Of a stretch of DNA of 64,000 nucleotides, positions 1-64,000 are shown one piece after another. Source of the DNA: a virus. Location: the IMG/VR virus record IMGVR_UViG_3300045125_000040, positions 1-64,000 of that record; one strand, given 5' to 3'. Within the stretch, counting starts at the first letter, position 1. Each line of letters begins with the position of its first letter. The position numbers and the translations under genes were made by a program. Below the pieces are notes generated by a model, which saw only the letters and a program-made list of their open reading frames with translations, did not search any database and was not told where the DNA came from.

Positions 1-91
1 TTGTACTTCGTTCGCGGATTTATCAGATTTGGGTGTTTAACCGTTTCGCATTTATCGTGAAACGCTTTCAGCATTTTCGTGCGCCGCTTCA
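1..91 (+). other. Oxford Nanopore adapter / rapid-kit transposome (Mu end-derived) sequence; technical artefact
   Basis: Starts TTGTACTTCGTTC and contains GGGTGTTTAACCGTTTCGCATTTATCGTGAAACGCTTTC...TTTTCGTGCGCCGCTTCA, matching the ONT rapid adapter with a few read errors. Confidence 0.93.
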
Positions 92-213
92 ATAATATCT
101 ATCAGCTTCGTTTCTTTTAGGAATTGTAATAGTTTGTCTGCGTTAGAGTGTCGGGTACCAAGACGAACATCAGATATAAAGATTGCTCTGTATTTCTTTT
201 TATCTTTTGACAC
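92..213 (-). CDS. N-terminus of a calcineurin-like metallophosphoesterase (UDP-2,3-diacylglucosamine hydrolase-like); truncated by the read start
   Basis: Manual translation from GTG at 213 after an AGGAGA RBS: MSKDKKKYRAIFISDVRLGTRHSNADKLLQFLKENEADRYY, matching the YRaiFISDvHLGt motif. Confidence 0.7.
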
Positions 214-590
214 GCTTTCTCCTCTGTTGGAGTTTGTATAGGAACACTCTCACATCACCAATGTATCATCTAGTATACTAATACATCTGTAATAGGTTAG
301 ATATTTTTATTTAGTTGCAAGCGATAAATTTCATTGCTCTCATGCAACCTGTCTATAGTATATGCTGCCTTGCGAGGAACAGAAGCACAATGAACGCCAT
401 TATATTTCTCTACCCAATCAGCAAGTTCATGCAACTGTTTTACCAACTCTTCTTCGTCAGTCATAATCAAATGTTCACGGAACTAACCACCAAGACCATG
501 CTGCCCAATATGGCTTATCATAATCAGGATCAATAATAAAACTTCTTGTTGTCATTTCAAAGTTTTCTGGGTCAGGGTAATATTCTACGA

Positions 591-959
591 TCATATCATA
601 TCCATAGTAAAGATAGAACGAATGTAATGTTGTGGGTGAAAATCTATACGTCTACGAGCAAAAACAACAAATCCTAAATCATCACCAGTCATTACTTCTT
701 TCATTGATTTGCCAGTAGTATAAACATCATCAACAACTAATCTTAATGGATGTCCCGGCGTTATATATTTCTCTAACGCTAACGCCAGTTTAGTGCCACC
801 GCTAGGAATACCGTAAACACTGCCAAACCTAACACGCTCATGTATAATCCTTGCTAAACAAATCCCAACCTTCATCAGTAAGAGCATCACACTCAATTTT
901 CCAATGTAATAGATTTCCTGCATGTGATATAAAATCACCACCTCTTGAAATAAGTTCAT
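591..959 (-). CDS. type I phosphoribosyltransferase (orotate PRTase-like), frameshifted
   Basis: VYGIPSGG and the PRPP-binding loop LVVDDVYTTGKS; N-terminal FISHAG..LHWKIECDAL in another frame. Confidence 0.8.
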   Translation of the reverse strand: MNLFQEVVILYHMQEIYYIGKLSVMLLLMKVGICLARIIHERVRFGSVYGIPSGGTKLALALEKYITPGHPLRLVVDDVYTTGKSMKEVMTGDDLGFVVFARRRIDFHPQHYIRSIFTMDMI

Positions 960-1898
960 TCTATCTCCTGCCATTGTGGTATAGTCCTTACTCCTCCTGT
1001 AGGAACAGTAGACTGCCACCCTTGTGTATTTCCAACTATTGTTTGGCTGCCAAGAATATGTTGGTGATGTTTGTGGTGCCGTTTGGTGTTGATGGTGACA
1101 AAGAATGATTATCTTTTGTCATTGCTAGTTGAGCATTAGTAACCGTGGGGAATACCACCATTAAGATTATCATCAAATATTTCATCATACATATTTTTTC
1201 CTCATTCTTATATTAGTCGTTCTGATATGTCTTGACCATGTGCTACAAGAAATTCATCATATGGTCTTAGCCATTTATGTCTACTGGATCGTCTGCAGAC
1301 AATAATACGATCATTATGATTGTGAACCCACATCTCACTCTTCTCTTATAAACTTCGGTGGAATCTTCTGTGCTGTTACTTTCCATACACCAGTTACGTT
1401 TTCTTCTTTCTCACCATCGATCTGCCACTTCAGTCAAGGAGAAGTGAACGAAATGACATAAGCTCGTTTCCATTTTTCTTGGAATGAACAACATACTTAC
1501 ATACATCTTCTTTGTAATCAAAAATCATTATGCTCCCCAATAATAGTTATCTGGCTCCCAGAAAGACCAAGGAACTTTGATATCACGCAATACCGCTGGT
1601 GATGTTTTTGCGTTCGTTCTTTACATCTAATCTCTCGCCAGTTATCTCTAATATAAGCAACCCGCTTGCCATTCTCTATAACGATTTTTGACTTCCATTA
1701 GGATGTAGAGTATTGTGTTGTCATCAATCAGTCAGTATGTTCTTTATATCTTTGGCAAGAGATAGTCGCTCATCATCATCTTTGGACTCAATCAAATTTT
1801 CCACGAGTTTCAAAAGAAACATAGTCGTCATCTTATTCTGTGGATCATCTTTAGATACAGCATCACAAATCTTGTTTAGTTTTTCATTTTTAAACATC

Positions 1899-3670
1899 TT
1901 AAAAATCCGCTCCCATCATAGTGTCAAGAACCTTCTCTGATACGCTGCAACAGAAAACTTGTTTCTGGTAGAATACGCTGCATAAAGTAAAGAGCATTAT
2001 AATGACGTTGATTATCGTCATGATTTAGTTCTTCCTCTTCGCCGTAGCCAGACAAATCTTGACATGAGCAAGACCAAGCATAACAAGTCCCATCATCTTC
2101 ATATAATCATAAGATGCAGAACCAGCATTGTTTGGATTCTTCATAGCATTATGCATCAACCATTCTGTTGCTTGCTTTAGTTCATTCAATGCTCTTGTCA
2201 TTGGTTGCACGATTGGATTGATATCCTTATCATATGCGCCCGTCAGAAACTTTCACTATCCTTGAAGAACTTAGTAATAGCACGACCCATGTTCTTAGGC
2301 AACTTACGACCAACAAGATCAAGTGCCTGAATACCATTGGCACCTTCGTAAATCATAGCAATACGAGCATCACGGACAATCTGCTCCATACCATTGTCAC
2401 GAACATATCCATGACCACCCCATACCTGTTGCATCTTGATAGCATTCTCAACACCATAATCAGTGATAACACCTTTGAGAACTGGAGTCATTAGACCAAG
2501 GCGATCTTCGGCATCTTCCTTCTGTCTCTTGATATCTGCTTCTACTGCCATGTCTGTTGTAGATCCATCAGCATTTACAACATCAACCAATGTTGCTGCT
2601 TCTAGTATAAGAAGTCTTGCAGCCTCATTGATAGACCTAACGTCCATAAGCATACGTCTAACGTCAGGATGGTCAATAATAGAAGTGAGACTACCACTCT
2701 TACCTTCCGTAAGTTTAGTTCCTTGCTTACGTTCTTTAGCATATTCCACAGCATTTTGATAAGCCAACTCCGATTGTGATAGACCGTGAATAGCACATCC
2801 AAGTCTTAAGTTCATTCATCATAATAAACATACCCTGGAGACCCTTACAGCGTTCACCGATGAGAAAACCTGTAGCACCATCAAAGTTCATAACACAAGT
2901 TGGCGAACCATGAATACCCATCTTATGCTTCAATAGAACCACAAGAAACGTTGTTTGGATTTACCGCTAAATCGTCTTAGGAACAACAAACATGCTAATA
3001 CCTTTGACACCTTCTGGATCACCTTCTACTCTTGCTAAAACAAGATGCAGAATGTTGTCTGTTGAGATCATGGTCACCGCCAGAAATGAAAATCTTTTGA
3101 CCTGTGATATAAAAACATTCATCATCAAATTCATCATAAGGAACTGCCTTTGTCTTTAGTAGACCAAGATCAGTGCCGCAATGTGGTTCTGTTAGACACA
3201 TTGTTCCAGTCCATTTACCAGAAGCCATTAGTGGGATATAATCTTCTTTCTGTTTATCTGAACCGTGTGTTAGTAATGCTTGAATAGCTCCACGAGTAAT
3301 GCCAGGATACAAAGACCAAGCCATGTTAGAAGAGGATACAAATTCGTTGAACGCCACCGCAAGTGTAAACGGCATACTCCTGTCCACCATAGGTTTCAGG
3401 AACTGATAAACCAAGCCATCCTCCTTCTGTGAACTGCTTCAAGGTTCATGAAAAGCAAAGGGAACACTTACATGAAAATCAGCATCACGATCAAAAGGAT
3501 CAGGTTTCGAATTTACAACCAACCTTATCACCGTCCTGATTAGTTGGTGCAATAACATCCTCACATAGTTTTGCTGCTTCTATCAGGATTGCTTCTGTGT
3601 TTTCGTTTTCAAAACCTAGAACATGACGGAGAAGAAATAGTGTTGATGCTAATGGTGCTGTGTATTTCAT
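1899..3670 (-). CDS. long (~590 aa) acyl-CoA dehydrogenase, auxiliary metabolic gene, broken by read indels
   Basis: Consecutive fragments: [15 protein letters not shown]; [23 protein letters not shown]; [15 protein letters not shown]; [18 protein letters not shown]; [43 protein letters not shown]; C-terminal [12 protein letters not shown]. Confidence 0.92.
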
Positions 3671-4200
3671 TGCTCGTGTGTCCTTCTCGTATTCATCTAT
3701 TGCTTTATTGAGTTCTTCCAGAAACTGTTCACCAGTAAGAACCTCTGATTCATCCTTAACTACTTCAAGCGGAAACGCTATAGTTAAGACTAATTGTGGT
3801 TGAAAACTCTCATTAAACCTAATTTGTTTATTCAACACTTTCATCGTCATTTTCCATATACCTTAGATACTCTTTATGCCAGTTTTCTTCTATATCAAAT
3901 TGTTCCATATACTTTAGGTATCGAAGCGACACACCATGTTCATATAGTTTGTCGCTTGAATAGTGAACAGCCCAAGCAATATCACCACTGATCATATTTC
4001 TCAGGCTTTTCCCATTTGTCTCTCTTATACATTACATTCCAAACTGCTTCTTCACAAGAGCAACTGCCGCCTCAAATGCTTCACCAATTTCAAATTCGCT
4101 CAACTTTGCGCCAGGATCAGCTTTTAAAAGAATTTCTTTCATTGCTTCAACAGCAGCAGCCTTGGTTTCTTCTGTAATCTTGAACATATCATTCTCCCTT

Positions 4201-4208
4201 TATAAATA
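4201..4208 (+). promoter_or_regulatory. T4-type late promoter TATAAATA upstream of the spanin genes
   Basis: Exact TATAAATA about 25 nt upstream of the GGAGG RBS/ATG at 4233. Confidence 0.75.
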
Positions 4209-4232
4209 ATCCGTCAATACGGAGGTTAAATT

Positions 4233-4615
4233 ATGGAACTATTACTCTCACTTATCACATCAGGTAGCATTAAGTATATATCAATTCTTGTCCTTGCATT
4301 AGGTCTTGGAGTCACTTTATTTAGAATGCACCTCAACTCATTAGATGCAGAAAGACAAAAAGCACTTCATGAAAACACTATACGCCAATTAGAACAAATT
4401 GTCAAGGATAAAGAACAACAGTTCCAACAGATGAAAGAAATTTATGACGCAAAAGTTGGAACAATGAATAAATTAATTGAAGAAAGAAAGAAATTGAAGA
4501 CAAGTTAAAAGCTGCCGAATCAGAAAGTGAAAAGAAAGTTATTACTGGTCAGGATAAATCAGCATCATCTGTGTTAAAAGATTTATTTAAATCATTAGGA
4601 GGACCAACCTCATGA
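4233..4615 (+). CDS. putative inner-membrane spanin (Rz-like), frameshifted near 4500
   Basis: N-terminal TM segment followed by a long coiled-coil-like stretch; late promoter; immediately precedes a lipoprotein gene. Confidence 0.6.
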
Positions 4616-4881
4616 CCAAGTGGGCGACCATCATAGTGACCAGCCTTCTATTAATTGGATGTCAATGATCAAACACAAATAGTTTCAACATACAAATATA
4701 TGGTAGTTCATCCTGATGAATCAATGTATTACTGTCCTGTTTTGAAACAATTTCCTAACTGGAAAACATTAACAGATGCACAAGTAGCCAAAACAGTAGT
4801 TACATTATATAAAAATAATTTGACTTGTAAAAGTTCTATTGAGTCTATTAGAAAATTTTAAAATGATGCAGATACCATAAC
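4612..4881 (+). CDS. putative outer-membrane spanin lipoprotein (Rz1-like), frameshifted
   Basis: MTKWATIIVTSLLLIGC lipobox, then ..VVHPDESMYYCP..LYKNNLTC..; overlaps the end of the Rz-like gene. Confidence 0.6.
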
Positions 4882-4882
4882 G

Positions 4883-4910
4883 AAAAAGGGGAGTCGTTAA
4901 ACTCCCCAAA
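4883..4910. terminator. intrinsic terminator between convergent lysis genes
   Basis: AAAAAGGGGAGT-CGTTAA-ACTCCCC hairpin with A-tract. Confidence 0.65.
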
Positions 4911-4913
4911 TTC

Positions 4914-5134
4914 TTATAGTGATGTTGGATCAGTAGGATGCGATGCATTGGTAACATTGTTATCCTTTGCCGTAACACCAATACCAAGTAATGCTAGAAC
5001 AAGCGCCATACTTCATCAAGTGGAGGAAGTGGCATTGACTCTGGCCATACACCAGCATATTTAAGACCATATGCTACAATAGGAATAAATGCAGCTACTG
5101 TAGTCTTCCAATTAGCAGTAACATTCTTGAACAT
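4914..5134 (-). CDS. small two-TM holin-like membrane protein (not in the ORF track; one indel)
   Basis: MFKNVTANWKTTVAAFIPIVAYGLKYAGVW...LVLALLGIGVTAKDNNV; late promoter TATAAATA on the minus strand at 5175-5182; convergent with the spanins. Confidence 0.5.
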
Positions 5135-7638
5135 GATAATCTCCTTTCATGAAAGATTGTCCTTTCGGACTTCGTATTTATAAATCTTCACAAATAGGCA
5201 GACCTGTTAGTTCATGGACTTGCTCACCTGTTAATTCTGTCATTGGAAGTGCTTTATCAAAAGCACCGGCTTCTATTAAATAATTTACAAGTCTTGGATA
5301 TTGTTCTAACATATCAATCTGAGGTTGATTATTAGCTAGTTGTCTTACATGTTCTGCATCATCACCATAAAATGCTGAATGAAAACGAAAAACTGTGATC
5401 TTGATACGCAACCAGCATCTTTTACGAATAAAAGTTCCCGGAACTATATGCTCCGGGGGTATGCGATGACTCGGTGGAAAATTATTTGCCCTGCGAATAC
5501 AATCAGGCAGATCACCATAATTGTCACTACATGAAGTATAAATGATACTTGAGTTTGCTAAAACAGATGCAATTATTATTGTTGTTATTGGTAGCATCTT
5601 TTTATCTCCTTAATTTTTGATTAAAGTTACAATATAAAACCTTGACCCAATATAGTAACCATATTCCCATTTGTTAGTTTCTGTATTAAACCGTCCAATG
5701 ATATTCTTCATTTCATTCTCCTAGTTCAGCTTTACCAACTAACTTACCAGATGAGTTTAGTGATTTAATAAACTCATAGGCTTCATGTAATGAAGTGAAT
5801 TTTTTAGTTTTATCAACAAGAAATCCACTATCATTCTTTACTGTGTATAAGACTTTATACTTCTGTTGTTTCATGGCACCTCCCCATTTAACAACCATTA
5901 TACCAAGTCTATATAGTAAAGTCAACCCTTGTTATTGTCTTGTGCCAGATCTTTAATTAGTTCTGCTATATCTCTTGCAGCTTCTGCATTATATACATTT
6001 GCCCGCAAGGCAGCATCTTCACCTTTAGTATCACGCTTTTCAAAATATCTGGCCGCTGCTTCTAGCCAAGAGATTGCTTCAAATGCTGTCATCATGCTCC
6101 CCAATAGACTACAGGTTCAACTTTACTACCGTGTATTGAATAACCATCATAATACCATCTAATACGATGATATCCCCATGTTTTTTGCCGAATATTAAAT
6201 CCCCAATCTACATAATCATCTGTGCCATATTCAGCAAATAACTGTTGGAATTCGGTTTCTAGTCTTTCCATATTAATCATTCATCACCTTTAGGAAATAT
6301 AAACATATTCTTATTCATACATACATACTCGTGATCGTGTATACTTTCTCATTCGGCGCATGTTATCAACATATACACCGCCACTCTTTTCACATGCTTC
6401 TACCTTTTTGGCAAGTTGTTCGTTGACTTTGCATGATCGTTAACAACGAGCCAGGTGACGAAACCTAACATTAGAATCACCAAAACCATAAAAATGATTT
6501 CATCTTTTTCCATTATCCTTTATCCTCATAAAACATATCCCACCATCCATCATCCCACATATAATATAATTCATCACTGATACCTTCATAGGGATTGTTT
6601 ACGAAAGAGAAGATCGTCATAAAATGCTTGACATCCTTCGTTATATGCTATCTGCCTCATATAGTCAGTTATCATGTCTTATCCTTCCATAGAATAGCAT
6701 TTTGTTTTTCGTTGTCATTCAGAAGATGTGCAAAGGCATGTGCATTAGCCTTTATCTGTCCTTTACCACATACATTCTTGATACGATCCGGCAGTTCATC
6801 ATAGTGTCTTTCCATAAGACCAACTATATTATCAAACTGCTCATCTGTCAATTTCGGATTGTCCATATCATAGTAAAAGATAACAGGAATAGAGAAACAT
6901 CTCTACCTGCCAATTCAGAATGCTCTGCCAAGGAACTTGTTGTGGAACATGAGAATAACCACCAGTTCCCTTTTACCCATTCTTCTGATCTATAGGTCAT
7001 GACTTCCTTACGAACCATTCCACAGGAAATGTTTTTCTGTTACCAACTTCCTCCAGACAAACCACACCAGCATCAGATATCATAATAGATACTACCCATT
7101 CATCTTTTGTCAAGAGCATTGGATGAAGATGTGGATGATCTTTCACAACTGATACAACATCACCCGTTTTAAATTCATGAAAGTCTGTTTTCACTCTTCG
7201 ATTACCGCCATATACAATAGGAACAACCTTATCATAAAGATAATGGTCTGGTTCATAAAACAGGATTACTGGTTCATCATATTTCAGTTCTCCAGCATTC
7301 TCTATCAGATGATAGCAAATCCATGCCAGTTTCATTTCATATCATCCCTAAACCTTTCCCTACACCAAAAGGAACGACAAATCCTCACACCGATAAACAA
7401 TGCTGGTTCCACACCAGCCTTGATGTAAATGGCACAGTCTATCATAATCAGTCCGACAATGATAGTGATTTCACTAGCCGATGTTTTCATTTACTTCCTC
7501 CGAATAGGACGACGATTGTGTGCATCTAGTAGAGACTCATGATATGGAATATCTCTCTTAGTTGGACCCCATCCATAGTTCATCCATCGAGTTACACGCA
7601 TACTGTGCCAATGTCGTATACGATAAAATCTTCTCATA

Positions 7639-8394
7639 TCACACCTCCAAAACAATGTCTTTATGGTCGTTGCGTTCACCAGGATACCCACGAGGATTAC
7701 AAACCACACGGGTATTATTCACCATATAGTCGCACGGGTTATGTGTATGACCATGTAGCCAAAGTTTCACGTTATCATTCATCATATGCTCCAGATCAGA
7801 AGCATAACCACCATTCATATATTGTTCATTTGCATACTTAGGATGAACGCTCTTGAACGACGGCAGATGATGCGTAACCACTACACAAGGACCATCTACT
7901 ATCTGCGTGCCGATATAGGCAATCGTCCTTCTATGTTCATAAAAAGACATAGAAGGAGTAAACTTGAAGTAATCGCCCTTATGACTTCTATACTTGATAA
8001 GGCGAAAGTCATTCATACCACACCGAAGTTTTTCTTCTGTAACAATACATCCTTTGTTATTGTCAGTCCAAAGAGTAGCACCGATAAACTTTACACCATC
8101 GATGGTGATAGTCTCGTTGTCCAGAAAATGAACATTACTATACCGCAACGGACTCTCTCGGATAACATTCGCTGTGTCATTGAATGTGTGTTTATAATGC
8201 TCATGATTGCCCATGATATAAACCACATTCTGAAACTTAGAAGCACAATCCTGAAAGAACCACATATAGTCATTGATATTGCGAGCAGAGCAGATATCAC
8301 CAGCCAGCACCAGAACATCCGCACCAGCATTATCAAGCGTTGACCGTTGACCAAACTCTAAATGGATATCTGATACTAGCTGGATTTTCATCAT
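7639..8394 (-). CDS. metallophosphoesterase (calcineurin-like)
   Basis: SDIHLE, LAGDI, MGNHEHY, VTHHLP and HGHTH motifs. Confidence 0.92.
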   Translation of the reverse strand: MMKIQLVSDIHLEFGQRSTLDNAGADVLVLAGDICSARNINDYMWFFQDCASKFQNVVYIMGNHEHYKHTFNDTANVIRESPLRYSNVHFLDNETITIDGVKFIGATLWTDNNKGCIVTEEKLRCGMNDFRLIKYRSHKGDYFKFTPSMSFYEHRRTIAYIGTQIVDGPCVVVTHHLPSFKSVHPKYANEQYMNGGYASDLEHMMNDNVKLWLHGHTHNPCDYMVNNTRVVCNPRGYPGERNDHKDIVLEV

Positions 8395-8855
8395 TCATAT
8401 CCTCTGCACCAAGAGTCGTGAACAACCATTCCACCTTACTCTCTAACTGTTCAATTGTCAAGCCCCTACAATCAAACTCCAGATTGATATAATCATCATT
8501 TACCTCAAACTGTAGTTTACAAGCATATCCCTCTGTGTATGGCATATTATATTGAGAAATCATAATAATATACATTGATGAAATACCGTTACCAGTTTCA
8601 CTATATATGCACTTCTGATATCCACCATTAGATTTACTAAGATGGTCTTCGAAGAATTTATATCCAGCGGCGGTTAGTTCTTCTCTTTATTCATTCTCTT
8701 TCTAACATTACGAACGAACTCGGGAACTTAGCAAGAAATATATCCTCTCAGCATCAATAGTTCCATAGCAGCAATTCTCTCTTCGATCTCTTGTTCATTC
8801 ATGAATGATCTTCCTTTGAGTCAAGGTGGGGCAGCACCAGCCACCACCATATATA

Positions 8856-9743
8856 TCACTTGGCAACACAGCATGTCCAGTCCACAATAATTGCCAGTTC
8901 TTTGGGTTGTTACGACGAACAGTAGCGTCTTGATGGCCGTGCGAATGGAAATCTCCACGAAGCTTCATGTATTTCTCTTCGATGTATTCCATGACATCAT
9001 CTGTTCGTGCTGCTGCATACCATCCAGCATACCTTCACCAATGACCTGACGAATACGAGAACCAGAATGTCCAGCACTCTTGATGGACAAGTCCACATAG
9101 TAACCACGAGACATCAGAGCCTCCCAATGGGGAGCCATCTTGTGATTGCTCTGAACCATACCAGACAGATCAAGATTGGTCAGAATATAATTGATCCAGA
9201 GTATTCGAACTGACGAGGAACCTGTTCACAGAAGCCTCATCAATCAGTTTACCTTCTGACAACCATGATACAACGACGTTCTGTGGTATCAGCAGCAACA
9301 GCCTTCAGAATGTTCAGTGAGATTTCATCATAGAACAGATTGTCGCTGTCATCAAACACCAGAACTGTATTGCTGTCACGATAGGCATACAGCATCTTCT
9401 AAAGGCCGGTAGGACGTGCATATCCCTTGACGAAGACATGCCGCTCATTCTCCTTATCCATAACCCGAGGTTTTGGAGACCGTATGGGACTTGCCAAGAC
9501 GGGACGCCAGGACAACCGCACGGGCAATCACCAGCAATGGCTGACTCTACAGGGTTTCTGTTACAGCTGTAAACCGCTCATTGATACGCGCTCTGCGATA
9601 TCTTCGTCCGTTTCGGTCATGACGAAGTTATAGCGGTTACAGCCTCAACAGCGCTCGGCCGCATCTACAGAAGTATCCTTGAAGTATTCGGTCTTACCTT
9701 TACGAAATACGATAACCACGCTTTTGGGAATACCACGGGGCAT
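8856..9743 (-). CDS. phage AAA-family ATPase, frameshifted
   Basis: Walker A-like LGKSHTV, Walker B VLVFDDSD, FEYSGSIIF.TN and ALMSR arginine finger across frames. Confidence 0.75.
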
Positions 9744-9859
9744 GACATAGTTTCACTTTGTTTGTTACTGTAGAGGTATCATACGCATGACGAACTATCG
9801 TAGTCAACCACTAAAGAAAAAAAGCGGCGATTTCTCGCCGCTGGTTATCAATCGAAGAT

Positions 9860-10406
9860 ACTAACCCAACTTCGCTTTTTCCTCCTCTTGCCACGCCAAC
9901 CAATTTCTCATACTCTGGCATGAGCATATCCTTCAAAGTCCTCTGACATACCCTCATCCCAGTTCTCATCATCAAAATCTACTCTACCATTTTCATCACC
10001 AAATTCGTCCGTCCAAATGCCAGCAAACGACATTCCAGGTTCATGATACATGGCTTCTACAGTATATCCCAGGCCCTTGAGATGCTCGCAGAAGTCAGAG
10101 GGCCGGACCACATGCAGTATCAAACCATGTATCCACCGTTTCCTCTGATATTTCATAATCTGGTTTACTAACGTCACTGGTTCCCCAATTGTTGACATTC
10201 CAATCATACCAATCAGATGAACCATACTTCTCAATATTGCTTTTGGCAATATCAGGAGGACGCAAGAGCGGACATTTCCGTAAGTTCAATGGGAGTCGGA
10301 AGAAAATATCCGAACAACCCATCGCTGTTATCGCTAACGAACTTCTGAACCATAGCGGGATCAGAATGAGAAACCGTCAGATTATTCTGGCACCAGTTAG
10401 AGCCAT
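9860..10406 (-). CDS. DUF1281 / YubB ferredoxin-like domain protein, frameshifted
   Basis: NWCQNNLTV, DWYDWNVNNWGT, FDTA and YHEPGMSFAG motifs. Confidence 0.75.
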
Positions 10407-10430
10407 TGTTTTCTCCATCAGTGATAATAG

Positions 10431-10458
10431 ACTATACCACATATACTGTGGTTGTCAA
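10431..10458 (-). promoter_or_regulatory. sigma70-like early promoter, one of a family (others near 9778-9807-, 10824-10856-, 12937-12963-, 15532-15559-, 16272-16299+, 27565-27592+, 28634-28662+, 36661-36689+)
   Basis: TTGACA-accacagtatatgtgg-TATAGT on the minus strand; the same architecture recurs in many intergenic gaps. Confidence 0.7.
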
Positions 10459-13400
10459 GTGTTAATGTTCTGCAAGCCATTACGAGCAAGTTTATTGATC
10501 TGTGCGTTTGTCAACAGATCACAATAAACTCACCACTGATGGCATTATCACGAAGCTTCTGCCACCCAGCCATGCTTCTCCAGGTTCTTTAGATCAGAAC
10601 GATGGATCATAGCGCCTTCTGGCGCTTATCATAGTGCATGACACGATCCTCAATGATATGCAATCACATTATAGCCATATTTGTGTCTGTGTTCACATCA
10701 TCATAGTCTGCGAAAATATGTGGACAAACAATATCACCATATTCATTGACAAGATAGAAACCGACTTCACAAGCATATGCAACAAGGGCGTCATTGTCTT
10801 TCTCCATGTTACCCGGTAGGATGTTTATACCCTACCGGGTTTATTGTTCATGTCAAGCAGAAAACTTGTTTTTCTTCACACGACGAATGGGTTTCACCGC
10901 GCATCAATCTGCCACTGAACACTATCCTCGTTAATAATGAAGATCTTAGCAACAAACCTTCTGGTTAACACAAAATGACGCTCACTTCATCCTCACGAAA
11001 AACGACACATGCATGCAGAGACAATGGTCTTGAAGTTGATAGCAGCCCTTACCTTTGAATTGAAGGTAAAATTATATCTGCGGCGCATCTGACGCCTACG
11101 TTCAACCTTCAACAGATGCATACTTAGCGAATCATAAACGTAATAGCGCTTCATACTTGCCTTCTGCCTTCTTGTTATAGATATCTACATACTTGTTGTA
11201 GACATTGCTAAGTTCCGTCTCAGACATGGCATGAATGTTTTTGCGATAGAGCATCATCTTGGTTTGTCCTATAGAGTGTTGGATTGTTAGACCGTTTCGA
11301 ACTTGTTCTCTCCAACCTTACATACTCTTTATGCTCTGGATCATTTGACGTGTCAAGCAGTTTGTTGGGAGAATTATCTTTTGCATCCCACCTTTCCTTT
11401 ATATCATCATTACCATACTTACCCACAAATCCTTCATACGTCCATAGAAAATTTCTGTGCGCTTCTTATCATCCTGCCAGAAATCTACCTCATAGGCACG
11501 AACGATCATCTGTCCATTCTTTGCCTGAAAGATTTCATAGACATATTGAATGTCAGCGTGTCTTTCTGGCGAGATGTGTCAGACGAAAATTACCAGAATT
11601 TGTTTTATTTGCCGCAATGAAAGATGCAGCAAACTCATCAGCCTCATAGCGTGGCAAGTCCGCATGCCTTGTCTAGAGTATTAACTAGTGAATCTGCCGC
11701 TCCTAATGGGTAGTTATCCCAATGGCTGTAGACACAATACTGACGATCATGATCTTCCAAACCGTCCTTGAGAAGACATATACTGCACGAGTTCCCATTT
11801 TATCACCTCTCACTCATAAATGACGACAGTTTCATCAGTGTGTTTACGTTCACAGTAGATACCAGCATCATCCAATGCCGATAGAATATCGACATATTCT
11901 GTTTCATGAAAGCCTTTTCCGGCGACATGACGGCACAGAAGATCATACAAAAATTCTGCTTGATTTCTGGTCATCGTCAGATTTACAATCGTTTTCACAG
12001 TGACACTAGCCATAGTCATCTCCATCTCTTATGCTATGAATGTATCAGCTAACGTTCTATCCTGTCAAGCAGATTTTCAAAATTCTGCCTCTGCTACTGC
12101 ACCTTTTTGTAGTCCCTTGAAATACTGATCTTTCAGGGGGTCTTGTGCTGCATAGTTTTCTCTGCTACGAAGACGCTCATACAAAATGTCCTTGATTTCT
12201 GTCAAGGCTTTTGCAGGGTCTTTAGAAAGAAAGTCAGACATTACCACCTTGTCCAGTTCTGTTCAATCATGAGGATGGTCGTAGTATATGTCTGACAATC
12301 ATCAGACATATGTGTTTCTGTGAAAATACCATGATTTGGCTTGATTTTGCGTGCTTGCCACATCACGTATTTCAGACTACCCTTGATTGTCTTATACATT
12401 ACTTGATCCCCTTTGCACGATCATTCATAATCTTGGCATACAGAAGAAACTCTGTGTTATGGCGAGGATAATGAAACGCACAGATGTTATACTTGTTTGC
12501 ATGATGGAAACGTGAAAGCACTGGGATTGTTACCAATCTTAATCCACTGACCCTTCTGCAATGTGATCTTTCCCTCACGAATGGCGTCAGCCATACCAGG
12601 AGCATAAACGTCAATAGCCTTCTGATACTTTGCCATGTTCTTTCTCCTTAGATTACTGGAATTGCTGTAGAACGCATAATATAAAGCAGACTGTGCTTCA
12701 TGTGTTACATTCTTTCCATCCTTTAATACACCTTTATAAACACACCCGAATTGTCTGCCACGCTCATATCCTTCTCTGTCACGAATAGAGTTATAATAAG
12801 CGTCATAGTCCATAGGAATACCATTTTGAACCTCCTTGAAACCTCGCACGAATGGTGCTTTGTGAATGATCTGTTTTGCAGTAGCAGTTTTTCTTTAAAT
12901 CCCTGCGCTGTCATATCATCCTCCGTTGATGATCCTTTTATACCGGATCTGTTACGGTGTCAAGCCTCTTTTCATTTTATTGAGATAATCTTCTACAATA
13001 GAAGAAGATACAGATGCCCTTACATGACGTTCATGCCATCACTACCCGTGAATGAAGACAGAACAAATCCACCTGTGGAAAATGTGCTGTTCTTATCATA
13101 TAGATGTTGATGTGCCATGGACTTCATAAAGTTAATGAGTCCATCCTTGTCAAAATCAGCCATATGCTTGTTCATCATTAGAACAACATTGGCAGTATGT
13201 TCAAAGTCATAGTCGTCGAAGATCATTTTATTCTCCCTTCATGATTTCGATATCGTCAATTTCCCACGAAAAAGAGTCCGTGTCAACCAGATATCTACTT
13301 TGATCGTCAATATTTGAAAAATAATCCTCAACATGCCAGAGAAAATTATGATCCTCATTATGTTCCATAATATCATCAGGAACATCAATCTCATAGGTTT

Positions 13401-14393
13401 CATAGACAGCAGCACGAACCGTGATCTTAAGCTTTAGCCATGATACTTCTCCTTACGAGAGTAAGACCCCTGCCCTTCTTTGGGCGAACGATCCGTTGTT
13501 TGAACATACCAGATTTCAGTTCTTTTGCAGCAGGTTTTTCATCACCATTCCCCATTATCTTTGTAATTCCAAGGTTCTATAGCGGCATCATCAATATTTC
13601 TACACGTTCTATTGTATAATAATAAAATCTGCCAAGAGTTTTTCTCGATGTTTCAGCTTGAGCTTTTTCACATTTTTCTAATGATGTGTAAACACCAAGC
13701 AAAATAGACAATCATGAAACCTGCCACCGAACAAAATATAGGTTGTCATCACCATTCTCCATTATCTTCATTTTCTCTTACAGCATCATATGCTTTTTGG
13801 CTGTCACAAGTTCATCCATAAGAATATCCTGCATCCACGGAGGAATGTCAAGAGGCTCATTGTCGCCATCCAGAAACAGACGAATATCATCAATCTGATA
13901 TTCAATGCCTTCAGCAGGATAACAATCTTCTGGTAATCCATAAGTTCGTGCAGGATATCCAGGTGACGTTACTGTATAGTCAAACTCAATCACGAAGTCC
14001 GTATTGAGAAAACATTCACACATTCTTGCTGTAGCCATTGTGTCCTCCATGATTTGTTATCGCACATCACTCATGAGATGTCAATCATCAATTCTCTCTT
14101 CACCGAAAAAATTCAGATATTCTTCATTCGTCATAAGTTCTTCACAATATGCCCACAGATCGCCATCCTGCCATAGACGCCAAATCTTGCCTTCATCATC
14201 ACGATAGATGGCATTATCAAGAATGCTCTGCCATGCATCCCAATAAAACTCATTATCTTCTACATCTGGACCTAAAGCACAAATCTCACGATCCTCATAG
14301 TTTACATCCCACAAGTCAGCATGATCCTCTACAAAATATTTGGGAATGTAGACGCCATTACGATCAGCAAGAATCAATTCTATTCCAGACATA

Positions 14394-14953
14394 TTATTCT
14401 CCTTTGCCCCATTGATTTGCCATAGCATCAGCGATGCCGGTGAATGTTCTGCTTCGTTCTTTCCACCTGTTTTCTCCAGGAGGCATTTTATGTATTCTTT
14501 GCTCTCTTCCTTCGACTATATTAGTAGGAATGAGCGGTGTCAAACCCTTTAACCACAGACATGTTGCTTTTGTTTCACCATGCCCGAATTGCCATGGCTG
14601 AATAGTCTGATCTGGTTTTCGCCATAGTGAAGACATAATACATACAGGATTTTCTATGGCGATCTTTGGAATGTCAGCCTTGGCAAGCATCATAAAGAAA
14701 GAGACAGCAGATTGTTGTCTGCCATCCATTTTCTTTGCTTCAAAATGCCTTGCGCCACTAACAGAAAGATGAGTGCAGGAGTGATGTGCTATCATTAAAT
14801 CCCATGGATAATCAAGCACATCCCTCACATCTCCCTTATAGTGAGGTCCAGGTGTCTCTGTTTCCAATAGATCGCATGACATAGCATCATGCCCTAATGC
14901 TATAAAGCATTTCGAACAATTCCACTATATTCACATGCAATCAATACTTTCAT
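14394..14953 (-). CDS. phage DNA cytosine methyltransferase-like protein (MKVLIACEYSG family), frameshifted near the start
   Basis: MKVLIACEYSG, SCDLL, WDLMIAH..CTHL, IAIENPV, QPWQFGHGETKATCLWL, RSRTFTGIA. Confidence 0.75.
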
Positions 14954-15671
14954 TATTCTACTTCCGTGTTTTCTACATTGAACCATTCATTTTCAATGTT
15001 ATTCCAATAATAATCCGTTGTTTCTTCCAATGTCTGTGGTTTTTCTACACCACGAAATTCATTGAAAAAGTATTCTTCTGCGATAGATTGACGCCATCCC
15101 TCAACCTTGTCTATATGGTCAAACACTCGCACATCCGTTCCATAACGATGTTCATAAATTCCTACATAGACTTTCATGACTATTCTCCGTTACGTTCGAA
15201 TGAATAACCTGTATAGCATGTGACATCTTCTGTCAAGAGCTTATCAGGGGTATCATTGATATATTCATGCACAAGCATGATTGCTACAGGACTGTATGTC
15301 CAGTGCTTTGCTGTTTTTACTTTGTTTGCATTATTGGCATAATACTTCTTAGCTACTTCTTTTAGCTTATTAAGGTTTACTTCGCCAGCCATCTTAACCT
15401 CCATACAGAAACAGTAGACAATACATGAATAGTGATACAGTGGATGCTGCAACACAGAATACGAAGTTTAGTTCTTTATCCCAATCCTGATACATAGTTT
15501 ATTCTCCTGTATATTTCATCCCCACAGTTCTATTATACTCTCCACAGAATATTTGTCAAGTTAATTCTGTGTAATGTGGTGAAGAAAGATGATCGCAGAT
15601 ATTGTAGACATAAAGAATGTTGCGATCATGCCCCGAATGAATGCGTCCATGACTGTTCTCCTTTCATATGC

Positions 15672-15742
15672 GACAATACAGCAAAAAAAGATCGTGTCAA
15701 TAGCATTTTGTGGTTGACTTGTGATTTTTGTTCTCTATAATG
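15672..15742. promoter_or_regulatory. back-to-back early promoters at the switch from leftward to rightward transcription
   Basis: Minus strand TTGACA-N-TATTGT and plus strand TTGACT-tgtgatttttgttctc-TATAAT; ORF orientation flips here. Confidence 0.7.
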
Positions 15743-18700
15743 AGTTCATACAAGGAGAGAGAACATGGATCGCACAAACTGGAGTTTTTCTTCCTACATT
15801 GAGGAAATTATTCTTCTATCAGAAATCATAGAAATTCCTGGTATTATAGAGAAAAGGGTTGAACTGCTGAAAGAAGTCTGGTATAAGTTTCCTTGTGAGT
15901 GTGAAGCCATGGGGCTTCGTGATGGTCTGACTACCAATTAGCGATGTTTTGACTACCAATCAGCGGAGAAATATGATGGACGAAGATATTCTTGTCAAGT
16001 TGCTAAACCGCACTCAATGGTCAGATAATTCATATGATGTAGAAGCGTTTGTTGCTGCCTCAGATGAAATCAGACTCTTGCGTGAGGCGTTGAAGCCGTT
16101 TTCTGAATTGTTCCTTTATCCTGATGATTTGGGGGATGAACATGCAGAAGACATCCGCTCTGATGCTGATTGGGACGACGACGCAAACGATATGCAAACA
16201 GAGAATGTTTTTGTTTTGCGCCGTGATATTCGTCGTGCCAGAGAATTATGTAAAAACATGTAATAAAGTTGTTGACTTGGCTGCGTGATCCTGTAGTATG
16301 TGAGGACAAACAAGGAGAAACAACATGTCGCTTTCCAATCTGAATGAAATTGATGAGAAGATCAAGGAACTCACGATTGCGCTTCGTGAGGATCATGACT
16401 ATGCATATGTCTGTGGTTATATGGAAAGCTTTTTCTCACGAGTTGTTCGTGCATATGTTCCTGCCAATCGTCATCATGAACTGATTGAACTTCTTGATAT
16501 GCATCTTAACATGAATAACGAGGGAGAATAATAATGAAACCCACATATGAAGAAATGCTGAATGGTAATGTTCGCTGGCGTGAAAAGCACAGGGAGGTTC
16601 ATATTGAACTATCTTTTCATGGATATCGTCGTGGTGAGTTTCAATCAGAGGAACATGGTGTTACTATCTTCTTCTGGATCAGCGCATGTTTAATGTGGAT
16701 GATTGGAATATGCTAGTGATGGAAAAAAAAAAAGTTGTAGAGCCATATGGACATATTTCATATGCTTATTATAAGTTTCCTGATGTTGATTTTCATGGTG
16801 GTATTACTTTCTATGATATCACTGAACATTGGGATAGTAAAAAGAGAGAGACATATAATATAATCAAGGTGGGATGTGATTACAATCATTATTGGGATGA
16901 AGAGAGAGGATATCCTGATACATATGATAGCGTTCTACGTGATGCCAAGGATAGCGTAGATGAATTGTTGGCTCTTGTCAACACTATTACAAAGCTTCGT
17001 TGTGCCTGGTCTGGTATTTGGGATGATGCAAGAATGTTTTATGAAGGCAATAAATGGTAAAATGGTTCACAAAAGTATGCTTGACGATTTAAAACAAAGC
17101 GATTATGGTGATTGGCTTCCCTAAAGGAGAATAATATGTTAAAACTACGCATGGATCAGGAAGATATGGATGATCTGCATGAGGATATGCATAATCTATA
17201 TGTAAAGTATTATGATAGATATAAAGAGAGGTATGAGACTGATCTTGAACTTGAAGGCACTATTGCTGTGTCTATGCTTGAGATTGTTGAGGGTATGAAT
17301 GATGTTCTTATTGACAAGAACATTACTGGTGTGATAAAAAGTTCTTTGATGGAGAATGAAAATGACAGTATTCTGGGTAGTGTTAATCATTGTAGTATCA
17401 ATCGTTTTGGCTCTGGCTTTTGGTGGTAGAGGTCGCAGAAATGGAGTAGGATAATGACACATGAAGACGCACTGGAACTGATTAAGATCATTAAGTCTAT
17501 TGACACGGGATTATTCAACATTTGGATGATCCTCATGGCGCATATGTTTATATCAGCAATGAAGGGATAATGCAAATGAAAATCACCATTCCTATGCCTG
17601 ATGTGAGTATGTGGCCCATTTTTATGTCAGAGGGCTTTATTGTGCTTGCATTGGTCATAGGATGGTGCTACTATTATTTACTGGCTCGTTATGGAACAAT
17701 GAGGATCAAATGAAATACATTCTAATAATCTCTTACATTTATAGTTCGCATGGTGTTTCTATTACTAATGCTGAATATAATAGTAAAGAAGCATGTGTGA
17801 AAGCAGGACAAGAATTTAATACCGCCGCAAATGGTATTCTTAGCTCTGTTTACTACTCCTGTTCGCCCAAGGGAGAATGAAATGACAAAGATTACTAAAT
17901 CAGTCACAGTAGAAGACCATGTGTCTATTGATTGTGTGGATTTGGAAGCATTTAGACGTGAAATTGATGATTGGATTAAACAATATGGATTCTAATGCAT
18001 TTTTTACATTCGAATCAAGTATTTATCATGATGACGATGTTCTGGTCCTCAAGGCGGTGCGTGAAGAGACGGATGAAGAATATGCTATTCGAATGAAAAA
18101 AAATGAAGAATACAGGCTAGCACAAGAAGAAAAAGATCGCAAGGAATTTGAGCGATTAAAGGCTAAATTCGGAGAATGAGATGACTCGTGATGAAATGAA
18201 AGATAAAATTGAAGATATTATTTTCAGTAAAGCAATAATTCATAACGAATATGGAGAAGATTTCTGTGTGGAAAACTTTTCAGAACTAGCAGAAGAGAAT
18301 TCTAAAGGTTGTATTAGGAGAATAAAAATGCTTGACATTAACAAGTATGATCCGCTATACTTGTATCATCGTATTGATGCCTGTTCATCAATAGTTGAGG
18401 CATATAAGCTAGTGTATCAGTGGGTCAAGCAGGATCATATCACCTATAAGGAAATGGGTGATCTGATTATCTATGCACATGATTATTTTCACCATGGGAT
18501 GAAGTGACATGAAGATCAAGACATATAAAACAGTCAAGCAAGAGGTTGAGATTGAGGTGGATGATCGCATCTATGGTCCTGATACCTCTGATGCAAGAAA
18601 TACCTGGATGATTGCAAACATTATTTTGAATGGTTGTCTACCAAAAATGGTTGACAGTCTTTATGGGCAAGAGTATAATGATATCATCTTCGTTTGTGAT

Positions 18701-19538
18701 AAGATCAATGAAGCCTTTCAAAAGGCAGATAAAATCCTGGAGATTATGAAATGAGCAACTGGAAATATACACTCAACTTTCGTGATCTTATCACAGAAGA
18801 AACCCTCAATGAGGATCAGTCAATCATTCGGTGCGAAGGCTATGGCTACACGCTTATCCTCATTCATCAATGGGTTTGATGATAAGGATGATGATTATAT
18901 GGTATATGGAATTGTGGGATGTTTATGAAATGTTAAATGACTCTATTTCTGTGGATGAAATCAATGAGGGTCTGGATGCATTATATGATGCAGCAGATAC
19001 ATATAGAATTTGGATTAAGTGAGGGAGAATAATATGCACATCTTCTTTAAGATTTTCTTTCCTGCTTTTATTGTTGTATGGCTTGCGATTGCAGGAACAG
19101 TAGTGTATTACAAGTATGAGAGAGCATGATCTTATGAGTGGCCTGTGCTGCTTCTGGTGATCCCAAGAGTAAGAGAATGCTTTCAGTATGGTGTGTATAT
19201 TGGCAATCTTCGCACTGTCAATATGAACAGTTACTAATGGAGAATAATATGTCAAAGATTAAGGATATACTTCATAACACTGACTATGACCTGGCGGATG
19301 AGATTACAATTGCTAATCTTCTTTCCTCCTATGATAATATACTTCATAATGAGGCGCATTCTAAACAGCATCCAGATGATGTTGCTTATTATGAAGAAAT
19401 GAAAACCGCCCTTAGAATGGTCATCAATTACTATTCTGTGAATGGTGATTATCTAATTGAAAAACTAATTCAAAATAATAAGGATAAGGTTGCATCCAAA
19501 CTAGCCAAATATCGTATTGCTACTATGGGGGAATAGTA

Positions 19539-19808
19539 ATGAATAAGGAACTAACAATCAAGTCAATTGAGGATGTATTAAGACGCTTTGTTACATTGGA
19601 ACACTATAAGGATAAAAGATATGCATATGGATCAAGTAGAGTATATAATACATATGACATCGCAGAAGAGATTTACAACACAGTGACCAAGGCAGAGACC
19701 AAAGGTCAGACCAACTCATTGACCAACATAGTGACCAACTGTGCGACCAGCGGAGTGACCAAGGCAGGGACCAACCCTAAGACCAACGTCAAGACCAAAA
19801 AGAAATAA
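19539..19808 (+). CDS. hypothetical protein whose 3' half is a 12-bp repeat array (Thr every 4th residue)
   Basis: ORF track; VTKAETKGQTNSLTNIVTNCATSGVTKAGTNPKTNVKTKKK. Confidence 0.6.
   Translation: MNKELTIKSIEDVLRRFVTLEHYKDKRYAYGSSRVYNTYDIAEEIYNTVTKAETKGQTNSLTNIVTNCATSGVTKAGTNPKTNVKTKKK
19685..19798 (+). repeat. 10 x 12-bp phased array with invariant GACCA core
   Basis: GACCA at 19685, 19697, 19709, 19721, 19733, 19745, 19757, 19769, 19781 and 19793. Confidence 0.95.
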
Positions 19809-19842
19809 TTTGCGTAATAATGTTTCATATTTGTTCTCTAGA

Positions 19843-19858
19843 TGTTTCACGTGAAACA
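19843..19858. promoter_or_regulatory. parS: parS (ParB-binding centromere-like site), perfect consensus
   Basis: TGTTTCACGTGAAACA, a 16-bp palindrome identical to the bacterial chromosomal parS consensus, in a non-coding region. Confidence 0.85.
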
Positions 19859-20059
19859 CCTGTGCGTAGTGTGGAACATAGTGCGAACAATGTGCGTATA
19901 TTGTGCGTATATTGTGGGATTATAGTCCATAATAGTGGGAAAATAGGTCAGTATTGCTGAGCTTAATTAAAAACCCCAAAATAAAAATGTTTAGTGCGTA
20001 GTGGTCCGGGTGTCATCAGCCTCCCACAAAGAACCACAGAAGTCAACAGTTAAATATTA

Positions 20060-20068
20060 TTATCCACA
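20060..20068 (+). promoter_or_regulatory. consensus DnaA box
   Basis: TTATCCACA in an AT-rich non-coding context about 200 bp from parS. Confidence 0.5.
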
Positions 20069-20170
20069 ATATTATTTTTCCCCCATAAATTCAGTGAGTT
20101 ACGATGGTTCACGGTGGTTCACTGTTTGTTCTCTCTTGACAATAATGGGGAACTGTGCATCACTGTATAC

Positions 20171-20408
20171 AATTGTGGTCCAATGGTGAAGCTATAGTTT
20201 ACAATCATATGGTCAAGATGACGTTGACATTCATATAGCCAAGCCACAGTTGACATTCGAATGGTTAAGCTAGCGTTGTCATTCATATGGTTAAGGTCAC
20301 GTTGTCATTCCCATAGTCTATAGGACTAGTGAAGTATACAATCAAACTATAACGTGGCCATTGGAATGGTTAAGCTATAGTGTTGTCATACGATATGGTC
20401 TAGCTTGT
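20171..20408 (+). repeat. tandem ~26-bp degenerate repeat array (about 8 units), consensus GTTGWCATTCRWATGGTYAAG-N5
   Basis: Units start at 20197, 20223, 20249, 20275 and 20301 (exact 26-bp period), with degenerate units at 20171, 20354 and 20382. Confidence 0.9.
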
Positions 20409-20569
20409 GTCTGTTTCCATTCCCTATAGTTGCACAAATTGAGAACGATGATATTGCCTGAAATTTGTGCAATTCAAAAATCATATTGCCTAAAATTTGT
20501 GCTTTACTGTTTTCCGCTTTTCGTGCTAGGATTTTTGCATGGTTGGCTCTAATATGAAAGGCTTCCACT

Positions 20570-21409
20570 ATGCTTTACGATTTATCCCGGCTTTCGCCCG
20601 CCTTGCGCTCTGAAGTTGAAAATTCGCCGCAATGGCGTCGCTTTTTTTCCGCTTTCCCGTCGAAAATGGTTGCATTTTCTGGTGATGCAAAAACGGTTAA
20701 AGGCGAAAAACAAGCCTATTTGACGGGAATTCTATACTTAGTTTCGTCTGATATTTCCGGCGCTAACCTTTGTCCTATAGCGAAAATTGCCGCTTGCGAT
20801 TTACCCTGTTTACTTTCGGCGGGACGTGGCGCAATGAATTTCGTTTTCATGTCACGCCTTAGAAAAACACTGTTTTTCCTGCAATACCAGGAAAAAGCAA
20901 TAGCCCTGATTAAACAGGACATATCCCGCCTGGAAAAAACAGCCATGCGTAAAGGCTTTACCTTGGTTTATTCGCTTAAACGGGACAAGCGATATACGCT
21001 TCGAGCGATACGGGATTATTCAATCTTTCCCGCATATCCAATTCTATGATTATTCTAAACTAGTTAATCGCCATAGTCTACCGGGAAACTATGATATAAC
21101 CTTTTCTTATAGTGGTGTCGAATCTTTCGCCAATTTTAACGCAATTGCTGCAATCAAAAACATATGCGTATTGCGGTCGTATTTCGTTCCCGTGAACTAG
21201 TGGACAGCCTTATCAATAATGGCGCTACCTTCGTAATGATATGCCAATTATTGACAGGTGACGAAACCGATTTGACGCTTTCTTGAGCCGCAAGGCGTTA
21301 TCGTGGCGCTTTATGCCAAGGCAAGGCAAAGCGAGACGGAAGCGGCTTTGTAATAGATGAAAATAATCCCATGATAAAATATCCTGAAAAAAATGCTCTT
21401 GCCGCATAA
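20570..21409 (+). CDS. GP88-family protein, frameshifted
   Basis: KTVKGEK, ILYL, NLCP..C..PCL..AGRG, RLNGTSDI, IQFYDYSK, NYDITFSYSG and IAVVF motifs; ends ...KNALAA*. Confidence 0.8.
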
Positions 21410-21478
21410 CCTGCCACAATTTCGCCATAATTTAGGGTTACAGTCTGAAGAATCAAATCTAGCAGAGAGGAAAATCCA

Positions 21479-21733
21479 ATGGTTACGTTTAACGAAAGCA
21501 CCCTGGTAAAGTATCTTGAAACCGCCCCGAACGGCCTTTCCATCGGAGAAGCCTTTGTCAATTGGCAAATCAGCGGCGGGCATTTAACGAAAATTGTTTC
21601 CAATGCTCGCAAGGCTGGCCACTATATTGTGAAGCAATGGCGTATCAATCCGGTAACAAAACGCCGCTATGCCCGTTACCATATGGTCCCCGTGACTTGC
21701 GCCGCTTTGCGCTATATTAACGGCAAGGCGTAA
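21479..21733 (+). CDS. small winged-helix-like putative DNA-binding protein
   Basis: ORF with GAGG RBS; LVKYLE..SIGEAF..LTKIVSNARKAGHYI..NPVTKRRYARY pattern resembles phage HTH proteins. Confidence 0.55.
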   Translation: MVTFNESTLVKYLETAPNGLSIGEAFVNWQISGGHLTKIVSNARKAGHYIVKQWRINPVTKRRYARYHMVPVTCAALRYINGKA

Positions 21734-21790
21734 CAATAGCAGGGCGGGAACTAATCCCGCCCGGTTTCTCTCTAATGAAAGGTTAAGCTT

Positions 21791-22035
21791 ATGTCATACA
21801 ATGGTTGGACAAATTATGAAACGTGGCGGGTCAATCTAGAATTGATTGACGGTTTGCGCCCTGGTGATTTTACTGAAAACGTAGGGCGAATTGAAAGACG
21901 CAATTAAGGAATATTGCTTTTCATATCTAGAAGATAATGCCAGCGGCGGCATTAGACTTGGCAATGGCGTTTCTGTCCAATGTAAACTGGGATGAAATTG
22001 TTCGCAATCTAATGGCGGAAGAAAACGCCGCCTGA
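21791..22035 (+). CDS. conserved small phage early protein (YNGWTNYETW family), frameshifted
   Basis: MSYNGWTNYETWRVNLE...FLSNVNWDEIVRNLMAEENAA*; not whole in the ORF track. Confidence 0.7.
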
Positions 22036-22047
22036 TAGTAAACGGGA

Positions 22048-22075
22048 ACGGGCAGGTTTAGGCTTGCCCGTTTCT
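22048..22075 (+). terminator. intrinsic terminator closing the GP88 cassette
   Basis: ACGGGCAGG-TTTAGG-CTTGCCCGT followed by TTCTT. Confidence 0.6.
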
Positions 22076-25000
22076 TGTTGTCTCTATAGTCTATAAAAAC
22101 GCTAGACCAAAGCGGCCTTGTGTAGTTTACAATTGGGTCCCATCGCACGGGACCCGAAGTACCGGTACCTTACTGTTTTATTGAGATTCCGGACCCCCTC
22201 CCCACTTTTCCTACAGACAACATGGGTTCAAAAAATTTTTCCGCCAAAAATTTTGACTTTCTAAGGTCGCACCCACCCCAGAGACTTAATAGCACGGATT
22301 AACCTATCCCTCTGAGCAACTGTTTCTTCCCTAGTGTTATCACAGACATCTACCCAATGATTATTAAAGTAAACACGAAAGACATGCAGATTAAACCCAT
22401 TATTAACCACAGGAGCAACGGATTGAATATAATCCAGATTAATCACTGTTCCATCTTTTAGTTCAAAACCATTCATTAGAAACTTCCTCTCATGATCACT
22501 TCTGTATCGCTACTACTGGACCGTTGTCATTAAACTGAGTCAAAAAGCGAATAAACTCAATATCCGATACATAGTCTCTATCTGCGCCATCCCCGTCTAC
22601 ACCGATAATTAATGCCTTACCAGCGAAGGGTTGTTCGTAGTTAAGAAAATTAAAAGATAATTCTCATTGAGTAGACCAAGATCATCTACATACATGAAAT
22701 CATGCCTACTCTGACCCCATCAATGTATTTGCAACCAATGATCTCCTTGATATTTTTACCAGCAATGTCAATCTCTTCAATCGTCTTGTTCTTCGGATCA
22801 ATCAGTATAGCTTTCATTTTGTTTCCTTTGCTGCGTTGTCTATAGATTCAACGTTAATCTTTGGTTCAAACCCCTTCATTAGAAACTTCCTCTCATAATG
22901 CAAATACCATCACTGGATACTGGAATCCAACTACCACCTTTGAAATACAAGCATCATACTTCTGCTTTATCTGTTACTCTAGCAGATTCTGTACAAAATG
23001 CTACTGTTAGAATAAAAGCGTAGCCACTACTGCTATTGAAATAATTACAATCTTTTCAACATCAATCTTTTCCATTTTTATGATCCCCATGTTCATAACA
23101 AGTCCAGCGATAACCAGTGTCACTTGGCCAGCCACAACCAGCATCCTTGAAACATCCCGGTTCATCACACATACCGAGAAGAGGCTTTAGAGATTCAATC
23201 TCTCTTCTCTGACCTTTGCTTTGATTGCATCCATATTCTCAATATCAAACTCATTGGTAATAGTCATACCACCTGCATCACATAGTGGCACATAACGCAT
23301 CTGGACCAAATCCAAGACGATCATAGATTAGATATCTGTAAGAACCTCCTCTTTGGCATGATCCACAATATGCTTTATTGCCCACTCCGGTGACAGCAAG
23401 TTTCATTTCATATGGACACTTATCTGCCATTTCATCAAGATTGCTATTGGCTTCTTTCCTCAACTTATCCAGATCTTGACTGGATTCCCACCAAGTCATT
23501 TCGTTTTCGTCAGTCATCCTTTTCTCCTCACATTTGGTGTATTCCACGGCAATAAACATGCTGGCAAGTAAAGTGAGCCAAAACTCATTCCGTAATTAAC
23601 ATGATGTGTATGTACGCACTTATAGTGCAAAACATTCCTAAACCTTGGACGCCCCCACCACCGTGCAGCGTGGAAAGAGGGCATAGCAATATCATAGGGA
23701 ACTTTCAAAGTATAATCACTCATCATTCACCTTCCGTCTCTATATACAAACCTTCCTCTATATCATAGATCTTTATGTTCTGTGAGTTCATGAAAGATTC
23801 AATATCCTTGGAATTATCAATAAGCTTTGGCCATGGATTATGCTTGTATTTCTTTGAATCGTGACCCGCTGACATCTTGACGCTGAAGACATTTCTCTGC
23901 CTTTCTCCATTCCTCAATAAAGCATTCTGGCGTCGCAGTAGTTACTACTGTCGCACCATTCCATCCTCTATCCCATACTAATAGTTTCATTTCAACGCCC
24001 CGTTTCTGTGATAACATTTGCTGCTTTGCGAATATCACCTGCTGTTAAAACCCTACCCCAAAACCCGCAAATAATTGTATCATCAGGATCAACTGAAGGA
24101 TCATCTAAAAGTTGAACATACTGAGCAAAGGGCTTTAGTGCTTCTCTTGAGATTTTCTTTATCTTTCTGTAGCCGTGCGTTTGTCATCCGCAACTGGATT
24201 AACTCTTTCATAGCTTCTGCATTAATGGGGCTACCATGTATGTTATATCCGCCATCAGAACCATCAGAAGCGTCATCCCAATCAATTGAGTTGTTCCAAT
24301 CTGAACCATTTGAAAATTTACGCTCCGGGTCAATATCAACAGTCATAGTTTCTTCAAAGCCTCCAGAACTATTCTAATTTCTTTAGCATTCAGACAAAAA
24401 TCGAGTCTACCGCACCCTCTAGCATTGAGTTCTTCTAGATATATATTGAAATACGATATCAAGTTATCAATTTCTTTACCTTTGCTCGTATCCGTTCCAC
24501 AGTTCTTTATAGATTTCTTTTATCAGTCATCTTTATGTTCCTCAAAGTATAATCACTCACAGACTCTCTAACTCCTTTAGAAGTATCTCAAGGTCTTCAC
24601 GTTTAAAATATAATTGATCATATTTAACATGTTTATTTTTATCAATATACTTTATTGATTCATTGATATAATCTTTTAGAAAATCTAATGCATCAGCGTC
24701 AGTATATGCTTCCCACAGTTGTTCATAGATTTCTTTATCAGTCATTATCTTCCTCAATTAGTTTGCGGCAACGCTTATACCAGTCATTATGTTGCCACTT
24801 GACCTTATCGTGTGACATTTCATAATAGTCATTGGCAATAAACTGAACCAACTCCTCATACTTTTGAAGTCGTTTGATTTCTTTTTCTTGTTCTGTAACA
24901 TGGATATCACAATTTAGTTGTTCAATGCTCATTTTTTATCTTCATCCTTATTCCGTTGAAAGTTCCTAGCACGGATTAATCGCCAATACATTGGAAGTGA

Positions 25001-25693
25001 TCGTGACCAAGCCCATACCCAAATGTGTTTAGGCATACCCTTGTATGGATGTCTAGGCCATTCAAGATGTTTCACTCTTCCATTTCCTCTACACGGAATA
25101 GCTTGTAGTCATAATGATCATTCAATAGTTCAGACAATAACCATGCCAGTTCAAATGTTATATTCTCTATAACAGTTTTACCTGATTTATTATCATTATC
25201 TACATCAATAATCCGCCAGTTCATTACCCAACTCCATTCCCCGGACCTCTATCACCAAATGCCAGTGCCAAGACGATTGATACCACGATGATTCCTACTA
25301 CCCAGAACATTGCTATTCTCCTAATCAGTCATCATGAACTTCAAAGATATGCCATACTAGATTAGTAATACCTATCTGCTGAATAGTCTTAACGTAATCA
25401 TAATGCTTCTTATCATAGTTCTCTAGTTCAAAACCAGTTCCAAAAAACATGAAACACATACTTACGCACCTTATGATTAGGATTCACAAGCGCCCACAGA
25501 ACAGGAATAGTTCCCTGCAGCTGAATATCCAGAATCTTGGCACCCTTGGGCATAGTAATCTCATATACCGCATTATGATGAATATCCATAGCCAGTGGAT
25601 ACTTATAAATCATCTTCATAATAAATTTCCTTATCTTGATTTAACGATGAATATATAATATAATAAATAATGAAAACTGTCAAGAGGGACCAT

Positions 25694-26151
25694 ATGAAAA
25701 GCTTTAGAAACTTTCTAACTGAAGAAGCAACACATGAGATTCACCATCTTCCTGATGGAGGAAAAGTATACCACACAGATGTTGGTGAACATGCAGTTCA
25801 AACACACTTTATTCCCAGACAATCAGATAAGGGAACTAAAGATTATGACATTCACTTCATAAGAAAACAAAAGGTTCTAAAGGAGCAGGGTTCTCCCGTC
25901 AAGGTATTGGTTCAATGTCCATTGAAGACAGACTAAAAGCAATTAACAGCGTTAAGAGAGCAGTAAAACACTTTGTTGCCAATGAAAAACCTGATTCATT
26001 AGTTGCATCAGCAAATACCAAACAAAAAGCTGATTGGTCTCATGAGATGTTGAATAGACTAGGAAAATCAGGTAGTTCTGTAGTTCGTAGAGGAAATGAA
26101 GTATCATTGTTGTTTGATAGTGGTTATAAGAGAAATACAGAAGAACAATAA
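25694..26151 (+). CDS. late gene, probable internal head/virion protein, frameshifted
   Basis: N-terminal MKSFRNFLTEE resembles the T4-like capsid-targeting/cleavage leader; AATAAATA late-promoter variant upstream. Confidence 0.5.
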
Positions 26152-26253
26152 TATATTTCATGGCTACAGTTCTATTATACACAGATAAAAATATTTGTCA
26201 AGCATTATTTTCAGTTTGACATAACTTTTTTTATATGTTATTATGTTTTTTTA

Positions 26254-26709
26254 TTGTTAAGAGGAGTTGACTTGAAAACTTACATTTTTGATATTGACAA
26301 CACTATTGCCAATAATCAGCACCGTATTCACTATCTTCACGAAACCCCAAAAAATTGGAATGAATGGCATAAGAACCATCATCTTGATACTCCCTATTGG
26401 GAAATCATTGATCTGATGGAGATGGCTCTTGATAATGGCATTCGTATTGTTCTATGCACTGGTCGGGATGAAAAGGTTCGTGATGAAACCCGTAAGTGGC
26501 TAGAAGAACATGATATTCACTATCACCAACTTTATATGCGTCCTCTTGGTGATCGCCGGGATGATAGTGAAGTAAAGCGTGAACTACTTAAAACAATTCG
26601 TGCAGATGGTTATGATCCTGTTCTGGTATTTGAAGATCGTGATCGTGTAGTTGCTATGTGGCGTGAAGAAGGTCTTCGTTGTCTACAGGTTGCTCCCGGT
26701 AACTTTTAA
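26254..26709 (+). CDS. HAD-family phosphatase, similar to the 3'-phosphatase domain of polynucleotide kinase PseT
   Basis: IFDIDNTIA, CTGR, LYMRPLGDRRDDSEVK, FEDRDRVVAMWREEGLRCLQVA. Confidence 0.85.
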   Translation: MLRGVDLKTYIFDIDNTIANNQHRIHYLHETPKNWNEWHKNHHLDTPYWEIIDLMEMALDNGIRIVLCTGRDEKVRDETRKWLEEHDIHYHQLYMRPLGDRRDDSEVKRELLKTIRADGYDPVLVFEDRDRVVAMWREEGLRCLQVAPGNF

Positions 26710-27112
26710 GGTTGACAATGACACAAATGTATATTATACTGGCTCTATCAATCATGGTTCTATTTGCATGGATTGGTATGGCAGGATGGATGGCTTTACA
26801 TATTGACTAAGGGAATACTATGACATATCAGGATTTTCTGGCCATAGAATTCAATCTTCTCATGATTGATCTTGGTATTATAACCGGAATCTTTTGTTTG
26901 GTTATAATTCTTATGGGAATATATAATGAAAGGAAAACAATGAAAACGGCGAATAGGATTTTATTCTATGTAAATATAGTATTTCTTGTTATTAATGTTG
27001 TTTTCCTAATGTTGGGTGTTTCACCAACAGTTAATTTCATAGCTGCTCTTTTTTCTTTGGCTGGAGTTATGGCAGCATACCAGTTATCCAAAGATATTAA
27101 TGAGCCATAATA

Positions 27113-27186
27113 GCTCTTGTAGTTAAATGGTATAACAGTTGATTAGTAATCATCTATTGGCAGTTCGATTCTGTCCAAGAGCACCA
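27113..27186 (+). tRNA. tRNA-Thr (anticodon reads AGT; could be TGT with a read error)
   Basis: GCTCTTG/CAAGAGC acceptor stem, ACCA end, GTTCGATTC T-loop, anticodon loop TTAGTAA. Confidence 0.85.
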
Positions 27187-27195
27187 TTTTAATAT

Positions 27196-27269
27196 TTCGG
27201 AGTCGTCTAATGGTAGGACTCTAGATTTTGACTCTAGCAATGGTGGTTCGACCCCATCCTCCGAAACCA
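27196..27269 (+). tRNA. tRNA-Gln(TTG)
   Basis: TTCGGAG/CTCCGAA acceptor stem, CTAGA-TTTTGAC-TCTAG anticodon arm, GGTTCGAC T-loop, CCA end. Confidence 0.9.
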
Positions 27270-28692
27270 GAAAGGAAAATACAATGGCAAAAGAAAAGAA
27301 GTATACACAGTCATCAATTTATGAATTTTCTCCTAAAGAGGATCTCACAACACAAGAAATAGTGGAACTACTAACTATTATTCGTATTGGTATCAGTGGT
27401 GATCTTATTGAAAAAGCTAGCCCTGCATTAAAAAAACATTTCGTAGAAGTAAAAAAATAATAAAACATCATTTTAACCTTTGTAACGAGTCAAAGAACAA
27501 AGGCGGCTCCCTAACTAAATATCTAACATCCTACAACCCCCATTTGGGGGTTTTATTTTTTATCTTGACATTATATAATTTTTTAGTATAATGAATATAT
27601 AAAGGAGAAAAGATATGAAGACATTAGTGGCAGCAGTTGTTTACATGTGCATGAGTGGACATTGTATTCAGTATGAAGTAGAAATTGAAAAGAAGGCATG
27701 TGCATATGGACCTTTCATGGGGAGATATATGGGAATGGATGCCAAACTTGGAGTTAAATGTAAATGATTTGGTATATTCCTGTAATCCTTATTTGTTCTC
27801 TTTCATATGAAGACTCTGAATGTAGAGAGGATGGAAAGACGTATCAATCATCACAGGTGAAGCCCAAAACACACCAACCGCTTGTTTGATGGAAGGTTTT
27901 GAAAGACTATCACGTTCTGCATATGCACCAAAAGCAGAAGATGGATACTACGTCAAAGTCAAGTGTGTTCCTACTAGAAAGGATAGACATTGACAGCAAC
28001 AATTATTTCTTTTCCAAAAAAGAACAATGATAAACCAAAAAGAGTTACAAAGAAAATAAGATTGACGTTCCTAATATTCTTGGTGTACCAGTAAAGAAAC
28101 CAAAGTCACGTCAGGAATATCTTGTTTTGTGTAAAGAATTTATGCCTCTAGAGGCATATAAAAATATTCTTTGTGGTATTATGGATAAAGAGTTTTACAA
28201 TTCTTTTGATCCAAGAACTAAAAAAGTCATAGACTGTTACTTTTCGCTATGACCGAACTACAAAAACAATCTTATCTTTATTATTCTTTTTTGTATTGAT
28301 TTATGTTATACCAGAAATTGATGCAACCTATATAACACCAAGAATGAAAGAGTCGGGCCTTCGTATGGAGGTCCAATGTCATGATGAACCTAAAAGTGTT
28401 GGATTCAGAAGGAACCAAAGAATGAACGAATGGCAATTCACTAATCAGTTTTTTGATGAAGGTAAACTACATTTCAGTAACGGAGGGGATGTAAAGGATT
28501 GAACCATACAATTATCTAACTGTAGATCAGTCAGATGAAAAGATAGTACAGTCCGAACATTATCGTCAGAAGGAGTGGTTGGCAGGTTTTGGTTTCAGTT
28601 TCAGACTGATTTAGAAAAAAAGAAAAACATCGCTTGACAGACTAATTTTTTTATTATATAATGCATATATCATGAAACTTGTGGAGATATAA

Positions 28693-29645
28693 AATGGCAC
28701 ATATGATTGAAGAAATTAATGGTGTTGCTCAGATGGCCTATGCCGGTGATGTTCCATGGCATGGTCTGGGTAAGAAGGTTCCTGCTGATCTAACTCCTGA
28801 ACAGATGTTGGATGCAGCGGGTCTTAATTGGACGGTAGAAAAGACTCCCACATTCGCAATTATTAATGATGAGCATGTTTCTACCGGCCAGTCTGCTCTT
28901 GTTCGTTCATCTGACAACAAGATTCTGGATGTTGTTTCCAATGATTGGGTTCCCGTTCAGAATCTTGAAGCATTTGAATTCTTTAATGATTTCATTGCTG
29001 CTGGTGATATGCAGATGAATACGGCTGGCTCACTTCGGAATGGTCAGATCGTATGGGCACTTGCGAAGGTAAATGAATCATTCGAACTTTTTGGTGGAGA
29101 TCGTATTGATTCCTATCTTCTTTTCTCAAACTTTCACAAATATGGATTTAGCACAGATGTTCGTTTCACGCCTATTCGTGTTGTCTGCAACAATACTCTT
29201 ACACTTAGTCTTTCTTCTACTGTTGAACGAATGGTTAAAATCAATCACCGTTCTCAGTTTAATGGAGACAATGTAAAGTTGATGCTTGGTATCACATCAG
29301 AAAAACTTTCTAACTACAAGGACATGGCTTCTTATCTTGGTTCCAAGATGTATAAGAAGGAAACTCTTGTGGAATATTTCCAGCGTGTATTTCCTGTTGC
29401 TAATAGCAGCGAAAAGGAACTTTCACGTAATGCATCACGTGCCCTATCCGTTGTGGAAGGTCAACACTGGTGCAGAATTCGCAGAAGGTTCGTGGTGGTC
29501 AGCGTTCAATGCTGTAACCTACATGACAGATCATCTTGTTGGTCGTTCTAATGATACTCGTCTATCATCATCATGGTATGGTCAGAACAAGACTCTTAAG
29601 ACTAAGGCTCTTGAATTGGCTGTTGAATATGCTGATGCAGCATAA
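28693..29645 (+). CDS. DUF932/DUF945-family protein, frameshifted near the C-terminus
   Basis: MAYAGDVPWHGLG, AAGLNWTV, PVQNLEAFEFF, TAGSL, FTPIRVVCNNTL, GSWWSAFNAVT. Confidence 0.88.
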
Positions 29646-29657
29646 CTTGGAGGTATA

Positions 29658-30789
29658 ATGGCTCGTCGCCCAATAGTTGCCAGAAAACAGAAAACAGTCC
29701 GTATAACCAAGACCGAACAATATCTGGTCAATAAAAAATACTTGGGCGACGAACCATACTTTACTACGCCTTTATCCAAGACAGACTACATAAATAGTCT
29801 TAACTGGTATGGGTATATGTGTACAGTCAATGATGCACGTGAATATATACTTGAATATTTGATAAAAGTCAAACGTGAAAAAGATGTCAAAAAAATCAAA
29901 GCATTATCAGATAGTGAAATTCCCACAACTCTTGCGTGGATTTCACGTATGCTTACACGGGATTTTGTCTTACCTGTAGAAGCAAAAGAATACCTTGACC
30001 ATAGACTAAAAGAAATTACCAAGAGTTATAAAGAACCAATAAATAATACAAAAGAAGAACCAAAGATCTCAGTAAGAGATCGTATGAAAGAAAGGTTCCA
30101 TGATATAATGGGCGAAATAGAGGGACTTATTGATGATTATATGAATGAGAACCAAGAGTTTTCATTATATAATTGGTTACAAAGCAATAATATTCCCGCC
30201 GCATATGCTACTTCAATTATCAATAAGCTAACTCCAGTATTAGATGAATTAAAGGAAGCATACAATACCAAAGACGAACAGCTTAAAGAAGCTTATAGAA
30301 ATTATTCAAAACCAAAATTAAAAACTCTTATTGACTTTTATCAAAATCTATGTGATGATGTATCCAAGTATTCTGGTGTGGTCAAGAAAACCCGTAAAGA
30401 CCAGAAAGCCAAGGACTGTTTCTGTTGAGAAAAAGATTAAAAATCTTAAATGGCAAAAAGAAGACTCAACTTTCAAGATTGCATCGGTTGATCCTTCTAA
30501 GATTGTCGGAGCACAAGAATTATGGACCTTTAATACGAAATACAAAACTCTCACGGTCCTCCGTGCGTTGGATCGTGCAGGGCTTCAGGTTAAAGGAACG
30601 TCGATTACTAACTATGATGAAAACAATTCTTTCACAAAAGGAACAGGGCGCAGAACTGAAGAATACGTCAAAAGAGTACTTGATGGTGGGAAGATTATTC
30701 TCCGCAAGATTATGGACGATATCAAAACAGATAAACCGCTGGCATACAGAATTAACGAAAACACAATACTTTTACGGACGATCAGTTAG
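29658..30789 (+). CDS. conserved T4-like-phage hypothetical protein, frameshifted
   Basis: YLGDEP..LNWYGY, IASVDPSKIVGAQELWTFNTKYK, RINENTILL across two ORFs. Confidence 0.65.
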
Positions 30790-31375
30790 AGAGAATTAAT
30801 TCTCTCTTTCTTCTCTTGGTTTCTTTTATTTTGGTTTTGGTTTCTTCAGAATGTTTTTTGCCTTTGAATGGTCCATTGCCTTTACGTAATTTTGCTTTTT
30901 CGCTTAGTTTTCTTTTATGTTCTTCTGATTTTGGAACGCCTTTTAATTTTTCACTAATTTTATTATTTCTATGATCAGAAAATATATATCCAGTCATTTT
31001 TTCGCTTATTGCTTTTTTATGTTCTTCAGATATAATTTTGCCTTTATGTGTTTTACTAATTTTAGCTTTTATGTCATCCGTGTATTCTATGCATTTACAA
31101 ATGTTTTTGTTCAACCATTTTTCGTTATATAATATTTTCATTCTTTTTAAGACTTTTATTTCCCATTCTATAGCTTTTTCTTTTCTATTAAATTTTTTTC
31201 TAATTTTTATTATATCAGGTTCACCATGTATTTTTCTGAAATTTTTAACGTGTCTAGAAGAAGTAAAATACTTGACCCAAAGATCATTTTCTGCTATAAT
31301 TTTATTTGCGTAACGAACTCCATAATACCACTTGTTTAATTTTGACCAACCTATGAGATAAGTATATGATTCCAT
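30782..31375 (-). CDS. free-standing GIY-YIG (Seg-like) homing endonuclease with NUMOD3 repeats
   Basis: YTYLIGW..KWYYGVR..YFTSS; repeated SEEHKKAISE / SEEHKRKLSE / HSEETKTKI; inserted antisense with a late promoter TATAAATA at 31402-31409 (minus strand). Confidence 0.85.
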   Translation of the reverse strand: MESYTYLIGWSKLNKWYYGVRYANKIIAENDLWVKYFTSSRHVKNFRKIHGEPDIIKIRKKFNRKEKAIEWEIKVLKRMKILYNEKWLNKNICKCIEYTDDIKAKISKTHKGKIISEEHKKAISEKMTGYIFSDHRNNKISEKLKGVPKSEEHKRKLSEKAKLRKGNGPFKGKKHSEETKTKIKETKRRKRELILSN

Positions 31376-31637
31376 CGCTAATTTCCTTAATTACTAAATA
31401 TTATTTATATAATATTCAATCTTACTAAGGATAGTATCATGAGATTAGGAATAGAAGACGACCAATTTTATGATATTTTAGTCGTTTCACGGTTCCTATT
31501 ATGGCTTGAAAGGGAAGACCCCGGAGCCATATGGGGAGGAGAAAGGATCGAAGATGTTGTTCGCTCATTCTCCACTATAACAGGATATGATGTTGCTTTA
31601 TTAAAGAACATGGTATCCAATCACGAAAGGAAGAAAG

Positions 31638-32847
31638 ATGAATAAAATTATCTTATCTGCTGTAACTATCATGCTTATGGGTGGTAGTGCAATTGCTGGC
31701 GATGTTATCGCACCGCCAATCACAAAGTATGTAGAGGCTCCTATTCCTCCCAAGCGTCCAACTAATTTCGGTAAGACCGACAATCAGAAGGTTGCTCAGA
31801 AGATTCAGGACGTGACCACAAGGAAGTAAACATGAAGAAGATTATGATTGGTGTGATCGTTGCTTCAATGCTATCTGGGTCTGCTCTTGCAGCAGACCTG
31901 GAATTGAAGTGTTATGAGAACAAAGAGTTTATGAAGATCATTGATGATATGGATCTTGTTACAGTATACAATGGTCATAAGTCAGATACAAAAATGAATG
32001 ACATTCTTATGACTAAAGATCTTCGTCTTGCTACTGTAGAATACGATAAGATGTCAGATGGTAATGCTTTAACAGCAAAACAGTATTGTGTTACAGGAAT
32101 TTTGTCAGGAATTCATTTTAATGATTCTGTTGTAGAGTTCTTGTATGAAGCTCTACAGAAGGCAAAGGGACAGAAGGTATGAGTATTCTAGGACCAGATG
32201 GTGGTTTGACTTTTCCCACAGGCGGATTAGTTAAGAAGCACCCTATTGAAGATATTCGTATGGTTATGTTTTGGTAAGATGATGGTTCATCCCCAGACAA
32301 AACAAATGGTAATGGTTCCTATGCAGGATTTGCAGTATAAACGTCAGGGATCAGATGAATGGTTCTCTGTTCCTATTTTTGAAACTGAAAAGCATGATTT
32401 TAATCCGGAGGAAAAAAATGAAGAAGTATCTGCTGGTAATCCTAGTGGGGTTATCCTTTCTTAGCTTGGTTGGGTGCGCAGAATTGGCAACGGTCGTCAA
32501 GTGCTCTGTACGGGACAGTTCTGGTAGACCCTGCCAATAAGGAGCCGCTAGATTGAAGACTTTGAAAATACTCTTGACAAGTAGTCTGTTATTTGCTAAT
32601 ATAGCACATAGCTTCGGATGATATCACATGTGAAAAGGATGTCAAGAAGGATCACATTGTTCACTGTAAGACAAAGAAGGTGATGGATGTTTCGCTGGTT
32701 AGCATTAATGGTGGTGAGTGTAACGCTCCTTCATTTCACTGGCATGGTGAAGGTAAGTTCGCCTTACCAGGAACAAAAGACTGCTCTTATGTTGGTGCAG
32801 TAACATTATCAGTTGACGGACATACAAAAACATTTGCTCCGTTATGA
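31638..32847 (+). CDS. cluster of small exported/lipoprotein genes (31638-31829, 31832-32182, ~32418-32540, ~32553-32847)
   Basis: Signal-peptide-like N-termini MNKIILSAVTIMLMGGSAIA, MKKIMIGVIVASMLSGSALA, MKKYLLVILVGLSFLSLVGC (lipobox), LKTLKILLTSSLLFANIAH. Confidence 0.6.
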
Positions 32848-32853
32848 GTAAAG

Positions 32854-32980
32854 TTCGCCTTCATCACGGTAACATCTGTCTTGGGTTTGGTATCCAGATT
32901 AAAGATGCCGTATTGAGTTACGGTTCGAATAACCATTAGTTGAAAGACTATAAAACAGGTGTTACTTTGATGAAGGCGAA
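32854..32980 (+). ncRNA. putative structured RNA closed by a ~25-bp stem related to the tmRNA acceptor/IVS helix
   Basis: TTCGCCTTCATCACGGTAACATCTGT pairs with ACAGGTGTTACTTTGATGAAGGCGAA; internal hairpins. Confidence 0.55.
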
Positions 32981-32989
32981 TAAATAGAA

Positions 32990-33276
32990 TTGCCGAGGTC
33001 GTTGAGAGGAACGACATAGACACTGAGGACGTGGATTTGCGACTCCACCGCCTCCACCACAGTAACATTGGTTCCAAGGTTGGAATAAACTTGGGTAATA
33101 GCTTCTCCAAACGTCCAGTGTTACTTTGATGGGGGCGAACTAGGATCGACTGGTGTAGTAAGGGTTCAAGGAGACCATAGGCAAATATAGGTGCTAACGA
33201 TAACTTTGCACCATTTGATTACGCTCTAGCAGCATAATCATTGGGGTGGCGACTTCCCTAGAAACAGAAAAGTCGC
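32990..33276 (+). ncRNA. ssrA: circularly permuted (two-piece, alphaproteobacterial-type) tmRNA
   Basis: Acceptor piece ends ...GCGACTCCACCGCCTCCACCA (33059); hairpin intervening sequence; coding piece starts GGGGGCGAACTAGGATCGAC (33131); tag ANDNFAPFDYALAA* at 33193-33237. Confidence 0.92.
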
Positions 33277-33302
33277 AAATATTATGAAAGGATATACCAT
33301 GC

Positions 33303-33898
33303 ATGAATTTGTTTGACTTTTCTAATGATGTAAGATATAATAAGAACATAAAACAAATTAATAATTTCTACACATCAAGAGTAAAGAAGTTAAACTGTTT
33401 TTATGAAGAACATGGTGAAGGTCAGACCAGAAAAGAAACAGGTAATCTTTTCAGGATCTATTTTATTATATTTCAGAAACTATCAATCCAAATCTAGTCT
33501 TAAAAAAGAATGATTTTTTAACTGTTCCTAGTAAAAGTGGTAGATATAATCTAATAAATGTTCAAGTTGATTGGCATGTTTATTTTAATAACAAATTATT
33601 GTTTGTTTGTGAATGTAAAGCACATTTAGACAGATGTTATTTGTCACGTGCAGTCTCTGATATAAATGATATCAGAAAAGTGCATCCAAATGTGCCAGCT
33701 ATAATTTTCTGTGGACAGAGACATATATCAGAGGATTCTTTGAATTATTATAAAGAAGAATGTGATTTTGAATATTTTTTTGTTAATGAAGATAAAAAAA
33801 GATCATCTAAAACACCTTTATATAAAACATGCAATGCTTTAGATAATCATGAAATTCAAAGAGTTTGTGAACATATTAACTTTTTGTTATCTGGATAG
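33303..33898 (+). CDS. PD-(D/E)xK restriction-endonuclease-like protein, frameshifted
   Basis: VQVDWHVY...VCECKAHLD resembles a D...ExK catalytic motif; very AT-rich. Confidence 0.5.
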
Positions 33899-33971
33899 GT
33901 TCCGTAGCTCAACAGGACAGAGCAACCGCCTTCTAAGCGGTAGGTTGTTGGTTCGAATCCAACCGGGATCA
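33898..33971 (+). tRNA. tRNA-Arg(TCT), no encoded CCA
   Basis: GGTTCCG/CGGGATC acceptor stem, ACCGC-CTTCTAA-GCGGT anticodon arm, GGTTCGAATCC T-arm. Confidence 0.9.
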
Positions 33972-34041
33972 TTTCGTCTCCATGGATAAGTTTTAGCAAT
34001 AAATAAGACTAGACTATCCATGGAGCGTTCTAATTTTCAAG

Positions 34042-34677
34042 ATGTATTATATAGTTTATAAAATAACAAATTTAATTAATGAAAAATATTATATAGGATG
34101 TCATCAAACTGACAACCTAGATGATGGATATTTTGGTTCTGGTGTTTATCTTAAAAGAGCTATAAATAAATACGGAGTTGATAATTTTCATAAAGAAATT
34201 TTATTTTTCTGTCAAAATGAAGAAGAAATGTTTTAAAAGAAAGTGAGTTAGTTGTTGTCTCAAGTAAAACTTATAATTTAAAAGAAGGTGGACGAGGCGG
34301 CTTCGGATATATCAACAAAAACAAATTAAATAATGGCAGAAGATCCAGAAGAAACAGAAAAAAGAAGATTAAAAAATCTTTCAAAATATAGAAAACAAAA
34401 ATGTAAAGAAAAAGATGAATTAGAATTTATGAGAAATATTGCTGAGATAGGAAGAAAAACTATTTCTGAAAAATATCCTAATGGAACATGGAAAAACAAA
34501 AAACACTCAGAAGAAACGAAAATAAAAATTGGTGAAATAAGTAAGATACGTCAATTAGGTACAAATAATTCACAATATGGAACGTGTTGGATTACTAATG
34601 GTGAAATAAACAAAAAAATAAAAAAAGAATGTCTTGATATTTGGATTGAAAAAGGTTATTATAGAGGAAGAATATAG
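34042..34677 (+). CDS. GIY-YIG (Seg-like) homing endonuclease next to a tRNA gene, frameshifted
   Basis: YIVYKITNLINEKYYIGCH..YFGSG..LKRAINKYG; YNLKEGGRGG; KHSEETKIKI NUMOD3; NSQYGTCWITNG. Confidence 0.88.
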
Positions 34678-34813
34678 GAGAACTAAAATGTCAGACCGCC
34701 ATAATCACTGGTTTTGGAATAGTTCTTTTGTTGATGCAATTCATCAAAAATTGTTAAATCTAACTTCATGGATCTGGAAAAAGCAGAACCATAACCACTG
34801 AGGATAATATATT

Positions 34814-35211
34814 ATGAATAAATTTATGATTGCTGTGATTGCTTTGTTTTCTACTTCTGCCATGGCTGACTACAATGTTGTCATTAGTAAACGGCAGCAG
34901 ACTATGAGTGTCTATGAGAATGGACAACTTATGGATATCTGGCCAGTTTCTACTGCTCGAAAAGGTTATGTAACACCAACTGGGTCTTATAGGCCCTATG
35001 CTTATCAACTAATGCATTTTCTAAGAAATACGATAATGCGCCTATGCCACATTCGATATTTTTACAGGGGTTATGCTATTCACGCTACTCCTCATATCGG
35101 CAATCTTGGTCGCCCTGCCTCCATGGGTGCGTACGTCTTCATCCAACACATGCTTCAGAACTTTACAATATGACGAAAGGTGAACCTACTACCATCACAA
35201 TCAAGGATTAG
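34814..35211 (+). CDS. L,D-transpeptidase (YkuD family) with signal peptide, frameshifted
   Basis: WPVSTARKGYVTPTG, GYAIHAT..NLGRPAS(H)GCVRLHP catalytic motif (HGCVR restored by one indel). Confidence 0.85.
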
Positions 35212-35380
35212 TCACATGAAAAACTCCCGTCCTGCTTCTTTGTCTCAGGTTTATATGATGAAACATGCTTTTGAATATGAATTGAATAATATCTTGGCAT
35301 TTGAAGACAGGCAGGAGTTTTTTCAGAGTTATCAACTACCTTGAAGAAGAGTGAAGGAACTAAAAGAAGATGAAAAGAGA

Positions 35381-35601
35381 ATGCTTAAAAATTCAAACTT
35401 CGTAAATGAGATGGATCTTCTATGTAAAGAAAAAAATATTGAATATATTGATGCTATAGTATTTTGGTGTCAAAAAAACAATCTTGAAATTGAAACTGCT
35501 GCTTACTGGGTTAAAAAAGACCCTGTTATGAGGTTAAAAAATCCGAGGTAGAAGCAGAAAATTTAAATTATATGAAAAAAGGATCACGTCTCCCAATATA
35601 A
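35381..35601 (+). CDS. 33: late transcription co-activator gp33
   Basis: IEYIDAIVFWCQKNNLEIE...EAENLNYMKKGSRLPI; canonical position before gp59 and gp32. Confidence 0.85.
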
Positions 35602-35631
35602 ATATACGGTTAACCATTGTTAGGAGGCTTT

Positions 35632-36099
35632 ATGGTCATAAAAACAATTGGTAAACCATCGCATACGACTTTACAATTTGTTAAAAAATCAGCAAATTTT
35701 TATGCGAAATATCTTCTTAGGAATAAACTATTTTATAATGTATTTCTAACCATAAAATTTGAAAAATTTGAACGTGGTTCTTGTGATTATGCATATTGTG
35801 ATTGGACAGATGATAATCATCAAGCGAGAGAGTTTACAACAACAATTGACAATCGTCTTAATGAGAAAGAGACTTTATTGGCTCTTGCGCATGAAATGGT
35901 TCACGTCAAACAATATGCAAAAGGTGAATTAAAGGATATTTTCAGACCAACCAGAATGGTTAAATGGCAAGCGAAAATATCTTCATGAAGAGATAGATTA
36001 TTGGGAGCAACCATGGGAAATTGAAGCTTATGGACGTGAAAAGGTCTTTATATAAAGTTTATGAAACATTTAAAAGATGGCGATCTGGAAGATTTTTAA
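35632..36099 (+). CDS. zinc metallopeptidase-like protein (HExxH)
   Basis: ALAHEMVHVKQY..GEL, YWEQPWEIEAYG; late promoter TATAAATA at 35597-35604. Confidence 0.75.
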
Positions 36100-36101
36100 A
36101 A

Positions 36102-36677
36102 ATGTCTGCATTTGAAGTCTATAAAGACTATTTGGCGTTGAAAAATCACTTTTCAAATAAAAATTATGATTACTTTAAGTATAAAGGTAAAGTAAGAACG
36201 TCTATAGACTCTTTTAATAAGAGAAAAGACAAAATATTTTTCGAGAAAAATTAGCAAAAAACAAAGAATTTCATGAATTTTTGGTCTCAAATCTTTCAGA
36301 AGACCCAAAATTATGGATTCGTGACCTCGCATATTCAGATGATGCGTTAAAAAGATACTTAAATTGGAAAAAAAAGACAACAATCTCTGTCTTATACCTT
36401 CAAAAATGACCTTTCCAAGCTAAATTCTGACTTTGATAGCAATCTTTTATGTAAAAATGGTCATCCAACACTTCTGAAATTATACTTGGGTAACGAAATA
36501 AGCCTAGAAACACTCTGTATAGTGTTGAAAATGACTAAATCTATGAAATATTGGAATAAAAGTATGGAATATGATCTTATTTGGGAGGATATTAGAAATA
36601 AAGTTATAAAATATACACCATTTCTAACTTATGATGAAGAAAAATTTCTAAAAATAGTGCTTGACAAATTCAGCTAA
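36102..36677 (+). CDS. 59: helicase loader gp59, frameshifted
   Basis: FEVYKDYLALKNHF..YDYFKYKGK..FNKRKDKIFFEK; GNEISLETL; KYTPFL. Confidence 0.85.
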
Positions 36678-36768
36678 TAATGGCATACTAAGTAATATCA
36701 GGTGGAAACACCAGATACAAAATATACGTAGAAACACATAGTAATACAAACAAATACGGAGAATATAC

Positions 36769-37687
36769 ATGGTAGATTTTAAGACACTTAAGGCACGTTC
36801 TGGTAAGAAGTCTCTAGAGGCACTTACAGTAGAAGTAAGTAAGCTAAATTCAAATGAATCCTCACGAGCAGATGATCGTTTCTGGCAACCAACAGTTGAT
36901 AAGGCTGGTAATGGTTATGCTGTTATTCGCTTTCTAGACTCTCCAGAGGGAGAAGATGTTCCCTTTGTTCGTACATTTGATCATGGCTTTAAGGGTCCTC
37001 GGTGGATGGTATATTGAAAGGTCTCTGACTACAATTGGAAAGTCAGATCCAGTAACAGAGTATAATAACAAGCTTTGGGAAAGCGGTATTGAAGCGAATA
37101 AGGACATTGTTCGTAAGCAGAAGCGCCGCCTCCATTACATTTCCAACATCTATGTTATTCAGGATCAGGGAAATCCTGATAATGAAGGTAAGGTCTTTCT
37201 ATTCAAGTATGGCAAGAAGATCTTTGATAAACTCAAGGAAGCAATGGAACCACAGTTTGAGGATGAAACACCTGTCAATCCATTTGATCTTTGGGAAGGT
37301 GCAAACTTCAAGTTGAAGATTCGTAATGTCGAAGGTTATCGCAATTACGACAAGTCTGAGTTCTCAGAACCAAGTCCTCTCTTCGAAGATGATAAGAAGA
37401 TTGAAAAGGTATGGAAGTCAGAATATTCTCTAAAGGAATTTCTTGATCCATCCAGCTTCAAGAGCTATGAGGAACTTCAGGCACGTCTTAACAAGGTTCT
37501 TCAGGAAAACACGAATGTTAATAAGAATGTTCGTGCAGAGGATCTTGGTGAAGATGATGCACCAACATTCAAGACAAAGAAGTATTCAACGGATGATGAT
37601 GAAGAAGATCCACCATTTAATGTTTCATCATCTGATGATGACGATGATGATGAATCACTGAAGTTTCAGAAACTAGCAGAGAAGTAA
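36769..37687 (+). CDS. 32: single-stranded DNA-binding protein gp32, one frameshift
   Basis: DDRFWQPTVDKAGNGYAVIRFL, KYGKKIFDK, NPFDLWEGANFKLKIR, acidic C-terminal tail; A-rich unstructured leader. Confidence 0.95.
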
Positions 37688-37689
37688 TT

Positions 37690-37713
37690 TAGGGGGCTAA
37701 TGCCCCCTTTTTT
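37690..37713. terminator. terminator between gp32 and the convergent late operon
   Basis: AGGGGGC-TAAT-GCCCCCT followed by a T-tract. Confidence 0.75.
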
Positions 37714-39796
37714 ATGCCCACATATTCTTTTTGAAGTTTTTCATTTCACCCCAATGATTTCCACCAATCATTGCCGCCCAATCAGGCCATGAATTGTCTG
37801 ATGGATAATTGTATGCATAACTTTCGCCACCACTCATGGATCTGACGCCCGGAGCAACTGGACCTGCTGTTCCTCCCGTTTGATCTTGTGTTGACATTTC
37901 TTGTGAAATTTCTTGTTGTGCTTGTTGCTGAACAGCAGTTTCGCTTACCATTTGGTTGTTCATAGCTAATCTGGAAAGCTGTTGAACCATTTCTGCACCT
38001 ATTACTTGTTTGTGGTTGTTGCATTTGTGCAATATCAGAAGACTGAACTGCAGACATTAATAATGGCGCTAAAGATGAAACTATTCCTCCAATTCCACCC
38101 ATTCCCATGCCCATTCCGCCCATCATAGACATCATTTGACTGTAATCTACGCCGCCACCAGCGGGCATAGGAGTTACTGGTGCTTGTGCTACTGGGTTCT
38201 GCGGGACCTGTTGCTGCTACTGGTGGCGGGGTGTCATTCCAGTTGTTGGAGATGGTGCAGCAACTGGTGTTCCACCTTGTGATACTTTTTCCGCATCAGT
38301 TGCAGTCTTTCCCGCCTGATAAGTGTCTGGCATAGGTTTAGCGCCACCAGAAGGCACTTCTGCATGAAGATGATTATTATGGCCTTTTGCACCATATTGA
38401 CCGCTTTCTCTCCAATAAACTTTATATCCAGCTTTAGTTAATTGTTCTGCTAATTTATCAAATTTTGCTCCAAGAGCAGGGTCTGATGCTTCAGTAACGC
38501 CTCTTCCAACATTTATGTCCAATTGCTCTGCCTTCATAATGAGCACGTCCTTTATGAACAGGTTTTACACCGCCAAAGGCAGGATGTTCTGATATTCTAA
38601 GACCTTCATTTTTTTCTAAATATTTACCAAGAGCTATAATGTCTCCAGAAGGAATTGCAGATGATCCTTCTACTTTTCTTTACCGCTCATTGCACCACTA
38701 ATAGGACCATGACCATGGCCAGCCATAGATTCTGGATTTAACGCACGGCTTGTATCAACGCCTGATGGTGCTTCTGTAGCACCGGAAGCCATTGGCGTAG
38801 ATTGTGGTGTAGCACCTGATGGTGTTGTTGCTTGACCAGTCTGTGGACTAGAATTTTCTGCTTTTGCGGTCCCGCCAGTTTTACCGGAAGCACCAGAACG
38901 TGCTGCCTCCATATATTTTAAATGTTTTCCGTGTTTCCAAGTTGTCCAATCTCTTGGAACACCATGTGCCTCACGAAGTATTTGTAATGCGACTCTTGCA
39001 TTAGTTTCTGGATTATATAATTCTTCGTTAGATTTTAAACCAAATTTTGCCCTTCTTTCTGGCCCAAGCTTATCAATCATATTAATTTGCCAAAGACCGT
39101 ATGAGTTGTCTCCAGTGCTTCTATTGGGGTTATGTGACATTGGGTTTCCAGCAGATTCTGGTTGAGATATTGCACCCAATACTGTTGCTTCTTCTTCAGT
39201 TCCGCCAACTTTTCGTATTAAAGCGGCTGCTTGAGATGCATTAACTTTTCCACCAGCCCCCGCAGATTGAGGAACATTACCCTCACCGCCTCCTCCTCCT
39301 CCAGCGCCAGTAGCTGCTTCATATCCAGCAGCACCAATTGCTCCACCAACAGCACCTATAGCCAAAGTTTTTAATGCACTAATAATATTGTCGCCAAGAC
39401 CAGTTAGTGAGGTACCTAAACCAGAAAATCCATTGGTTAATCCTGAAGACATATTTTGATTTAGACTGAAAATACTATTATCAACACTTCTTATTCCAGC
39501 AGAAATATCTCTTAATACACCTTGCATGTTACTTTGAATAGAAATCATTTCTCTGAATAGATTAGACAAATGATCCATTTTGGATGAAGTTTGTTCAGCT
39601 TCATATGCACTTTCTGACATTGTATTGGAAAGTTCTGCAATATCTCTTCTTTGTGCATTTAAGACAGATGATAAGTCTTTTATTATTTTTGACATAGCTC
39701 CGCTATTAGCGGCAGCTTTTCGAATTCACCCGAAACCTCACCCATTGAAGATTTAATGTTTCTTGATAATAGAGATATGTCTTCTGCTGCTGCCAT
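37712..39796 (-). CDS. tape-measure/baseplate-hub-like tail protein with lytic transglycosylase and probable peptidase domains, frameshifted
   Basis: Helical N-terminus; SLT motif ISQPESAGNP..DNSYGLWQINM..LYNPETNARVA; HxxH/HLH motifs (GHNNHLHAE); downstream of gp51 and gp26. Confidence 0.7.
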
Positions 39797-39798
39797 TT

Positions 39799-39984
39799 TT
39801 ATCCGCTATTCTTTTTGTTCTTTAACTCTTCTACTTGTTTGATATAATCAACTAGCATTTGAACATAAATGTCTCTTTCAAAGGGTATTAAGTTTTCAAC
39901 TTCACTAATAGAATATTTATGATGCTGAACTAATGAGAATACAGTGGCATAATAATTTTCAAGAGTATTATGACTTAACGCCAC
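39799..39984 (-). CDS. 51: baseplate hub assembly protein gp51-like
   Basis: LENYYATVFSLVQHHKYSISEVENLIPFERDIYV. Confidence 0.85.
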   Translation of the reverse strand: MALSHNTLENYYATVFSLVQHHKYSISEVENLIPFERDIYVQMLVDYIKQVEELKNKKNSG

Positions 39985-40688
39985 GTAAAAAAATCATTTA
40001 ACGAAGACAAGATTATTTCTCTCTTGTTCCCTAATGAGTTATCATATTCAATTTTATATTCCATTCTTGGAACTGTTAATAGAAAATTCTGAATCTTTTC
40101 GAATGTTTTGATATTGAGACCTTCAAGAAACTCATTAAGATCATCTTTTTTATAATCAGAACAATTATAAACCTGATCTTCATAGTAAATTGAATCTATG
40201 CATCGAATTATCAATTCAAACATATAGTCTTTGTCAAGGTTTAGAAATTCCTTATCATCATATAAAGATGCAGAAGGATATTTCATGATAATTCCGGACT
40301 TGTTCGTAATTTTGATATTATTATCAGACTTTTCAGGAAATTTAACTTCAACCTCATCTAAATCTATTTCGAATTCATAAACTTTAGAATCTTCAGCGTC
40401 TCTATATGAAACTTTAATAGTATTTTCTACAGAAACCGCTCTTAATTTTAGAAAAATATATTCAAGATCGAATAGAGCTAATTTGTTGATATCAAATTTT
40501 GGATCTATCGCACAATTACTAATGATCTGTTTAATAGCTGTTAAGATATCAGATGGATTATTACTTTCTTTGGCCATCAATAAAAGTTTTTCTTCTTTTA
40601 CCAAAAATGGTCTAAAATGAAAATCTTTCTTCAATGAAGGAATTTTTATCTTATGAACTGGGTAATCAATTTTAGGCAAATTAGACAT
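39975..40688 (-). CDS. 26: baseplate hub subunit gp26
   Basis: LPKIDYP..IPS..FRPFLVKEEKLLLMAKES..FDLEYIFLKLRAVSV..LNDFF. Confidence 0.92.
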   Translation of the reverse strand: MSNLPKIDYPVHKIKIPSLKKDFHFRPFLVKEEKLLLMAKESNNPSDILTAIKQIISNCAIDPKFDINKLALFDLEYIFLKLRAVSVENTIKVSYRDAEDSKVYEFEIDLDEVEVKFPEKSDNNIKITNKSGIIMKYPSASLYDDKEFLNLDKDYMFELIIRCIDSIYYEDQVYNCSDYKKDDLNEFLEGLNIKTFEKIQNFLLTVPRMEYKIEYDNSLGNKREIILSSLNDFFTWR

Positions 40689-40702
40689 AGTTTACTCCAT
40701 AA

Positions 40703-41362
40703 TTAAGGATTTATATTAACTCGTGACCTTTGTTGGCTGTTTCTTAAATTGTTTGGTTGTTGAGATACATTATTAGTTGTCCCAAAACTCTCTATAACGT
40801 ATTCAGTATAAACAAGGGAAACATTAATTCTCATTAGATTTGGATCACCCCATGAAAGAGGAATTTCTCTTATAGAGACAGGAAAACACTCAAATAGATC
40901 TATTCTTTGAATATTTCTACCAAAATGATCATAGAAGTATATTAACACGGTAGATGAATATTGATCTTTATATGAAGATGAGTATGCTGCTGTGTCATTT
41001 ACACTGGCAGAATTGAATTGGAAAATTGCACGAGTCCAGTTATACCAAAATTGCCAAAATTCACAATAATGATCGCCAAGCAAAGAGATGGTTACTTCCT
41101 GAAATTGTGCATTATATGGCTGTTTCTGCGTTGGACCAACACCATATCTACTATTATCAACCGACTGTAGGGAAATTCCAGGCGCTCTCACTTGGTCAAT
41201 ACGAAAGGACATATTTTCAGCAATATTACCGGTCGCAACAGTTCTGTTTTGCACATTATTTAAAAGAATAGGAGGAGTCTGAACATAGACATTAAACGAG
41301 TTATTATCCAGATAACCATAATTTGCTATATTTGATTTGAATTTATCAATATTGAATGGCAT
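40703..41362 (-). CDS. 54: tail tube initiator gp54-like
   Basis: FNIDKFKS, PG..YGVGP..PY, LFECFPVSI..LSWG; synteny. Confidence 0.7.
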   Translation of the reverse strand: MPFNIDKFKSNIANYGYLDNNSFNVYVQTPPILLNNVQNRTVATGNIAENMSFRIDQVRAPGISLQSVDNSRYGVGPTQKQPYNAQFQEVTISLLGDHYCEFWQFWYNWTRAIFQFNSASVNDTAAYSSSYKDQYSSTVLIYFYDHFGRNIQRIDLFECFPVSIREIPLSWGDPNLMRINVSLVYTEYVIESFGTTNNVSQQPNNLRNSQQRSRVNINP

Positions 41363-41371
41363 TGTTGTCCT

Positions 41372-41941
41372 TTAATATGGTGGTTTTCTACCAGTATAAT
41401 TTTTATTATAACTCCACTGTTCAAATGGTAATACAGCAACATATGCCCAATCTTTTGGGTCTACATAAGAAAAATTTCTACCCACAACATGACCCCATAG
41501 ATATCTTTTCACACATACTTTATATGTGGTATTTGTATAAAAACCTTTTCTAAAAATCTTTGTTGTTGGGCCATCTTTTGTGGTTCATCATATTTATCAT
41601 TGTCTTTAATAGAATCCATAAAGGCTAATATACCAAGTCTTTCATTTGGTGGTAAATAATGGAGATTTACTCCCAGAAATCCTTTATCAGTAAATTTAAT
41701 AGGAAAAACAAGAGGATATCTATCAAAGTAGGGAAGAACATCTTTATATTTGGCATCATAATTGAAGAAATACATTTGCCCTGCTACGGGGCCTTTAGTG
41801 TTTACGAACGTCTTTATGGAAGTCTTATGTCCAAAGTCCTTCACCATATTCTTAAACCAATCAGAAGCAGATTTGGATGTCTGCTTGATATTTTTGAGAA
41901 AGGTTTCTCAAAATTTTAATATATTTGTTTTCCTCTGCCAT
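41372..41941 (-). CDS. 2: DNA end protector protein gp2, frameshifted
   Basis: GQMYFFNYDAKYKDVLPYFDRYPLVFPI..GFLGVNLHYLPP. Confidence 0.88.
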
Positions 41942-42389
41942 CAGAATTTAACTCCCAGTTCATTTTCCGTCATTATAATGAATTCATAGCCTCTATCTTT
42001 ACAATATTCTCTAGCGGCTTTCCATTTGGCTGAATTCACGCCCCACGTCATTACTTCATTTAGATATTTACGTGACTTCTTTTTTAGCCTCTGTTATAAC
42101 AGGAGGTTGTGTTTGTTTGAATGGTTTTATTTCGACCAGTATTGTCTTGGACCCTGTTTTTGTTTTATATTTCACAGTAAAATCAACGAAGTATCTGTGT
42201 ATTCTTTGGTCTACCGGAGACCTATAAGGAATTACAGTTTCTTCGCTTTGCCACCATATAACTGTGGGGTCCGTATCCAGAACATGCATATTACCTATAC
42301 TCCCACCAACTACGATAAATTATGTTGGTAGGGTCTCCTTTGTATTTGTCTGGATTTATTGGTTTATATATGCCTTTGTATGTCGCCAT
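41941..42389 (-). CDS. 4: head completion protein gp4, frameshifted
   Basis: YKGIYKPINPDKYKGDPTNIIYRSWWE; WQSEETVIPYRSPVDQRIHRYFVDF; VEIKP. Confidence 0.9.
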
Positions 42390-42441
42390 CTTATTTTTTG
42401 TGATAAATAATAATATATTTATCTTTATAAAGCAGGAGAAA

Positions 42442-43176
42442 ATGGCTGCACCTAATTTTCCATCAAAGCCACAAAGAGGGTTTGATAGTATGTCATTCCC
42501 GGAGATCTTGCTACGGGTCAAAGACAGTTTTATACATCAATTACCTTTATGGATTACAACTTTGATCTTCAAACATTAACGGCTGGTGGTGCTGGTGGGG
42601 GAGCGGCTATCAAACTTCCTATGCCAAGACGATTAAATGATGCTGAAAATATAATATGGGAAGAATGGTCTGGAAAAGATGTTATAATTGGTGGAGCACA
42701 AAGTTTAGCTTCTTTGGCTGGTATTCCTGCAAGTTTAGTATCAGGAATTACAACAGTTACAGAAGGAGCATCAATTGCCACAGGTCGGGCTTTAAATCCT
42801 TTTCAATATATGATGTTCAAAAGACCCCAATTCAAAGAACATACTTTAAGCTGGACCCTGACGCCAAACAGTCCGAGAGAGTCTGACACTTTAATAAAGA
42901 ATTATTAATAAATGTAAAAAGGCAGCATTACCATCTACTACTGGTAGTGTATTTTTAATGAAATATCCTCAAATAGCTCAAGTTGTATTAAAAGCAGCTG
43001 GTGGTGATAGATATTTGTACAAATTTAAACCATGTGCCATAATATCTGTTCAAGTAGAACATACCGCAGCTGGTATGCCATCATTTTTTAATAGTGGTGC
43101 TCCTACAGTGGTCAATTTAACACTTCAGTTGAAAGAAATTCAATTGTGGAAATCAGAAGATATTCAGGAACAATAA
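42442..43176 (+). CDS. 48: baseplate tail tube cap gp48-like, frameshifted
   Basis: IKLPMP, ALNPFQYMMFKRPQFKEHTLSWTLTPNSPRES, YP, LTLQLKEI. Confidence 0.75.
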
Positions 43177-44058
43177 ATGCCAGCAAGATATTTTGAAAAA
43201 TTTCCAACTATTACATATAGTAATAATGAAGTTGTTGATATAACAAAAGAGTTGCCCTTCTGGAGAGAGTTTCGACAAATCCGTATGTATTCTATCCATA
43301 TGAAATTGATTCATATGAAAAGAGCAGATCAGTTAAGTTTTAGATATTATGATGATCAATATAAGAGTTGGATATTATACCTTTCCAATAAAATAGTTGA
43401 TCCGTATTATGAATGGTATATGCATGAAAATGAATTTGTAGATTTTATAACAAAAAAATATGGATCTTATTATGATGCTCAGAACAAAAATAAAACATTA
43501 TGTAAATGATTGGGCACCATCAGAAGATATTAGTGTTAGTAGTTATAATGCATTAACTCCAGGAATGAAAAATTATTGGGAAGCAGTTTTAGGTCAAGGT
43601 AACGTTCCTATAAGATATAAGAGAAAACAGGTAAACTGGCAAGTTAATACTAATAAAGTTATACAAATATACTGTTTCTAATGCTAATTCATTCATCAAC
43701 AATGAAATATGCCACGTAGTATTCAGTCAATATGCAAACGGCCAAGGACAAGTTTTTGCTGCTTCTAATAATAAAATTCATTTACAGCACGTTTCAGGTG
43801 ATTTTTATGTAAGCAATACTGTTAGTATTACGGCATCCAGCTACATTTATGGTACTGAAAGTAAAGCAAATGTGTTATTTACAGATGTAATGTCGGTTGC
43901 TAATAATATTCAAGAAGAAGAACTTATATATTGGAAAAGGTCTTACTTACCTTGAATATGAAACAGAAAGAAACGAATTCAATAAGAGCGTAAGAGTTCT
44001 TGATAGTAATCTTAAACAAACTATGGTAGACAATTTAACAGACCTTATGAGTGAATAA
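43177..44058 (+). CDS. 53: baseplate wedge subunit gp53, frameshifted
   Basis: YFEKFPTITY, RADQLSFRYYDD..WILYLSNKIVDPYYEW, EYETERNEFKRS-like end. Confidence 0.85.
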
Positions 44059-45313
44059 TGACAGGAAGAGTTAAAATTGAATCTATAAAAGTAGGAGATA
44101 TTGATGCAACGAGTCAAAACTCTCCTATGGCTGGATTTAATATCTATGAAGACATACTTAATCCATATGGCCCATTAGCAGAAATAAGATTGATTGATCC
44201 AACAGATCAGCTTGGTAAAAATATGCTAAATGGGTCGTATGATAAAGACGTTGAAATAAAGTTTGGTCCAGATGATAGTGGTTCTGGTGGTACAGGTGGA
44301 AGAACAACTTTAAAATTAAAGATGTATCAAAATAGAAATCTTAATGATCAATCTATAAACAATACAGGATCGGGTCATCACAAACAATATGATATAAGAG
44401 CAGTTGCACCAGAATTTTTACATGCACAAAGGTAATTTCGTTGAAAAGAGTTTTAATGATAAAACGAGCAAGGTTGTTGAACATATTTTGAAAAAAGGTT
44501 TCAAAACAAAAAGACAGATTGAGCTTGGTGAAACCAAAGGTAAAAAGACGAATTGTGATTTCAAGAAAACATCCTATGGATGCGTTGAAACAGGTTCAGT
44601 CAGAACACGTATCTGAAAAATATAAATCTTCTACATTTGCTCTTTTTCAACAAGGAAATAAAAGTGGTGAACACAAATATGTGTTTAAAACATTTGAAGA
44701 ATTATTTGAACAACAACCTGTTGTTAAAATTAAGACAAACTACTAATTTGAATTTTGAATCATCTGCAAAAGAAAAACAAAATTCTATTATGTGGTTCAA
44801 ACCATCCAAGAATTTTGATTCTGGTCCAAGAGCTTTGAACAAACCGGCGGAATACGCTTTTGATCATACAACACATAAAGTAATTGCCACGAAAGGCAAT
44901 GAAGCAGAAAAATTTAAGTTCGCTGATAAACAAGGAGTTTATGAAAAGACTCCTTCATATGTAGAAGATCATCCAAGTGTATTAAGATATGCACATGATA
45001 AAGCTAATAATAAAGATAAGCATGAAACTTCAAAAGCTATGACAGATAGAGCGGCATTTCTTTCTCATTTGGCTCAGAATTCCGCAGAACTTGAAGTATA
45101 TTACAATCCTGAAATAACTCTTGGCTCTGATGATTGAAATTGAAATACCCAAGAAAGTTAGTAAAACAGAAGGGCGAAGGCGAAACACAATTTAATGGAA
45201 AGTGTTTAGTTGTAGCTATACGAACAAAGTATAGAGTTGCAGGCGGAACCACCAAATTGTACAATGATATTGAGAGTCGTAAAAGCTTCATATAAGCAGG
45301 GGAGTGAAAGTAG
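44058..45313 (+). CDS. baseplate hub protein (gp27-like position), frameshifted
   Basis: FNIYEDILNPY, YVFKTFEELF; lies between gp53 and gp5. Confidence 0.55.
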
Positions 45314-45747
45314 TGGCTGATGACATGTTTGGACATCTTGTTATAGGTGAAGTAAGAAAATTCAAAGAAGATCCTACTAAATCTGGTAGATGTAAAGTAA
45401 GACTTTATAATCATCAGAATGATGAACAGGAAGTAAAGGATGATGATTTACCTTGGGCAAGCGTATTGCATCCAGTAACTTCTCCTGCGACATCTAAAGT
45501 TGGTATTTCACCATCTGGTTTAAAAGTCGGTTCAAGAGTTTTATGTTGTTTTCTTCCAGATGATACTGCAAAGCAGTATCCTATTATTTTAGGTGCATTA
45601 GCTCGTGGTGATAAACCCGAAGGCAATGAAAAAAGTAATGGTGGAGTATCTAAGGAAACACAAGATGCTCAAAAAAATTCTGGCGGTAAAATAAAAACTG
45701 CTGGTCCTGATAATCCTGCAAGTGATGGTGAGACACAGAATGGGTGA
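45304..45747 (+). CDS. 5: gp5 N-terminal OB-fold domain encoded as a separate short gene
   Basis: DPTKSGRCKVR..DLPWASVLHPVTS..GSRVLCCFL..QYPIILG. Confidence 0.8.
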   Translation: MKVVADDMFGHLVIGEVRKFKEDPTKSGRCKVRLYNHQNDEQEVKDDDLPWASVLHPVTSPATSKVGISPSGLKVGSRVLCCFLPDDTAKQYPIILGALARGDKPEGNEKSNGGVSKETQDAQKNSGGKIKTAGPDNPASDGETQNG

Positions 45748-47236
45748 AGACGCTTTTAAAGAACAAGGCAAAAAGAACATCTTTCATCATAAGAATGTTC
45801 TTGAACAAGAAAAGCCTAAACTAAAAGATCCAAAGTATGCAGATGCTCCTTTTGTCGATGCAGACCAAGGTAAAAAAGTTGATGATATTAGAGAAAAATT
45901 AGCAAAAAATGCTGAAAAACCAACATCAGCTTCTGCTGATAAAAAGGATGATCAACTTCCACAAATAATGCAAAAAGTTGATCCTCAGAAAAAGCTCAAG
46001 TTATTCCTGAGATGTATCAGCAAATGCAGCAGCTTAAAAATATACTAAATGCTGGCGCTGCATCTGGTGGAGGTGGTGGTGGTGGAGGTCAACAACAAAA
46101 TGATCAGGAAATCCTATTGTAGGAAATTCTGTCGTAACTAGTGTTTTAGATGATGCTTTAGCAGGAGCATTTGTTAATTTAAGTAAACTGACTCCTTTTA
46201 CTAATGTTATTAGTATTATACTTTCTGTTTTGGATAATGGTGGATTAGCAAAGATAAATTCTTTATATCAACAGACAGTTATAAATGCAACTTTAAATTT
46301 TATCAGACTTGCATTGTATTATGGACCTAATGATATTCCTGTTACGGCTTATCAATTAGTTCCAAATGCATCAACTACCGCTACACCATATAATGTTGTT
46401 GAATATTCCTGAAGTCCCATCAATGTATGTTAGACAATGAGGTATGTTTTAGAGTCTAATCCATATCCTTCATACATTACATGGTTATCACCTGATGGTA
46501 ATACCAAATTATATACTTTAAACGAATCATATTATTATTTTGAAACATCTTCACAGGAAATATATTATACTGTTGAATCTGGTTTAACTGAAGACCTTAA
46601 AAAATATTTTGTTTATGATTTAACCATTCAGCAAATTTTTACACTAACTCCAGAAATTCTTAGTGATATTTTAGACAAATATGCTCTTATCATAGAAAAG
46701 TATAATATTGATGTAAGTCTTGGTAAAGATGTTGGTGATGGAATTGCACAAGATTCTCAGAATTTAAATAACCAAAACCAACAAGGCGGTGGTGGCGGCG
46801 GTTCTGGTATTGGTCAAATGATGGGTATGCTTCAAGGCATGTTAGGAGGTCAAATTAAAAGACCATATGCAAAACATAATGCAAAAACAATTACCAAAAT
46901 CAGTTAATGATACACAGAAAATTAATAAAAACATACAGCTGTCCACACAAGATATGGCTAATAATAAAAAAAGCCGGTGATTCTATTGAAAAAATGTTTG
47001 GTATGGATTCCAATGGCGGTCTTGGTGGAATGAACATGCAAGGAATTATGCAAGGATTTCAATCTGGGGGCGGCGGGTCTTCTGGTGGTAATTCTGGTGG
47101 TGGAGGTTCTGGTGGCGGCGGTGGTGGCGCTGGTTCTGGCGTTCCTTCAGGTCAAGGACCATATACAGGTGGGGATGTTTCTTCAAGTGGTCTTGTACAA
47201 ATTCAATCTCTATTATCATTGTTAGGCGTATCATAA
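45740..47236 (+). CDS. Gly/Gln/Met-rich hypothetical baseplate-region protein, frameshifted
   Basis: Consecutive ORF fragments with poly-Gly tracts between the gp5 N- and C-parts. Confidence 0.5.
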
Positions 47237-48086
47237 TGGCTAATAAAGACACTAATAAAAAAATACATAAAGATGCTATTAGCAGAGATAAAGTAAATCC
47301 AAAATATGGGTTTGTTTATGGAGAATGGTTTGAATGTGGTGAGTCACCATTTTAAATATGAAAATGCAGACGAGCCAGAAAAGTTCTTTCAACAAAAAGT
47401 AACAGCATCTGGTAGCTATAAGCATACAGCATATGATAAAGATGATAAAGAACATATTGGTCAATTTGATGCGGGTGAAGTAAGAGCATATACTCAAAGG
47501 AGGTCGTTCAGATCAATTTGATGGTCATTTAGATTTGAATGCAGAACTATCAGGAAAGAGAAGAATACGGTAAAGATCATGGATTTGCATGTAAAAATGA
47601 ATCATACAATGCCGTTGGTGGACAAAGACACGTTGTATCAAAAAAGGTAAAACTACTGCTATCGCCGGTAGTTCATTAGAACATAATGTAAATTATAATG
47701 GTGCTACTACTAGTAGTCGTAATAAAGGTGATAGTTGGTCTCATACAGACGGACATACGGCTTCTTATACTACAAAATCTAATATTCAATATACGGAAGA
47801 AGAAGATTCTAGATATACCGGTGGCAATTATGATAGGTATGTTGATAAAAAATATCACGTGTATTCAAAAGATGCTTATATAGCAAATACAGATAGTACT
47901 TTTAATACTTGGTCAAAACAAGACATGACCATGCAAACTGATGCTAAAGGTAATTTTAAATCAAAAAGTGATATGACAATTGAAAGTGATTCTAAGATTA
48001 CTATTAAAGTTGGTGGATCTAGTGTGGTTATAGAAAGCGGATCAATCACTATTAAATCCTCACAGATTAAATTTGAACAAGGTTAA
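47236..48086 (+). CDS. gp5 C-terminal beta-helix spike-like protein, frameshifted
   Basis: PKY.F.YG..HHF start; ends with beta-repeat DMTIESDSKITIKVGGSSVVIESGSITIKS; followed by PAAR. Confidence 0.6.
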
Positions 48087-48093
48087 ATAGTAA

Positions 48094-48382
48094 ATGGCAT
48101 ATGCACATAGACAAGACGACCAAAGATCTTGTGGAGCCACTACAGTTGTTACCGGACAATCATTTGTTTACTATAGATGGAAAATTATGGGCAGTTGAGA
48201 ATGATGAAAACACTCATGGCGGGGGCGGATTGATAGCTTCTAAAAGTTATATTAAAATTGGTGGTAAATCTGTTATTGTTCAAAATGATAGCGCAAATCA
48301 GGACAATTTATGTCCTTCTGCCGGTGGTGAACATTGTAATCCAAAAGCTACTGGATTCAGTAGTTTAATAGACGTAGCATAG
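48094..48382 (+). CDS. PAAR spike-tip protein (gp5.4-like)
   Basis: AHRQDD..CGA, VENDENTHGGGGL, IGGKSV, LCP..GGEHCNP. Confidence 0.8.
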
Positions 48383-48391
48383 AGAAGATAA

Positions 48392-48831
48392 ATGGCAACT
48401 TTACCAACAAGAGCAGATACTTTAACAGGCACTAAAAAACAATTAGAATTTTTTTCTGATTTCAATAATAATTTCACTAAAACACCATATCGGCAATCAA
48501 CTTGCTAGAGTGACAAACGTTGAATCTATCAATCAGTCTTTAAGAAATCTAATCAAAAACAAATCTTGGTGAGAGGCTATTCCAGCCTTTTGTTGGTTCT
48601 GACATTTATGCGTCGTTATTTGAGAACAACACCAGTGATTACATGGATTTACTTGAAATGTTTATCACTAATACAATTAATAATAACGAACCTAGAGTAA
48701 AATTAATACAGGTAGATGTAGCACAGACATCAGGATTTAATGAAAATGAGATTGAAATAAACATACAATATTATGTTATAAATAATCCAGAATCCTGTAA
48801 CTCTTACCGTAATATTAAAAGAGTCCGCTAA
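48392..48831 (+). CDS. 25: baseplate wedge subunit gp25, frameshifted
   Basis: FSDF, SINQSLRNLI, GERLFQPFVGSDIYASLFE, INNNEPRV. Confidence 0.88.
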
Positions 48832-50656
48832 ATGGCTAATAATTCATTAAATTTAAGTTCTTTAGATTTTGATACTTTAAAGGGAAACTTTAAAGATTAT
48901 CTAAAAAATCAATCAGTATTCAAAGATTATAATTTTGATGGATCTAATATTAATGTCCTGTTGGATATTATGGCGTATAACTCATATTTAAATTCGTTTT
49001 ATTTAAATATGGTTGCCTCAGAAATGTTTTTAGATTCTGCTCAAAAATATGAATCTGTTATTTCTCATGCTAAAGAACTTAATTACGCACCAAGAAGTGC
49101 TCATGCTGCGGTATCTAATGTATCTTTTACAGCTGAAACCATTGGTCTTAATGGTAAATTAACTGTCCCTAAAGGCACCAGATTTTTTGGTTATAACTCA
49201 AATGGTTATTATAGTTTTGTAACCGGATCAGTCCACCTCATATATTTCTGCAAACAATACATATGTTATTGATAATCTTCAAATTAATGAAGGAACTTAT
49301 TTTCAAGATTCTTTCATTATGGATTATGATAATGAAACACAAAGATTTGTTTTATCAAATCAAAATGTAGATACCACTAGCATAACAGTTACAGTCATAT
49401 GGAAGATGGTATAGGAAATACAGTTTTTACCAAAAGAGATACTCTTTTTGGTTTAAATGACAAGTCAGAAATTTATTTTTTACAGGGCGCAGAAAGTAAT
49501 AAGTATGAAGTTGTTTTTGGTGATGGTCTTTTTGGAAGAAAGCCAATAAATGGGTCTACTATTACTGTTAACTACATAGTTACAAATGGTTCTGATGGTA
49601 ATGGTGTTGATAATTTTACATTAAGTGACGATTTAGCAGCCACTAATGGCGGAACTGTTAATGTTAATGATATAACTGTTGTAACCAATTCAGAAAATGG
49701 TGCTAATCCAGGAATCATTAGAATCTATAAGATTTTCTCTGCTCCTAGATATTTCGCTACCCAACAAAGAGCCGTATCATCAGATGATTATGCTTCATTG
49801 GTTGCAACTTCAAATTTGGTGGACAAATTGAGGATGTCGTCATTTATGGTGGTCAAGAACTTGAACCAAAATTATATGGAAGAGTAATCGTATCCGTGAA
49901 GCCATCAGGTTCTACTATTGCTCCTGAATATTTAAAAACAGAAATAGTTAATTATTTACAAGATTATATTGCCCTTCCAAATCGTGTTAAAGTGTCTGAT
50001 CCTGATTATTTTTATATAAAAATAATGACAAATGTTCAGTATAATGTAAAACTTGGAAATAAAACATTACCAGAAGTATCAGGATTAGTTCTAAATGGTG
50101 TTTCAAATTTTAGTGCGAATCATTTAGAAAAATTTGGAAATGATTTTAGATATAGTCGTTTAGTAACGCATATTGATAATACAGATATAAACGTAACAAG
50201 TAATGATACTAAAGTATATCTTGTTAAAAGATTAAGTCCTGTATTAAATTATGCTACTTCTTTCGATATTCAATTTAATAATAGAGCAGAACAAGAAGGT
50301 GTATATAACGGAGTTGCTTATCCAGATGAGAGAGTTTTATCTAGTTCATCATTTACATATGTAGATTCTAATGATATTCTATGGCCACTATCTTTTCTTG
50401 AAGATGATGCTTTAGGTAATGTAATCTGTATTTACTTATGTGAATGGCAGTAAATATATTATTAACAGTAATATAGGAACTATTGATTATGTTACTGGAA
50501 GAGTAATTATTACAAACCTTAAAACATCAGAATATGTTAATAATATATCTTTATATCTTTCAACCTTAAATAAAGATATTATTGCTTCAAAAAATATGAT
50601 TTTAATTATTGATCCAAATGATGTAACAGTAAATGTAATAGAAACTGTAAAAGTAA
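48832..50656 (+). CDS. 6: baseplate wedge subunit gp6, frameshifted
   Basis: LDFDTLKGNFKDYLKNQSVFKDYNFDGSNINVLLDIMAYN; FGDGLFGRKP; QQRAVSSDDY; FRYSRL; GTIDYVTG. Confidence 0.92.
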
Positions 50657-50657
50657 A

Positions 50658-52966
50658 ATGGATTTTTATATAGAAAAATATATATCTAATTTCGTACAAA
50701 ATCAGTTCCTCAATTCTATCATGAAGAGGGCGAGAACTTCATATTGTTTATGAAGGCATATTACGAATGGATGGAAGAAACAGGTAATCCAGTCAGAGAA
50801 TCAAGAGAACTCTTAGATTATAGAGATATTGATAATACTCTGGAAAATTTTTGGAATATTTTCAGAAAAAATATCTTTATGGTATTCCATTCAATGTAAT
50901 TGTCAATAAAAGATTCCTATTAAAGCATATTCTTGATGTATATCGCTCGAAAGGCACTATTCAGTGTTATAAACTTTTATTTAAATTAATCTACAACGAA
51001 GATGTGGATGTATATCTTCCTGGAAAAGACATACTAAGAGTTTCTGATGGTATATGGATACAACCAAGATATCTAGAAGTAACCAATTCAGAAAATATTT
51101 ATTCTTTACAGGGAAAACTTATTATAGGATTGTCTTCAAAAACAACAGCTGTTGTTGAAAACGTAATTGTTGAGCCTGTTAATAACAACATAGTTTATAA
51201 AATTTTTATTACAAATATATCACCAAAAGGCGGTGATTTTATTGTTGGTGAAAGAATTGTAGAAGAAGTTTATAAAGAAAATCAAACCGTTATTTCTAAA
51301 TCTCCTATTATTATGGGATCTTTAGATAGGATTGATATTTATAACAGCGGTATTGAATTTAATATTGGTGATATTCTAAAGATAGCATCTAAAGACGTTG
51401 ATACTGGAGAAAATATCTCTTTCGGTAGAGAAGGATATTTAAAAGTCATTTCTCTTTTCCGTGGTTATGGGTCTTTAAATTTTAATTTAAAGAATGGTGG
51501 ATTTGGATTTGCAGCGAATTCTAATATATTCTTATATAAAAGTCTTTTAGATACCACAGGACAAAGGTGCTGAATTTAAATTAAAATTAGCAGATACTCA
51601 GAATTTAGTTTACAATACAGATCCTTTAATTGGATATCTAGATTTAACTTTAGATGCTACTTCTTATGGATTACCAGGTAATACTTCAGCGAATCTTACA
51701 TCAAATATTGGAAGTGCATTAACTTTTGCTAATAATACTTTTGGTAGAATAGCTGCTTTAAGAAACGTAAAGACAGGAAATGGTTATATAGCTCCTGCAA
51801 ATGTTTTTGTTAGATCTGTGATAACTTCCAAGAATTTGGTTGGAACCGTAACATACAATACAACAAATAATGAAGTAACTCTGATAGGAAACAACTTTAG
51901 CAATATGTTTGCTAATAATGATGTTATGTATTTACAAGCAAATAGTTCAGATGCAAATACATTTGAATTATCCGTAATCAAACAAGTTGTTAATTCTAGT
52001 GTTATACGATTATTCAAATATCCTTCACGTAATTCCACTGCAACCGCAGTATATGGAATAGCTCCTGTTATATTACCATCTCAATTTGCAAACACTGAAA
52101 GTATTATGTATAGACTTGATGGAACTATAAATGGTAAAAATGAAACAATTATCGCTCTCAATTCTAGTGGAAATAATATTGTTGAAACAGTTACTGCTGT
52201 TAGTTCCGGTGCGGCATATGTGGACGGTGAAGATGTAATTGCTTATAGATATGGAATTTTGAATATACCTACCATTGTTAGTGGTGGTGTTGGGTATTCT
52301 AATGGTGATGCTTTAATTTTTGCAGGAGGACTGACAGATACTCCCGCCAGAGGATCAATTTTAACAAATGCTAGTGGAACTATCACTTCTGTAAATACAG
52401 CAACAGGTGCCTGGTTTGGTGGAACTGGTTATAAAGTGGTCCCTCAAGTCACTGTTAGAAGTTCAAATGGTTCAGGCGCAGTACTAACCACAAGCTTCAT
52501 TGAGTATGATACTAGCACAGAAGTAAGAGGAATTGTAAGAAAAACTGGTATAGGAAGAGGATTTGGATTCTGGGCTTCTAATGATGGTAAATTAAACGAA
52601 GACAAGTATATTCAGGACAGCTATTATTATCAAGATTATTCTTATGAGCTTCGTGCTCCTATTGCTTTAGAAAAATATAAAAATATTCTATATAATACGT
52701 TCCATTCATCTGGAAGTGAATTATTTGGAAGATATGATACTTTAATAAATGAAATCCAAAATATTCATGTTTTATATGATCAAAATACAGCAAATACGAA
52801 TCAATTTACATATTTAACCGCAGATTTATCAACTCCAGTTGTTACTTGTGATTCAGGCCGAATAAAGGTTAGTGAATACATATATGCCAATAATTATCTA
52901 GGAGTTGATATAAATACAATAAATTGTAGCAATGCTACTCTAAGGGTAGATAGAATTTACGAATAA
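50658..52966 (+). CDS. 7: baseplate wedge initiator gp7-like, frameshifted
   Basis: FMKAYYEWME, YRSKGT..LLFKLIYNE..YLP..LRVSDG, YIQDSYYYQDYSYEL..HSSG..FG. Confidence 0.82.
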
Positions 52967-52977
52967 AGGGGAAAACT

Positions 52978-53560
52978 GTGACAAAACAAACAATTGGCGT
53001 AGGCACAGCAGCAAATGATGGAACCGGCGATCCTTTAAGAGACGCCATGATTAAGGTAAATGCGAATTTTACAGAATTATATACTGATGCTTTTCCATCA
53101 AATACGGTAAGTGTTCGGAAATTCATCAGTTAATGCTGTTATAAATTCTACTTCCATGGTTTTTGCGAATGCATCAAGTAGAATAAGTGTTGGGAATTCT
53201 TCAAGTAATGCGGTGACAAATTCTACCGGATTTTATACTACCCATACTATCAGCGGCGCAAATGCTACTCTGAGCACTAATACCTTTACTCTTGGAACTT
53301 CTACAGCAGCTTCTAATGGATATACTTGGCTACCAAATGGTCTTAAATTAAATTGGGGATGGATATCTGCTAATAGTACAAACGGAAATGCCACATTTAA
53401 TTCAGCCTTTGATAACTGCTTGTTATACTGTAACAGCTACAAGTAATACACCAGTTAGTACATATCAAGCTGGTGTGACCGGAACTATACTACGGTTGCA
53501 CTTATAAGAACAGCTAATGTAACGTCAACAAATGTGTTTTATATGGCAATAGGTAAATAA
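52978..53560 (+). CDS. baseplate/fibre protein with T4 gp9/gp10-type N-terminus, frameshifted
   Basis: KQTIGVGTAANDGTGDPLRDAMIKVNANFTELY; C-terminal NGYTWLPNGLKLNWG..FYMAIG; late promoter at 52909-52916. Confidence 0.7.
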
Positions 53561-55097
53561 TGGGAAAATTACTTCCGTATTATAAAAAAGCATTAATTGA
53601 TGAATTATTAGATAATGTTTCTGCAAACGATTCTTATTATTATGCTTTTGGAGCAAATCCTATTGCTTATGCTGGTGATCCTCCAGCAATAGCTAATACA
53701 GATTATCAAGATTTGTTTATTAATAACTGGCAACTATTATTCGGTAAAAAATTAAATAAAACCAATTTTGCTGCTGTTATTGATAATAATCAATGGTCAT
53801 CTAATACAATATACAGAAGATATGATAACACTGATAATGAACTATATTCAAACAATCTTTTTTATGTTATATCACCTCCAGATTATATCGGAGGAAATTA
53901 TAATATCTATAAATGCATAGATAATGCTAACGGATTACCATCAACAATAAAACCAAATCAAATACAATATACTACATTCGAAACAGCAGATGGTTATAAA
54001 TGGAGATATTTGACTTCTGTTACATATCTTCAATACAAAATTGTTTTCTTCTGACGAATATGCTCCTGTTTTTTCTAACAATATTATATCTTTATATTCA
54101 GGATTATATTCTGGTATTGATGTTGTAATGATATCAAATTCTGGGTCTGGTTATAGTACATATCATGATGGAACTGTACAATCTGTTAATTCTACTGTTA
54201 TTCAGATCGAATCTGCAAATACTAGTGGTCAAAATGGATTTTATGTAAATAGTTCAATTTATTTGTATAATACTATTGATACAACGGGACAGTTATTTGG
54301 TATAACACAGTTTATTTCAAATAGTGTTGGTAAATGGGTGTATTTGGATGGTGAGGCAAATACTGATAATATTCTACCTAATTCATCATTATATAAAATT
54401 TCACCAAAAATAGTCTTTACATCAGATGGTAACACTCAACCAAAAGCATATAGTGTAGTAAACACATCAACAAATTCTATTTCGGAAGTTGTTATTTTGG
54501 ACACGGGTTCTGATATAACGTGGTGTAATGTTCATGTAGAGGCAGCTTTTGGTTCTGGATCGAATCTTTATGCTATTGTTCCACCTCCAGGAGGACACGG
54601 TTATGATGCTATATCTGAACTAAATGTAAAAGGATTGTCTATACAATTTAATTTTGCTAATAATGAAGGTGATACAATTTTCACCTCTAATGTTGTTTAT
54701 AATAAAATAGGAATTATTAAAAATCCATATTCTTTGAATGCGAATAATACTAAAGGAAACAAATTCACATCAAATACTTTTAGTCAATTACTCAAGGCCA
54801 ATGTTTCATCACCTACTGTTTTTGCTAATGGTGATTATGTTGTTGGAAATACATCAGGAGCTATTTGGTACAGTTGTGTTTTCTAACACAACACAGTTGT
54901 ATTTGACAGGCGATAGTAATTTTTCTAATGGTGAATTTGTTAAATCTAGTAATAATTCAGTTTCCGCTCAAATAGACATTAAAGAGCTTGGTGATCTTTA
55001 TATTAAAAACCAAAGACCTCTTTATATTGAAAACATAAATAATGTGAACAGATCTAATACACAAACAGAATCATTTAAACTGATAATTCAGATTTAA
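53560..55097 (+). CDS. 8: baseplate wedge subunit gp8, frameshifted
   Basis: WSSNTIYRRYD, FYV..YNIYKCIDN, TADGYKWRYL, PPGGHGYDAISEL, IGIIKNP, QTESFKLIIQI. Confidence 0.88.
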
Positions 55098-55111
55098 AAT
55101 AGGAATTAATA

Positions 55112-58100
55112 ATGCCTTTAAATACAGATTTTAATGTTTCACCATATTTTGATGATTATGTTGAGACAAAAAATTATCATAAAATTCTTTTTAGACCATC
55201 TGTTGCCGTTCAAGCTCGTGAATTAACTCAGCTTCAGACAATACTTCAGAATCAAATTGAAAGATATGGTAATTGGGCATTTAAAAACGGGGATATTGTT
55301 TCTGGTTGTGCAGTTTATGATTTACAATCAGTTCCTTATGTAAGATTAGCGGATTTTGCATCAAACGGTTCTGCAAACACATCACCTTTAGATGTTAGAG
55401 ATTATATTAATGCGGTTGCCACTAGTGTTAGTTCTGGTTTAAAAGCAAAAGTAGTATATGCAAATGCAGGATTTACAACTAATTATCCAGACACAAATAT
55501 TCTTTACGTTAATTATATCAATACTGGTATAAATGGCGAGCAAAAAGTTTTCTAATAGTGAATTACTTAGATTTGATATGGTTGATATAGCAGGTAATAC
55601 TGCGTTATCTAATGTTTATACAATAGCAAACACAAATCCTGCACAAGTAGCTACTGGAAATGCACATGGTGTAACAGTCACTGAAGGTGTTATCTTTATC
55701 AATGGTAATTTTGTAAGAGTTAGTAATTCGACATTTGGTCTTGTTAATAATTTTGGGACTTATGCCGGAAATAATGTTGTTGGTTTCATATTAGATGAAG
55801 AAGTCATAACAGAAAATCAAGATGATACTTTATTAGATAATGCTCTTGGGTATAGTAATGAAAATGCGCCTGGTGCTCACAGATTAAAACTAACTCCAAG
55901 AATAATTTCTCTTGATCCTACTACAGCCGCTAACACAAAAGGATTTAATCCTGTCGGTGCATATAATTATGGTGAATTTGTCACTAAATCTTCTGTAGGT
56001 GCAAATTTATATTCTATTGTAGGTGATGTTGTAGCAAGAAGAACATATGAAGAATCTGGTAATTATGTTGTAAATCCGTTTTTAGTAGATACTATTACAT
56101 CTGCTGGTAATACAAGTGAAATTCAAGCTGCTAATTCTAATTATGTTTTAGGAAGAGTATCTCCTGGTTTAGGATATGCACAAGGTAAAAGAGTAGAATT
56201 ACTTAAAACTTCATATATCAATATGCGTCGTGGTATTGATACAGAGACTAGAAAATCACAGCAAATTAGTTTTGGATATGGTAATTATTTTGTTCTAAAT
56301 GAAGTTTCTGGATCTTTTGATTTTACTAAAGCAGAAACTGTAAAATTATATGATACTCCTCAAAAGCTGTAACTAATAAAACTTTTAATAATACTCCTCC
56401 AACCGGTAATAATATTGGCACAGCATTATTACGTTGTTTCAGTTTTTCATCCGGAACTCCTGGTACTAATAATGCTTTATATTATTTACATATTTTTAAT
56501 ATAAGTTTAGACCCAAAATATAACACTAATCAAATTAAATCAGTATATTATGACGGAACTGTTAAAGGAATTGGTGACGTTACATCTGCAGGATTAATTG
56601 ATACCGCTAAAAAATCACAGTTATATACTTTTGGTGTTTCTGGATTAAAAAATCTAAGAGATGAATCAAATAACATTAATACAGATTATACGTATAGAAC
56701 TAAAACATCCACATCAATGGGAACGTCTGGTAATGTTACTGTAACATTAACCTCATCTGCCACTGGTGGTACTGATTATTTACCATATGGTGTTGGTGTA
56801 TTATCTGATTTTATAGCAAGTAATTCTCTTTAGTTGCTACTGCTAATGTTGATTCATCTGCTTTGACTGGGACTGTTAGTGTTAATACTACGTCAATTAA
56901 TGTTGTTGGTTCATCAACTATTTTTAATAATTATTTTAATCCAGAGCGACCAGATTAAAGTAGATGGAGCAACTCAGAACAGTAAATTCAGTAGTTAATT
57001 CTACATTTATGACTGTAGATATTCCATTTGCTTATACTAATGCATCTGCGCTTCATTATAAGAGTTATATAAAAGGTAAAATATTACCAATTATTAAAAA
57101 TATTAATGGTCCTAATGGATATATTCAAGTAACAAACACTACATCATTTACAATAGCTTCAGGACAAATACCAAGTAGTACATTAACTGTTGATGTTACA
57201 TATGACATATTAAGAACAACGACTGTACCAGCAAAAAAGAAATAAAGAGAAATAGATTTGTTAAAATTAATACAGCATCAAATCCAAAAGGACCTTGGTG
57301 TTTAGGATTTAGTGATATTTTTAATGTATCAAAAATATATGCAACAACTAATGGTACATATACAACTGCTGGTTCTGATGTAACAAATTATTTTTCATAC
57401 GACACAGGACAAAAAGATACCCATTATGACTATGGATATCTTTATTCAAAAGGCGGATATGATACAAGTAATGCTCAATTATTAGTGCAGATTGATTATT
57501 TTGTTGCTAATACATCTGCTGGAGTAGGTTTCTTTAATGTTGAGTCATATCCTATTGATGACGCTAATACAGCAAACACAAATGCTATCCAAACAAAGGA
57601 TATTCCTCTATACGTTTCTGAAAATGGTTTAAAAACACCTTTAAGAGATTATGTAGATTTTAGAACACCATCAACACCAACAGCAACAGATACCGGTGAT
57701 ATTAATACATCAAATAGTACACAGGTAACAACTGCTATATCATTAGCTTCTGTAAATCCATCTTCAACACTTTCATTAAAAATTCCAACGTCTGGTTTGA
57801 ATTTCCCATCATATGGAAAGAATTTCGAGGCAGATTATACTAGATATCTTCCAAGAAAAGATCTAGTAATGTTAACTCCTGATAATGCATTAAAAGTTAA
57901 AGAAGGTGTTTCATCTGACGCACCACAAACACCTCTTTTCCTGATAATGCTATGCCATTAGCTGTTTTAAATGTTCCTCCATATCCTTCGTTGTCAACTG
58001 ATCAAGTAGATCAATTTTTATCCATAAATCAGCGTTCAAGATCATTAGTTAGAGATACATCTACAGCAATTTCTGGTAGTATTGTGACATATCGTAGATA

Positions 58101-58889
58101 TACTATGAAAGATATTGGAACATTAGATCAAAGAATAACAAATCTTGAATATTATACACAGCTTTCTCTTTTAGAAAAGAAAGCAAAAGATTTAACTGTA
58201 ACGGATGAGAATGGACTAGATAGATTTAAAAAATGGTATTTTCGTAGATACTTTCTCTGATCGTATTTTTAGGAGATACTTCAAATCCAGAATATGCTAT
58301 TGCAATTGATACATCAAGAGGGGTTGCTAGACCAAAAATTATTAGAGAATATATAGATATTGATTTTAATAGCAGTGCTCCTTCATCAAATGTTGTTCAG
58401 ACTGGTAGATTGATTACTCTTGATTATGATGAAACATTTTTTATGTCGCAACCATATGCAACAAAATATCGTAATTCTGCTCTGGTTGCTTTTGCATGGA
58501 ATGGTAAATTGGTATTAGTACCAAACTATGATAATCATCAAGATCAGAATAATACAGGCTCTATAAATATTACTATTGATAATACTAATCCTTGGAAAGA
58601 TTTTGCTTCTGGACCATTTGGTTCGATTTGGGGTGATTGGAGAACAACTACTTCCTCTACTTCTAATACAGTAATTCAAGGAACCGCAAGAAATGTTAAT
58701 TTCAATGCAGGTCAGATTAGATTAGGAACAGGGACAACTACATGGAATCCCGCAGATGCTGCAAGAGTAATCAATGTAGTTAAACAAAGAGCAGCAGCAG
58801 CCGGTATTGACCCAAATCTAGTGGTTGGTAATTTAACTATTGTTTGGGAACGAGGTTGGGCAGGGGCCGAAAGAATAATTCAGGCGTGA
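55112..58889 (+). CDS. VrlC-like/DUF4815 large virion protein, N-terminal part, frameshifted
   Basis: FNVSPYFDDY..ILFRPSVAVQARELTQLQTILQNQIE; APGAHRLK; ARRTYEESGNY; LRDYVDFR; YLPRKD; RRYTMKDIG.L.QRI.NLEYYT.LSLLE. Confidence 0.85.
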
Positions 58890-58900
58890 GGTAATTAAAA

Positions 58901-61898
58901 GTGGCAGCTAATCAGATAACAACTACAACTTCAACTTCAACTAGTACAAGAACAGGTACACAATTAGTTGTAAGTTCACAATCTAATACTACTTCTGTAG
59001 GTAACTTTGTAACAGATGTCACCTTACAGCCTTATATTGCAAACAGAGTTGTGTCATTTTTTGCTTATAATATGCGTCCTAATCAGAGAATGCATATTTT
59101 CTTTGATAGTGTTCTTGTAGATGAATTTTGTGCCCCATCTACTAGAGATGGAAGTAATAATTATTCTATTTCATCAATAACAAATACATCAGATTATAGA
59201 TCAATTCCTAAAGAAGGAAATTGGGGAACTGCAATATTTTCTGATAAAAGAGGTATAGTAGCTGGCCAATTTAATATCCCAGAAGGAAGATTTAAAACAG
59301 GCGATAGATTATTACAGATATCAGACGTTGATAGTTTGGTATATGGTAATAGTGCTTACACAACTATGTCTTCCGCATATTTTACAGCATCAAATCTGAA
59401 TGTAACAAAACAAGGTATCACTTTAACAACAGTAAATCCAGAATTGAAATGGGTTCCTGTATCAAATACTGTTGTTACCACCACATCTAATGTTGTAATA
59501 AAACAAATTCCTGATACTGTTAGATTTACTATTGATGCGTGGGAGCCAATTGCACAGGCATTAACTATTAATACTACAGGCGGCGAAGCTGGTATTTTTG
59601 CAACGTCTTTAGATATATTCTTCAAACAAAAGCACAAATATCTGAACATGGTGTAACTGTATATCTTTGTGAAGTTAATAATGGCTATCCTGATGGAAAT
59701 AATATATTACCATTTTCTACTGTTCATAAAGAATGGGGAAGTATTAGTACAAGTAATGATGCTACAATAGCTACTAATTTTAAATTCGAAGCACCTGTTT
59801 TTATGTCTAACGATAAAACATATGCTTTTATTGTAAAACCGGATGCTAATGACCCAGATTATTATGTATGGAGTGCTAATCTTGGTGATACTGATGTTAA
59901 ATCTGGATATCAGGTTTTCAGTCAGCCCGCCATAGGAACAGCTTTTTATGGGGCAACTACTACAGAATGGACAGCTTTACAAACAGAATATATTAAATTT
60001 ATTTTGTATAGAGCAAGCTTCTTAAATGGTATAGGTGACGCTTATTTCTATAATGCAAATGATGAATATATTACCGTAACAAATTTAGGTTATTCAAATG
60101 TTTCTTCTGGAATATTGTCTGGAGATATTGTTTATCAATCAACAAATTCCACAGCTAATTCTATAGGTGGAACTGTTAATACAAGTATTAAAGCCACAGT
60201 TGATTATTTTGATTCGGTAAAAGGAATTATTTACACATCAAATTCCACAGGTAATTTTGATAGTAATACTTATGTACAGATTCATAGATTTGCAAATAGT
60301 TCAGGAACGCCTAATAATTTAACATTAATAGCATATGCAAATACTGGTCAATTATATAATCCAGTTGTAGATTCGCTAGTACCTCAATTAGCAACTATAT
60401 CACCACCAGGCACAACTTTAAATATCAAATATAAGGGAACATCTAATAGTTATATTCTTGATAGCGAAGAATATAAAGTAACTCCTGGATATGAATCTGA
60501 ATTTTTTGATAAAGAAAGAATTGTTGCATCTAAATCCAATGAAGTAGACAATATGTCTTCTAATAAATCTTTTGCTGTTAGAGCAACTATGACAACAGAT
60601 ACAGAATATTTGTCTCCTGTTATTGATCTTGTCAGAAAAACACAATTAGTTATTAAAAATGATATTGATCCCATAGCATTTGAATATGATGAATTTTTTA
60701 ATTCTGGTGTTCAGAAATCAAAATATGTTTCTAAGGTTGTCACCTTGGCTGATGGACAAGATGCAGAAGATATTCAGGTTATTCTTACTGCATTTAGACC
60801 TATAAATTCTGACATTCAAGTTTGGGTCAAATTTTTAAATGGAGATGATACCGATTCAATAAACCAAAAAGTTTGGACTCCTTTATATAATGAAGGAGGA
60901 TCGATATATTCAGATCCAAGTAATCCTGATGATTTTAGAGAATTTGTGTTTAGTGTAGGTTCTTATTATACTATGCTTTCTACAAATGGCACGGTTACTT
61001 GTACTAACACTAGTAATGTTATTACAGGAACATCTACTACATTTTCAAATACACTTCAGCCAGGATGGTTTATTAATATGAGATCAAGCCAACAGGCTTT
61101 ACTCAACAATACACCATTCAGTGTTAAAGCAAATACACAAGGATTTAGTAATACAAGTGATGTACTTTTTGTTAATAATTCATTAAGTTATATTCAATCA
61201 AACAACAGAATAAAATATGTTGTTCCGACAAATAATACAGCAATTACTGGATTAACTGGAAATACATATTATTATGTATCATTTGCTAATACAACAGCAA
61301 TAGCATTGTCCACTACAGCTGGTGGCGCTAATGTTGATATAACTAGTGCTAATATAACAAGTTTAGAAGTTCATTCTGTATATGTTGAAAAACTTAGACA
61401 GTTATCTGAACAGACAAGAAAAGTTACTAGTATTACAAGTAATACAAGCTTAACAATAGATTCACCTTTTATTGGTAATTATACAAATCAACCATATTTT
61501 CTTGTTCCACCACCATCAACTCCATGGCTTTCTTTAGGGGTTCTACAAAAATAACAGGAAATGTTACTGCTAATTCAGGTACTAATATAATAACTGGATC
61601 TGGAACAGATTTCGTAACTCAAATTAAACCAGGATCAATCATTTCTATTGCAAATGATTCTCAAACAGTAGTTTCAGTAACCAATTCTACATATCTAACA
61701 GTAGGAACACCTTGGTCATCTAATGTTACCGGGTATGATGCATATACTGTTTCGACTTCTGGTTTAACCTATCTTAATGATAAATTAAACTTATATACTA
61801 CATTTAAACAATTTCAAATTAAGATAATTCTTCAGTCAAACGATAGCTCTAAAGTTCCGATAATTGACGATCTTAGAGTTCTAGCACTACAGTTGTAA
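58901..61898 (+). CDS. VrlC-like large virion protein, C-terminal part, frameshifted
   Basis: PYIANR, EPIAQ, FATSLDIFF, NFKFEAPVF, LSPVIDL, SKYVSKVVTL, FKQFQIKIILQS..VPIIDDLRVLAL. Confidence 0.85.
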
Positions 61899-61901
61899 AA
61901 A

Positions 61902-62114
61902 ATGACTAAATATCATCAAACAGATGTAGAAGGTTTAGTAAAAGATCCAGCTAGTGGCGCAGTCTTATGTGTAGATAATTTAAAGTTGGATGCTTATAAA
62001 AAACAAAAAGCCGCTATGAAAATTAATATGGAAAATAATGAAAGAATTACAAAAGTGGAAAAAGATCTTAATGAAATTAAAGAAATGTTAAGCCAATTAT
62101 TAAAGAGAAGCTAA
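61902..62114 (+). CDS. small conserved virion-region protein
   Basis: VEGLVKDPASGAV..EIKEMLSQLL, typical of the gene following VrlC-like proteins in T4-like phages. Confidence 0.65.
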   Translation: MTKYHQTDVEGLVKDPASGAVLCVDNLKLDAYKKQKAAMKINMENNERITKVEKDLNEIKEMLSQLLKRS

Positions 62115-62117
62115 TAA

Positions 62118-64000
62118 ATGACAGTAAATATTGCCAACACCGCAAATAATAATACTTTTGATTATTGGCGTAATAGAACGAATGAACTAGCATATGCGAT
62201 GTCTACGTATGCAGTTACGGTCAATTCTAATACCGCTACTGGCAATGCAGCAATTACAGGAACCTTTACATCAAACAGTTTAATAGCTAACAGTGTTACA
62301 ATTAACACTTCTATATCTTTTTGGTAATTCAACTGTTAATACATTTATTAATTCTACTTATATATCAACTGGCAATAGTTCAGTTAATACAATTATTAAC
62401 ACATCTTCTATTAATACTTATAGTATAAATTTAGGGTCTAATTTAAGTCTGAGTACAAGTTTATTTTCTGTAGGAAATTCTACAGCAAATTTAACATTAG
62501 ACAAAACCCAGATTTATCTAAGAGCGAACTCTACAACTAGTTCTCTTATTAATTCTTCCACTATATATATAACGTCAACTAATGGCGACGCTGTATCTCT
62601 GACGCCTGCACTTTTTACATTCGGCACATCTGTAACTATTAATACTAGTGTAATAACTACAAATTCTACAGCTGGTTTTTATGCAAATACTAGTGCATTA
62701 AGAGTTGGTTCAAATGTAGTAGTCAATACTTCAACAATCAATCTGGTAATACTATTGCAAACACAGTTGTCAATTCAACTATTTTGCAAATTTCTAATGC
62801 TACTCATCTTGCTAACTTAACTCCATCAACTTTATTTGTAGGAAATTCTAGCAGCAATATTTTAATTTCCACATTGTCTGTTTCAGTTAATGGATCTTCT
62901 ATAGTCAATACTACAGGAGTTTATACTACAACAGTTAATGCTGCTTCATACACTGTAGGAACTTCTACAGTAGCAAACGCAACTGGTGTTTATACTGGTG
63001 TTGTTAATGGATCTGTTCTACAAGTTGGAACATCAACTGTTGCAAACTCAACTGGTGTTTATACTGGTGTTGTTAATGCTACTTCACATACCACAACTGG
63101 TGTTACAGCAAACGTAACAGGTGTATATCCTACTTCTAACACATCTGGTAGTTCACTAGGTTTAGCAGCAAATAGATGGATTGTTTTTGCCAATACTATT
63201 GATTCTTCTGGTTTGATCACAGGAAGTTCTGGTGCAACAATAACAGGTACAACAAATACTTCTGTAGAATTTAATGTAGGAAGTTCTTTTAAAGCTAATA
63301 CTACTGGAGTATACGCTGGTGTTGTTAATGGTTCTGTTCTTCAAGTCGGAACATCAACTATTGCCAATTCTACTGGTGTTTATACTGGTGTTGTTAATGC
63401 TGCTTCATATACAGTTGGAACTTCATTTACTGCTAATGCGACTTTAGTTAATGCTTCTGCTATTAACATAACAAACCAAACTAACACTGCTACTTTATTT
63501 GTTACAACTTCTGCAAATGTTGGTGTTAATGTTCAGGTCACTACACAAGGACTTAACATTACAGGCAATACCACAACACAACCAACATTGAATTTAGTAA
63601 GTAATTCAGTAGCTTCAGGATTATTTATAGGTAATAATACTGTAACTGGCGCTCCACAATTAATGGTAGCTAATAGTGCTGGTAATACTACAATCAATGC
63701 CACATCTATTGGTTCAAGTTGGGGATTTTCGGTTAATTCAACAGCCACTGTTATTCCCGGAACTTTAACTGCTGCTGTTAATGCTTCGTCTATTTCTCTT
63801 GGTAACTCAACTGTTAATACGGTTGTTAATTCAACATCTATAAGCACTGGTAATTCAACAGTTAATACATTTATTAACTCAACTGCTATTTCTGTAAATG
63901 GTTCATTAAGTGTTCAAAGAACAGCTAGTATTTCCGGTAATACTACTTTATCAGGTAATTGGGCGAATGTAACTAGTGATTTGTTCGTTCGTGGAAATCT
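62118..64000 (+). CDS. tail fibre / fibre-like structural protein (Asn/Ser/Thr-rich), runs off the window end
   Basis: TFDYWRNRTNEL N-terminus; repeated (N/A)xTGVYTGVVN and GNSTVNT units. Confidence 0.75.

Follow-up and report, generated by a model that had tools for sequence, protein, structure and literature searches.

The virulent Bacillus phage phi29 uses five host parS sites by way of Spo0J (PMC2731898), and SGI1 carries orphan parS sites that hijack the ParABS system of an IncC plasmid (PMC10954446). About eight DnaA boxes are found in T5-like phages within a repeat-dense, untranslated pre-early region, the "injection stop signal" (iss) region, in an arrangement that Davison called "reminiscent of oriC" and that is not regarded as the origin of the phage (bioRxiv 10.1101/866236). 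Alphaproteobacterial phages, in turn, carry binding sites for CtrA (PMC9437464). The preliminary description of the locus considered here took parS in a T4-like lytic phage to be without precedent. Our literature search found no report of a chromosomal parS in T4-like phages, nor of the GP88-linked enrichment described below; the parS sites of phi29 and the DnaA boxes of T5 nevertheless temper that claim.

The locus lies in a window of 64 kb (the whole stretch analysed, bases 1-64000 of an IMG/VR record of 158,790 bp, or 158.8 kb) from a T4-like myovirus. This assignment, already made beforehand, was borne out by the large terminase (TerL, 57% identical to those of the Sinorhizobium phages phiN3 and phiM12) and by the sheath, which matches the T4-type family. 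The record is linear, and end repeats were not found in it; its GC content is 35.6%, and an alphaproteobacterial host is supported by a two-piece tmRNA of the alphaproteobacterial type at 32936-33279. The absence of ParA and ParB genes, previously noted for the window, extends to the entire record, because six-frame searches of all 158.8 kb for ParB_N (E<=1), HTH_ParB (E<=1) and the ParA-type AAA_31 (E<=0.1) returned nothing, and therefore any binder of parS is predicted to be the ParB of the host. Many indel errors are present in the assembly: the genes for the major capsid protein and DNA polymerase are each split across three frames, and that for GP88 needs at least four frame changes to match its homologues; for this reason, statements based on ORFs, such as the description of the genome as "gene-dense", are unreliable. 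An alternative genetic code was considered as the cause of the short ORFs and was rejected, indel errors being the reason.

The window contains a chromosomal-type parS, TGTTTCACGTGAAACA, identical at 16/16 positions to the published parS consensus, TGTTNCACGTGAAACA, which has one degenerate position. This exact site had been reported in the preliminary description, together with a proposal to scan the full genome, and it proved to be the only exact copy both in the 64-kb window and in the entire record, where the next-best match, at 35897, has two mismatches. The chance expectation for an exact palindromic 16-mer is about 1.5e-5 per window. The exact DnaA box that was also reported, TTATCCACA, does correspond to the consensus 9-mer, although by itself it does not exceed chance, the expectation being about 0.5 exact 9-mers in 64 kb, with one-mismatch matches at background (34 vs 25.5 expected). 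DnaA boxes do not form a cluster here: there is one exact box, and the matches with up to two mismatches (4 in 761 bp) are at about the genome average.

Both sites are found in a stretch of about 760 bp (19809-20569) that lacks any credible gene, in agreement with the roughly 750 bp of non-coding DNA first described: the longest ORF does not exceed 62 aa, and the stretch yielded no Rfam match at E<=1 and no tRNA. Like the T5-type pre-early region, it is long and untranslated, is rich in repeats and palindromes and contains a DnaA box. The 12-, ~11- and 26-bp arrays said to flank the sites are all real, as confirmed with Tandem Repeats Finder plus a repeat finder, but the first of them falls within the 3' end of the ORF that precedes the hub (Table 1). 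The similarity of this ORF to its counterpart in G001, the closest relative (71% identity), covers residues 1-52 only. Since homologous arrays in L233, L283 and L008 cross ORF ends or lie outside them, the 12-bp array is regarded as a DNA-level element and is probably a protein-binding array. Genome-wide, the array motifs are almost confined to the hub locus. The 26-bp unit can also be written GTTGWCATTC..ATGGTTAAGC. The 11-bp GTG array was considered as a set of weak DnaA boxes and discarded, as its matches with up to two mismatches are at the genome background. The search for additional ParB half-sites around parS at seven loci gave 5 vs 3 expected, which is not significant, and no CtrA-type TTAA-N7-TTAA motif was seen by eye in the hub. 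At the GP88-proximal end, ATTGCCT repeats and GCTTTAC occur in L233 at the matching distance upstream of GP88.

Table 1. Features of the hub and of the cassette that it heads (positions in the window).
Feature	Position	Strand	Remarks
Small ORF, 89 aa	19539..19808	+	N-terminal 52 aa conserved in G001; 3' end overlaid by GACCA array
Ten G-ACC-A(A/G) cores, 12-bp period	19676..19798	+	From repeat finding; DNA-level repeat
ATGTTTCA half-site-like motif, then TTTGTTCTCT (copy 1 of 2)	19820..19839	+	
parS, TGTTTCACGTGAAACA	19843..19858	.	16/16 to TGTTNCACGTGAAACA
Phased GTGCG/GTGGG array, 10-11 bp, ~8 units	19860..19945	+	GTGGAAC half-site variant at 19871
AT-rich tract holding DnaA box TTATCCACA	20049..20090	+	Box flanked by ATATTATT direct repeats
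DnaA box, TTATCCACA	20060..20068		Consensus 9-mer
GGTTCAC x2 (10-bp period; 20101-20122), second TTTGTTCTCT, then TTGACA	20101..20140	+	
26-bp iteron-like units, GTTGWCATTC-ATATGGTTAAGC	20183..20403	+	5 tandem (20183-20310) and 2 copies at 20354-20403
ATTGCCTRAAATTTGTGC x2, then GCTTTAC	20448..20507	+	Putative operator and -35 region of GP88 operon
GP88-family gene (PF17338)	20570..21408	+	Full length; at least 4 frameshifts in assembly
Small winged-helix (HTH_39-like) protein, 84 aa	21479..21733	+	Conserved in L283 and G001 cassettes
Small ORF, frameshifted in this assembly	21791..22035	+	Homologue in G001

The genes that follow the hub form a cassette whose end is marked by the T-run hairpins after the small ORF; such hairpins were recognized by eye at about 21742-21770 and 22047-22080, the terminator scan having spanned 19300-21400 only. 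In podoviruses of Pelagibacter, Puniceispirillum and Mesorhizobium (alphaproteobacterial Autographiviridae), GP88 occupies one of the first three gene positions from the left end of the genome, in very early DNA. As to its nature, Foldseek gave no match at E<=1e-3, but almost all of the top-ranking VIA matches are radical-SAM proteins, with weak scores (Z 5-6.2), and the protein presents three conserved cysteines (Cx7Cx3C), so that, judging from its modelled fold, GP88 is probably a divergent radical-SAM-like enzyme. The winged-helix protein, whose relatives in IMG/VR were found in the L283 contig only, is a candidate for binding the phage-specific arrays. The association of these arrays with a conserved winged-helix gene suggests a second, phage-encoded layer of control. 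The region from 19.63 to 22.49 kb is a compositionally distinct block, with a GC content of 40-50% vs 36% for the genome and no GATC in 2,864 bp. The GATC-free stretch is real, but it is the second of three gaps of more than 2.4 kb in this genome and is weak evidence when taken alone. The best reading of the stretch at 19.68-20.57 kb is that of an untranslated control hub heading a horizontally mobile early cassette made of GP88, the winged-helix gene and the small ORF.

The comparison with relatives places parS outside the common T4-like heritage. G001 (locus L008) is 85-95% identical in nucleotides up to base 19678, where homology ends and gives way to an analogous untranslated hub of 1.25 kb. 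This counterpart presents a GACCTTT array across a stop codon, an 11-bp array, TTTGTTCY repeats, TGTTTACGTAAACA palindromes and five inverted 26-bp units, and no parS is found in it even at three mismatches. The same was observed for 50 relatives recovered by TerL (terminases 74-91% identical, including near-complete genomes of 146, 125 and 162 kb), which have no parS at up to one mismatch, nor, in the case of the five largest, at up to two; the named T4-like phages phiN3, phiM12, Melnitz and HTVC008M also lack it at up to two mismatches. The preliminary description had held that absence of the 16-mer from syntenic relatives would refute its proposal, and this is borne out in part, the site being absent from the syntenic locus of G001 and from the 50 TerL relatives but present, or matched at 14-15/16, in the cassette homologues treated below. 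Therefore, parS is an accessory of a mobile cassette and not a conserved T4-like feature.

Hubs homologous to that of the window do, in turn, carry related elements. The hub of L233, whose GP88 is 67% identical, has an array of nine TGACCAAC units that runs past an ORF end, GTTTATGTAAAC repeats, and TGTTTCACGTGAAAAT, a 14/16 parS-like sequence abutting a GTGTGGC array. L283, T4-like by its DNA polymerase, also has a winged-helix homologue, and in it CGTGAAACA-AAT-AGTTTCACGTGAAAT, again 14/16 parS-like, directly abuts a TGACCAAC array located in non-coding DNA. A parS-like core is recurrent beside matching arrays in the cassette homologues L233 and L283. A scan for the GACCAA-array pattern was of little use, since it returned mostly unrelated repeats and a single true hub homologue, L283.

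The evidence that gives the two sites their weight came from the GP88 loci of other phages. GP88 gave over 570 matches in one collection and over 587 in another, and 80 loci from each make up set A (80 metagenome loci, 408 kb) and set B (80 IMG/VR loci, 805 kb). The complete set of 839 palindromes with the same half-site composition (840 including parS) served as controls. Set A contained one exact parS (L376) and one match with a single mismatch, TGTTTCACGTGGAACA (L438), while none of the 839 controls had an exact match and none had two or more matches at up to one mismatch (mean 0.007). Set B gave four matches at up to one mismatch, two of them in L581, 31 bp apart, and two in L615 (controls: mean 0.013, maximum 2), and an additional site, TGTTCCACGTGAAACT, was found in L599. 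In both sets, parS ranks first of the 840 palindromes, and 6/6 matches at up to one mismatch are located no more than 3 kb upstream of GP88, corresponding to four independent lineages after de-replication. Their sole substitution, that of TGTTTCACGTGGAACA, falls at the degenerate position of TGTTNCACGTGAAACA, and the universal consensus is preserved among phages with GP88 proteins that are just 45-60% identical. About 4% of GP88 loci carry it. Importantly, L376, L438/L615, L581 and L599 share only GP88 with the window, which points to a host-supplied binder and not to a co-travelling phage protein. Across IMG/VR at large, exact parS occurs in at least 119 stretches and a control palindrome of the same composition in at least 120, so that no enrichment can be read from these figures, and GP88 was present in 0/119 of the exact-parS loci among the matches listed. 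As a separate observation, orphan parS sites are common in IMG/VR (48/50 exact-parS contigs without ParB_N), in a set unrelated to the GP88 cassette.

Because three perfect DnaA boxes were noticed in L599 no farther than 220 bp from its parS, exact boxes were also counted across the 160 GP88 loci, giving 65 vs ~11 expected from 300 shuffled 9-mers, that is, an enrichment of about 6-fold. About 14% of the loci carry a box, and 15 of them, representing 11 independent lineages, have at least two, the clusters typically consisting of 3-7 boxes at a spacing of 11-12 or 21 bp. The cultured Limnohabitans phage DC31 is a case in point, with five perfect boxes in the untranslated gap that heads its GP88 operon. 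Box density per 10 kb reaches 5.07 between -1000 and -500 from the GP88 start, is 1.5 between -500 and 0, falls to 0 inside GP88 and is 0.04-0.4 elsewhere. With respect to the same start, the parS of the window is at -727 and its DnaA box at -510, on the -500 edge of the bin in which box density peaks across the family. Judged by their enrichment and position, the two types of site are retained selectively ahead of GP88 in numerous unrelated phages.

These observations could be integrated by assuming that the hub is a docking site for host ParB and DnaA, which would couple the phage genome to the handling of the host chromosome, a reading whose chances we consider roughly even. The hub joins phage-specific arrays (the 12-bp GACCA, 11-bp GTG and 26-bp iteron arrays), probably bound by the small DNA-binding protein of the cassette, with one parS and one DnaA box. 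Early in infection, ParB dimers of the host would nucleate at parS, where they would close into CTP clamps, and would then spread along the cassette, and DnaA would meanwhile occupy its box, so that a nucleoprotein complex of the host type would form on phage DNA. As a consequence, a waiting or slowly developing genome could be retained and positioned, as phi29 does with Spo0J, and multiplying copies might draw ParB and DnaA off the host chromosome; alternatively, docking could result in tethering, as proposed for T5. A host ParB is favored over a phage reader because the universal consensus is kept, no DNA-binding gene co-travels with the site and GP88 models as an enzyme. The recruitment of host ParB and DnaA suggested in the preliminary description is thus supported insofar as both motifs are enriched and position-specific upstream of GP88 in many lineages, and is weakened by a clade that does without parS and by the presence here of just one site of each type. 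T4-type phages have a strictly lytic cycle and genomes that are usually circularly permuted, so a role as "first-entering DNA" or a plasmid-like role is not obvious for such a genome; the T4-type mode of packaging makes a fixed first-entering end unlikely.

The rival that fares best holds that both sites came along with the acquired cassette and have no role here, or that they are chance matches. The foreign composition of the block means that they could be inherited baggage; moreover, each occurs once, neither the closest relative nor the remaining clade has parS, and the DnaA box by itself does not exceed the chance expectation for the window. However, chance can hardly account for an exact 16-mer with the expectation given above, a decaying relic would rarely remain at 16/16, and the two sites occupy the family-typical positions at which other lineages show 20- to 60-fold enrichment. 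Such a passenger origin is therefore possible, but we hold it to be unlikely.

Less can be said for the hub as a replication origin of the iteron, DnaA-box and AT-rich type (as in P1 oriR or RK2 oriV), to which parS would be attached as a centromere. The five to seven 26-bp iterons, the consensus DnaA box within the AT-rich tract and the phased arrays are of the expected kind, and divergent intergenic regions of homologous hubs hold DnaA boxes, 5-7 in number and tightly phased. The cumulative GC skew also has its minimum at 15-25 kb, but this minimum is broad and tracks gene orientation, and it was rejected as evidence for an origin. In addition, no recognized Rep-type initiator lies adjacent, given that GP88 looks enzyme-like (by weak Z scores of 5-6) and the 84-aa winged-helix protein is a possible DNA binder but no recognized Rep, and the iterons are conserved in the nearest relative only. 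T4-type phages initiate replication from R-loops and recombination intermediates, which also counts against an origin at this place. Finally, the DnaA boxes of T5 are thought not to constitute one (bioRxiv 10.1101/866236). The origin reading is, on these grounds, quite improbable.

The remaining rival takes the palindrome to be the operator of a phage-encoded protein, either the winged-helix protein or an unrecognized one, its identity with parS being incidental. It draws on the similarly built palindromes of related hubs (TGTTTACGTAAACA in G001; GTTTATGTAAAC in G001, L233 and L283), on the GTTTAC box that follows the TTTGTTCT motif in G001 at the position of the window parS, on the winged-helix gene that the window shares with L283 and G001, and on the T4-like Pseudoalteromonas phage XG4, in which at least ten near-parS palindromes, GTTTCAYRTGAAAC, lie beside promoter-like TATAATACT-like boxes and, being multi-copy, leave room for a phage-encoded reader. 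We nevertheless regard it as very unlikely, since the other parS-bearing loci have only GP88 in common with the window, the modelled fold of GP88 looks like that of a radical-SAM-like enzyme and not of a DNA-binding protein, and the operator of a phage protein would be expected to drift along with that protein, whereas this site keeps the universal host consensus across divergent phages and varies only at the degenerate position.

If docking of host ParB and DnaA is accepted as the preferred reading, a broader notion may be considered, namely that a mobile early module of aquatic lytic phages, T4-like ones included, acts as a "host chromosome mimic", offering DnaA clusters and/or parS with no protein partner of its own. 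We put this forward tentatively, as a generalization that is on balance doubtful. Were it true, it would imply either the carriage of a waiting genome by host factors only or an arrest of the host cell cycle brought about by sequestering DnaA and ParB. What is offered would be short cis elements able to work with any host's ParB and DnaA. Both types of site are selectively retained in front of a single widespread early gene, in over 15 independent lineages sampled in freshwater and marine settings, among them one T4-like phage and one cultured phage-host pair (Limnohabitans phage DC31). This raises a general question that can be tested: is it routine for lytic phages, early in infection, to recruit or sequester the host initiator and centromere-binding protein? 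Among the described cases, phi29, with its spore entrapment, appears to be the only virulent phage documented to use host ParB, and the use of host DnaA boxes by T5 is as yet a proposal.

Among the known systems, SGI1 resembles the phage studied here in being a mobile element that lacks ParAB and uses the partition proteins of another replicon through copies of parS, but it is an integrative mobilisable island and not a phage, and its target is a plasmid ParB, not a chromosomal one. The CtrA-site phages likewise tie their development to the host cycle through sites for a host cell-cycle regulator; in that case, however, the protein is CtrA and the sites are located in the promoters of specific phage genes. 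The likeness to T5 extends to a large untranslated region with direct and inverted repeats, palindromes and consensus DnaA boxes beside the earliest genes. In T5, though, the boxes are paired, lie in long terminal repeats at a defined first-entering end and come with no reported parS, the mechanism itself being a hypothesis, whereas the window phage has one box together with parS in a T4-like genome of the headful type. The parallel with phi29 concerns the site itself: phi29 is lytic, has no ParB of its own and carries parS of the host chromosomal type, on which the host partition protein acts. It differs in having five sites and a demonstrated trapping of its genome in the spore, while the T4-like phage described here, probably infecting an alphaproteobacterial, non-sporulating host, combines one parS of putative function with a DnaA box in a repeat hub.

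Among the IMG/VR matches listed (loci L009-L070), the ParB_N domain is missing from 48 of 50 virus contigs that each carry one exact copy of the 16-bp ParB-loading palindrome (parS), and several of these contigs have a completeness of 90% or more. Orphan copies of parS may be common in viral contigs, but a control palindrome was just as frequent among the matches listed.

In a phage fragment (L058, IMGVR_UViG_3300048065_000295) with genes homologous to the 131.7-133.4 kb region of the present T4-like record, the exact parS (2699-2714) is placed between the stop codon of a small ORF and an intrinsic terminator, and is immediately preceded by an endonuclease-VII-like HNH gene. In the small low-GC phage contig L065 (IMGVR_UViG_3300025889_001754) it occurs at 8564-8579, an operator-like position about 24 nt 5' of a gene start. 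In Pseudoalteromonas phage vB_Psh_XG4 (PP712099.1; loci L133-L140), the intergenic DNA of the 69-92 kb region contains GTTTCAYRTGAAAC, which is parS altered at one central position, at least 10 times, often with adjoining TATAATACT-like boxes. These copies are mirror-symmetric, with pairs of positions summing to 160,874, a pattern suggestive of either an inverted duplication of ~23 kb or an artefact of assembly; the record is labelled 'UNVERIFIED_ORG'.

In the window, the sequence from 19631 to 22493 (2,864 bp), which includes the repeat-packed untranslated stretch and the GP88 gene that follows it, lacks GATC, compared with 3.5 per kb genome-wide, and its GC content is above that of the rest of the genome. 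Two further GATC-free gaps longer than 2.4 kb are found in the whole record (70267-73607 and 143172-145647). Separately, four additional GACCA cores with exact 12-bp spacing (4602-4642) overlie the start of a short lipoprotein-signal-like ORF, which may be due to chance. The RNA genes of the window are collected in the table.

RNA genes encoded in the window
Feature	Position	Strand	Match
tmRNA, two-piece (permuted), alphaproteobacterial-type, phage-encoded	32936-33279	+	RF01849, 72.8 bits
tRNA-Thr and tRNA-Gln	27113-27269		
tRNA-Arg	33898		

Indel errors are frequent in the record: the major capsid gene gp23 and the DNA polymerase gene are each broken across three frames (affected regions outside the window, 96653-97800 and 153.7-156.5 kb), GP88 (20570-21408) contains at least four frameshifts, and only 14 ORFs of at least 300 aa are present in 158.8 kb. 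GP88 (PF17338, of unknown function) yielded a confident predicted fold (pLDDT 86.5; P0001 model m3aa993ddd585), whose top structural neighbours are radical-SAM enzymes, namely PFL-activase, QueE and NifB (Z 5-6), and its Cx7Cx3C motif comprises three conserved cysteines.

In Pelagibacter, Puniceispirillum and Mesorhizobium podoviruses, GP88 is located at the left genome end, as gene 1-3. DnaA boxes cluster ahead of it in other phages. At locus L411, 6-7 boxes, all in one orientation and with 11-12/21-bp spacing, lie at 3990-4100, close to GATC clusters and within a 1.2-kb divergent intergenic region upstream of an early operon with GP88. Limnohabitans phage DC31 (L647, PQ492658.1) presents five perfect boxes, three forward and two reverse (locus positions 1037-1154), in a 930-bp untranslated gap heading its GP88-containing operon, and this cultured system makes the docking idea testable.

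Follow-up and report, generated by a model that had tools for sequence, protein, structure and literature searches.

A closed RNA hairpin was identified in the 64,000-nucleotide window (the whole stretch of viral DNA analysed) between a small protein gene, ORF55, and a circularly permuted tmRNA gene that is made in two pieces. The element carrying the hairpin is a clade-specific insertion, polymorphic for presence and absence, and its helix is a nearly perfect duplex of 23 pairs from which the tRNA-like features have been lost, with G3-U70 changed to A-U, CCA changed to UCA and no T-arm. Homology showed the origin of the hairpin to be the helix that closes the spacer of such a gene (acceptor stem plus extension helix), with an older type of spacer as its loop. 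The reading favoured here, at a probability of about 0.45, is that this spacer-derived hairpin, with the old spacer RNA as its loop, would act in cis as a processing or stability hairpin on an ORF55–tmRNA transcript, a function that we infer from sequence comparison and predicted folding. The features of the region, all on the plus strand, are as follows.

32574–32602, plus strand: sigma-70-type promoter-like site, TTGACA-17-TAATAT, with TG before the -10 element
32680–32847, plus strand: ORF55, a small protein gene by its codon-position pattern of variation
32845–32980, plus strand: segment inserted relative to empty-site relatives, composed of the 11-nt left flank TGAGTAAAGTT, the hairpin and AA
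32856–32878, plus strand: 5' arm of the hairpin, CGCCTTC, ATCA, an unpaired C and GGTAACATCTG
32856–32862, plus strand: pseudo 3' acceptor strand CGCCTTC of the 5' arm
32863–32866, plus strand: ATCA of the 5' arm, where the tmRNA has ACCA
after the unpaired C of the 5' arm, plus strand: extension-helix strand GGTAACATCTG
32879–32955, plus strand: interior of the hairpin (the W loop), 77 nt, homologous to the true tmRNA spacer of locus L007
32956–32978, plus strand: 3' arm of the hairpin, extension-helix strand CAGGTGTTAC, leader-like TTTGAT and GAAGGCG
32972–32978, plus strand: pseudo 5' acceptor strand GAAGGCG of the 3' arm
32979–32986, plus strand: AATAAATA, a remnant of TATAAATA whose first T has been replaced by the insertion
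32997–33059, plus strand: tmRNA acceptor piece, ending CGCCTCC-ACCA (Rfam RF04321, RF01849)
33060–33130, plus strand: spacer (IVS) of the tmRNA itself, 71 nt; its closing helix is the one copied in the module
33131–33285, plus strand: tmRNA coding piece, starting GGGGGCG, with the tag ANDNFAPFDYALAA

The minimum-energy fold of 32856–32978 was a closed hairpin of 23 pairs with one C·U mismatch and an energy of -54.2 kcal/mol (z -8.28), a stability reached by none of 200 shuffled sequences. Within a span of up to 300 nt, it is the strongest and longest inverted repeat of the 64-kb window. The plus strand of the module folded 10 kcal/mol better than the minus strand because three of its pairs are G·U. 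Hairpins were predicted within the W loop at 32880–32899, 32908–32923 (CCGUA/UACGG) and 32937–32950 (UAGUU-GAAA-GACUA, with a GNRA tetraloop), the last two of which had been proposed beforehand and are both present in the minimum-energy fold; an alternative stem GGUU/AACC was predicted at 32922–32934. The T-loop-like GGTTCGAAT named in the original prediction does occur, at 32922–32930, but it lacks a 5-bp stem flanking a 7-nt loop and was rejected as a T-arm, being at best a GGUU/AACC stem with a 5-nt loop. Alignment of the few distinct sequences of W, L007 and the first module of L005 yielded no consensus fold of the loop.

The element lies 16 nt upstream of an alpha-type tmRNA gene recognised by Rfam at 32997–33237 (78.5 bits for RF04321 and 72.8 bits for RF01849). 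As had been proposed, both arms match the arms of the tmRNA junction (33049–33071 and 33115–33137), the direct-repeat identities being 85% and 91%. A position-by-position pair table showed that acceptor pairs 2:71 and 3:70, which are G-C and G·U in the tmRNA, are both A-U in the module, and that the module AUCA pairs perfectly with UGAU where the tmRNA junction has a C·A mismatch at the first C of CCA. The proposal that the substitutions keep base pairing while removing the CCA and the alanine G-U pair was thus borne out by the table, and the 77-nt interior, also as expected, has no similarity to the window's own spacer. The T-arm of the window tmRNA (33028–33048) reads GTGGA-TTTGCGAC-TCCAC, and that of relatives GTGGG-TGCGACT-CCCAC; ARAGORN calls a tmRNA in the relatives and none in the window, and the Rfam score of 78.5 bits in the window compares with 90–93 bits in the relatives.

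The window is part of a virus record of 158,790 bp that is 96% complete, one ORF of which matches a baseplate wedge family. Of the words sampled from the region, a share of at most 0.43 occurred in DNA runs labelled freshwater, which indicates that these runs contain relatives and not the window genome itself. In searches of IMG/VR and of metagenome contigs, 16 contigs belonging to this clade were recovered. Four of these (L017, L263, L264 and L266; two distinct sequences) carry the exact empty site, in which CCGTTA is followed by TAAATAGAATTGCC with nothing between. There ORF55 runs directly onto TATAAATAG, inside which lies its TAA stop, and CCGTTATAAATAGAATTGCC continues straight into the acceptor piece; the RNA contigs X16 and X20 have the same join. 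The window reads CCGTTA-TGAGTAAAGTT-hairpin-AA-TAAATAGAATTGCC at this site, with boundaries that are ambiguous by 2 nt (AT), and its ORF55 ends at a TGA (32845–32847) made by the left end of the insertion.

Hairpins, single or in tandem arrays of up to three, are present in 12 contigs: one in the window, L006, L009, L011, L140 and L156 (also in L008 and L267, which are cut at the contig end), two in L004 and L010, and three in L005 and L265. Folding gave a closed hairpin for every module, with z between -3.6 and -9.2. The covariation looked for on the basis of the original prediction was found, with arms varying compensatorily in three self-complementary versions (CGCCTTC/GAAGGCG, CGCCACC/GGTGGCG and CGGATTC/GAATCCG; the tmRNA has CGCCTCC/GGGGGCG). 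In every module AUCA is paired with UGAU and 3:70 is not G·U, and every tmRNA junction has the C·A mismatch. Chimeric arms with one or two mismatches occur in the first modules of L004 and L005 and the second module of L010, which indicates that the arms recombine with each other and that pairing of the 7-bp part is not always kept.

A structure scan of about 265 loci, using the pattern of a 7-mer followed by A(U/C)CA and then UGAU, a complementary 7-mer and an extension helix, recovered 135 tmRNA junctions; pseudo-junctions appeared in this clade only, with none in reversed controls, and about 120 other phage tmRNA loci had no such hairpin. The genome-wide search for further copies of the arms gave a single copy in the 158,790-bp genome, and all module copies in IMG/VR and metagenome contigs lie at the same locus. 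A blastn search of the 'phages' collection gave no match to the element. Among cellular genomes the W pattern had no match, and the arm pattern had one chance match, in a Polynucleobacter coding region without a tmRNA. On each side, within 2 kb, is a GIY-YIG/NUMOD3 homing-endonuclease-like gene (30782–31375, minus strand; 34042–34677, plus strand), the downstream one apparently split into two ORFs (34042–34236 and 34333–34677, plus strand); their presence is consistent with a recombination hot spot. Between the tmRNA and tRNA-Arg lie ORFs (33303–33898, plus strand, phrog_10849) that are found in the window and apparently in L265, and a different gene occupies this place in the other relatives examined.

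The W loop was compared with the spacers of phage tmRNA genes. Its local alignment with the spacer interior of L007, which is distantly related and lacks an upstream hairpin, scored 44 (shuffle mean 13.9, sd 2.3), and scores of 10–14 were obtained with the other spacers of the clade. The blocks common to W and the L007 spacer are TGGTATCC, ATTAAAG.TG, AGTT.CGGTT and AATAACCATTA. The loop of the second module of L005 and L265 is 83% identical over 71 nt to the true spacer of L074; between the L005 and L074 sequences, as read by eye, one hairpin contains a compensatory change of G-C to A-U and a GUUAYC/GGUARC helix contains pair-preserving changes. Since these loops match real spacers, the upstream hairpins hold RNAs of spacer type. 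A longer W pattern was found in the clade and L007 only, the short patterns TATCC..ATTAAAG.TGCC and TTCATCAYGGTAACA gave mostly chance matches, and a search for relatives of the L007 tmRNA found none beyond L007 itself.

Six unrelated spacers occur within the tmRNAs of the clade, which do not differ in the 37 nt that open the coding piece and served as the search pattern, and which are similar further on; as judged from these sequences, the tmRNA spacer is swapped wholesale within the clade. L010 and L264/L266 share a 93-nt spacer type in which a predicted hairpin differs by a double change of C-G to U-A (UACCGU...AUGGUA versus UAUCGU...AUGAUA), a compensatory change in a non-coding spacer. 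In the 114-nt tmRNA spacer of L011 (3353–3484, minus strand) there are two T-arm-like hairpins, each with a stem of 5 bp and a loop of 7 nt (UUCAAUU in one, UUCAAAU in the other). A further hairpin stands before each of them, so that the spacer has two armless tRNA-like units, neither of which is called by ARAGORN.

Identity of the relatives to the window was 96–99% for W, 93–98% for ORF55, 90–95% for the leader, 90–95% for the acceptor piece and 84–95% for the coding piece. Five of 123 columns of W were variable, compared with 13 of 55 third codon positions in ORF55. The changes in W were three from U·G to C-G within stems, one from GAAA to GUAA (both GNRA) and one loop indel. The lower variability of W than of its neighbour's synonymous sites, together with the retention of pairing by the changes, points to selection on the RNA fold, on the strength of few events; the low divergence could instead reflect recent spread by recombination.

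ORF55 had no Pfam or PHROG match. Across nine distinct sequences its variable columns were distributed 2/1/13 over the three codon positions, with 11 codons showing synonymous changes only and four showing replacements, and by this pattern ORF55 is a real gene. It also contains GTAAGTTCGCCTT (32753–32765), a 13-nt exact match to the joint of spacer and 5' arm between modules 2 and 3 of L005 (p < 0.001), and CAGTAACATT (32798–32807), identical to the 5' arm of the tmRNA spacer (p 0.009). ORF55 may have been overprinted on older hairpin copies, or the left flank of the module may have been copied from ORF55.

The promoter-like site at 32574–32602 is the likely, predicted start of a transcript covering ORF55, the hairpin and the tmRNA. 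Contigs from RNA libraries were available as assemblies from relatives, which show presence in RNA libraries and not ends, strand, levels or processing. Those of two studies begin at 32615 and 32621, a weak hint in favour of this promoter. Contigs of two studies join ORF55 directly to the acceptor piece, which is the empty-site form, and a third study yielded one contig that connects the W loop, by way of the 3' arm, to the acceptor piece. Positions 32860–32900 and the window's own spacer are without RNA-contig cover, which carries no meaning in contigs assembled from relatives.

Of 122 phage tmRNA loci (L004–L131), 83 have the motif TATAAATA at a fixed distance of 74–82 nt upstream of the CCA end, often with TTGACA 17 nt further upstream and TG at -15/-14, and the motif looks like a combined promoter of strong sigma-70 type and T4-late type, as predicted from these motifs. 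In the hairpin clade the usual place of the tmRNA promoter is occupied by ORF55, and all seven cases of AATAAATA are hairpin-bearing loci. The window holds 10 copies of TATAAATA where 10 are expected, so that late-promoter enrichment is uninformative.

The module was then assessed against known classes of element. Its position is not that of a spacer, as it lies upstream of the whole tmRNA gene, whose real spacer is at 33060–33130; its structure is that of a spacer, with a helix that continues the acceptor stem and a content homologous to other spacers. Searches with Rfam at gathering thresholds, covering the window and 16 related loci, returned no family for the hairpin or for any spacer, and at E values up to 10 over 32500–33400 they returned only noise with E above 1. 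The idea of an undescribed non-coding RNA held in this respect, although the RNA derives from a known spacer (IVS) of a permuted tmRNA gene. For 32854–32980 there was neither an ARAGORN call nor an Rfam match, and the match to the alpha_tmRNA model starts at 32936, where it covers only unpaired, low-information leader. G3-U70 is replaced in the module by A3-U70 (GAAGGCG/CGCCTTC), and the other arm versions are Watson-Crick there too. A CCA end is absent from all modules, AUCA being fully paired with UGAU, and the place of a T-arm, 5' of CGCCTTC, is taken by the end of ORF55 and GAGTAAAGTT.

A dispersed mobile element of MITE or Correia-like type was rejected, the module being at a single locus only; inverted arms such as end a MITE are present, and the comparison of empty and filled sites leaves the 2-nt AT ambiguity and an asymmetric left flank of 11 nt. 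An intrinsic terminator was also rejected, as the stem is followed by AATAAATAGAATT with no U run and the terminator scan of the plus strand did not report it. A small protein gene within the module was rejected on the grounds that the reading frame is not conserved among relatives. By eye, an ATG overlapping the ORF55 stop opens a frame of 31 codons in the window, which a 1-nt indel shifts after codon 14 in all other W copies; the frame is without a Shine-Dalgarno motif, and in L005 the ATG is missing from the flank's second copy. RNase III requires a duplex of about 20 or more near-continuous pairs, and with 23 pairs and one mismatch the module is a candidate substrate.

A cis-acting role would operate as follows. 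The plus strand would be transcribed within one ORF55–hairpin–tmRNA precursor, in which the hairpin would act as a double-stranded processing element, a stability element or both. Either an RNase III-type cut would be made in the long duplex, or the hairpin would serve as a protective 3' hairpin for the ORF55 message and a cut would be made in the AU-rich linker AAUAAAUAGAAUU that follows it, a plausible candidate RNase E site. In both cases the messenger would be separated from the tmRNA precursor, the tmRNA's own promoter having been displaced in the clade, and release of the loop RNA would follow, whether as a by-product or as cargo. Recombination, both among the repeated arms and with spacers from co-infecting phages, would produce the arrays of one to three hairpins. 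RNase III-type sites and protective 3' hairpins have the same appearance as the module: a near-perfect duplex, two helical turns long, lying between a messenger and the precursor of a stable RNA. RNase III processing hairpins lie between the genes of phage early transcripts, for example the R sites of T7, which similarly have a duplex of about two helical turns, a single internal mismatch and a position between two functional RNAs on one transcript. Unlike the R sites, the module, a candidate RNase III substrate, has a large, structured and conserved loop. Several points count against the processing or stability role: the empty-site relatives manage without the hairpin, which is therefore dispensable; the 7-bp pairing is imperfect in the chimeric arms; W may have diverged little through recent spread and not through selection; no consensus fold emerged for the loop; and a conserved loop would not be needed by a simple stability or processing stem.

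The hairpin could also be a neutral or selfish by-product with no function for the phage, left upstream of the tmRNA when spacers were swapped between co-infecting phages at a recombination hot spot and then multiplied by unequal recombination of its arms. We regard this, the chief alternative to the cis-acting role, as somewhat unlikely. Such an origin fits the six unrelated spacers in near-identical tmRNAs of the clade, the shuffling of arms between modules, the copy number of 0 to 3 with empty-site relatives in both ORF55 sublineages, the homing-endonuclease-like genes on both sides and the confinement of the element to one locus. It is harder to reconcile with a W loop that varies less than the adjacent synonymous sites through changes that all keep the structure, including one from GNRA to GNRA, and that is still recognisably like the L007 spacer when the neighbouring small ORF has, by eye, diverged. 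The duplicate is also trimmed exactly to the helix, with two tRNA identity features gone in all three arm versions, a pattern that looks selected.

The helix may do more than punctuate a single transcript. The original prediction included a reusable processing stem that releases its loop as cargo, with the tmRNA spacer as cargo in its turn; this fits the homologies of the loops to the L007 and L074 spacers, the small genes found in spacers and the compensatory arms, and release itself would be a further, conjectural step. In its full form the spacer-excision helix would be a portable and stackable punctuation cassette, by which any loop RNA could be cut from the ORF55–tmRNA precursor, with loops exchanged between phages and between the array and the spacer; having neither the alanine pair nor the CCA, the cassette would not interfere with charging of the tmRNA. 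We consider this full form unlikely. If true, the 'throw-away' spacer of two-piece tmRNAs would be a general expression platform for small RNAs and small proteins of phages.

A related but still less probable explanation gives the stem the part of a delivery device, the W loop that of a released small RNA acting in trans or binding a protein, and the array that of extra slots beside the tmRNA spacer. The conserved blocks common to W and the L007 spacer, the presence of different loops in the same scaffold and the use of related phage tmRNA spacers as slots for selected small protein genes would all be expected of such cargo, and they are set against the absence of an Rfam family match, the restriction of W-type loops to the clade and L007 and the failure to derive a consensus loop structure.

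At the level of DNA, the element might be a palindromic recombination site, or a silent donor cassette through which tmRNA spacers are switched by gene conversion. The arms common to modules and tmRNA junction, the hypervariable spacers and the chimeric arms agree with this, but no recombinase is associated with the element, the three G·U pairs of the plus strand are A·C mismatches in DNA or on the other strand and alternate with G-C, and among the loci examined no spacer of the clade matches the module of another member except by way of L007 and L074; we therefore consider a role in DNA very improbable. The proposed tRNA or tmRNA decoy, which would titrate AlaRS, SmpB, RNase P or a host anticodon nuclease, is supported solely by the likeness in sequence between the 7-bp stem and the tmRNA acceptor stem, and is scarcely credible for a helix without G3-U70, CCA or T-arm, with its would-be ends buried in a continuous duplex and with no match from ARAGORN or the Rfam tRNA and tmRNA models.

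Two-piece tmRNAs are known in phages, among them Melnitz and the pelagimyophages (PMC9004378), and unusual spacer content has been noted, with one spacer containing a tRNA and one a repeat element (PMC11915505). The literature searched contained no description of the spacer helix being duplicated outside the gene, or of genes in spacers, an absence that such a search cannot prove. The module shares with the IVS of permuted tmRNAs (RF01849, RF04321; PMC11915505) the same closing helix, formed by acceptor stem and extension helix with the leader UUUGAU, and has a loop homologous to the genuine L007 spacer and of about 70–110 nt, within the 29–266 nt of phage spacers. Unlike the IVS, it lies outside the gene, upstream of the acceptor piece and with no adjoining T-arm, carries UCA in place of CCA and A-U in place of G3-U70, and occurs in tandem arrays of 0–3.

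The Correia repeat-enclosed elements of Neisseria (PMC2649163) and palindromes of the REP/BIME type are similar in being about 120 bp long with inverted ends of about 24 bp, in lying just after a stop codon, and in being polymorphic for presence and absence and variable in the number of tandem copies. The hairpins formed by Correia transcripts are bound by RNase III and either cut or protected (PMC2649163). In contrast to these elements, the module is confined to a single locus, both in the 158.8-kb genome and in all related contigs, has arms derived from the neighbouring tmRNA, and has no clear target-site duplication beyond the 2-nt AT ambiguity. RNAC and RNAD of T4, which together with the Correia elements are the closest analogues in function, are small stable RNAs that are co-transcribed with a tRNA cluster and whose roles are unexplained (PMC3014915); they resemble the module as small structured phage RNAs within a stable-RNA transcription unit and differ in not being copies of a tmRNA junction, and no sequence relation is expected.

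The spacers of two-piece tmRNAs are usually treated as disposable. Here the closing helix has been copied out, stripped of its tRNA marks and stacked with different folded loops, and the spacer hairpin appears to have been reused as an exchangeable RNA cassette. Because the clade copies the helix and related phages place selected small genes in the spacer, the comparison suggests that the excision helix may be a module that can be reused to make additional RNAs out of the precursor of a stable RNA. Natural variants with and without the hairpin also make this a locus at which processing of a two-piece tmRNA precursor could be tested, a question that was not addressed in the literature searched.

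Small protein genes were found inside the tmRNA spacers of related phages (the L019 type, L056, L028, L110 and others). Like the module loops, they are exchangeable content enclosed by the acceptor and extension helix; they differ from the module in that its content is non-coding and its slot has been copied out of the tmRNA gene. The spacers of L056, L028, L110/L118, L030, L071/L111, L043 and L091 (166–266 nt) contain single ORFs of 52–77 aa with a Shine-Dalgarno motif, and the L110 ORF aligned with the full profile of Pfam DUF2061, a predicted membrane protein (E 1.8e-4; 22.3 bits, below the cut-off of 23.1). A further family of 13 spacers, 159–192 nt long, comprises L019 (7610–7786), L031, L046, L052, L054, L063, L065, L087, L092, L099, L107, L116 and L130, and its ORFs had no PHROG match. 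In this family AAAGGAGATTA and a start codon come right after the CCA, and a short acidic ORF (19–25 aa) overlaps a conserved hydrophobic ORF of 38–44 aa (MKNPLV..SKWMF.AYI.WSICADI..), whose stop codon, TGA, is supplied by the conserved leader TTGATG immediately preceding G1. Within the closing helix, the 3' end of the spacer is paired to the Shine-Dalgarno motif, giving a hok/mok-like layout.
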